NCBI RefSeq assembly: GCF_000372725.1
Contig: NW_005201792.1
Location: 1 to 36,183 of the forward strand
DNA from: Emiliania huxleyi CCMP1516
Taxonomy: Eukaryota
Reading direction: 5' to 3'
DNA length: 36,183 bases
Part shown: in pieces, positions 1 through 36,183 of the stretch
How positions within the stretch are numbered: the stretch's first letter is position 1
How the letters are laid out: each line of letters starts with the position of its first letter
Made by a program: the position numbers and the translations under genes
Notes under the pieces: model-generated
What the model was told of the DNA's origin: nothing
Databases searched by the model: none
What the model saw: the letters and a program-made list of their open reading frames with translations, nothing else

Positions 1-1545
1 TGCGGGTGAAGGCAGTGAGGGCGGCGGCGATGGCGAGGGCGGCGGCGGCGAGGATGGCGGCGGCGGCGAGGGCGGCGGCGGCGAGGGCGGTGGCGGCGAC
101 GGAGGCGGCCGCGCGGGGGGCGGCTGCGAGGGCGGTGCTGATGGAGGGAGCTGTGACGGCGGTGGCGGGAGCGGTGGTGCAGAAGGCGGAGGGGGCGAGG
201 GTGGCGGCGGCGAGGAGGGCGGCGGCGAGGAGGGGGGCGGCGGTGCGGGCGATGGCAGTGAGGGTGGTGGCGGCGAGGGTGGAGGCGGGGAGGGCGGTGG
301 CGGCGAGGGCGGCGGCGGCGACGGAGGCGGCCGCGCGGGGGGCGGCTGCGAGGGCGGAGGGGGCGAGGGCGGAGGGGGCGAGGGCGGCGATGAGGGCGAG
401 GGTGGCGGCGGTGGTGCGGGTGAAGGCAGTGAGGGCGGCGGCGATGGCGAGGGCGGCGGCGGCGAGGATGGCGGCGGCGGCGAGGGCGGCGGCGGCGAGG
501 GGGGCGGCGGTGAGGGTGGCGGCGGAGAAGGGGGCGGCGGGCTGGGTGGCGAGGGTGGCGGCACCGGCACCGGCACCGGCGGGGTGGGACGTGCCGGGCT
601 CATCACACGGCCGCCGGCAACCACGCCGCCGGATCCGCAGCTCAAAACCCCCAGAGTCATGTTGTTCGTTGTAAGGTTTGCCGTGATGGACTCGAGAGCC
701 GCGTCGGCGCCTTCCTGGATGATAGTGAACACCGTTGGTGTATTGGTAAGTACCACGATGGTCACAACGTAAGTGCTGTTGACGTTGCAGTCGCCTGTGT
801 TGACAACCTCGACTTCCTGTAGGATGCGTCCATCGCCCTCGGATCCGGGCGGCTGCGCGGCCGCGGTGGATGGATCTGTGAAGTTCGGGCTGAAGAGCGG
901 CGGCAGAGACGGCGGCGATAGCGCATCTGGCCTATCTAGCGGCGGCGGGGATGACGTGGCCGATCTGAACAGAGTGTGGTTGACGCCAGGGCTGACGATC
1001 TGGACGGCAACGGAGACCTCATCTTCCAGCGCATTCGACGCTTCACACATTCTCTTCTGCACTGTCTTGGCGATCTCTGCCAACGTCTCGTCAGCCACAG
1101 GCTCTTGCGAGGTTATGGCTTGCTGAACGATGGCAGCGAACCCATCGACCGCGTAACCCGGTGCTGGCTGCGGCATGGGTGGGGAAACGCTTGGTGGTCG
1201 AGAGGGCGGCGTTGGTGGAGGCGGCGAGGGGGGGGGAGGCGAGGGGGGCGGCGGAGTGGGCGGCGGTGGCGAGGGCGGCCGCGGAGAGGGCGGCGGCGGT
1301 GGTGCGGGTGAAGGCAGGAAGGACGGCAGCGGCGAGGTTGACGGCGGAGGCGAGGGAGGTGGTAGGGAGGGCAGAGGCGTCGATGGCGGTGGCGGAGATG
1401 GCGGAGGCGGCGAGGGCGGGAAGGGGGAGGGGGGCGGCGGCGACGGAGGTGGCGGAGAGGGCGGGGGTGGCGACGGTGGCATCGACGGTGGTGGAGACAT
1501 CGGAGGCGGCGAGAGAGGCGGCGGCGGAGACGGCGGGGGCGGTAG
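1..1545 (-). CDS. Extensin-like Pro/Ser-rich protein (partial, runs off the window) with a non-repetitive domain at about 600-1170
   Basis: One minus-strand frame reads (PPSPPP)n, then ...GYAVDGFAAIVQQAITSQE...EGDGRILQEVEVVNTGDCNVNSTYVVTIVVL..., then Pro-rich again. First in-frame ATG is at 1500; no signal peptide is visible, so the 5' end is uncertain. Confidence 0.7.
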
Positions 1546-1548
1546 TAG

Positions 1549-1790
1549 ATGGCTGAAATGGCTGTCCCCCAGCCATCTTACCCAAGATGGCTGCGATGTA
1601 GCCAGGTCAGCCAAGAGGGCTCACGTCGAGGCGGGCGGTATGGCTGCGGTAGTGTGTCTCCAGCCATGTCTACCAAGGATGGCTGCCGTGTGTGTATTGC
1701 AGCCATTAGACTGGCTGGAGGATGTGGCTGCACTGCAGCTAGCTCAGCCACCCTTAGGTAAGATGGCTGTGAAGGAGCCAGCACAGCCAT
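1549..1790. repeat. Array of interleaved TGGCTG / CAGCCA inverted motifs with variable spacers
   Basis: 8 TGGCTG (1550,1559,1588,1641,1680,1712,1725,1764) and 6 CAGCCA (1570,1608,1661,1700,1745,1784) plus 2 variants. Example: cagccatctt-accc-aagatggctg is a perfect 10-bp stem. Confidence 0.8.
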
Positions 1791-2529
1791 TCTGGTGGTA
1801 CATTCCGAGGTTAGCCGGCACTGGGTTCGGGCTCCTACAGTAGCCTGGTAGCCCACGACAGCACTACCCGGGTAGCACGTTTAGTGCTCAGGCGCAAAGG
1901 CCAGCCTGGGTTTGAGAGAGAGATTTTTAGCAATACCTTTATGTGATGTTACAGGTGGGTTAAGAGGGAGATGTGCGCGAGCTGCGGGACCGCCGGGACG
2001 GCGGGCGGGTAATTGCGACACGCCGCCACTTTTGGCGACTTTTGGGACGCGCGTCGATCGGCCGAGATTCGGCATGGCAGGCGAGGGTGTCACGGCCATG
2101 ATCGTGGCTGCTGACGCCGGCGACAACCCGCTGGCGGACCGCCGCGAGGACCGGAAGGCGGCGGCAGAGCGGGAGAGGAAGGCCAAGGTGGCGAAGGTCG
2201 CCTCGCAGGCGACGAACGCGATGGCGGCAGTGCGGGCGCAGCTCGATTTGCCAATACCAAACAACTCTAACACTCTTTGTTTTGTTGGGTTTGTCTTCAG
2301 CAAACACTAAGGAGCACAACACGTATAAACGCCAGGCTACAGCGCGAGCACCACTTCTTTAACCAAAAAAATACCTCCCCCGGTGTTTATACACCGGGCT
2401 AGGGAGGCGTGTGCCGAAACAAAGTGGATCCGCCCGCCCGCCCGCCCGCAATAAGCGCAGTCTGCGGTCGCCTGGATGGCAGCCTCCTCTGTCTCGGAGG
2501 AGGGGGCTAGGCTCTCGCCGTCGGACGCC

Positions 2530-2570
<41 letters not shown>

Positions 2571-2807
2571 GGCGAGGGAGGCGGTGGGGACGGCGGTCAG
2601 CATCCGCGCCGAGCAGGGAGGTGGCGAGCTTTGAGGTCAAGAGCAAGCAAAGCGCGCTGTTAGAGTGCAGATGTCCTCTTCAGCCTGCCGAGAGCTTCCT
2701 GGCCCGCTTGCGCGCTCCGCCTGGCGCGCGGAGCGACTCGGTGGACGTCCGAGCCCGCCGCCCCTCGCCACTGCACCCTGCTGGCCCATGCAGCGCGACA
2801 CCGCCGG

Positions 2808-3260
2808 CGCTGCGCCTGCTTCCTTGCGCGCCGCTGGACGTCGGCCGAAAAGACCGCTTCCCTCTGGGGACCCAACTCCGCGAAGATCGCGCGCGCGTCG
2901 TGAATGCGGCGCGCGCGCGATCTCCGTTCCCGGGCACGCCGGTCGCAGTGGCATGGGCTCCCAGGCTCAAACCAGCGCTCCCGTCAACAGCGAGCGAGCG
3001 CCGCCGCTGCTCCTCCTCCCGCCGCCGCTCACCGAGACACACTCGGTGCCGCCGTTCTCGCCGCCGCCGCCGCCGCCGCCGCCTCGCCCCTTGCCTCCGT
3101 CACCGCCGCCCTCCATCTCGCGGCGGCGTCCCTCTGATGGCGCGGGCGCCTCGCTCGCCGGCGCGCCTCGCCGCTGCCCCCCTCTCGCCGCCGCTCCGCT
3201 CGTGGCCGCCGCCTCCCCTGTCAATCCCGCCGTCCGCACCACCGCTGCCACCGCCTTGCG
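2808..3260 (+). repeat. Dispersed ~450-bp repeat, copy 1
   Basis: Closely similar to the reverse complement of 22348-22841 (shared cgctgcgcctgcttccttgcgcgccgctggacgtcggccga...tcccctgtcaatcccgcc). Confidence 0.85.
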
Positions 3261-4882
3261 CCTCGCCGCCGCCGCCACCGCCCTCCCCCCGCCGCTGAGC
3301 GGTGCTTGGCGAGCCTCTCACCGTCCCGGCCGCGGTGGTGCGGGGTGCGCCGACACCGCGACAGCCTGTGCACACTCTCTCCTTCTCTGTACTGTACTGC
3401 GCCGCCGGCGCCGCCACGCATGCAGTTGGGTGCTTGGATCAGCGGCGTGAGCCGAGAGGTGGCCCACCGCTGACAGCGCTCAGCGCGGGGGGGGGGGGGG
3501 GGGCGCCCCCCGCGCCCACACACGCGCGGGACGCGCCCCGGCAGCAGCTCCTGCCTCCTCTCCGCTCTCGCGCCACCCCGCGCGCGGGGGCGTGACGTCC
3601 TGCTCGTTCTCAGCGCAGCGCTCTTGTATTCACACCCGCACAGCACCCTAAGGTATTTTTATATTCCCCCACCCGGGTGAGTGGGTGGGTGGGAATTTTA
3701 TATTTAGCAATATGAGCCGCCGTCCCCCTCTTTCTCGAGTCCGCCGACCGCTATAGGTCGAGCGGGGAGAGAGGCGCTGCCTCCACGGCGGGGACGGAGG
3801 CGACACCTCCGTCCCCACCGCCATTGGTTCGAGCGGCAAGCCTTAGGTAGAGCGGGGACGGAGACGTGAAAAGCGTGCTTGTGAGTGGAAGCCACAAGCG
3901 CGCTGGCTCCGGTCGTTTTTATATGAGGGTGTTTTTCTGAGGGTGTGTTTTCTTGAAGCCTTTCTTAAACTGGGTAACGAACCCCTGTCACTCCGTGAAG
4001 TGAACAGAAGAGAGGTGTGAACAGACTGGCGTGCTGATCGCGAAGAGGCGCCATGTCATCGGACACCGAGAGCACGGTCTGCGACCCGCGGTTAGAGGTC
4101 GCACCCGAGCCGCAAGTCCCCAAGGGGCCGGGCCAGATAAGGCGCGTGCCCCAGCTGTTCTCCTGTTCACAGCAACAGCACGGTCTACCCCTGTCGTCCC
4201 ACCCCAAGTGCAGCAGACGTCTGGTGTAGCGAGGCGACGGTGGGACGGTGTCCGACCCGATCTGGGGTTAAGGTCCCTCGGGCCAGTTTCGGGGGGCAAA
4301 CCCCGCCCGGCCCCTAGAACCCCGGGTAAGGCCCAGGTATGGCCTAGGGCATCAGAAGGGACCAAGAGGAGTCCAGTCTGAGCCATAGAGCCCATGTCTT
4401 TGCCCCCGAAGGTCGCGTTCAAATGCCCGGAACGGACGTTACAGTGGTGTCCGGCCGGCGCGATCACCGAGCTGTGACGCTCAGGGAAGCCGGTTGAGGT
4501 GCTGGTTTCTTTGGCCAGGCCTGGCCAAACGCCTTTACGCTCCTCTTCGCCTTCGCTATGATGAGCCCACCACCATCCCCTCTCTTCCCCCTGGGTGGGA
4601 GACCCTGTCTGTCTATTTCACACACACTCACTGTCTGTCCATGTCAGGCGTGTGTGCGTGTGTGGGGGTTCAGCCGCGAAGCGAGCGGCCCGCCCTCCCC
4701 AGGCGAGCCGCCCGCATCCGCGGAGGACCATCTTGCGATTCGAAAAATGAAAGCCCTACTATCGAAGCAATATCGTACGACAAGGGTCGATCCTCTTCAC
4801 AGCTACCTGGCTACGAACAGGAACGCACCGACCTAGGCTCTTGGGTGGCGCGCCCTAGCTCTTCACAACGAACCTGGTTAGA

Positions 4883-7800
4883 ATGGCGCCCCCGCTCGAG
4901 CTTCGCACTGGCGCGCACTGGATCTTTGGCTACGGCAGCATAATCAGCGAGCGGAGTCTCCAGGCCACTCTGCAAGGTGCGGCAGACTCGGGTCAGGCGG
5001 GTCAGGAGCAGTCCTCGGCCGCTGTGGTCGAAATGGCTGCGAGCGCCGGCTGGGTGAGGGAGTGGTGCTTTCGCGCTCCATCAGGATTCACCGCCGTCGG
5101 CCTGCGCGCGGATAGCGCGTCCGCAATGCCGGTGAACGGCATCATCTTCCGCGTGGGCAGTGACGCCCTCAGCCGCTTTGACGCTCGAGAAGTGGGCTAC
5201 GAGCGAGTGGAGGTCAGTGCTGCCGCGCTTCGAGTACTTATCGACCCCGACGGCGTTGCCACCGACGCGCTGCAGGACACCGGCAACTGCTTCTGGACGT
5301 ACGTGCCGCGCGAGTGCCACTCCGCCACCGAGGAGTGCCCGATCTGTCAAACTTACTTGGACGTCTGCTTGGCTGGCTGCCTCGAGCGCGGAGGGCGCGA
5401 ACTCGCCTCCGAGTGGGTGCGCACGACGAGCGAGTGGTCGCACTTCTGGCTTAACGACGCACCGATGAGTCGGCGGCCGTGGCTCCACCGGCCGCGTTAC
5501 GCCGAGGTCGATAGCGTCCTTCGCGAAGCCTCGGCGCACACGCTTTTTCACGAGCGGCGCCACCCTGAGGAGTTTAGCGGTCGCTGGACGGGCGACCTGC
5601 GCGGGCTGTGGGGCGTGCCGCCGAGAAACCCCTGCTTTGTGGGCCGCGACGCCGCGCTCAGCCGACTGGCGTCGGCCATGCACGGTGGCGAGAGCATACG
5701 GTCGGTCCGCGGCGACGCAGCCAGCGGCGACGCGGGTGGCAGGGAAGCCAGCGGCGAGACGGGTAGCCAACAGGGCGTGCTGACGACAGTGGAGCTCGTG
5801 GGGATGGGCGGTGTGGGCAAGACGCAGCTGGCGACGGAGTACGCGTACCGCCATTTCGCCGCGGCCTCCAAATTAGACGCCAAAGGCTCACGGCGGGCTG
5901 GCTACGGTCTCGTCGTCTGGCTACGTGCTGAGTCGGCCGAGGCCCTCGCCGCAGACTTGCGCAGCGTGGCCAACGACTGCGGCATCGGCGTGCAGGGCTT
6001 GCGCTCGGACCAGGTGATTGCCGTAGCGAGCGGGCCGTAAGAGTGGAAGTCCGCGAGGTACCAGGTGATTGCCGTAGGTGATTGCCGAGATGCGCGCGCG
6101 ACTGTATCGAACGCGCAGCCCGTGGCTGCTCGTGCTCGACAACATGTCCAGCTCCGCCCTCATGTCCAGCTCCGAGAAGGGCGTGCTGCCTCGAGGCTGC
6201 GTGAGCGTTGGCCACGTCCTGGTCACTTCGCGCGTGGCGACGCTCTCGCCCGAGGCGCAGCGCGCGGACGCGCACGCAAACGCGCTCCTGCTCGGCTGCC
6301 TCTCGATCCCAGAGTCGCTCGAGCTGCTGCGCCAGGCGGGCGGCGAACATTTGGGAGTCGACGAGCTCTGCCCCAGAAGCACGAGCTCCGCCCACGCCCG
6401 CACGGACGCCGGCTCGCCGCTCGTGCGACGCCGGGGCGGCTCGCATTCAGGCCCGGTGCACCCGGGTGAGGAAATGCCGACGGCGGGGGTGGTCGTCGCG
6501 GCGAAGCTCGGCTATTTGCCGCTTGCTCTAGCGCTCGCGGCCGCGTACATGCGCGCGTGCGATGTCTCATGCGCAAGCTACCTCCAACGGCTCGCCGAAG
6601 CGAGCGACGGCGCCGGCGCCGCCGCGGGCGCCGAGCTGCTTCAAGGGTACCCTTTGGGCGTCGCCGAGTCGTTTGAGCTCTCGCTGCAGCAGCTGGACGT
6701 GCCCGCCGTCGACGCGGTGTACAAGGGCGGCGGTGGCGCGGAGCGGCCGTCGGCGGCTTCAGTGGGCGCGCGCGACGTGCTTGACGTGCTCGCGTTCTGC
6801 GCGAGCGAGAATATCCCAAAGGGCTTGGTGAGCGCCGCGATCCGCGGGATGGTTGCGTGCGGCGCCGAGCGCGCGCGGGGGCACGAGGCGGCTCAGGCCA
6901 CGGCGGGTGACCCTGCGCCGGAGTCGCGTGCGCCGCTCTCCTCATTTTGGCGGTGGATGGATCCATCAGACGCGAGTGGTGCGCTAACCATCGCTTGCGG
7001 TGGCGTGGCGGCGGGCACGGCGGTAGCAGCCTGCTTGGCACCTCGCCGCCACCGCCGCCGGTGGCTTCTGACCTCCGCAGTGGCCGCGGGTGCCGCGGCG
7101 GCAGCTGCTGCGGCGCTGGCCTTCCGGCGTGCGGACGCCGGCCTACCGCCGACGGCAGCGGGGTCCCCACCAACGGTTCGCTCGGAGGAGCCCGGGGCGT
7201 GCGCGCGCACGCATCCGCAGCCGGTGGCGGCGGCGCATCCGCTGCTGCTGGCGCAGGGCACGGCGCTCTGCGGCGGCGGCGGCGGCGGCGTGCTGCAAGC
7301 GGAGGCAGTGGCGGTCGCCGATCGGACGTGGCTCAAGCTCAAGCAGTTCTCGCTCCTCTCGGTGCGTGAGAACGCACACGGCGAGCGCACTGGCTGCTTG
7401 CACCGGCTGCTCGGCCAGAGCTTGCGCGCGCACATGGACAGCCACGCGGCGGCGCACACACTGGGCGTTTGCGTGTGGGCGCTCGAGCAGCATTGGGCGT
7501 TTGACCCTGCGGACACGACCACATGGACGGCCGCGACGGCGGTTCTCGGCCATGTCCAGGCTGTCGGCCGGCACACGCACGCGCTGCTCCGGGGTGCGGC
7601 CGAGGCAGACGAGTGCGAGGGTGCGGGCGCGGGGCCGGAGCACGAGCTCGTTGCCGCACTCCAGCTCCGAGTCTCGGCGTTGCTCACGCAGGGGGCGCTG
7701 TGCATGTGCTTCGCCCTCTCTCGTTTCGACCAGGCGCAGCAAGCGCTCGAGGCGGCGCGCGCAATCCAGCAGAGCTTGCTCCCGCCCGGCGGCGTGGCGT

Positions 7801-9920
7801 GCGGCGGCGGCGCGTGCAGCCTGCAGCGAGGGCGGGCGCTTACCCTCGACACAGCGGGCAAGGTCGCGCGCTACTCAGGCAAACTGACTGAGGCCGAGGC
7901 GCTGCTCCGAGAGGCGTTGCAGCTCTGGCGCGACAGTGGCGACGAGGGCGGCGCCGCGGCGACGCTGCACGAGCTCGGCGTGGTGCATTTGCGCCGCGCG
8001 GAGTGGGAATCGGCGACGGCGCTACTGAAGCAGTCTCTGGCGATGAAACGCGAGAGGCGCCCGTGTGGGACGACCAACCGCATCGGCAACTGCATCGGCA
8101 AGGCGGCCGCGAGCAGCGGCGGCGGCGGCGTCGGCACGGCACGCCACCACTCGCGATTTCCAACGGAGGCGGCGACGCTTCACCAACTCGCGGTCGCCGC
8201 GATGTCGAGCAAGCCGCCACGGTTGGCAGAGGCGGACGCGCTTCTGCGGGAGGCGCTCGCGCTCGAGGACCAGGGACCTTTTGCACTCGGCGCGCGTGCG
8301 GCGACGCTGCAGCAGCTCGCACGCGTCGCTGAGCGCTGCGGCGACGCGCACGCGGCACGCGCGCACCTCGAGGAGGCGCTGGCGATGCAGACCCGCGCGT
8401 ATGGCGAAGGCGTGGCGCACGTGAACAAGGCGGCGACTCTCTCGCAGCTGGCAAGCCTCGCTCTGCAGTCGGGCGACACTGAGCACGCGTCGCAGGTGCT
8501 CGGCGAGGCCCTCGAGATGCGCCGGCAAATCTACGGCCACGGCGGCGGCCACGTCGAGGTCGCGCTCAATTTGGCCAAGCTCGGTGAGTGCGAGCGCGCG
8601 CGTGGCGGGCTTGCGCTGGCGGCGCACCGCTTCAGCGAGGCTCGAGTGATGCTCGAGGGCCTTGCGCTGCGCGAGGCGCGCGAGGCGCGCGAGGCGGGCG
8701 AGGCGGGCGAGTTGGGCGAGGCGCGCGAGGCGTGTGCCGCGCGGGTGGCGCGTGAGGCCAGCTCCGGCGGAGGCGAGGGGGTCTTGCAGCGGCTGCTGCG
8801 CGTCGTCTCTGTCACGTCGGGCGTGGACAGCGCGCTGCCAGCGAGGCTGCTTTCGCAGCTTCTCCAGGCGATCCGGTGGCAGCGTACCGTCGCCCGCGAG
8901 GCTGGCGAGGGCTTGCGCGCAGCTGAGCTCGCTGCAGAGGCGCAGCAGCTCCAGCACGCTTTGGAGGAGCAAAAGCAGGCCGCAGCTCAGCCGGAGGCCA
9001 CGGAGGACGGCCTGGCCGGCTTTGACCTCAACGGGGCGCTCGTCGCTTCGCTGGTCGCCTGCCGCGATCGCGTGCGCGAGACGCTGCTCGAGATGCGCGC
9101 GGCCGTGAGCCCAGCAGAGGTGCGGCCGTTGCACGGCGCGGCGCCCATCCAGAGTATCCTCGGCGCGGCGGAGGAGCTGGTACAAGTAATTCACGGAGCG
9201 AAGGCAAGGGAGGCGACTGCGGCGACAGGAGGTGCAGCCGAGCCGGAGGGCATGCGCGAGGAGGCCAAGGCAGAGGGGCTGAATGCGGCGCTCCGGTCCT
9301 CGGGGCTCGCGTTTGTGCTGGAGCTGCGAGCCAGTGTGGCGGAGGAGCGTGAGTCGCGCCGCTTCCTGGCGCGAGCATTCGCGGCGTGTGATGGGCTGCG
9401 CAAGAGCCTGCGCGAGGCTGGCGTCTTGCTGACGGATCTGCAGTCTGAGAGCGCCTACCGCTCACGCGTCATCTCGCACGTGAAGCGGCTGGCCTCGACC
9501 GGCGACTACGCTTTGAGCGAGAAGGCGCTGCTCCGGCTGCAAGCCACCTTCGGCTCGCTGACCGTCGACGCTTTCGCCTCGGCGGCGACGGCGCAGCTGC
9601 CTCGCTTCTGGAGTCGCGACGCCGTCCGCGGCGCAGAGGGTATCGACGCCTTCGCTCAGCGGTGGGAAGACGAGCGTCTGCTCGTGCACGCCCCCGTGAG
9701 CTTGCTCAACCAAGTCGTCGAGAAGCTCGAGGCTTCGCCGACGGCATCGGCTGTGGTCGTCTGCCCCTACTGGACGGGCGCCCCCTGGTTTGCGAGCTTC
9801 CAGCGGCTCGCGAGCGACTCGCTCGTGCTGCCACCCGGCTCTCTCCGAGCGATTGCCACCAGGACTAGCCACGTTAAGTGCTGGCGGGCGATCGCCTTTT
9901 ATGTGCCGCCAAGAGAGTAA
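4883..9920 (+). CDS. NLR-like STAND protein: GGCT/ChaC-like domain + NB-ARC + TPR repeats + DIRS-type DNA adenine methyltransferase-like domain; exons 4883-6013 and 6078-9920
   Basis: WIFGYGSIIS...FDAREVGY...QTYLDVCLAGC (GGCT-like); VPPRNPCFVGR, Walker A GMGGVGKTQLA, Walker B WLLVLDN, GHVLVTSR, LGYLPLAL, LHRL (NB-ARC); repeated AATLH(E/Q)L TPR helices; C-terminal TVDAFAS..AQLPRFWS..GIDAFAQRW..VVCPYW..APWF. A 64-nt GT-AG intron (6014-6077) joins the two ORFs in frame. Confidence 0.85.
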
Positions 9921-10243
9921 AGGCGCGACGGTGTTAAAGTCTCACCTCACGGAACTCGTGTGTCGGACCCTCGCGCGCCCTGCGCGCCCGGGCGCCCAGG
10001 AGTCCCCCCGAGAGACCGAGAGTTTCCCGCGTGCTCCCCCCACACCACCCCGAGGCCCGAGGGTGCCGAGAGTCCCGTAATTTCGCCTCTACGGTCTACG
10101 CCTTTACTGGTTCATACTTGCAGATGTGCAGATACGCCCACCGCCACGGCGTACGGCTCTACCGAGAGATAAAAATACGGCCACCTGTCAATTGGACATC
10201 GATCATCGTGTACGTGCACGCTCTCTACTTCAAGGATCAGCAT

Positions 10244-13200
10244 TCAGGGCATCCGAATGGTCAGAGTCCGCGGCCGCTCACTCCAAGCAGCGGCCCCCAG
10301 GAGATGCCTGCCGAGCAGGTCGAGCTGCGCGACCGCATCGGCGGCGTGCTCGCGCAGCAGCGGGTCCGCGGCGCCGTCGCGCGTCAGCCGCAACTGCGCG
10401 TAGATCTGCCGCAGCTGCGAGGGCGGGAGGACTGCCGCCCCGTCGGTGCCGAGCTGCTGCAGCGTCAAGCCCACGAGGTAGGCGGCGGCGCGCGCCTCGT
10501 CGACGCACGCACGCTCCTCCGCGCTGCCGCCGTCCCCGGGCTCCTCCGTCTCGCGCGCAGGCGCGGCTGCTGGCGCGGCCGATGAGGTGGAAGCGGCCGA
10601 ATCCAGCCTGCGCCGATCGGCCTCTGCGGCGGCGGCCTGGAACAGCGCGTTGTTCCGGTGCGGCTGCAGCGCCGACGTGGCGAGCGTGAGCAGCTCGACT
10701 GCGTACGGATGCAGCGCCTGGTGCATGAATGCGGGGGACCGGGGTTGAGAGTGCGTTATCATGCCGTGTATTCAGAACGGCGCGCGAGGAGGAGAGAGCT
10801 TCGCATACAGTTACAGCGACTACGACGCGGAGCGCGGAGTACAGCCGAATTCCGCGGGCCGCGTGTCGCCTCAAGTCCTGCTCGTTGAAGTCCAGGGACC
10901 TGTTTTCCGCATCTAGGGGTGCAGCGCTAGCCGCAGCGTGGAGGCCGCCGTCGCCAGCGCGGCGAGGCACGAAGCGCGGATAGCGGCGCAATCGTCGCGG
11001 GCACCGGCGAGGAGCGCCGCCATGGCGGCGTCGGCGTGGGGGGGGAGGGTCGCCCCCAAACGGAGCACGGCCTGGCACAGCGCCTGGGCGCCCTTGAGCC
11101 GCCGCTCGGTCGCGGCAGCTGCCCTCGCCTCGCAAGCGGCGGAGGGCCGGCGGCCAAGCTGCGGCTTGCCCTGTGGCAGGAGAAGCTCGGCGAGGCGCGG
11201 CATCACCGTGCGCGGCGAAACCTCGGCCGCCGCGGCGAGCGCGTTGAGGGCCGCCTGGTAGACGAAGGAGTCGTCGTGGGCCAACCGCAGCTTCGCGAGC
11301 TCGAGCAGCTGGCGGCGAGGGGCGGCGGCGGTGAGGGGGAGACCCACGGCAGGGGCGGCGAGCAAGGCGGAGAGGGGTGGATGCGACGGCGGGCGAGAAG
11401 CCCACCTGGGCCGCGGCGCGCGAGCTCAGAGGAAGGTGTCTGGGAAATGTCGAGGAGACAGGAACGCTCCGCGTCTAGCCGGTCAGTGTCTACGAGGAAG
11501 TGTCTGGAAGCGTCACCTCCTCCAACCGGCCAAGCGCCGCCTCCGAACGGCGAAGCAGCGCGTGCCGCACCTAGTGTGAATACTGGGACTTGAGTACGGT
11601 CTCGTGCCATGTGTTCGGCGCATCGCGTGAAGACTACAGCGGCAATACAGCTCGAAGGCAGTCGAATGCCTTCTCGAGCGCCGGCTGGAGACTAGGGCCC
11701 GTCTTCCGCATCTGGGGCCTCGAGATAGGGGGAGATGTTCCGCATCTAGGGCACCGCCACCGCCGCCAGCCCGGCGGCGACGCGGTACGGCTCCGCACGG
11801 CCGACGTCTCGCACCGCCTCTCTTAGCTCCGCCAGCTGCGCGGGCGAGTCCACCTGTGCCCCGGCGGGGATCGGTGGGCCAGGAGCGGTGTGCAAGCCTT
11901 GCGGTGTGCAAGCCTTGCGGTGTGCAAGCCTTGCGGTGTGCAAGCCTTGCGGTGTGCAAGCCTCGCGGGGCGAAGGGCCTGCTGCGGCCAAGGGTCTCGG
12001 AAGTGTCTCGGAAGGGGCTGCTCGGGAGGTGCGAGGTCGTAGTGTGCTGTCAATCTCGGGTGATCTCGGTGTCTTAGGCGACCTGGGGAAGTCTCGGAAG
12101 TGTCTCGGAAGTGTCTCTGAGGGCCTCCACGAGCCCAAGCGGCGGCGGGGTGCGCCCCCGCGGCTCCTCCTCGGCGAGGGACGTGGCGACCAGCAGCGAC
12201 GCGGCGAGGGCGGCGGCGCGAGGCGCCAGCGCTGCAGGCCCCGTGGCGGCGCACTGCTGCAGCGGCCCGAGCAGCCGCTCCCGAAGCCTCCGCTTGAGGG
12301 AGGGATGCTGCTGCGCCGCTTGCAGCAAGCACCCCCCAATCTGGAGGCAGAGGCTCAGGGTGCCACCCCCCTCCTCCTCCGCCTCCGCCTCCTCCTCCTC
12401 GTCGTCGTGATCGTCGCCACCGCCGCCGCCCCTCCCGCTCCCCCTCCTGCCCCCGCTCCCCGCAGCCCCCGCCGAGAGCAGCGACGCAAGCAGCGCCTAC
12501 GGGGCGGCGGGCGGCGGCATGGGACGGTCGCCGACTTGGTGCCCCGCCCCCCGCCCCCCCGCCCCCCGCCCCCCCCCTCCCCCCTCCCCGGCGCGCGCGC
12601 CAGCAGCGACGCGTTCGCGCCCTCCGCCCCGCCGTCCGCCCCGCCGTCCACAGCGCCTGGCTTGGCGACCTTTGAACCGGCCGCCGCCGCCGCCTCGGCC
12701 GCCGCGGCCGCCTCGGCCGCCGCGGCCGCCTCCGCCTCGGCCTCCGCAATCTGCGCGGCCAGCGCCGCGGAGTCTACGTCCTCGAGCAGCGGCGCGAGCA
12801 GCCCCTGAAGCCGGAGCAGCTGCAGCCCCGCCGCGGGCGCCGCGTCGCCGCCGCCCACCACTGCCGCCGCCGCGAGCAGCGCGCGCCGCAGCAGCAGCGC
12901 GACGAGGCTGCAGCCCACGCCTTGCAGCTCCGTCGAGCGGAGCGCACCCCGCGCCGCGCGCCGGAGTGAAGGGGAGGCCAACTCCGGCCCGCCGCCCGCC
13001 GCCGCCTCGCCGCCCGCCTCGCCGCCCGCCTCCTCCGCGAGAAGCGCCGAAGCGAGAGCCGCGGCGGGGGCGCTCGCGCCTCGGAGGAGCGCAGTCAGTG
13101 CCTCGCCCGCCGCCAGCTCCGCCGCCGTCGCGCCAGAGGCGCGCCGCGCCGCGAGCAGCCCGAGGAGCGCCTGCAGCGCGCCTGCTCACGGCCAGACGCG

Positions 13201-14816
13201 TGTCCGTCTTGCGCAAGACAGCGGTACTCCGTCTTTGGGCAGCGGTACTTTGGGCAGCGGTACTCCGCGCGCGCCCGGAGGAACACGGGGCATGTGCATG
13301 TGCATGTGCTGTGCTCGGCTGCCTCTCAGCTGCATCTCGGCTGCCTCTCGGCTATCTCTTGGCTGCATCTCGGCTGGCCTCGGCTAGTTCTTGGCCAAGT
13401 CTCGGCTGGATCTCGCCCTCGCGCACGAGGCAGTCGCACAAACGGGTCGGCGCCGGCGCGGCGCAGAGCAGCGAATGCAGCCGCCGGCCTGCAACGCGGC
13501 GGGACTCCTCGCACGTGGGCAGAAGCGGCGTGGACGACAGAGGCGGCGGCGGCGGCGGCAGGGGCGGCAGCAAGGGCGCAAGCAAGGGCGCGAGGAGGTT
13601 GGCTCTGGCGAGCTCCGCCTCCCTCGCCACGAGAGCCGCCGCGAGCTGCGCCGCCGCACTGCGCAGATACTGCGCCGTCTCGGCCGCCTCGCCGCCGCCG
13701 CCGCCCTCGCCGCCAACACCATCGCCGCCAACGCAGCCGCTGCGGTTGCTGTCATCGCCGCCGCCGCCGCCGTCCGCCGCCGCTGCGTCGAGGAGGGCGA
13801 GGACCTGTGAACGAGAGAATCGGCTGAGGCGTCTGCGAGGCGCATCCGAGAGATGGCCTCCCGAGGGTCGGAGTGGGAAGGGGCACCTGGCAGCACATGC
13901 CGCGGTAGTAGTCGGCCAGCGGCGTGCTCCGCGGCGGCGTCGAGAGCAGCCGGCTCGCGATGGCCGCCGGCGGCGGCGCGCCGCACTCCCCCCCCTCCCG
14001 CGCCGCCCCCTCGCGCAGGCAGAGCAGCAGCGCCTGCGCGCCGCCCTCGCGGAGTACCGCTTGGGAGAGGAGGGCCGCCGTCGCCCTGCGCAGCTCGGCC
14101 GCCGCCCCTTGCCCCGCCCGGCCCGCCGCCGCATGCCCCGCCGCCGCATGCCCCGCCTGGCCCGCCGCCGCATGCCCCGCCGCCTGGCCCGCCGCCTGCC
14201 CCACCGCCTTGCCTTGCCCCGCCGCCACATCCCCCGCCGCGCCGTCCCTCGCGCGCAGCACCGCCAGCAGCGCCTCGAGCAGCGGCAGCGGCGCCTCGCG
14301 CTCGAGCAGCTCCGCGAGCCGCTCGCGCGCCCAGTCGGAGGCGGCGCGCGGCTCGCTGCCGAGGCGGCCCGCCGCGCCGGACGCTGCCGCCCCCGCCGCC
14401 TCCTGTGCGGAGGCGACGGCCTCAGGGCCACCCGTGCGGCTCCTGGCGTGGAAGCTGCCGCTAGAGCCGGCAATCGTGATGAGTGCGCCGAGCTCCTCTG
14501 CCAGGTGGCGGTGGTGGAGCATGGTCCGAAAGGGCGGCTTCGACCAGACGAGCGCGAGTAGCCGCAGACAGCGGGAGGTCACCTCGTTCTCGCTGGCCGG
14601 CGCCGCGACGAAGAGCAGCCGCCCGTCCGCGGCACGGGCGAGCGGCCGGAGGTTGCTCCGCACGAGCTCGCCCAGCGCGCGCGTGGCGGCCTGGAGGTCG
14701 GCCACGCCGACCGGCGCCGACGCGTCGCCGCTCACAAGCGAACGGACCTGCGCCTCGGCAGCTGTGGCGGTGGGAAATGTCGGCGCCTCGGCAGCATTGG
14801 CGGTGGGAAATGGCAT
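10244..14816 (-). CDS. TANGO6: Transport and Golgi organization 6 / RTP1 homolog (multi-exon, exon boundaries not fully resolved)
   Basis: Exon peptides PPRSTPLADYYRGMCCQV, LAHDDSFVYQAALNALAA, RLKGAQALCQAVLRLGATLP, ARDDCAAIRASCLAALA, RAAAYLVGLTLQQLG and LRQIYAQL..DPLLREHA match the RTP1/TANGO6 ARM-like motifs in the expected order. Confidence 0.8.
11888..11963. repeat. 16-nt tandem repeat (gtgtgcaagccttgcg) x~4.5, intronic
   Basis: Directly visible; lies between TANGO6 exons. A gtctcggaagt 11-mer recurs at about 11993-12117. Confidence 0.9.
13314..13415. repeat. Degenerate 11-nt tandem repeat (ctcggctgcat-like), intronic
   Basis: ctcggctgcct ctcagctgcat ctcggctgcct ctcggctatct... inside a TANGO6 intron. 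Confidence 0.8.
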
Positions 14817-14950
14817 GCGAGGCGTGCCCGTGACCGAGTTCAGGGGCGCGGGCCTGCCGTCCCTCCCATGTTGCGTCGGATTTTTCTTTCTTTTTTTAGA
14901 GGGGCGTGAAGTTAAGGTTGCTCCCGGCCCAGTGGGGATTTTGGCCTACT

Positions 14951-15262
14951 CAGTGACCGTCTAAGGGGCGCTAACTGGCTGCAATTCCATATCTTTTGTG
15001 CATAGCTTGTAGAGCACCTTAAAAAACTAGTAGTCTTGGAGTGTCGAGTGAAAAGTTTTTCGATGAGGTGGGGGTCCGTGGTGAGCAGATTCCCAGATTC
15101 TCCAGATTCCCCCTCGAGAACCTCCAATTTTAATTCATTGCGGCCGCGGGTTTGCTCGGATTACTTTTCACTCCAAGACATACTAGTTTTTTGGCGTTCC
15201 GGTGCCTACAAAAAATATCCGAGATCATATGGAGCTTACCACAGGGTTTGCGGCGGTCACTG
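14951..15262. mobile_element. Foldback / MITE-like element
   Basis: Terminal cagtgaccg (14951) / cggtcactg (15262), plus nested inverted blocks tccatat/atatgga, ttgtagagcacc/ggtgcctacaa and aaaaaactagta-gtcttggagtg / cactccaagacatactagtttttt; AT-rich. No perfect TSD. Confidence 0.7.
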
Positions 15263-17128
15263 TCCTACCAGCGGACACAGTGGGCCGCGGACACCCGTGA
15301 ATGACCTTAAGGGGAAACCCGGTACACGGTCACGGAGCCAACCCTTGACGTCGTCGATGTTGTGCGGAGTGAAGACGGTCGCCACGTCGTCAACCGTCAG
15401 CGGCGGGAGGCACATGGACTGCGACGTGCCATGCTCTCCCTCGTAGATGAAGCAGGTGACAAATAGGCCCCGCATGCCCCACTCTGTGCGGTTTGCCATG
15501 AAGTAGCCGACGTCCTTGTCGCACGCGCCCTCGGGCAGCGCGAAGCCCGTGTCGGTGCACTTGAGCCGGAGCAGCCCGTCCTTGTTTTGCGGGTCGTCCC
15601 CCTGCTTCTTGCACTCCGCGAGGTCCTTGCACGTGCCCCACGAGCGCGGGCTGTGCGGGTTCGGGCACGACAGCGGCTCGTCGTTCGCGCCGTCGAGATC
15701 CTTGTTATAGTACCTGGGTCACGGGCGGGGCCGCGATCGGGCGACCCCGTTTCCTCTCCCTGTCTGCGGGGCAGGCGCGGGCGGTGCTCGGGCTAGATCC
15801 GGCGACGGCACCTTGCGGTGTGGGAGCCGCGGGTGCCCTGCCCGTGAGCGATGCCGAGGCCGTCCTTCCAGGTGTTGCGGAGAATGAAGCCGCCCGTATT
15901 GCCAAACTCGTCGCGATAGTAGTCGTTGTAGCCGACGATGTTCACGGCATGGCCGCCGACGTCGAAGAGCGGCTCGCCGGGAACGGTGTACCACTCGCCG
16001 TTCATCGTCACCATGGCCTTCTTGGCGAGCACGCAGCACTCGACGCCCTTGTAGACGCGCTCAAGCGGGCAGCCCACGCACGACGTCGGCACCGCCAGCG
16101 TCTTCTTCGCCTTCTCGACAAACTCGAGCACGGTCGGCGCCTTGGGGTCGCAGCCGTACCGCTCGTCGCACGGCTGGTAAAAGGGCGCGTCGATCTCCTG
16201 CATGCCGAGGCTGAGTGGGTTGCCCCCACGCACGAGCGCCGCCTTCATGCTCATGCGATCGTAAAAGTGCTTCATCCCGTTCACCTTGAAGCGCAGCGGG
16301 TTGACCTCCTGATACCGCGAGAGGCCGTCGCACTCGCGCTCCTTCTCCGCCCCCTCCGTGTACGAGTAGGGACACATCGAGTCCGGAACCGCACCTACGA
16401 GGTCGTTTTGGAGGCTACCGTCGAGAGTCGAGGCTGAGGCTCCGGTGTGGGCCTTGCGCTGATGCCTGTACGGCCGAGGCCCGGCAGATAGCGGAAGACG
16501 TGCTCGTCCCCGCCGTCGTCACCCTCGACCGTCTCAGCCATGACGAGGCCGACGCCCTCAATCTTGTTGGTCGGGCATCCCTCTGTCGGGTGCTTCTTGC
16601 ACTCGTCCATCAGCGCGATACCAAGAGCCTGCCTCGACAGGCGAAGGAACGTGGACCCGTTGAGCCAGCCCTTGGCGACGCCGTACTGCACGTAGGACGA
16701 CTCGAGGATCCCGGCAGTCGCGAAGAGGTAGCAGTCGCCACGGAGACCCTGGTCGGAGGAGGGTGTCACGTAATCGACAAGGTACTTTGAAGGCAGATCC
16801 GACGGCAGCGCGTTGAGCGAGATAGTGGCAACAGGTGGCGGCTGCTCAGCGCGGAGAGCGAGGTCGCCGCTCGCGACAAGCACCGACGAAATATCGCGCT
16901 GAGCGGCGAAGAGCTCCTACGGCCAAACCACGCAGCGTCAAGGCATGTGCAGCGCGCACACACAGGCCCGCGCCGCGCCGTCACGGGCGCCTGCTGTTGC
17001 TGCAGCAAACGAGCCTGCATGGAGACCAGCCCAACCAGTGAGAATAGCAGGGCGGCGGCGACTGCCCCCTGCGCGAAGCGCGAGCCGCGCGATTGCGGGC
17101 CGAACTGCACGTACGGCGCAGGGTCCAT
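15257..17128 (-). CDS. Papain-family (C1) cysteine protease with N-terminal membrane anchor, multi-exon
   Basis: DQGLRGDCYLFATAGILES (oxyanion Gln and catalytic Cys), GGHAVNIVGYND (His), GGFILRNTW (Asn); N-terminal hydrophobic AVAAALLFSLVGLVSM. The 3' end is uncertain. Confidence 0.85.
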
Positions 17129-17576
17129 TGCGCGCGACCGTCAAACGGTATGTCCCGAGGGGCGAGGCGTGCGGTGCCGGTGCCTCCGAGTTTCGGCTTT
17201 GGTTGGGTGGCCCCAGTGATGAACACCACACGCTCAGGACCGCACAAGACCCTCCGGTGATGCGTGGCGCGTGGGGATCGAGGATCGTTGTGTCCCTTTC
17301 ACGGGTAAAAAATGATGAGAGATCTATGTGCCGCGTGCAATAGACCGCGAGCGACGCGCGACACCCGGAACACATGTGGGAGCGAGCGCCGCCGTTAGCG
17401 GTTAGGCGATGGGCATTAGAGGAGATAGAATCAAGATAAGAGGGGAGACAGAGCGAGGCAGCGCAGACGGGCCGAGAACCGTAGGGCCAGCGAGGCGACC
17501 CCGCGCATGGCGGAGAGACCCCGCCCGCCGCCCAGCCGAGTATGCTGTGTATGGCAGCACGAGGAAGCGGGGGGTC

Positions 17577-20448
<2,872 letters not shown>

Positions 20449-21364
20449 TCACATCCAGGGCCGGGGAGCTAAGACGGGTTCATTTCTTTCTCTTTCGCAG
20501 CGATTTTTACTTGTTTTAATAATGGGAATTCGGCGTATTGCGCGTGGATTGCGGCCATACTATCACGCCTTGCGACAGCCTGTCGGCGCTGCTGATCCAC
20601 AATTGATCACCTGCATAGCTCGCGGCCTTAGAGCTTAGTATCCAGCATTCAGTGACGACCTGATCGTACGGCCACACACTGGGCAAATCGGCCGATTTCC
20701 AACCCGCTAAATCATCACGGCCCCGTAACACCCTCCGCGCGCGGTCAAAGGCTTCCCAGGGCCGGTCCATGACATGAACCGATAGACACAAGCAAAAAAA
20801 CTCGCACATCTAAGCTTCTCGGGCACCCCGAGGCCCATACGGCGCCCCGGCGGGCCCCGGCGGAGGTCCGGCGCGGCGCTCCAAATCCGCACTTCGCGAG
20901 CTTCTACGGGCGTTCACGCGGCCTCTCCGCCTCGTGAGGCACACCCCACACCCACCACGAGTCCTGGGGCCGTGGGCGGACCTTTGGCCACGGCGTCCGG
21001 AGCTTTGGTCGTCGAACATCGGCCGCCAACTAGGCCGTCGAGCGAACGTGTCCGGAGAGGCTCTCGGATGGGTCCGGCAGCGGTCCCATGGACCCAGAAG
21101 CTCGCCCCGGCGGAGCACTCACGGCTCGGCCCCCGCCCCTGGTCACCCAGACGTGCCCTTGGACAGGCGTAGGGGCTCGGATGACGACGTTGGCGCCCGC
21201 GACGACGCCCTCCCCGACGACGTCGCATCTGGCACGAGACTACTCGCGTACTCGGGCGCGGCGGCGCGGATGATCACATGGTTTGGGACTCTGAGCGATG
21301 GCAGAGGCCTTTTACTGCAAACGAGGACGCCCCGCGAGGCCCCGTCGGCCGGGAGTGGTGAGTG

Positions 21365-21810
21365 GGACCAAGCGGCACGCGGTCCCGTTGCACGTGAACC
21401 AGTGGCAGGTGTCGCACGGCATCACCGCAGAGCAAGGGCGGTACGCCTACATTGCCGATCTGATGGAGATCGCGAGGGGGCTCGACATTGGCTGGACGTG
21501 GTGGACGTTTCTCGGTGGCGGGTACGCCGGCGAGCCCTGGAAGTACGGCGCCTCCAACATCATATTCAAGTGCGAGGCGGGGGCAGCCTGCCCGGACGGG
21601 ACGGCGGGACGCGAGTATAGCCTGCCCGGCGAGGCATCCGTGGCGGTGCACGTAGTCGCCGACGAGCCAGTGCTGGAGGCGTTCGAATCGGTCGACGCCT
21701 TTGGCGTGTCCGGTGCTGGGGAAGCGCCGCTGCCCCCGGCCGTCGCTCCGCCGCTGGCGCGTCAGCCGACGCCGCCGCCGAGGACACCGCTACCCTCCAC
21801 GAGGCTGTAA
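21365..21810 (+). pseudogene. Glycoside hydrolase family 5-like C-terminal fragment
   Basis: KRHAVPLHVNQWQV...RYAYIADLMEIARGLDIGWTWWTF resembles GH5 strands 7-8 (VP..xE(F/W)G ... GIGW..W). No N-terminal part of the barrel was recognisable upstream. Confidence 0.5.
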
Positions 21811-22154
21811 GCACTCTTCCGCCTCGACCGGTGGGTGTGTGGTGCAGTATCTCGAGCGCAGTATGGAGAGTTGAAAGGAAAGGAGTAACGTTCTCCGGCG
21901 CGTCATGTACAGGGGCGAGGGTTGCCTAACGTTAGGAGCTGAACAGTGTTGCTAGTGTTAACAGTAACAACAGAACAACAGTGGGGCTCCCCAACAACAG
22001 TAGCTAACGTTAGACCGACTGAACAACAGTAAGGAAGGCCTGGCAGTGACCCACGACGATCTCTAGTGTCCAGTGCGGGTAATACCCGATAATACCCCCG
22101 GAAACCCCCAAGTATTTTCGGGTACTAGCAGGTTGGCTCGCTAGTCGCTCGCCG

Positions 22155-22183
22155 GGCCCGCGCGGCACGCGCGGGCCTTTTTT
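22155..22183 (+). terminator. Perfect 10-bp GC hairpin followed by T6 (terminator-like)
   Basis: ggcccgcgcg-gca-cgcgcgggcc-tttttt; function unproven in a eukaryotic context. Confidence 0.35.
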
Positions 22184-22347
22184 GTGGTTGATAAAGGTGG
22201 CACCTTCGACATTGCACTTGGAGCACTTGGAGTGCCGATTGCGTTTCTTTTCTTTATCGGAGAGAGAGTTGTATTGTCTAAAAATTCTTTATGCTGTCCT
22301 CCTATTTTTACTATTTAGGATTCCTAAGCTTAAAGGCCCGCTAAACG

Positions 22348-22841
22348 CGCGAGGCGGTGGCGGCGGTGGTGCGGGGGATTGGCAGGGGAGGCGGCGGGAT
22401 TGACAGGGGATGGGGCGGCCACGAGCGGAGCGGCGGCGAGAGGGGGGGCGGCGGCGAGGGCGCGAGGCGCCAACGAGCGAGGAGCCCGCGCCATCAGAGG
22501 GACGCGCCGCTGCGAGATGGAGGGCGGCGGTGACGGAGGCAAGGCGCGAGGCGGCGGCGGCGGCGGCGGCGGCGGCGGAGGCGGCGGCGGCGGCGGCGGC
22601 GGCGAGAACGGCGGCACCGAGTTGTCTCGGTGAGCGGAGCGGCGGCAGGAGGAGGAGCAGCTCGCTGTTGAGCGCTTTTGAGCCTGGGATCCCATGTCAC
22701 TGCGACCGGCGTGCCCGGGAACAGAGATCGCGCGCGCGCCGCCACTCACGACGCGCGCGCGATCTTCGCGGAGTCGGGTCCCCAGAGGGAAGCGGTCTTC
22801 TCGGCCGACGTCCAGCGGCGCGCAAGGAAGCAGGCGCAGCG
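22348..22841 (-). repeat. Dispersed ~450-bp repeat, copy 2 (inverted relative to 2808-3260)
   Basis: Both copies translate to LRLLPCAPLDVGR(K/E)DRFPLGT(Q/R)LREDRARVV; this copy has a longer GGC tract. Confidence 0.85.
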
Positions 22842-23690
22842 GTGCACCGCGGCGCGTTGATTCGCGACCACCGTCGGCCGCGGACGGCGGCGGCGTGGCG
22901 GCCGCGGGCGCTCGCGAGACGCGCCGCTCTGCTCTGGTACGGTTCGTTCGACTCGTTGTGCCGCCACACGCCCGGCGGCCGCGGGTCCCAGAAGTGGTTG
23001 CGCGGGCCTCTTCCTTGCGGCCGCGGGACGGCGTCGGGCACGAAATGGGAAATATATCTCTTTGATTACCCGGATTTTTTGCCATTTTCTGCTTGCTGGC
23101 CGCTGAACAGCCGGCATCGTCGCTCCTGACGGCGCCATCCGTGTCTCCTGGCGGAGGCATCGCGTTTCGGGCCACAACGGACTGCGCGCTCTGCATTTCG
23201 GAGGACCACCAAAACTCGCTGTGCACCCAGGTGCAGGTGCAGGTGCAACAAGTTTGCGCCCGGCCCTCTAGCGCCGCGCGCTGGCCCCGGCTGCGTCCCC
23301 GCGCGGCCTGCCCGATGGCGTGGTGCCCGCCCTCCACCCAAGCTCGCGGCACCGCATAGCGGACGCGCGAGGTACCGTCATCACAACAGCGGCGCGGCGA
23401 GACAACTCGGCGCGTCTCTCAAGGGTGAGAACCTCTTATCACCATCGGCATCTGTCCGTCGTCATCTGCGTTTGCATCATGGCTGATTGGCGAGCGTCAC
23501 GACATAATCGCCATCATCCTCATGCCCAACTTGCGCGTAGGGAGGAGGAGGCTGCGCTGCGCAAGCACGGGCGGGAGGGGTTTCTCCTGCGGAGTCGTGC
23601 GTGCGCGGGGCTCCTCTTTGCGAATACTCCCTACATACATCTCGTACCGGTTCTACCAGAGAAGGTTGCTTCCCCCAGGATTAGTCTTCT

Positions 23691-23950
23691 CTACTGAGGG
23701 GACGAACTAAGGGCGGCCTGGGCGGGGCTGCGGCCGGAGCTAGCATGGCTCGTCAGGTGGTGGCTGACATAGATGGTGCAAGGCTTGTCCATGGTGGAGG
23801 TGCCATGGTGGTCGACGCTGTCATGTCGCTGGTGGTGTCGGCCTCGGCGATGCAGTAGTCGAGGCCGTGCTTCCCGGAGGGGAAGCCATACGCGATAGCG
23901 GTCACGCCATAGCTCGCGCATAGGAGCAGGAAGCTAGGCAGGGGCCGCAT
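23691..23950 (-). pseudogene. Possible small secreted protein remnant
   Basis: MRPLPSFLLLCASYGVTAIAYGF looks like a signal peptide; the frame stops at 23753, with a possible continuation (MDKPCTIYVSHH) in another frame. Confidence 0.3.
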
Positions 23951-24402
23951 CGCGATCGCTGAGCTGTAACAAGTTTGACCCAAAACAAGAACACAAGTTT
24001 GGCTCTACTAATATAGCGCGCGGATAAGGCGCGCGCGCCGCCGCCGCCGCCGCGGTGGCGGCGAAATATAATATTATCTCAGAGGAATATAGTGTGAATG
24101 CCCGGGAACACCATGATGGGGGGCGGGGCCCGCGCAGGGGACCTCTAGTCACACAAATAAAGCTGCTCCCGCGCCGTTTCTGTCCGCCGCGGAAGTTTTG
24201 CAGGCACTTGCTCGGGCGATTGCATGGCGTCCCGTGCACGCCCATCGACGATCAACGTCCCACCCTTGCCGGAGAAGCTGCGGCACGCTCCTCAATCACG
24301 GGAGGTTGGGCCAGGCAAGCGCTACGCGAACAACACTGCGTTTGAAGCCGACCGCGCTGCGTGGGAGGAAGGAGGAGCGCAGGCAGGAGGCGCAGGCTGC
24401 TG

Positions 24403-25645
24403 ATGGCAGAGCGCGAGCGCGCGCAGAAGCAGGTCCGCGAGACGAGGCGAGAGCGGCAGCGGCCGGTCGATGACAGTGAGCGGCGGGTGCGACAGAGGCA
24501 GCAGCAGAGAGGCAAGTCGAGGGTGGAGTCTGTCGGGACTCCGACAATCCCAATGTTCTTCCGGCTTGCCAACCTCACCTGGCTGGTCCAGCGGCATGCC
24601 GTACCCAAGAAGGAGGACGAGGAGCGCCTCTGGAGCGCGTGGGAGGAGCTCTCGGGAGACAGCCGCCCCCCTCACCCTGCGTTCACTACACTCGGCGGCG
24701 AGTCGCGCTCACGAAGCTCGGCGGCAAAATTCCGATCGATATGCAACAGGTTCGGTCGGAGAAAGAGCATTACAGAGCTGAAGCAGGCCGGTGTCAAGGA
24801 CGAAGACCTTGAGCTGCATTGGGTCGATTCCGTCTACATAGGCGCGCCTTCCCGCGAAAGACATAGGGGAGTGTGCCTCTACCTCGATGACGACGAGAAC
24901 GGCATGCCGGCGTCCGTCTCCTGCTATGATGGAGGATGGAACTGGGATGGAACGACGCACTGGTTCGAGGGAGAGGGATTTGTCAAGTTCAGCAACGGGG
25001 ACCACAGCGTTGGAATTTGGCACAAGTTCCAGCTGATGGAGGGATTTCATGTCGAAGGTCCGCGCAAGTTGGAAGTGGTGAGGAGCAGGACGGCGATGGG
25101 CTACATTCAGAAGGGCCAGCCAGGTATGGCAAACCTGGTGGATCGTGAGTGGGGCTGTGCCAACGAGCATGAAAGCATGGAACTTTGGGCAGAAGCAGTT
25201 GGGCGAATGCCGGACAGCGGCGACAGCGACTTCACTGACGATCTACTGCTTGACTGGCGCGCAAGCAAACACGGACTATCAAGCATACTGCCACCAACAA
25301 CGGAAGTTCACCATGTCACTGTGGTGCGTGTCACAAGACATATACACGAGGTTGACTGAGGACGAGATTCGAACAAACAACATCACTTGCGAGGGGTTCC
25401 AACAAATACCATATGATTATCACTACGACGCACACTATTTCAACCTTTGCCGCACTCACAAGCGAGCATCAGAGCTGAGAGCAATGGAAGCCAAGGTTGA
25501 GCGTGTGCAGCAGGAGCTTCTCGATATGGCCCGGGCCCGATATCGACCAGACGCCGTCGCAGCAGGAGCTCGAGAGGAGGCAGGCGTCGATACAGCGAGC
25601 GCTCGATCGGTGCAGCTCTCCTACCTCGCGTGCGTTGATGGCTGA
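24403..25645 (+). CDS. Hypothetical protein with a MORN-like motif; probably frameshifted near 25330
   Basis: Intronless, lower-GC, compositionally complex ORF 24403-25359 containing YDGGWNWDGTTHWFEGEGFVKFSNGDHSVGIW; a protein-like overlapping ORF continues to 25645. Confidence 0.55.
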
Positions 25646-25779
25646 GAAAGCCGCGTTTGCTAATCAGTGTCGTGTTCGTTCGTGACAGACCATACTGTCG
25701 GAGGTAGAATATGGTACTGTTTGATCTTGCAACACTAACTACACTGACTCTTCCTTCGCAAGGGCCCCGCCCCCATGAT

Positions 25780-25960
25780 GTCGGCCAACACACAACTCAG
25801 CCAGAGCCACACCCCTTCTCGGCCTCCGCTCCACCGCCTCGGCCGCCACTCTCCCGCCTCCTCTCTCTCTCTCGCTCTGCGAGGCGACGCGCGCGCGCCT
25901 ACGCCACGCGCAGGCCGCGCTCCTTTGTAGAGATGGCGGCGACGCAGAGCGAGCAGGAGG
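25780..25960 (+). repeat. Inverted duplicate of the enolase upstream region and first 9 codons
   Basis: Matches the reverse complement of 20079-20257 almost exactly, including ...tttgtagagATGGCGGCGACGCAGAGCGAGCAGGAGG. Confidence 0.95.
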
Positions 25961-26204
25961 CCACGGGGCGTTTCCCTGCCGATATGCGACGAGCACCTAG
26001 CGTCCTAGCCGCAGCGCATTACTCTCCTGTGAATATAGTCCTTCTTTTGTCAGTCACCTCTCAAGGCTATCGGGAAAAGAAAACACGCGCGCAGATCTTG
26101 GGGGGATACACCACATCTTGGGATCTGTTGCAGGGGGTTGTGCGCGCCGCTGCGCCTCCCTGCTCTGGTCGCCCCACCGCGGGGGACGCCACGCAGCGCG
26201 AGTC

Positions 26205-27871
26205 ATGCTGTCCGAGCCACAGCCCGGGATGCCCGTTCTCGAGAAGCACGCGATGCCGATCGAGCCTCAGCGGCAGCGCCGGTCGCGGACGATGTACTCT
26301 GCAGAGTACAAGCTGCGGGTCGTGCGTGAGGCGTTGGCCCGCCCACAAGCCTGCCGGATCAAGCCCACGTGCCGCGAGCACCCGGGCATCGAGCCGGTGC
26401 ACGCCTCGCCCCACGCCCCACCCCGCTCACGCACTCGCCCGCTCTCGCGCCCGTGTCCAAAGTGTCCCCAGCATCTCTGCGGCTGTTCTGCTCGTGGCCC
26501 CGCTCGCGCGATCCATCGCCGCCCCCACTTGGCCCCGCAGACGCAGCTGCGCAAGTGGATCAAGAACATCGACACGCTTGAGTCGCTCGCCGAACTCGAG
26601 GCTCGCCAGTTTGAGATCCGGCGAGACTTTCACGTGAAGAACGGGCAAAAGGCTCTGCTCGGGCCGAGCGCGCAGAGCGGGGAGAGGGAGATTGTGCAGC
26701 GCGAGCAGAATGCGCAGAACCCGTTCGGACTCGCCTCGGGCATGCTCGGCACCGTGCAGCCCTTAGCGGGCTCGCAACAACTCAGCGCGTCCCAGGCGCA
26801 CGGCGCGAGAGGCGCGGGGGAGCAGGAGCGACCCGGCCCTAACCCTCGGCCGTGCTTGCGTGCAAGGTGCAGCAGCTGCAGAGCTTCACGCACTACATGC
26901 AGTCGCTGCCGCAACAGTCGCTGCTGCAGGCGCAGCTCCAGGCCTCCAAACTGTACCACTCGGCGCCCGCGGCGTCGCAGGGGGCAAACGAGGCGCCACA
27001 CCCGGATCGCCTCCCCCCCCCCGCGAACGCTGCCAGCGTGCGCGTATCCCCCCCCCCCCCCCCCCCCTCCCTCCCTCCCTCCCGCTTGCTGCGTGTAGGC
27101 ACGATGGAGGCGTGGATGGCCGCCGTGGATTCCCCCCACGTGCGCCGTCTGTCGGCCGAGGAGACCATTGCGGCGGTGCGGGGGAGAGGGAGAGAACTTG
27201 GGGCAGCGCTGACAGCGTGGCCGGCTCAACCCACCGCGCTATGGATTAGGCGCCGGATGCGTGCGAGTTCGTACCCGGGGCCGCCCCTCAAGTCGGAGAG
27301 AAGCGGCCTCGCGCGCTTCCCGCCTCCTCTCCCCCTCTGGCGCCCAAGGAGCTGGCGCTGCAGGACTGGCGCCTAGATGCCGAAACACGGGTGTGTTCCG
27401 ACTGGCAGTAGAGTCTTGCAGCTGTCTCCGCCGCGTTCGCAGTGTACCCACGCGGTGCTCGGCTTCACGAGACCGCAGCCCCACCCTCACTTCGCGCTGC
27501 TCGTGCCGCAGGATCTGGTGCAGCTTCCTCCGCACTCTCTCGCTCCGATGGGATCTTTCGGCGGGTTCGCGCCGAGCGGCCCGCCGACCGCACCCGTGCC
27601 TCCGGCCGCGTCGGGGCCGCTCTGCGGCGCCGACGCCGTCGAGGTGATTGCGCACAATGCGATGCGCGCCGCCGCAGCCGGAGGGAGCAGTGGAGCAAGC
27701 AGTGGAGAGGCAGGCGGCGCGGCGCCGCAGGAATGGTCGCCGCCGCTCGACTGTGCCGTGCCGGCGGCCGAGCCGCTGGGCCCGTTTGAGGCATTCTGCC
27801 CCGCCGCCGTGCGCTCGCACGACGGTCGCTCGCCCGGCCTCCCGAACGGCGCGGGGTTGGTGATGTGGTGA
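26205..27871 (+). CDS. Putative transcription factor with Brinker/transposase-type HTH domain, multi-exon
   Basis: RRSRTMYSAEYKLRVVREAL...IKPTCREHPGIEP|TQLRKWIKN, joined across a GT-AG intron at about 26397-26540; followed by Gln-rich and Pro/Ala-rich exons. Confidence 0.7.
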
Positions 27872-28246
27872 TTCTGAAGGCGCCGGGCCGTGTCGCTTTG
27901 CCCGCCGTTTGGCGTGTGAGGGGACGCCGCTAGGGGAGGCGGGCGGGGGGGGGGGGGTGCCGCCCCCCTGCCACACTTACGGTCGCATGATCTTGCTCGT
28001 CGCGGCAGAGCAGGCAACGAGCAGGCACTCTACGTACGCTACGGTCTGGTCTGTCTGGGAGGATCGAGCAGGGCGTCGGGCCACCGTCTCCGAATGACAG
28101 CACTCGTGTCGGCCACGTCGCCTCCACGCCGCACCCGCGACGGGACGCGCCACGACCTGCGAGGCTGCTAGTACTCTCGAACTCTTACGAGGAAGTCGCG
28201 ATGCATATTCGGTCCGGGCGTCTCGCCTGGTGTACACTTGCTATAT

Positions 28247-28337
28247 ATTTCTCGGGTCCGTTGGCCTCTTTTGTAGGGAAGAATTTTGATACCCGTCAAG
28301 ACGCCTGCTGCAGCTTCGCGATGAAGCCGTCTGCTCC
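28247..28337 (-). repeat. ~90-bp dispersed repeat, inverted partner of 31640-31752
   Basis: ggagcagacggcttc.tc.cgaagctgc..cagcag.cgtcttgacgggt.tcaaaattcttccctacaaa(a)gaggccaacgg is present in both. Confidence 0.85.
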
Positions 28338-28776
28338 CCACTTGTCAACAGCAGGCGCTGGCGCCATCAACGTATATATATTTCTCGTTGTGTGGAGCAC
28401 TCCCCTATGTATGCGGTAAGCGGTATATCTGCTCGATCTCTCTCGTTCGTCCATCGTCGCGGTGACCGTTGTCTCGTCGAGCGGGGAGTCGATCATCTCA
28501 ACACTCAAACGTCAAAGGCGCGAGCCACCGCGGAATGGCGCGGTGTGAGCGCGGCGCTGCGCTGACTCGAGGCACTGACGGGCTCTGACCGGGCTCCGGG
28601 CACCCGTTTTTTTCTGAAAACGAAAGAGGGAGGGGGAGGGCGCGGAGGGCGTCTGAACACACGTGTCCCTCCATTCACACTCTCCCAGTCTTCCTGGTCC
28701 AGTGCCCGTCTTCTCCGCCCGCCGTCGGGCCGACCGATCTGTTTCGTCCCTTAAGACTTGAGCACTTTTGAGCACT

Positions 28777-30288
28777 GGATAGGGTCGATTCCGCATGGTA
28801 CGGGACCCCATGACCACCCCTGTGCATGCCGTCCGCAAGAACCACACTCCCCCCCCCCCCCGCTCGATCCTCGTCGCTCGCTCGTCGAAATCGATCGACT
28901 GATAAATAAATAAATAAAAACGGACACCTCTCTACTGTGAGATGGGTAAAAAGGAACAGGCCCCCGCCCTTGCGGTCTTTGTGCAGGGTTCTTTGTGGGT
29001 GTGGTCGGCGACTAGCCGGGGTCGTCCTCCCGATGGGGGACTAGCACTAGCCGTCTTCCACATGGTCCCTCGGGTCCCTGCTGCTCCTAATCTCTTCGTA
29101 CATCCTCCTGCTGATCTCCGCAAAGTCCTGCTCCCTCCCTCGTCTCGCCCTGCGCGTCTGCTCCGCCTCACCGTCTTCTGCCCTGCGTCGTCTGGCGACG
29201 GGTCCTCCATAGTCGGTCGAGGTCGCCGCCCTCCTCGTGCCTCTTCCCAACGTTCCCTCGGCGGCCGATGCCGTCTGCTCCGGCTCCCCAGTCCCCGGCT
29301 CTGCCCTGCTCTCGTCTGCGCTAGTTTCTGCTTCGTCATCACTGGCGTCTCTCCTCTTCCTTCTCCCCTTCTTGTATGCTTTGCACATCGCGTCGATTCC
29401 TTTTCGCGTGAGCACCAGCCTGAAGCCCGCCCAGCAGCTGAACCGCTCCCTAAGTCGAAGGAGCATCATCAGTTCGATCGACTGAGCTGTCGTAGTGGAT
29501 GCTATTTTTCTTTTTTCGAAAACGCGCGCGGCACGAGAGGCGTAGAAGAGAGACTGGCGTGCCCCGCGCCCAGCTCGCAGCTGGCAGTAGGAGGGTACGC
29601 CGGTGAGACCACTGGTTTTGGGATCGACCATAAATTCTCGCCACTGGAACGCTAACCGTACTTACTTACTTACAGCTGCTGTCTGTACAGAGATGCCAGC
29701 ACCCCCCACAGGCAGAGCGCTCCTGCTGGGGGGGGGGGGGGGGTCCGGACCCCCCAAGCAACAACTGCTGGGGGGGGGGGCCCCACCCCCCCCAACAACA
29801 AAACGCTTCTGCTGGGGGGGGGGCGGGGGGGTCCGCCATTCCTTTAAAAGTGCAGGGGGGGTACCCAACAATGTGCGGCCCCTCATGCTTACTCGGAAAC
29901 GGCCCCCCCCTGCGAATTGCAAGCCCCGAAGAAAACCAACCAACTCATCCCCAAAAAAGCCATCATGCCAAGGGCAACCATTGGGGCTCTTTGGCCAAAA
30001 ATTTACGGGCCCTTCAAAAGTTCTACCTAAAAAAAAGGGGGGGGGGCGCCCCCACGCCCATCCGCCAACCGGGGGGGGGTTCCCTTGCATCGTCCATCTT
30101 GGAGCACTTGGAGTGCAGTTGGCCATCGATCGTGGTTTCGTGGGGTGGGTCCCTTGAGTTTGTAACACCGTCACTGAGTTAGCCTCACCCTTTACGAGAT
30201 GAGAAGATAGTGCTCAAGTGCTCAAGACTGAACCCTGAAGAAACCAGAGCAGCAAGGGGTCCCGTACCATGCGGAATCGACCCTATCC
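28777..30288. mobile_element. Region bounded by a perfect 33-bp inverted repeat (possible non-autonomous DNA transposon)
   Basis: ggatagggtcgattccgcatggtacgggacccc (28777-28809) is the exact reverse complement of 30256-30288. No TSD seen. Confidence 0.5.
28903..29473 (-). mobile_element. 5'-truncated retroposed element (non-LTR-like) with 12-bp TSD and (TTTA)n tail
   Basis: Direct repeat tcgatcgactga at 28891-28902 and 29474-29485; open minus-strand frame to a stop at 29047; ends ...tttttatttatttattta on the minus strand. Confidence 0.7.
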
Positions 30289-30341
30289 GCGTGTTGATAC
30301 GGCGGGCTCTCACTCAGACTCTGACTCAAGTTGGCGAAGCT

Positions 30342-31118
30342 ATGTCGGCGCCGCGGCTGTCAAAGCCCGAGGCTGTGCCTGTGACGCTTCGCATGTGGAT
30401 GAGAAAGAACAAGTTGGCAACGATGGTGATCATCTCGCTTTCTCTCCTCCTGGCCCTTTCGCAGGCGCAGGTGCAGCACGAGGTGAACCACCACCGCGAG
30501 CTGAACAAGCAAGCGGCAGAGGAGCGGCGGAGCCGTGAGTGGCTGGAGCGAAAGTCGAGGCGGCTCTCTGAGCTGCTAAAGCTGCCACAAGCACGGACAG
30601 CATCGTACCTGGCGCCGCAAGTGACCAACAGTACCTGCCCGCCGTCGCCGCCGCCGTGCACAAGCTCAACACCAGCCCTCAAAGCATGTCGCGAAAAGCT
30701 CGTGCGATTGTCAGCAGCAGCTGAAGCACGTCGAGCGCCTCCACCACCGCGACTGGTGAAGCCCGCAGCAGCCGCGTTGAAAGAGGTCCATCCCACTGCT
30801 GCAGCGGCGCCCGTACTCGGCACGGCTGGCGCCCGGAGCGCCACTCCTCCGGCCGCCGTGGCTACGGCCACCAAGGCCGCGCGATTGGTGCAACCCGCAG
30901 CAACCATACCAGCGGCCGCGCTGAAAGAGGGCCATCCCACTGCTGCAGCGGCGCCCGTACTTGGCACGGCTGGCGCCCGGAACGCCACGCCACCGGCCGC
31001 TAAGGCTCCAGCCACCAAGCCCACCTCTCCCGCATCGAAAGCACGGGGCCGAACGAGCTCCCCTCTCGGTAAAGCCCAAGGGGCAGCGCCAAAGCCGGCC
31101 GGCAGTGTCGCCGCCTAG
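30342..31118 (+). CDS. Hypothetical type II membrane/secreted protein with coiled coil and duplicated Ala/Pro-rich repeat
   Basis: KNKLATMVIISLSLLLALSQAQ hydrophobic segment; two copies of RLV(K/Q)PAA..AALKE(V/G)HPTAAAAPVLGTAGAR(S/N)ATPPAA. Confidence 0.6.
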   Translation: MSAPRLSKPEAVPVTLRMWMRKNKLATMVIISLSLLLALSQAQVQHEVNHHRELNKQAAEERRSREWLERKSRRLSELLKLPQARTASYLAPQVTNSTCPPSPPPCTSSTPALKACREKLVRLSAAAEARRAPPPPRLVKPAAAALKEVHPTAAAAPVLGTAGARSATPPAAVATATKAARLVQPAATIPAAALKEGHPTAAAAPVLGTAGARNATPPAAKAPATKPTSPASKARGRTSSPLGKAQGAAPKPAGSVAA

Positions 31119-31639
31119 CGGGGATGAGATATCTCAACCTCTCTCTATAGAGCCTCAGTCAGCGGTCTGGTTGCTGTTACCTTCCTCGCCTGCGAGAGGT
31201 GCAATGTCGGGCAGAGAGTGCGCGCACAGGCGACAGGGGAGCCGGCAGGCCGTGGCCTCACAGCTGCCAGGCGCGCTGCCCTGCGGGCTGCGGCGCAGGC
31301 AGTGCCCGCGCGTGTGTGGAATTGCGGGACAGCACTTGCAACTATCTGAGGTGACACGCTCTAGGACACGCTCTGAAGCGCGCGAAGTGTCTGACTGACT
31401 GCTGTGTGAGCTGTGACAACCCCTGTGCGTGGCCTGTGTCCGGTTCTGGGTGTCGTGTGTGTGACTCTCGCTCCACACACCTCACACCCTCACACGCGTG
31501 ATCTCTCTGACTCTGTCTGCGCGTCTCCGCCGGGTCTCCGTCTGTGCCATGGTCTGTGTGCGTCAGTCTGACGAAGACCGGATCCGGAAGAGTGAAAAGT
31601 CTGTGCAGGAACCCAGGTGTGCACACGCTCGCACGGGTC

Positions 31640-31752
31640 GGAGCAGACGGCTTCGTCACGAAGCTGCCCCCAGCAGACGTCTTGACGGGTTTCAAAATTC
31701 TTCCCTACAAAGAGGCCAACGGTGAACGGACCTCAGAACGGACCCGAGAAAA
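31640..31752 (+). repeat. ~90-bp dispersed repeat, inverted partner of 28247-28337
   Basis: Direct sequence comparison; this copy has a short internal gaacggacc duplication. Confidence 0.85.
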
Positions 31753-32191
31753 GAACACGGACATCGCCATGGTGACATCGGACTCGGTCTCGGACCGATG
31801 TCGGCCGTTCTTCTCGCTTTCGGGTGTGGCTGCCGTGTGCTGCCGAGTCGGCACTGCGATACCCGACTGTGTGATCTCGAACAAATGTTGTTTGGGCGGA
31901 AGGCATGTGCGACATGGACATACTGTTTTCTACAGTACCGTACCGGTTGTCTCATGTCTGTTACTTCTCTGACAGACACGCCTCACGCGACAGACCGAGA
32001 ACCCTATCTCTCTTCTACGTGTAACGAGGAGACAGGCAGCGACGATGCGGTCTTTAAAGCATGGACGCTGACCTCCCCTCTCCTGGTAGCCAGCCTCGCC
32101 CCTCCCCCTCCTCAACAACAACAGCGAACGCCAAACCAGCGCGCCACGGCGCCAGGTGGGCTGCACATGCACGAGGCCGCAGGCAGGTCGC

Positions 32192-32506
32192 TTACTTCTT
32201 CTTGGCCGCGGGCTTCTTGGCCGCGGCCTTCTTCGGGGCGGCCTTCTTGGCCGCCGGCTTCTTCGGGGCGGCCTTCTTGGCCGCGGGCTTCTTGGCGATC
32301 TGCGAGCGAGACAGCGGCCGCTTGTGAGAAGCGTGAGAAACGTGTGGGCGCGCTTGGAGGAAGAGGGGGCAGGCGCGGAGAGAGGCGCCGTGCCCACCCG
32401 GGGCGCTGGCGGCGCCGGCGCGCCACTGTGTGGGTGTGGCTTTGGGCCGCGGGCGTGCGTGAACCTTCTTGACGGCGGCGGGCTTCTTGGCAGCGGGCTT
32501 GGCCAT
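32192..32506 (-). CDS. Histone H1-like Lys/Ala/Pro-rich protein, 49 aa, no globular domain; exons 32465-32506 and 32192-32299
   Basis: MAKPAAKKPAAVKK|IAKKPAAKKAAPKKPAAKKAAPKKAAAKKPAAKKK*, with a canonical GT-AG intron at 32300-32464. Confidence 0.85.
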   Translation of the reverse strand: MAKPAAKKPAAVKKVHARPRPKATPTQWRAGAASAPGGHGASLRACPLFLQARPHVSHASHKRPLSRSQIAKKPAAKKAAPKKPAAKKAAPKKAAAKKPAAKKK

Positions 32507-33288
32507 GATTGTCTGTGCGGCGGCGGGGCGGCGCGGACGGTGAGGAGGAGCAAAGCGAAAATTTGCGCGGGCATCGGCCGCGACCGGGAGAGGAGCGCAT
32601 GGCGAAGGGAAAGGGCGCAGCAAGCGCACCGTTAACTGCTGACTTTGAGTCCTCCCGCCCAGAAGTGGCGAAAAGCGAAAAACGGTTTATCTGTCCGCCT
32701 CGCCGCCCCCCTCCCCACCACCTCCGCCTCCGCCTCCTCCCTTGCCGCTCCCTACCCCGCCACCTCCTCCCGGACGCGAGACGGCGGCGGGGCAGCGGCC
32801 GAAGAAGCGAAGGAGGGGGAGGCGGGGGCCCCACAGCCGTTGCCCAACCAGGTAGGTGGTGAGCGAGCGAACGGGTGGGAGGACCGGGAGGAGATGGGAG
32901 CCCCTCCCTCCGGATCGAGGGTGGGTGGGTGGGGAGGCCGGCTTGCAGCGGCCGCCCCCTCCTGCTAGGCAGAGTCAGTCGGGTTCGAACGAATCCACGC
33001 GAGCCGAAACAAGGTGAAGGGGTGAGAAGCCCGAGTCTGAAGTTCACCCAGTGAGGAAGTGAGGAACTGCTCGACCCTCCCGGATCGTGCTGAACAAGCT
33101 CCTGCTGTAGCTCGATCGGTCACACACCGCCATCTCGATCGACTCCGCCGACCGACGAGCGACCGTCTTGAATGAAAGGGAGATGATGGAGCGGGGACGA
33201 CACTATGCATCATCAGCGTGCACCTCGATCCCCTTATACATGTATACCTACCTACCTTAAGGTACCGTGTTCGTTTGATGACCTTATG

Positions 33289-34761
33289 CGGGGCAAAAGG
33301 GCAAAACCGAAAACGGCCGTCCACGTAAGCTCTCTGACATTACCATTCACGGCATCACCGACCACCTCACCAAACGCATCACGAGAAAAACAAAACCGAA
33401 CTGCATACGAAACTGGAAGAAGCGGGTCCGATTCAGAATCGACTTTAAAAAAGTGTTTAGCTCGTTCGGCACCCCGCTCTCAGACGACGCCGAGGAGAGG
33501 CAGTGGAGAAAGTACGTCCACAGAGCGATTAACGTCCGCAACCGAAACCCAGCGCTCACAGAGCACAAATGCCGTTTGTGCAACCGAGAAGAGGAGAGCA
33601 TGCTGCACCTAGTCAAATGCTGCCACACAAAACCACTATGGAAAAAATGCCTAAAATTCTGCCACGAGGTGCTGGAAGCGCCCGACATGATCGACAAACT
33701 AAAGAGGGCCATAATATTCAATCAAGACCAAAAGAAAGACATGCTACCAGAAGCGGCATGCGCCTTTATACGACACGCATTTAATATCTTCTACCATGAC
33801 TTCGCAAACGTCGAAAAGGGCCACATCTTTGTATGGCAAAAGGTATACTACAGAGCCCTCACGTCCTTTCGAAGGGCGGCGATGCGATACGCGGGGAAAA
33901 TCAGACTACAACACACTCATCGGATATACACCGACCTTACAGCGGAGGTCTCGGAAGAGAGCAGGAAGAAATTCGAGCAGATAATCGAGATAGACACCAC
34001 AGGGGTCTCGGGGCTCATGCCAGACTTCAAAGACGCGATCACAGCAGCGCTGACCAGCCTCAAGGCCATATCCGACGCGGACATGAGGAGCCTCGCAACA
34101 GCCCAAAATAACCAGCAATACCATCACACGAGGCGAACACAACGTGCATGACCCGAGATCGACCCGAGATCGACCCGAGATCGACCCGAGACCGACCCGA
34201 GATCGACCCGAGATCGACCCGAGATCGACCCGAAATCGACCCGAGATCGACCCGACATCGACCCGACATCGACCCGAGATCGGCACGAGCGATCAACCCA
34301 ACAATGCCCCAAAGCCCCCTCTCTGGGGGACCCCCCCTCATCCCGAGTGTCCGTGTCCTTCGCGAGTCACCGATGGGGAGCGGGGGGGGGTGCGAGATGC
34401 ACAGGGGAGGCTGGGGAGGGGGGGGTCCACTCTGAAGACTGCCGACCGCGGGGGGGTTTTGTCCCACAGGGTTTTACCCTCCGCGTGAGGATCGGCGCGG
34501 CGAGGGGGTAGGTTCGAATTCGCCGCGCAACATTTCACCCCCACAGGACCCCGCCCACCCCCCCTCATGGTCCCACCTAGTACCCCAATGAGCCTTCGCA
34601 CCCCCTCCTTGCGCAGTGTCCCCCACTATGTGTCGCCGTTATCGGGGCATGCTATCCTGTGTAGTCAGGGCAAGTGGGGGCGGGGGGCAGTCCCTCTGGT
34701 CTGATACTGGTGTGGTTCTGTCCCTAGTCTCGGAGGGGGGCTTGAAGCTAAGAATATTTTT
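33289..34761 (+). mobile_element. 5'-truncated LINE (L1/Tx1-like) ORF2 C-terminus with zf-RVT zinc knuckle, 3' UTR and 15-bp TSD
   Basis: A-rich ORF to 34151 with CRLCNREEESMLHLVKCCHTKPLW (CxxC..E...H...C); direct repeat tttgatgaccttatg at 33274-33288 and 34762-34776. Confidence 0.85.
34150..34281 (+). repeat. 11-nt tandem repeat (gacccgagatc) x~12 in the LINE 3' UTR
   Basis: Directly visible; begins at the LINE stop codon. Confidence 0.95.
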
Positions 34762-35036
34762 TTTGATGACCTTATGACCCCCCCCCCCAAATGTGCAATG
34801 AATGAACACACACACCAGTCAGTGAGTGAGGGAGGGCGAGACGATCGAGGGGTCCAATCGACCCTATCCCAGTGCTCAGTGCTCAGTGTGTCTTCCTCAA
34901 CCCGAGCTCCCTCGAGCCCTCGTCCGCTCTCGAGGTTCCTCTTCCGTCCTCTTCCGTCGGTTCGTTTTGGGCTCAGATTTGGGGGACGGGCGAGTGTCGA
35001 GGGATGGCGACGCCACCGCTCCAAGCGCGCAGCTGA

Positions 35037-36183
35037 ATGCAGCGCCACGGCCTTGTCTGGGCGTGCGCTGTGGCCGCCTTGTGCTTCGGGGGAGCACGAG
35101 CGCGGCGCTCATTGACCGCCGATGAGGCTGGCACTGACACCGCTGTCGAGAACAAGAACAGCAGCCGCATGCCAGTGAGATCACTCCGGCAGCTCTTCCG
35201 AGCTCGCCGACTGGCCGGCAGTGCCGAGCGCACTGGAACCAATCCTAGCCCTCCTCCGCCACAGCCGCCTCTGACGCCCGGAACGCAGGTATACGATGGG
35301 TCTGTGTTTGCACTCCGCGTTCCGCAAAACAAGATGTCTAGCTGCTACTCCATGGCCGTCGTCAAGGCGATCCGCGATCCGCGGTTCGTTCAGATCATGA
35401 GCGGGGCCCTGTCACCATCAGAGGTGTCCCTGATCGACCCTTCGAGCTGTCAGATTGAAGAGCTGCCTGCGCCATCCCCGCCGCCACCGCTGCCGCCGCC
35501 CCCAGCACCTCCGCCGCCCTCGCCGCCGCCGCCCTCGCCGCCCCCTCCGTCGCCGCCCCCGCCCTCACCACCACCACCCTCGCCGCCGCCGCCATCGCCA
35601 CCGCCGCCCTCGTCACCCCCACCCTCAATGCCGCCCTCGCCGCCGCCGCCCTCACCGCCCCCACCCTCGCCGCCGCCCCCCTCGCCGCCGCCGCNNNNNN
35701 NNNNNNNNNNNNNNNNNNNNNNNNNNNNNNNNNNNNNNNNNNNNNNNNNNNNNNNNNNNNNNNNNNNNNNNNNNNNNNNNNNNNNNNNNNNNNNNNNNNN
35801 NNNNNNNNNNNNNNNNNNNNNNNNNNNNNNNNNNNNNNNNNNNNNNNNNNNNNNNNNNNNNNNNNNNNNNNNNNNNNNNNNNNNNNNNNNNNNNNNACCC
35901 TCGCCGCCGCCACCCTCGCCGCCGCCGCCCTCGCCACCGCCGCCCTCGCCGCCGCCGCCCTCGCCGCCCCCACCCTCAATGCCGCCCTCGCCGCCGCCGC
36001 CCTCGCCGCCGCCACCATCGCCGCCGCCCCCCTCGCCGCCGCCGCCGTCTCCCCCGCCGCCCTCGCCAACCCCACCCTCGGCGCCGCCCTCCCCGCCGCC
36101 ACCGTCGCCACCCCCACCCTCGCCGCCGCCACCGTCGCCACCTCCACCCTCAATGCCGCCCTCACCGCCCCCACCCTCGCCGC
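35037..36183 (+). CDS. Secreted extensin-like Pro/Ser-rich protein (partial, spans assembly gap)
   Basis: MQRHGLVWACAVAALCFGGARA signal-peptide-like start after an in-frame stop, then ...RARRLAGS...YDGSVFALRVP...DPRFVQIMSG...IEELPAPS(PPPPS)n. Confidence 0.75.
   Translation, partial: MQRHGLVWACAVAALCFGGARARRSLTADEAGTDTAVENKNSSRMPVRSLRQLFRARRLAGSAERTGTNPSPPPPQPPLTPGTQVYDGSVFALRVPQNKMSSCYSMAVVKAIRDPRFVQIMSGALSPSEVSLIDPSSCQIEELPAPSPPPPLPPPPAPPPPSPPPPSPPPPSPPPPSPPPPSPPPPSPPPPSSPPPSMPPSPPPPSPPPPSPPPPSPPPXXXXXXXXXXXXXXXXXXXXXXXXXXXXXXXXXXXXXXXXXXXXXXXXXXXXXXXXXXXXXXXXXXXXPSPPPPSPPPPSPPPPSPPPPSPPPPSMPPSPPPPSPPPPSPPPPSPPPPSPPPPSPTPPSAPPSPPPPSPPPPSPPPPSPPPPSMPPSPPPPSP
35695..35896. other. Assembly gap (N run)
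   Basis: N characters inside the Pro-rich repeat. Confidence 1.

What the first reader, a model, noticed from the sequence alone, without database searches (positions are those of the whole stretch)
4883..9920. Algal NLR-like receptor: GGCT-like effector + NB-ARC + TPR + retrotransposon-derived methyltransferase-like domain
Seen: one spliced frame of about 1650 aa carrying all four motif sets. Known: effector-STAND-TPR is the architecture of fungal and bacterial NLR-like immune receptors, which often carry enzymatic N-terminal effectors; GGCT/ChaC-fold enzymes cleave gamma-glutamyl compounds such as glutathione. Inference: activation could trigger glutathione or other gamma-glutamyl metabolite depletion as a defence or cell-death output. 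I do not recall this combination being described.
Basis: partly seen in the sequence, partly recalled or inferred. Interest (0 to 1): 0.9.

Follow-up and report, generated by a model that had tools for sequence, protein, structure and literature searches.

The report
Protist glutathione-cutting switch with tRNA-reading tail
This spliced algal gene belongs to a family shared by distant plankton lineages that joins a predicted glutathione-cutting enzyme to an immune-receptor-type ATP switch and a tail resembling the tRNA-reading end of cysteinyl-tRNA synthetase, so it likely switches on glutathione breakdown in response to cysteine tRNA; in this lineage it has also kept a retrotransposon methyltransferase domain.

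Summary
4883-6013 and 6078-9920 splice into one 1657-aa frame; RNA contigs carry the junction. The organism is Emiliania huxleyi or a near relative. The N-terminus has the GGCT/ChaC fold, followed by an intact NB-ARC and TPRs. The last domain comes from a DIRS retrotransposon methyltransferase with an altered catalytic motif. The core is one conserved family, with named members in choanoflagellates, a chrysophyte and dinoflagellates. The methyltransferase is a late addition in one subclade. Its best-conserved residues match CysRS R423, R427, D436 and R439. Both ends therefore point to cysteine. Best reading (0.4): a tRNA-Cys-gated switch that breaks down glutathione to free cysteine. An immune or cell-death receptor is a close rival (0.33). 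No activity, binding or trigger was tested.

The parts
4883..6013 (+). Exon 1 (377 codons)
   Evidence: RNA contigs 4833-6023
4913..5578 (+). GGCT/ChaC-fold domain of the FTN_0599-like subfamily; GYGS at 4928-4939, invariant Glu103 in D-x-R-E-x-G-Y at 5180-5200 (likely the catalytic residue, inferred)
   Evidence: E103 in 103 of 103 fused members covering the site
5609..7457 (+). NB-ARC (STAND) module across the intron: Walker A 5801-5824, Walker B 6126-6143, sensor 1 6219-6233, GLPL 6510-6530, MHD-like LHRLL 7398-7412
6014..6077 (+). 64-nt GT..AG intron with an 18-nt direct repeat at its two ends and a core that also occurs at another locus
6078..9920 (+). Exon 2 (1280 codons and stop)
6981..7121 (+). 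Two hydrophobic segments with an Arg-rich loop, inserted between the GLPL and MHD-like motifs; predicted membrane hairpin
   Evidence: one or more segments in 42 of 47, two or more in 33 of 47; loop net positive in 18 of 26
7719..8657 (+). TPR array, conserved in register across the family
9039..9437 (+). CysRS anticodon-binding-like region in two blocks: R-x3-R helix (R996, R1000 of exon 2) and F-x3-D-x2-R...G...D (F1101, D1105, R1108, D1120), with a variable insert between them. This is the C-terminus in most of the family
9498..9917 (+). DIRS-type DAM-like methyltransferase domain, fused in frame; catalytic motif reads HAPV at 9687-9698

Best explanation
The gene encodes a conserved protist STAND (NB-ARC-TPR) protein whose predicted glutathione-cleaving GGCT domain is likely switched on when its CysRS-like tail binds cysteine tRNA, which would let one likely membrane-anchored protein turn a cysteine shortage into release of cysteine from glutathione. 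Shown: splicing, domain order, fold of the N-terminal domain, intact STAND motifs, family-wide conservation, and retroelement origin of the last domain. Inferred steps: (1) the two-block tail folds like the CysRS anticodon-binding domain and reads the GCA anticodon; (2) the TPR array tells uncharged or damaged tRNA from charged tRNA (no evidence here); (3) binding drives ADP/ATP exchange and oligomerisation, as in other STANDs; (4) the freed GGCT cuts glutathione to 5-oxoproline and Cys-Gly; (5) the hairpin holds the protein on a membrane. In one subclade a retrotransposon methyltransferase domain was joined at the old C-terminus and kept, probably as a non-catalytic binding module.
For: Tail: hhalign of the family block (26 rows) to 24 bacterial CysRS C-termini gives probability 90.7 and score 30.5 over 29 columns. 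Controls scored at most 15.6 (60 column shuffles), 13.9 (38 windows of the family's own alignment), 10.2 (17 non-overlapping CysRS windows) and 8.6 (reversed). The two best of 177,635 PDB sequences are both CysRS C-termini (E 0.17 and 0.51). Pfam CysS_C matches P0155 at E 0.005. Of 271 positions after the TPRs, the four best conserved in 39 rows are D1105 (39), R1108, R1000 and R996 (38 each); D1120 is in 33. They line up with E. coli CysRS D436, R439, R427, R423 and D451 (numbering counted from the 1LI5/1U0B alignment). R427, W432, D436 and R439 are the anticodon-contact positions targeted in PMC4536326 and PMC13449415 (passages). Head: GGCT fold with near-invariant GYGS and invariant Glu. 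The closest family model is named after a ChaC that frees cysteine from glutathione in a bacterium (PMC7340319 passages). A stand-alone relative is fused to arsenite methyltransferase (P0114), a glutathione-using enzyme (recalled). Housekeeping-like evolution: one clade of fused domains (100/99); pN/pS about 0.36 from 18 differences to one other strain. Precedent for the logic: cystine starvation acts through GCN2-ATF4-CHAC1 to degrade glutathione in human cells (PMC5777716, abstract).
Against: The CysRS match is short (about 29 columns) and not significant in any single database search. Only 1 of 26 blocks hit CysS_C, at E 0.068. A genome-wide search with the block did not return the CysRS of genome G001. 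The R-x3-R block alone aligned in the expected register but scored 12.4, below the best control window at 13.2. It lies 51-145 residues from the second block, against 9 in CysRS, so the domain may not fold as in CysRS. Only bacterial-type CysRS was compared. An anticodon reader cannot itself sense charging. The nearest STAND relatives are of the actinobacterial and fungal NB-ARC-TPR type (NF040586), whose characterised members are immune-like (recalled). The substrate is untested: the fold is as close to human GGCT as to ChaC, and a GGCT-like fold is also used by a transit peptide (10.1101/2025.01.15.633182, listing only).
Confidence: 0.4

Rival explanations
1. An NLR-like immune receptor. A conserved viral or bacterial signature, or damage to host tRNA-Cys, would trigger oligomerisation, and glutathione depletion would kill or stall the infected cell. 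The CysRS-like block and the retrotransposon domain would be integrated baits.
For: Effector-NB-ARC-TPR order, as in fungal NLRs with enzymatic N-termini (PMC4986451 passages). All switch motifs are kept. CHAC1 activity promotes ferroptosis and necroptosis in human cells. A captured transposon domain kept at 56-67% identity with a changed active site fits a bait. Receptors for conserved pathogen proteins need not be variable (Avs, listing only).
Against: No repeat polymorphism and low allelic variation. One conserved architecture across distant lineages, with no domain shuffling seen at the N-terminus in 55 of 56 long relatives. PADLOC gave only a generic TPR hit. No infection data were examined.
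Confidence: 0.33
2. A membrane-tethered gamma-glutamyl cyclotransferase regulated by some other cellular signal (nucleotide state, redox, a partner protein). The tail would be a CysRS-derived helical or general RNA-binding module with no tRNA-Cys specificity.
For: The CysRS similarity is short and split. The GGCT substrate range is wide. The hairpin is conserved as hydrophobicity, not as sequence.
Against: The residues kept in the tail are the charged ones that match anticodon-contact positions, more than the hydrophobic core, and both ends of the protein point to cysteine.
Confidence: 0.22
3. Assembly chimera or separate genes; the methyltransferase is a dead transposon remnant.
For: No single RNA contig spans the gene; intron-bearing RNA contigs exist.
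Against: Spliced junction contig. Intron-free full-length relatives P0003, P0013 and P0241. The methyltransferase domain is as well conserved (56-67%) as the GGCT (54-58%) and TPR (54-65%) parts and more than the linker (36-41%). No substitution falls in it among five alleles.
Confidence: 0.02

Closest known systems
Fungal and actinobacterial NB-ARC-TPR NLR-like proteins (NCBIfam NF040586 FxSxx_TPR; fungal NLR survey PMC4986451)
   Same: Enzymatic N-terminus, NB-ARC and TPR_10/TPR_12 array; best profile match of the middle part (E 1e-69 for P0023, below the cut-off).
   Different: GGCT is not among the N-terminal domains named in the passages read, and 'glutamyl' has 0 occurrences in that paper's main text. 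This family has an internal hydrophobic hairpin and a CysRS-like tail, and its TPRs are conserved, not hypervariable.
GGCT/ChaC enzymes (human GGCT 3CRY, yeast ChaC 5HWK, human ChaC2; bacterial FTN_0599 family NF049903)
   Same: Fold (Z 12.9, 10.9, 10.4), YGS motif and an invariant Glu.
   Different: 9-18% identity to solved members. Fused to a STAND switch instead of being stand-alone or periplasmic. Score far below the NF049903 cut-off.
Cysteinyl-tRNA synthetase anticodon-binding domain (Pfam PF23493 CysS_C; 1U0B)
   Same: R-x3-R, aromatic-x3-D-x2-R and G...D pattern at the anticodon-contact positions.
   Different: No synthetase catalytic domain; split by a 51-145-residue spacer; lacks the final T-T-W strand.
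DIRS retrotransposon DAM-like methyltransferase (10.64898/2026.05.21.726589)
   Same: Aligns over 153 columns with four element-encoded copies (probability 99.9) and more weakly with a phage Dam (86%).
   Different: Part of a host gene with no RT or RNase H. The catalytic triplet, Asn-Pro-Pro in nearly all DAMs (section 9), reads His-Ala-Pro-Val in 5 of 5 fused copies. The nearest elements already have His-Pro-Pro.
GCN2-ATF4-CHAC1 axis of mammals
   Same: Cysteine shortage leads to glutathione breakdown.
   Different: That is a multi-step transcriptional pathway; here it would be one protein acting directly. This is an analogy, not homology.

Membership tests
STAND / NB-ARC-TPR (NLR-like architecture) | Walker A, Walker B, sensor 1, GLPL and MHD-like motifs in order | tested here: met
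   Window. In 48 long members: 48, 41, 41, 46 and 48 by pattern (the last pattern is short and can match by chance).
STAND / NB-ARC-TPR (NLR-like architecture) | NB-ARC profile over the curated cut-off | tested here: inconclusive
   The window halves were scanned apart (E 0.024, under the cut-off). Over the cut-off in P0013, P0055, P0020, P0041, P0125 and P0155 (6 of 23 family proteins scanned).
STAND / NB-ARC-TPR (NLR-like architecture) | N-terminal effector and C-terminal superstructure repeats | tested here: met
NLR immune receptor (function) | Ligand-triggered oligomerisation and a defence or cell-death output | not testable with these tools
   No infection or biochemical data.
NLR immune receptor (fungal type) | Polymorphic, positively selected repeats | tested here: not met
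   5-10 differences in 1280 aa among five alleles and no TPR number change; small sample of assembled consensus sequences.
GGCT-fold superfamily | Cyclotransferase fold | tested here: met
GGCT-fold superfamily | YGS motif and catalytic Glu (PMC7022552) | tested here: met
   G18 in 91 of 91, S19 in 88 of 91, E103 in 103 of 103. That E103 is the catalytic Glu is inferred from motif position, not from a residue-level superposition.
ChaC (glutathione-specific) | Glutathione as substrate; ChaC or NF049903 profile over the cut-off | tested here: inconclusive
   NF049903 30.8 bits against a cut-off of 480; no Pfam ChaC hit in 29 members; activity not testable.
CysS_C anticodon-binding domain (PF23493) | Profile match over the cut-off | tested here: not met
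   Best 17.4 bits against 23 (P0155); the window block has no hit.
CysS_C anticodon-binding domain (PF23493) | Anticodon-contact residues kept in register | tested here: met
   D436, R439 and D451 equivalents by hhalign. The R423/R427 equivalents align in register but do not score above controls.
CysS_C anticodon-binding domain (PF23493) | Same fold and tRNA-Cys binding | not tested
DIRS DAM-like methyltransferase | Homology to the C-terminal domain of RT-RNase H retroelement proteins | tested here: met
   The L004 element copy hits phrog_111 DNA methyltransferase (E 1e-5) and Pfam Dam (E 0.032).
DIRS DAM-like methyltransferase | N-P-P-aromatic catalytic motif | tested here: not met
   HAPV in 5 of 5 fused copies.

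The most novel reading that the evidence does not exclude
A single-protein amino-acid starvation sensor. An NLR-type ATP switch that took over the anticodon reader of cysteinyl-tRNA synthetase detects uncharged or damaged tRNA-Cys and directly activates its own glutathione-cleaving domain at a membrane. It is conserved from choanoflagellates to stramenopiles, dinoflagellates and haptophytes, and in the coccolithophore lineage it carries a domesticated retrotransposon methyltransferase.
Probability: 0.3. Interest if true: 0.95.

Novelty: new variant of a known kind. Interest (0 to 1): 0.8.

Why it matters
If the best reading holds, this is an NLR-type switch whose ligand is a specific tRNA and whose output is sulfur recycling, in plankton that drive the marine sulfur cycle. 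That would extend STAND proteins from immunity into amino-acid sensing. If the immune reading holds, it gives a new effector class (glutathione destruction) and a concrete candidate receptor in a bloom-forming alga with a well-studied giant virus. Either way it is a clear case of a retrotransposon methyltransferase kept as part of a host protein. Each step can be tested with purified domains.

Tried and rejected
No whole genome is held for the window, so copy number per genome was not tested. Single-sequence fold of the GGCT domain gave pLDDT 39 and was discarded. Sequence searches of the PDB with exon 1 and with profile A2 found nothing. The two-copy prediction for the GGCT domain gave no verdict (score 0.00, alignment not used) and is not used either way. 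The wide VIA search was not run. ESM Atlas hits were all under 0.9 (ChaC-like 0.84; a Dam-containing cluster 0.79), leads only. Viral contigs held no relative of the GGCT domain among 71 candidate stretches. Prokaryote genomes gave 1 locus from 60 candidates, a stand-alone gene; this is a two-pattern scan and weak evidence of absence. The phage search with the methyltransferase domain gave 14 weak records, 13 apparently chance matches to a scaffolding gene and one Dam at E 0.7. The CysRS-like block did not retrieve CysRS in genome G001. No tRNA genes lie in the window. Of 48 neighbouring frames only enolase pieces hit Pfam. Other candidate introns were rejected because 6014-6077 matches the RNA junction and the intron-free relatives. 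Three look-ups of earlier findings returned nothing. Contig depth was not used as a measure of expression.
Full report
1. The gene. The window holds two open frames, 4859-6040 and 6078-9920. A 64-nt GT..AG intron at 6014-6077 joins the ATG at 4883 to the stop at 9920, giving 1657 aa. RNA runs X11 and X12, from one study, each hold a 48-nt contig that covers 5994-6023 and goes on with the letters of 6088-6105. Because ten bases repeat on both sides of the cut, this is exactly the spliced junction. Intron-bearing contigs are also present. The DNA-type runs X5 and X6 have no junction contig. Contigs of two further studies start at 6076 (X13) or stop at 6011 (X15), a weak hint only. The cluster of the exon-1 product (99% identical) includes a 208-aa partial protein of Emiliania huxleyi CCMP1516, so the window is that species or a close relative. 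No RNA contig spans the whole gene; they break in the short repeat near 8682-8704. Five other assemblies give the whole exon-2 frame, and three relatives (P0003, P0013, P0241) carry all domains in one intron-free frame.

2. N-terminal domain. NCBIfam NF049903 (ChaC, FTN_0599 family) matches residues 13-195 at E 1.9e-7, far under its cut-off. Pfam gives no GGCT-type hit for the window and GGACT at E 0.036 for 2 of 29 relatives. With a 97-row alignment the model reaches pLDDT 93. Its best matches are human GGCT (Foldseek E 2e-6; Z 12.9, rmsd 3.3, 153 aligned), YkqA, yeast ChaC and ChaC2. GYGS is nearly invariant and E103 is present in 103 of 103 fused members that cover it. GGCT-fold enzymes share a YGSL motif and a catalytic Glu (PMC7022552, passages); that E103 is this residue is inferred from its place. 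The bacterial namesake of the family model breaks down glutathione to supply cysteine (PMC7340319, passages). The substrate here is untested.

3. STAND and TPR. Walker A, Walker B, sensor 1, GLPL and an MHD-like motif are present in order and kept in most of 48 long members. The nearest profile is the actinobacterial NF040586. TPR_12 scores E 6e-19. The repeats align in register across the family with many fixed residues.

4. The family. A search with residues 1-245 among long proteins found 56 relatives; 55 have the NB-ARC part, 39 the TPR part and 2 the methyltransferase part. Named members are Didymoeca costata and Bicosta minor (choanoflagellates), Mallomonas annulata, Polarella glacialis and Prorocentrum cordatum (group names are from my own knowledge). 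Most of the 48 shorter hits continue into the start of the NB-ARC and look like first exons or fragments. The wide search found 1177 proteins at E 0.001 or better, of which I saw the best 150. In a tree of 77 GGCT domains the 40 fused rows (13 chosen, 27 drawn at random from 93) and 3 rows without NB-ARC form one side of a branch against 34 stand-alone rows, 100/99. The stand-alone rows were picked from an earlier FastTree, where support for the fused group was 0.76, and short fragments inside the group were left out. A single origin is therefore likely but the test is not fully independent. Whether the spread was vertical or by transfer was not tested.

5. Between GLPL and the MHD-like motif, 42 of 47 scorable proteins have at least one 19-residue window with mean hydropathy 1.6 or more, and 33 have two or more (50 examined, 3 lacked a pattern; in P0155 the second motif was misplaced). 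The sequence is not conserved but the character is. The loop is net positive in 18 of 26. A membrane hairpin is the likely reading; its topology is unknown, and the window's own segments are Ala-rich.

6. Of 58 proteins with the TPR array, 46 match a profile of the region after it; the profile was built from family members, so this counts presence only. Forty of them end within 51 residues of that region. Most of the other 12 stop in or just after the TPRs. The last block matches the C-terminus of bacterial CysRS by hhalign with probability 90.7 and score 30.5, against at most 15.6 in controls. In 726 frames from loci chosen for holding CysS_C, the 26 best hits all lay at the ends of CysRS-type frames. 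The two best PDB hits are CysRS C-termini, though at E 0.17 and 0.51. In 39 rows (46 minus 7 near-duplicates) the best-conserved of 271 positions are D1105, R1108, R1000 and R996, then C1104, D1120 and G1115. By the E. coli alignment they correspond to D436, R439, R427, R423 and D451, and F1101 to W432. R427, W432, D436 and R439 are the positions mutated to change anticodon recognition (PMC4536326 and PMC13449415, passages). Against this: the match is short; the window block has no Pfam hit; the search of genome G001 missed its CysRS; the R-x3-R block alone did not beat controls and sits 51-145 residues upstream. Homology of the last block is likely; tRNA-Cys binding is an inference.

7. The methyltransferase. 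A search with the last 166 residues found 8 proteins: one near-identical copy, four TPR-bearing relatives (56-68%) and three retroelement proteins (40-41%). The retroelement proteins carry RT and RNase H-like parts upstream. The fused and element copies align over 153 columns (99.9%), and the join falls right after the final Asp of the CysRS-like block, where most members end. The catalytic triplet is Asn-Pro-Pro in nearly all DAMs (10.64898/2026.05.21.726589, section 9). It reads HAPV in 5 of 5 fused copies and HPP or FPP in the elements. That preprint could not show activity for element DAMs in E. coli. The domain is as conserved as the enzyme and TPR parts. The four carriers with a GGCT domain on record lie in a 10-row clade (100/99) whose other six rows are too short to tell; that this clade is haptophyte is inferred. 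The domain was thus captured once, late, and kept, probably without methyl-transfer activity.

8. Mechanism. The simplest joint reading is a switch that links tRNA-Cys state to glutathione breakdown, like the mammalian GCN2-ATF4-CHAC1 route (PMC5777716, abstract) but in one chain. I give it 0.4. How charging would be sensed is not explained; the TPR array is the candidate. The immune reading (0.33) uses the same parts with a pathogen-made trigger, and tRNA damage would join the two readings. Low variation argues against the fungal type of receptor: pN/pS is about 0.36 from 18 sites, and alleles differ at 5-10 residues, whereas fungal repeats are hypervariable (PMC4986451, passages). It does not argue against a receptor for a conserved ligand.

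9. Novelty. Searches listed no title or abstract start that describes a GGCT/ChaC domain on an NB-ARC-TPR protein. I did not open most of the listed papers, and the library lacks most subscription journals. I ran no search aimed at a CysRS-like domain on an NLR. The DAM preprint (first fifth, passages and section 9 read) has no occurrence of 'TPR', 'NB-ARC' or 'domesticat' in its main text; its supplements could not be seen and might list this protein. PMC11580382 (passages) added nothing used here. The scaffold is a known kind; the effector, hairpin, tail and captured domain are new in this combination as far as these searches reach. Interest 0.8.

Noticed in passing
window 6009-6087: The intron looks recently gained. 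An 18-nt direct repeat lies at 6009-6026 and 6060-6077, and the 12-nt splice context occurs three times. The 30-nt core 6033-6062 also lies in other RNA and DNA contigs with different flanks. By eye those flanks read, on the opposite strand, like a Kelch-repeat exon (recalled motif, not tested). This fits a templated insertion at a repaired break. Close relatives have no intron here.
   Followed up: partly
window 6019-6052: Run X5 has one more short contig matching this part of the intron with a different left flank, possibly a third related locus.
   Followed up: no
window 4883-6040: If the intron is kept, the frame stops at 6038-6040 and gives a 385-aa product with the GGCT domain and Walker A only; intron-bearing contigs are present in the RNA runs and may be pre-mRNA or DNA.
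   Followed up: no
protein P0114: Two GGCT domains of this subfamily are fused to an arsenite methyltransferase (NCBIfam E 1e-57).
   Followed up: no
proteins P0113, P0115, P0119, P0151, P0159, P0165, P0166, P0188, P0217: Stand-alone relatives often carry two or three GGCT domains in tandem.
   Followed up: no
proteins P0052, P0103, P0149: Three GGCT domains inside the fused clade have no NB-ARC behind them; P0052 is from Symbiodinium natans. Secondary loss or gene-model artefact.
   Followed up: partly
L005 3929-4654: The bacterial stand-alone relative begins with a hydrophobic stretch that looks like a signal peptide, as described for the periplasmic bacterial ChaC.
   Followed up: no
window 8670-8730: A run of 9-bp units (REA/GEA codons) between the TPRs and the tail; RNA contigs break here.
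   Followed up: no
window 10281-11474, minus strand: A convergent neighbour; an RNA contig runs from the end of the gene to at least 10600. Its frame recalls the C-terminus of TANGO6/Rtp1 from memory, but Pfam gave no hit.
   Followed up: partly
window 17405-20448, minus strand: A multi-exon enolase gene.
   Followed up: no

What the first reader, a model, noticed from the sequence alone, without database searches (positions are those of the whole stretch)
9495..9920. Integrated DIRS-type adenine methyltransferase domain with degenerate catalytic motif (possible decoy)
DYALSEKALLRLQATFGSLTVDAFASAATAQLPRFWS...GAEGIDAFAQRWEDERLLVHAPVSLL...AVVVCPYWTGAPWF follows the MT domain found after RNase H in DIRS retrotransposons. 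The catalytic (N/F)PP(F/W) motif reads HAPV, and no RT, RNase H or recombinase flanks it. An intact in-frame fusion with a dead active site resembles the integrated decoy domains of plant NLRs (inference) and would be a domesticated transposon domain.
Basis: partly seen in the sequence, partly recalled or inferred. Interest (0 to 1): 0.8.

Follow-up and report, generated by a model that had tools for sequence, protein, structure and literature searches.

The report
Transposon methyltransferase domesticated in algal ATPase
An algal signalling-ATPase gene carries a retrotransposon's methyltransferase domain on its tail, kept under purifying selection across diverged species; the domain is likely non-catalytic and would serve as a ligand-sensing module, and its damaged catalytic motif was mostly inherited from the transposon rather than made afresh as a decoy.

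Summary
Observation confirmed. Bases 9501-9917 encode a DIRS-type adenine-methyltransferase domain: 40-48% identical to C-termini of RT-RNase H polyproteins, fold closest to PCIF1/CAPAM (Z 12.6). It ends a 1657-aa gene: GGCT-like domain, NB-ARC-type ATPase, TPRs, short helical domain, methyltransferase. Orthologues 51-57% identical keep the fusion and HAPV. dN/dS is 0.11-0.32 in 10 of 10 pairs. Spliced RNA assemblies cover the domain. None of 93 other family members (diatoms, a dinoflagellate, unnamed) has it, and 69 of 93 end at the motif after which it is appended. So this is one old domestication. The decoy story is weaker. The nearest DIRS elements already read HPP[P/V/A/L], so Asn-to-His and loss of the aromatic predate the fusion; His is allowed in the [DNSH]PP[YFW] motif, and DIRS methyltransferases were already called likely inactive (PMC4738411). 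No pathogen target or diversifying selection was seen. A second host family, filamin-repeat proteins, carries the same DIRS sub-clade domain. Best guess: a non-catalytic cofactor/nucleic-acid-binding input module; untested. The scan's earlier notes held nothing similar.

The parts
4883..6013 (+). Exon 1 of the host gene (ATG at 4883): GGCT/ChaC-like domain and first half of the NB-ARC-type ATPase
   Evidence: collinear with full-length orthologues P0006, P0008, P0207
4922..5599 (+). N-terminal gamma-glutamylcyclotransferase (GGCT/ChaC)-fold domain, candidate effector; invariant D-x-R-E-x-G-Y
   Evidence: model pLDDT 91.8; Foldseek top hits YkqA, ChaC2, GGCT, E 2e-4 to 1e-3, TM(query) 0.32-0.51; invariant columns in 28 sequences; Pfam GGACT only E 0.11
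5801..5824 (+). Walker A, GMGGVGKT, intact
   Evidence: 92 of 93 family members keep it
6014..6077 (+). 64-nt GT-AG intron flanked by a short direct repeat
   Evidence: skipped in RNA contigs of X15, X13 and X7; removal gives a 1657-aa frame
6078..9920 (+). Exon 2: rest of ATPase, hydrophobic hairpin, TPRs, helical domain, DIRS-type MT domain, stop
6981..7121 (+). Two hydrophobic segments split by RRHRRR, predicted membrane hairpin inside the ATPase module
   Evidence: hydropathy scan: a pair at this place in 6 of 11 proteins scanned, a single segment in 2, none in 3
7719..8657 (+). TPR repeats (sensor region)
   Evidence: PF13424 E 6e-19, PF13374 E 7e-15
9384..9440 (+). Ancestral C-terminal helix motif ACDxLRxxLRxxGxxLTD; family members without MT end here; weakly like the CysRS anticodon-binding domain
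   Evidence: PDB top two hits CysRS at E 0.035 and 0.063; CysS_C E 0.005 in 1 of 16 proteins
9441..9500 (+). Junction/linker, loosely like the last RNase H helix that precedes the MT domain in DIRS pol
   Evidence: by eye only; tblastn matches start at 9420-9486
9501..9917 (+). DIRS-derived N6-adenine methyltransferase-like domain: VDAFAS 9564-9581, HAPV 9687-9698, CPYW

Best explanation
A DIRS retrotransposon's methyltransferase domain is fused to the C-terminus of a conserved algal GGCT-like/NB-ARC/TPR protein and is kept by purifying selection; it is likely a non-catalytic binding module that would feed a ligand signal (SAM/SAH, or nucleic acid) into the ATPase switch, which would in turn control the N-terminal GGCT-like enzyme. 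Shown: the fusion, DIRS kinship, one gain within an older gene family, constraint, presence in RNA, and that most motif degeneration predates the fusion. Inferred: loss of catalysis (no adenine-stacking aromatic, first Pro lost), a retained cofactor pocket, a new ligand surface, and coupling to the ATPase.
For: Position at the sensor end, behind the TPRs and directly after the family's ancestral C-terminal motif. MT-bearing genes form one clade, support 100, among 97 rows. dN/dS 0.11 (95% 0.05-0.21) in the least saturated pair and 0.11-0.32 in 10 of 10 pairs, like the GGCT (0.17) and ATPase (0.15) parts. HAPV is kept with varying synonymous codons. Fold intact, pLDDT 94.3, closest to CAPAM. 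The Asp of VDAFAS and the Asp of DAFAQ are kept in 13 of 13 fused rows (their role as cofactor contacts is inferred). In the last loop the fused clade fixes basic residues (R118 92%, R123 85%, H126 85%, R131 85%) that the donor clade does not fix; by topology this loop matches CAPAM's substrate-binding loop (inference, PMC8287941). Loss of the first residue plus the aromatic marks inactive METTL14 (PMC8287941); DIRS MTases are called likely inactive (PMC4738411) and gave no methylation in E. coli (10.64898/2026.05.21.726589).
Against: No binding, activity or activation was tested. His in first place is compatible with catalysis ([DNSH]PP[YFW], PMC4738411), is kept in 12 of 13 fused rows, and the 13th has Asn. 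Most family members work without the domain (0 of 93), so it is accessory. The GGCT assignment rests on moderate fold scores.
Confidence: 0.5

Rival explanations
1. Integrated decoy in the plant sense: the domain mimics a host methyltransferase (for example PCIF1-like) that a virus or bacterium targets, and effector binding fires the STAND protein.
For: NLR-like order effector-NB-ARC-TPR with an extra terminal domain; the family profile hits Roq1, ZAR1-type, NRC and Apaf-1. Fold mimics PCIF1; giant viruses carry PCIF1-like folds. Retrotransposon domains occur as plant NLR fusions (PMC4759884, passages).
Against: Degeneration predates the fusion. About 13-18% identity to CAPAM makes a poor mimic. 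No diversifying signal: domain-wide dN/dS is low, and within-cluster domain differences are 0-2 of 138 residues in 11 of 11 comparisons. No partner NLR among the 30 of 104 window ORFs scanned. No effector is known.
Confidence: 0.15
2. Bait against the element itself: the domain engages DIRS polyprotein or DIRS RNA/DNA intermediates, so the protein acts as a retroelement sensor.
For: HPP-type DIRS elements with open pol and recombinase frames occur in GC-rich aquatic metagenome contigs. DIRS MT was proposed to bind element transcripts (PMC4738411).
Against: No whole genome was held, so co-occurrence of these elements with this gene in one genome is not shown. The fused clade diverged from the donor on a long stem (0.45) and changed the putative substrate loop.
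Confidence: 0.12
3. An active but atypical N6-methyltransferase (or amine methyltransferase) controlled by the STAND switch.
For: His is a legal catalytic residue (PMC4738411). It is kept in 12 of 13 fused rows, 27 of 27 filamin-fusion rows and 23 of 23 nearest DIRS rows; one orthologue has NAPV. The Trp of the CPYW motif is invariant in the 13 fused rows.
Against: No stacking aromatic and first Pro replaced; no auxiliary substrate domain like CAPAM's helical domain; no activity from DIRS DAMs in E. coli (10.64898/2026.05.21.726589, which tested other sequences and calls the result possibly technical).
Confidence: 0.15
4. A passenger: a recent or neutral insertion read through by chance, or an assembly artefact.
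For: The family functions without it elsewhere. The only contig bridging the junction in a spliced run also runs into the convergent neighbour gene and is unstranded.
Against: Same fusion at the same junction in orthologues only 51-57% identical; dN/dS far below 1; an independent contig, L001, is 100% identical; a DNA contig spans 7208-10300.
Confidence: 0.08

Closest known systems
DIRS1-like retrotransposon MT/DAM domain (PF05869-like; PMC3266345, PMC4738411, 10.64898/2026.05.21.726589)
   Same: Sequence (40-48% to nearest pol C-termini), motifs xDY, DAFAS, DAFxQxW, PxW, fold; placed among RT-linked domains in the tree
   Different: No RT, RNase H or recombinase; fused to a host gene; HAPV instead of NPP[FW] or HPPx; scores no Pfam Dam hit, so the 2026 screen (E 1e-5 cut-off) would likely miss it; that paper reads orphan DAMs as decaying remnants
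PCIF1/CAPAM cap-adenosine N6-methyltransferase
   Same: Closest solved fold (Z 12.6, rmsd 2.8, 142 aligned; Foldseek TM 0.70)
   Different: 13-18% identity; no NPPF, no WW or helical domain
Plant NLRs with integrated domains (RRS1-WRKY, RGA5/Pik-HMA; PMC4759884)
   Same: STAND ATPase with repeats and an added terminal domain gained in one lineage
   Different: TPR not LRR; GGCT-like N-terminus; donor is a transposon domain, not a known effector target; no effector or paired NLR shown
METTL14-type pseudo-methyltransferases (PMC8287941)
   Same: Fold kept, catalytic aromatic lost, likely binding role
   Different: Unrelated subfamily; here His is retained and the partner is a STAND protein in cis

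Membership tests
DIRS-type MT/DAM domain | Sequence homology to the domain after RNase H in DIRS pol | tested here: met
DIRS-type MT/DAM domain | Nearest relatives sit in elements with RT-RH-MT and an overlapping tyrosine recombinase ORF | tested here: met
   8 of 10 overlapping ORFs with H-S-x-R motif, one Pfam integrase hit; terminal repeats not examined, so DIRS1 versus PAT is open
DIRS-type MT/DAM domain | N6-MTase Rossmann fold related to PCIF1 | tested here: met
Intact DIRS retrotransposon | RT, RNase H and recombinase around the MT domain | tested here: not met
   only 9420-9917 matches
Active N6-adenine methyltransferase | [DNSH]PP[YFW] motif | tested here: not met
   H-A-P-V: place 1 allowed, places 2 and 4 not
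Active N6-adenine methyltransferase | Methyl transfer from SAM | not testable with these tools
   needs an assay
Domesticated transposon domain | Fixed at an orthologous position across diverged species | tested here: met
Domesticated transposon domain | Purifying selection | tested here: met
Domesticated transposon domain | Present in the host mRNA | tested here: inconclusive
   covered by contigs in polyA/cDNA runs, and bridged in a spliced but unlabelled run; contigs are unstranded
STAND/NLR-like protein | NB-ARC-type P-loop with Walker A/B and C-terminal repeats | tested here: met
NLR with integrated decoy | Added domain mimics a host target of a pathogen effector and binds it | not testable with these tools
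   no effector known
NLR with integrated decoy | Loss of activity after integration | tested here: not met
   His and the missing aromatic are already in the donor clade; only P>A and fixed V follow integration
NLR with integrated decoy | Immune function, paired helper NLR | tested here: inconclusive
   none in 30 of 104 window ORFs scanned; no genome held

The most novel reading that the evidence does not exclude
Plankton algae have twice domesticated one His-Pro-Pro sub-clade of DIRS pseudo-methyltransferases, once on filamin-repeat proteins and once on a membrane-anchored NLR-like protein, where it senses retroelement or viral nucleic acid (or SAM drain by viral methyltransferases) and switches on a glutathione-degrading GGCT/ChaC effector: an algal immune receptor whose sensor was taken from a transposon.
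Probability: 0.2. Interest if true: 0.85.

Novelty: new variant of a known kind. Interest (0 to 1): 0.6.

Why it matters
The function of the DIRS methyltransferase domain is an old open question (PMC3266345: unknown; PMC4738411: likely inactive; the 2026 preprint found no activity in E. coli and treats orphan copies as remnants). A host gene that has kept the domain under selection, without RT, shows that the domain has a use apart from transposition. It also gives a clean test system: one protein family with and without the domain at a mapped junction. A second host family with the same sub-clade suggests repeated recruitment. My searches found no paper on this fusion or on the GGCT-NB-ARC-TPR family (open-access library only; bioRxiv supplements were closed and may list such proteins).

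Tried and rejected
Pfam scan of the window domain: no hit. PDB sequence searches with the domain profile and with the N-terminal domain: nothing significant. Viral contigs: 0 relatives among 41 pattern matches; the wider alignment A3 was too diverse to search with. No whole genome is held, so copy number and co-resident DIRS elements are unknown. RNA runs X11 and X12 keep the intron and run through intergenic DNA, so they were not used as expression evidence. Two TPR rows (window-L002, window-L008) aligned only 67 and 116 codons, probably because I cut them out of frame; I discarded them. The AU test did not reject one clade for STAND plus filamin fusions (p 0.072), so two independent captures from DIRS are favoured, not shown. 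No shared neighbouring genes between the window and loci other than L001. The atlas search of the N-terminal domain gave only leads, scores 0.78-0.79. Naming the organism failed: cluster look-ups gave no species for MT-bearing genes, and the intron literature search gave no haptophyte figure. One paper search timed out. No complex prediction was run: too few paired sequences for a useful TPR-MT test. The one earlier finding returned was unrelated.

Full report
Observation. An upstream frame, 4859-6040, carries a FGYGS-type N-terminus and Walker A GMGGVGKT. A 64-nt GT-AG intron (6014-6077) is skipped in RNA contigs of X15, X13 and X7; removing it gives one protein of 1657 aa. The organism is a GC-rich eukaryote with 5 of 7 enolase introns GC-AG. 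I take it for a haptophyte alga from recall of that trait; this is not shown, and pelagophytes also use GC-AG in about 14-17% of introns (10.1101/2024.10.30.620910, passage).

The domain is DIRS-derived. The window sequence has no Pfam hit of its own. Among longer proteins, 10 of 19 hits are host-type fusions or their fragments and 9 of 19 are RT/RNase H polyproteins, matched at their C-termini at 36-48%. A full-library search found 3432 relatives at E<=0.001, of which 150 were listed. 47 of 76 aligned members match PF05869 Dam. In element loci a second frame overlaps pol, and 8 of 10 such frames show an H-S-x-R recombinase motif. That is the DIRS layout described in PMC3266345 (passages); terminal repeats were not examined. 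The model (pLDDT 94.3) is closest to cap-specific adenosine methyltransferase CAPAM/PCIF1 (Foldseek E 1.3e-5, TM 0.70; Z 12.6, rmsd 2.8, 142 aligned, next row 10.1). This agrees with PMC4738411 (passages and section 7), which groups DIRS1 MTases with PCIF1. Nothing else of a retroelement lies in the window.

The host gene and the gain. A search with the N-terminal 480 residues found 326 proteins, 120 listed, including named diatoms and Prorocentrum. The N-terminal domain folds like GGCT/ChaC (moderate scores). The family profile hits AfsR, Roq1, a ZAR1-type protein, NRCs and Apaf-1; Walker A is intact in 92 of 93 members. A profile of the MT domain finds it in 5 of 5 known fusions tested and in none of the 109 other proteins (93 family members, 15 prokaryote-type proteins, and the truncated P0018; best E 2.6). 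69 of the 93 end 6-76 residues after an xCDxLR motif. Twelve stop within 8 residues and may be cut at an intron, but several named transcriptome entries also end shortly after the motif. In the window the same motif lies at 9384-9440, and the MT domain starts 20 codons after its end. In a 97-row tree of the N-terminal part, the five MT-labelled rows plus P0018 form one clade with support 100 (FastTree; P0009 was labelled by overlap with P0007, and P0018 is unresolved). So an old gene gained the domain once, at its ancestral end.

Selection and expression. Full-length or near full-length orthologues 51-57% identical all keep the domain and HAPV. Counting-method dN/dS over about 135 codons is 0.11 (95% 0.05-0.21) for L008-L006 and 0.11-0.32 in 10 of 10 pairs, upper bounds at most 0.50; the GGCT and ATPase parts give 0.17 and 0.15. 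dS is near saturation in the deep pairs and GC3 is 0.80-0.94, so those values are rough. HAPV codons vary only synonymously in 8 sequences, about four species-level lineages. RNA contigs cover 9516-9694 (X15, polyA), 9705-9877 (X16, polyA) and 9668-9927 (X13). One contig of X7, a run with the intron spliced but no library record, bridges 8707-10700. These contigs are unstranded and the last one enters the convergent neighbour, so a single transcript is likely, not proven. No joint that skips the domain appears in the 8 runs laid.

The motif. Of 84 RT-linked relatives, 38 start the motif with His and 35 with Asn. In a 54-row tree (chosen from 146 rows), the fused clade (100/99) is sister to a DIRS clade with HPP[P/V/A/L] plus filamin fusions (99/91), with the remaining RT-linked rows, mostly NPP-type, used as outgroup. 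In the 23 hand-picked HPP-clade rows, His-Pro-Pro is invariant and the fourth residue is never aromatic. The Thr after DAFAS, where NPP-type elements have Asn, is also shared. So the main damage is ancestral, and only Pro>Ala and a fixed Val are new. The general motif is [DNSH]PP[YFW], the aromatic stacking on the target base (PMC4738411, section 7; PMC8287941, passages), so His alone does not kill activity, but losing the aromatic should. PMC4738411 already calls all DIRS1 MTases likely inactive, and the 2026 preprint (10.64898/2026.05.21.726589; parts 1-4 of 5 read, supplements closed) saw no methylation in E. coli. That preprint has no mention of 'domestic', 'TPR', 'NB-ARC' or 'filamin' in its main text.

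A second capture. 28 of 165 relatives are filamin-repeat proteins with an HPPx domain. In the tree the 12 included form a clade (99/94) nested in the DIRS clade next to P0055 (98/93), apart from the STAND fusion. Forcing both fusions together costs 27 log-likelihood units but is not rejected (p-AU 0.072).

Mechanism. The domain sits at the sensor end of an effector-ATPase-TPR protein. It keeps its fold and both conserved aspartates, and has fixed new basic residues in its last loop, which by topology would match CAPAM's substrate loop. I therefore favour a non-catalytic binding module for SAM/SAH or nucleic acid that would tune the ATPase switch and the GGCT-like effector (0.5; the domestication itself I put near 0.92). 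A strict integrated decoy (0.15), an atypical active enzyme (0.15), an anti-DIRS bait (0.12) and a passenger (0.08) remain. It is built like an NLR with an integrated domain (PMC4759884, passages), but it fails the test of activity lost after integration, and the effector test could not be run, so I do not file it as one.

Verdict. Real; a new variant of known kinds (transposon domestication, STAND accessory domains). It was not found in print by searches, of which I saw listings only, apart from the papers cited above. Interest 0.6.

Noticed in passing
P0071, P0079, P0080, P0103, P0165 and others (not in the window): A family of filamin-repeat proteins (some with SH3 or EF-hand hits) carries the same HPP-type DIRS methyltransferase domain, 28 of 165 relatives; a second likely domestication
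   Followed up: partly
window 4883-9440: The host family itself, GGCT/ChaC-like + NB-ARC + TPR, is widespread in diatoms and other plankton with a highly conserved N-terminal domain; no paper found
   Followed up: partly
window 6981-7121: A predicted two-helix membrane hairpin interrupts the ATPase module, also in distant family members; unusual for STAND proteins (recalled)
   Followed up: partly
window 9384-9440; P0304, P0310, P0352, P0391: The family's ancestral C-terminal motif weakly resembles the CysRS anticodon-binding domain; three members end instead in a tail that looks like the eukaryotic CysRS C-terminal extension (recalled, untested)
   Followed up: partly
window 6014-6077: The intron is bounded by a direct repeat of the exon junction and is absent at this place in L002: possibly an intron gained by tandem duplication
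   Followed up: no
window 4700-4880: A very high-copy repeat sits just upstream of the start codon (depth 11785 against about 70-100 in X6)
   Followed up: no
L018 691-1165, L019 714-1188: Copies of the fused-type domain broken by AT-rich introns; L019 has a duplicated exon piece
   Followed up: no
window 17578-20106 (-): Enolase gene with an N-terminal extension and 7 introns, 5 of them GC-AG
   Followed up: partly
window 8161-8164: The window differs here from X6, X11, X12, X13 and X16 but not from X7: an allele or an assembly error
   Followed up: no
window 34153-34281: A cluster of CCGAGATC-type short repeats; similar motifs lie in an enolase intron
   Followed up: no
L015 5414-9175 (-): A teneurin-like EGF-repeat gene lies next to a DIRS element
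   Followed up: no
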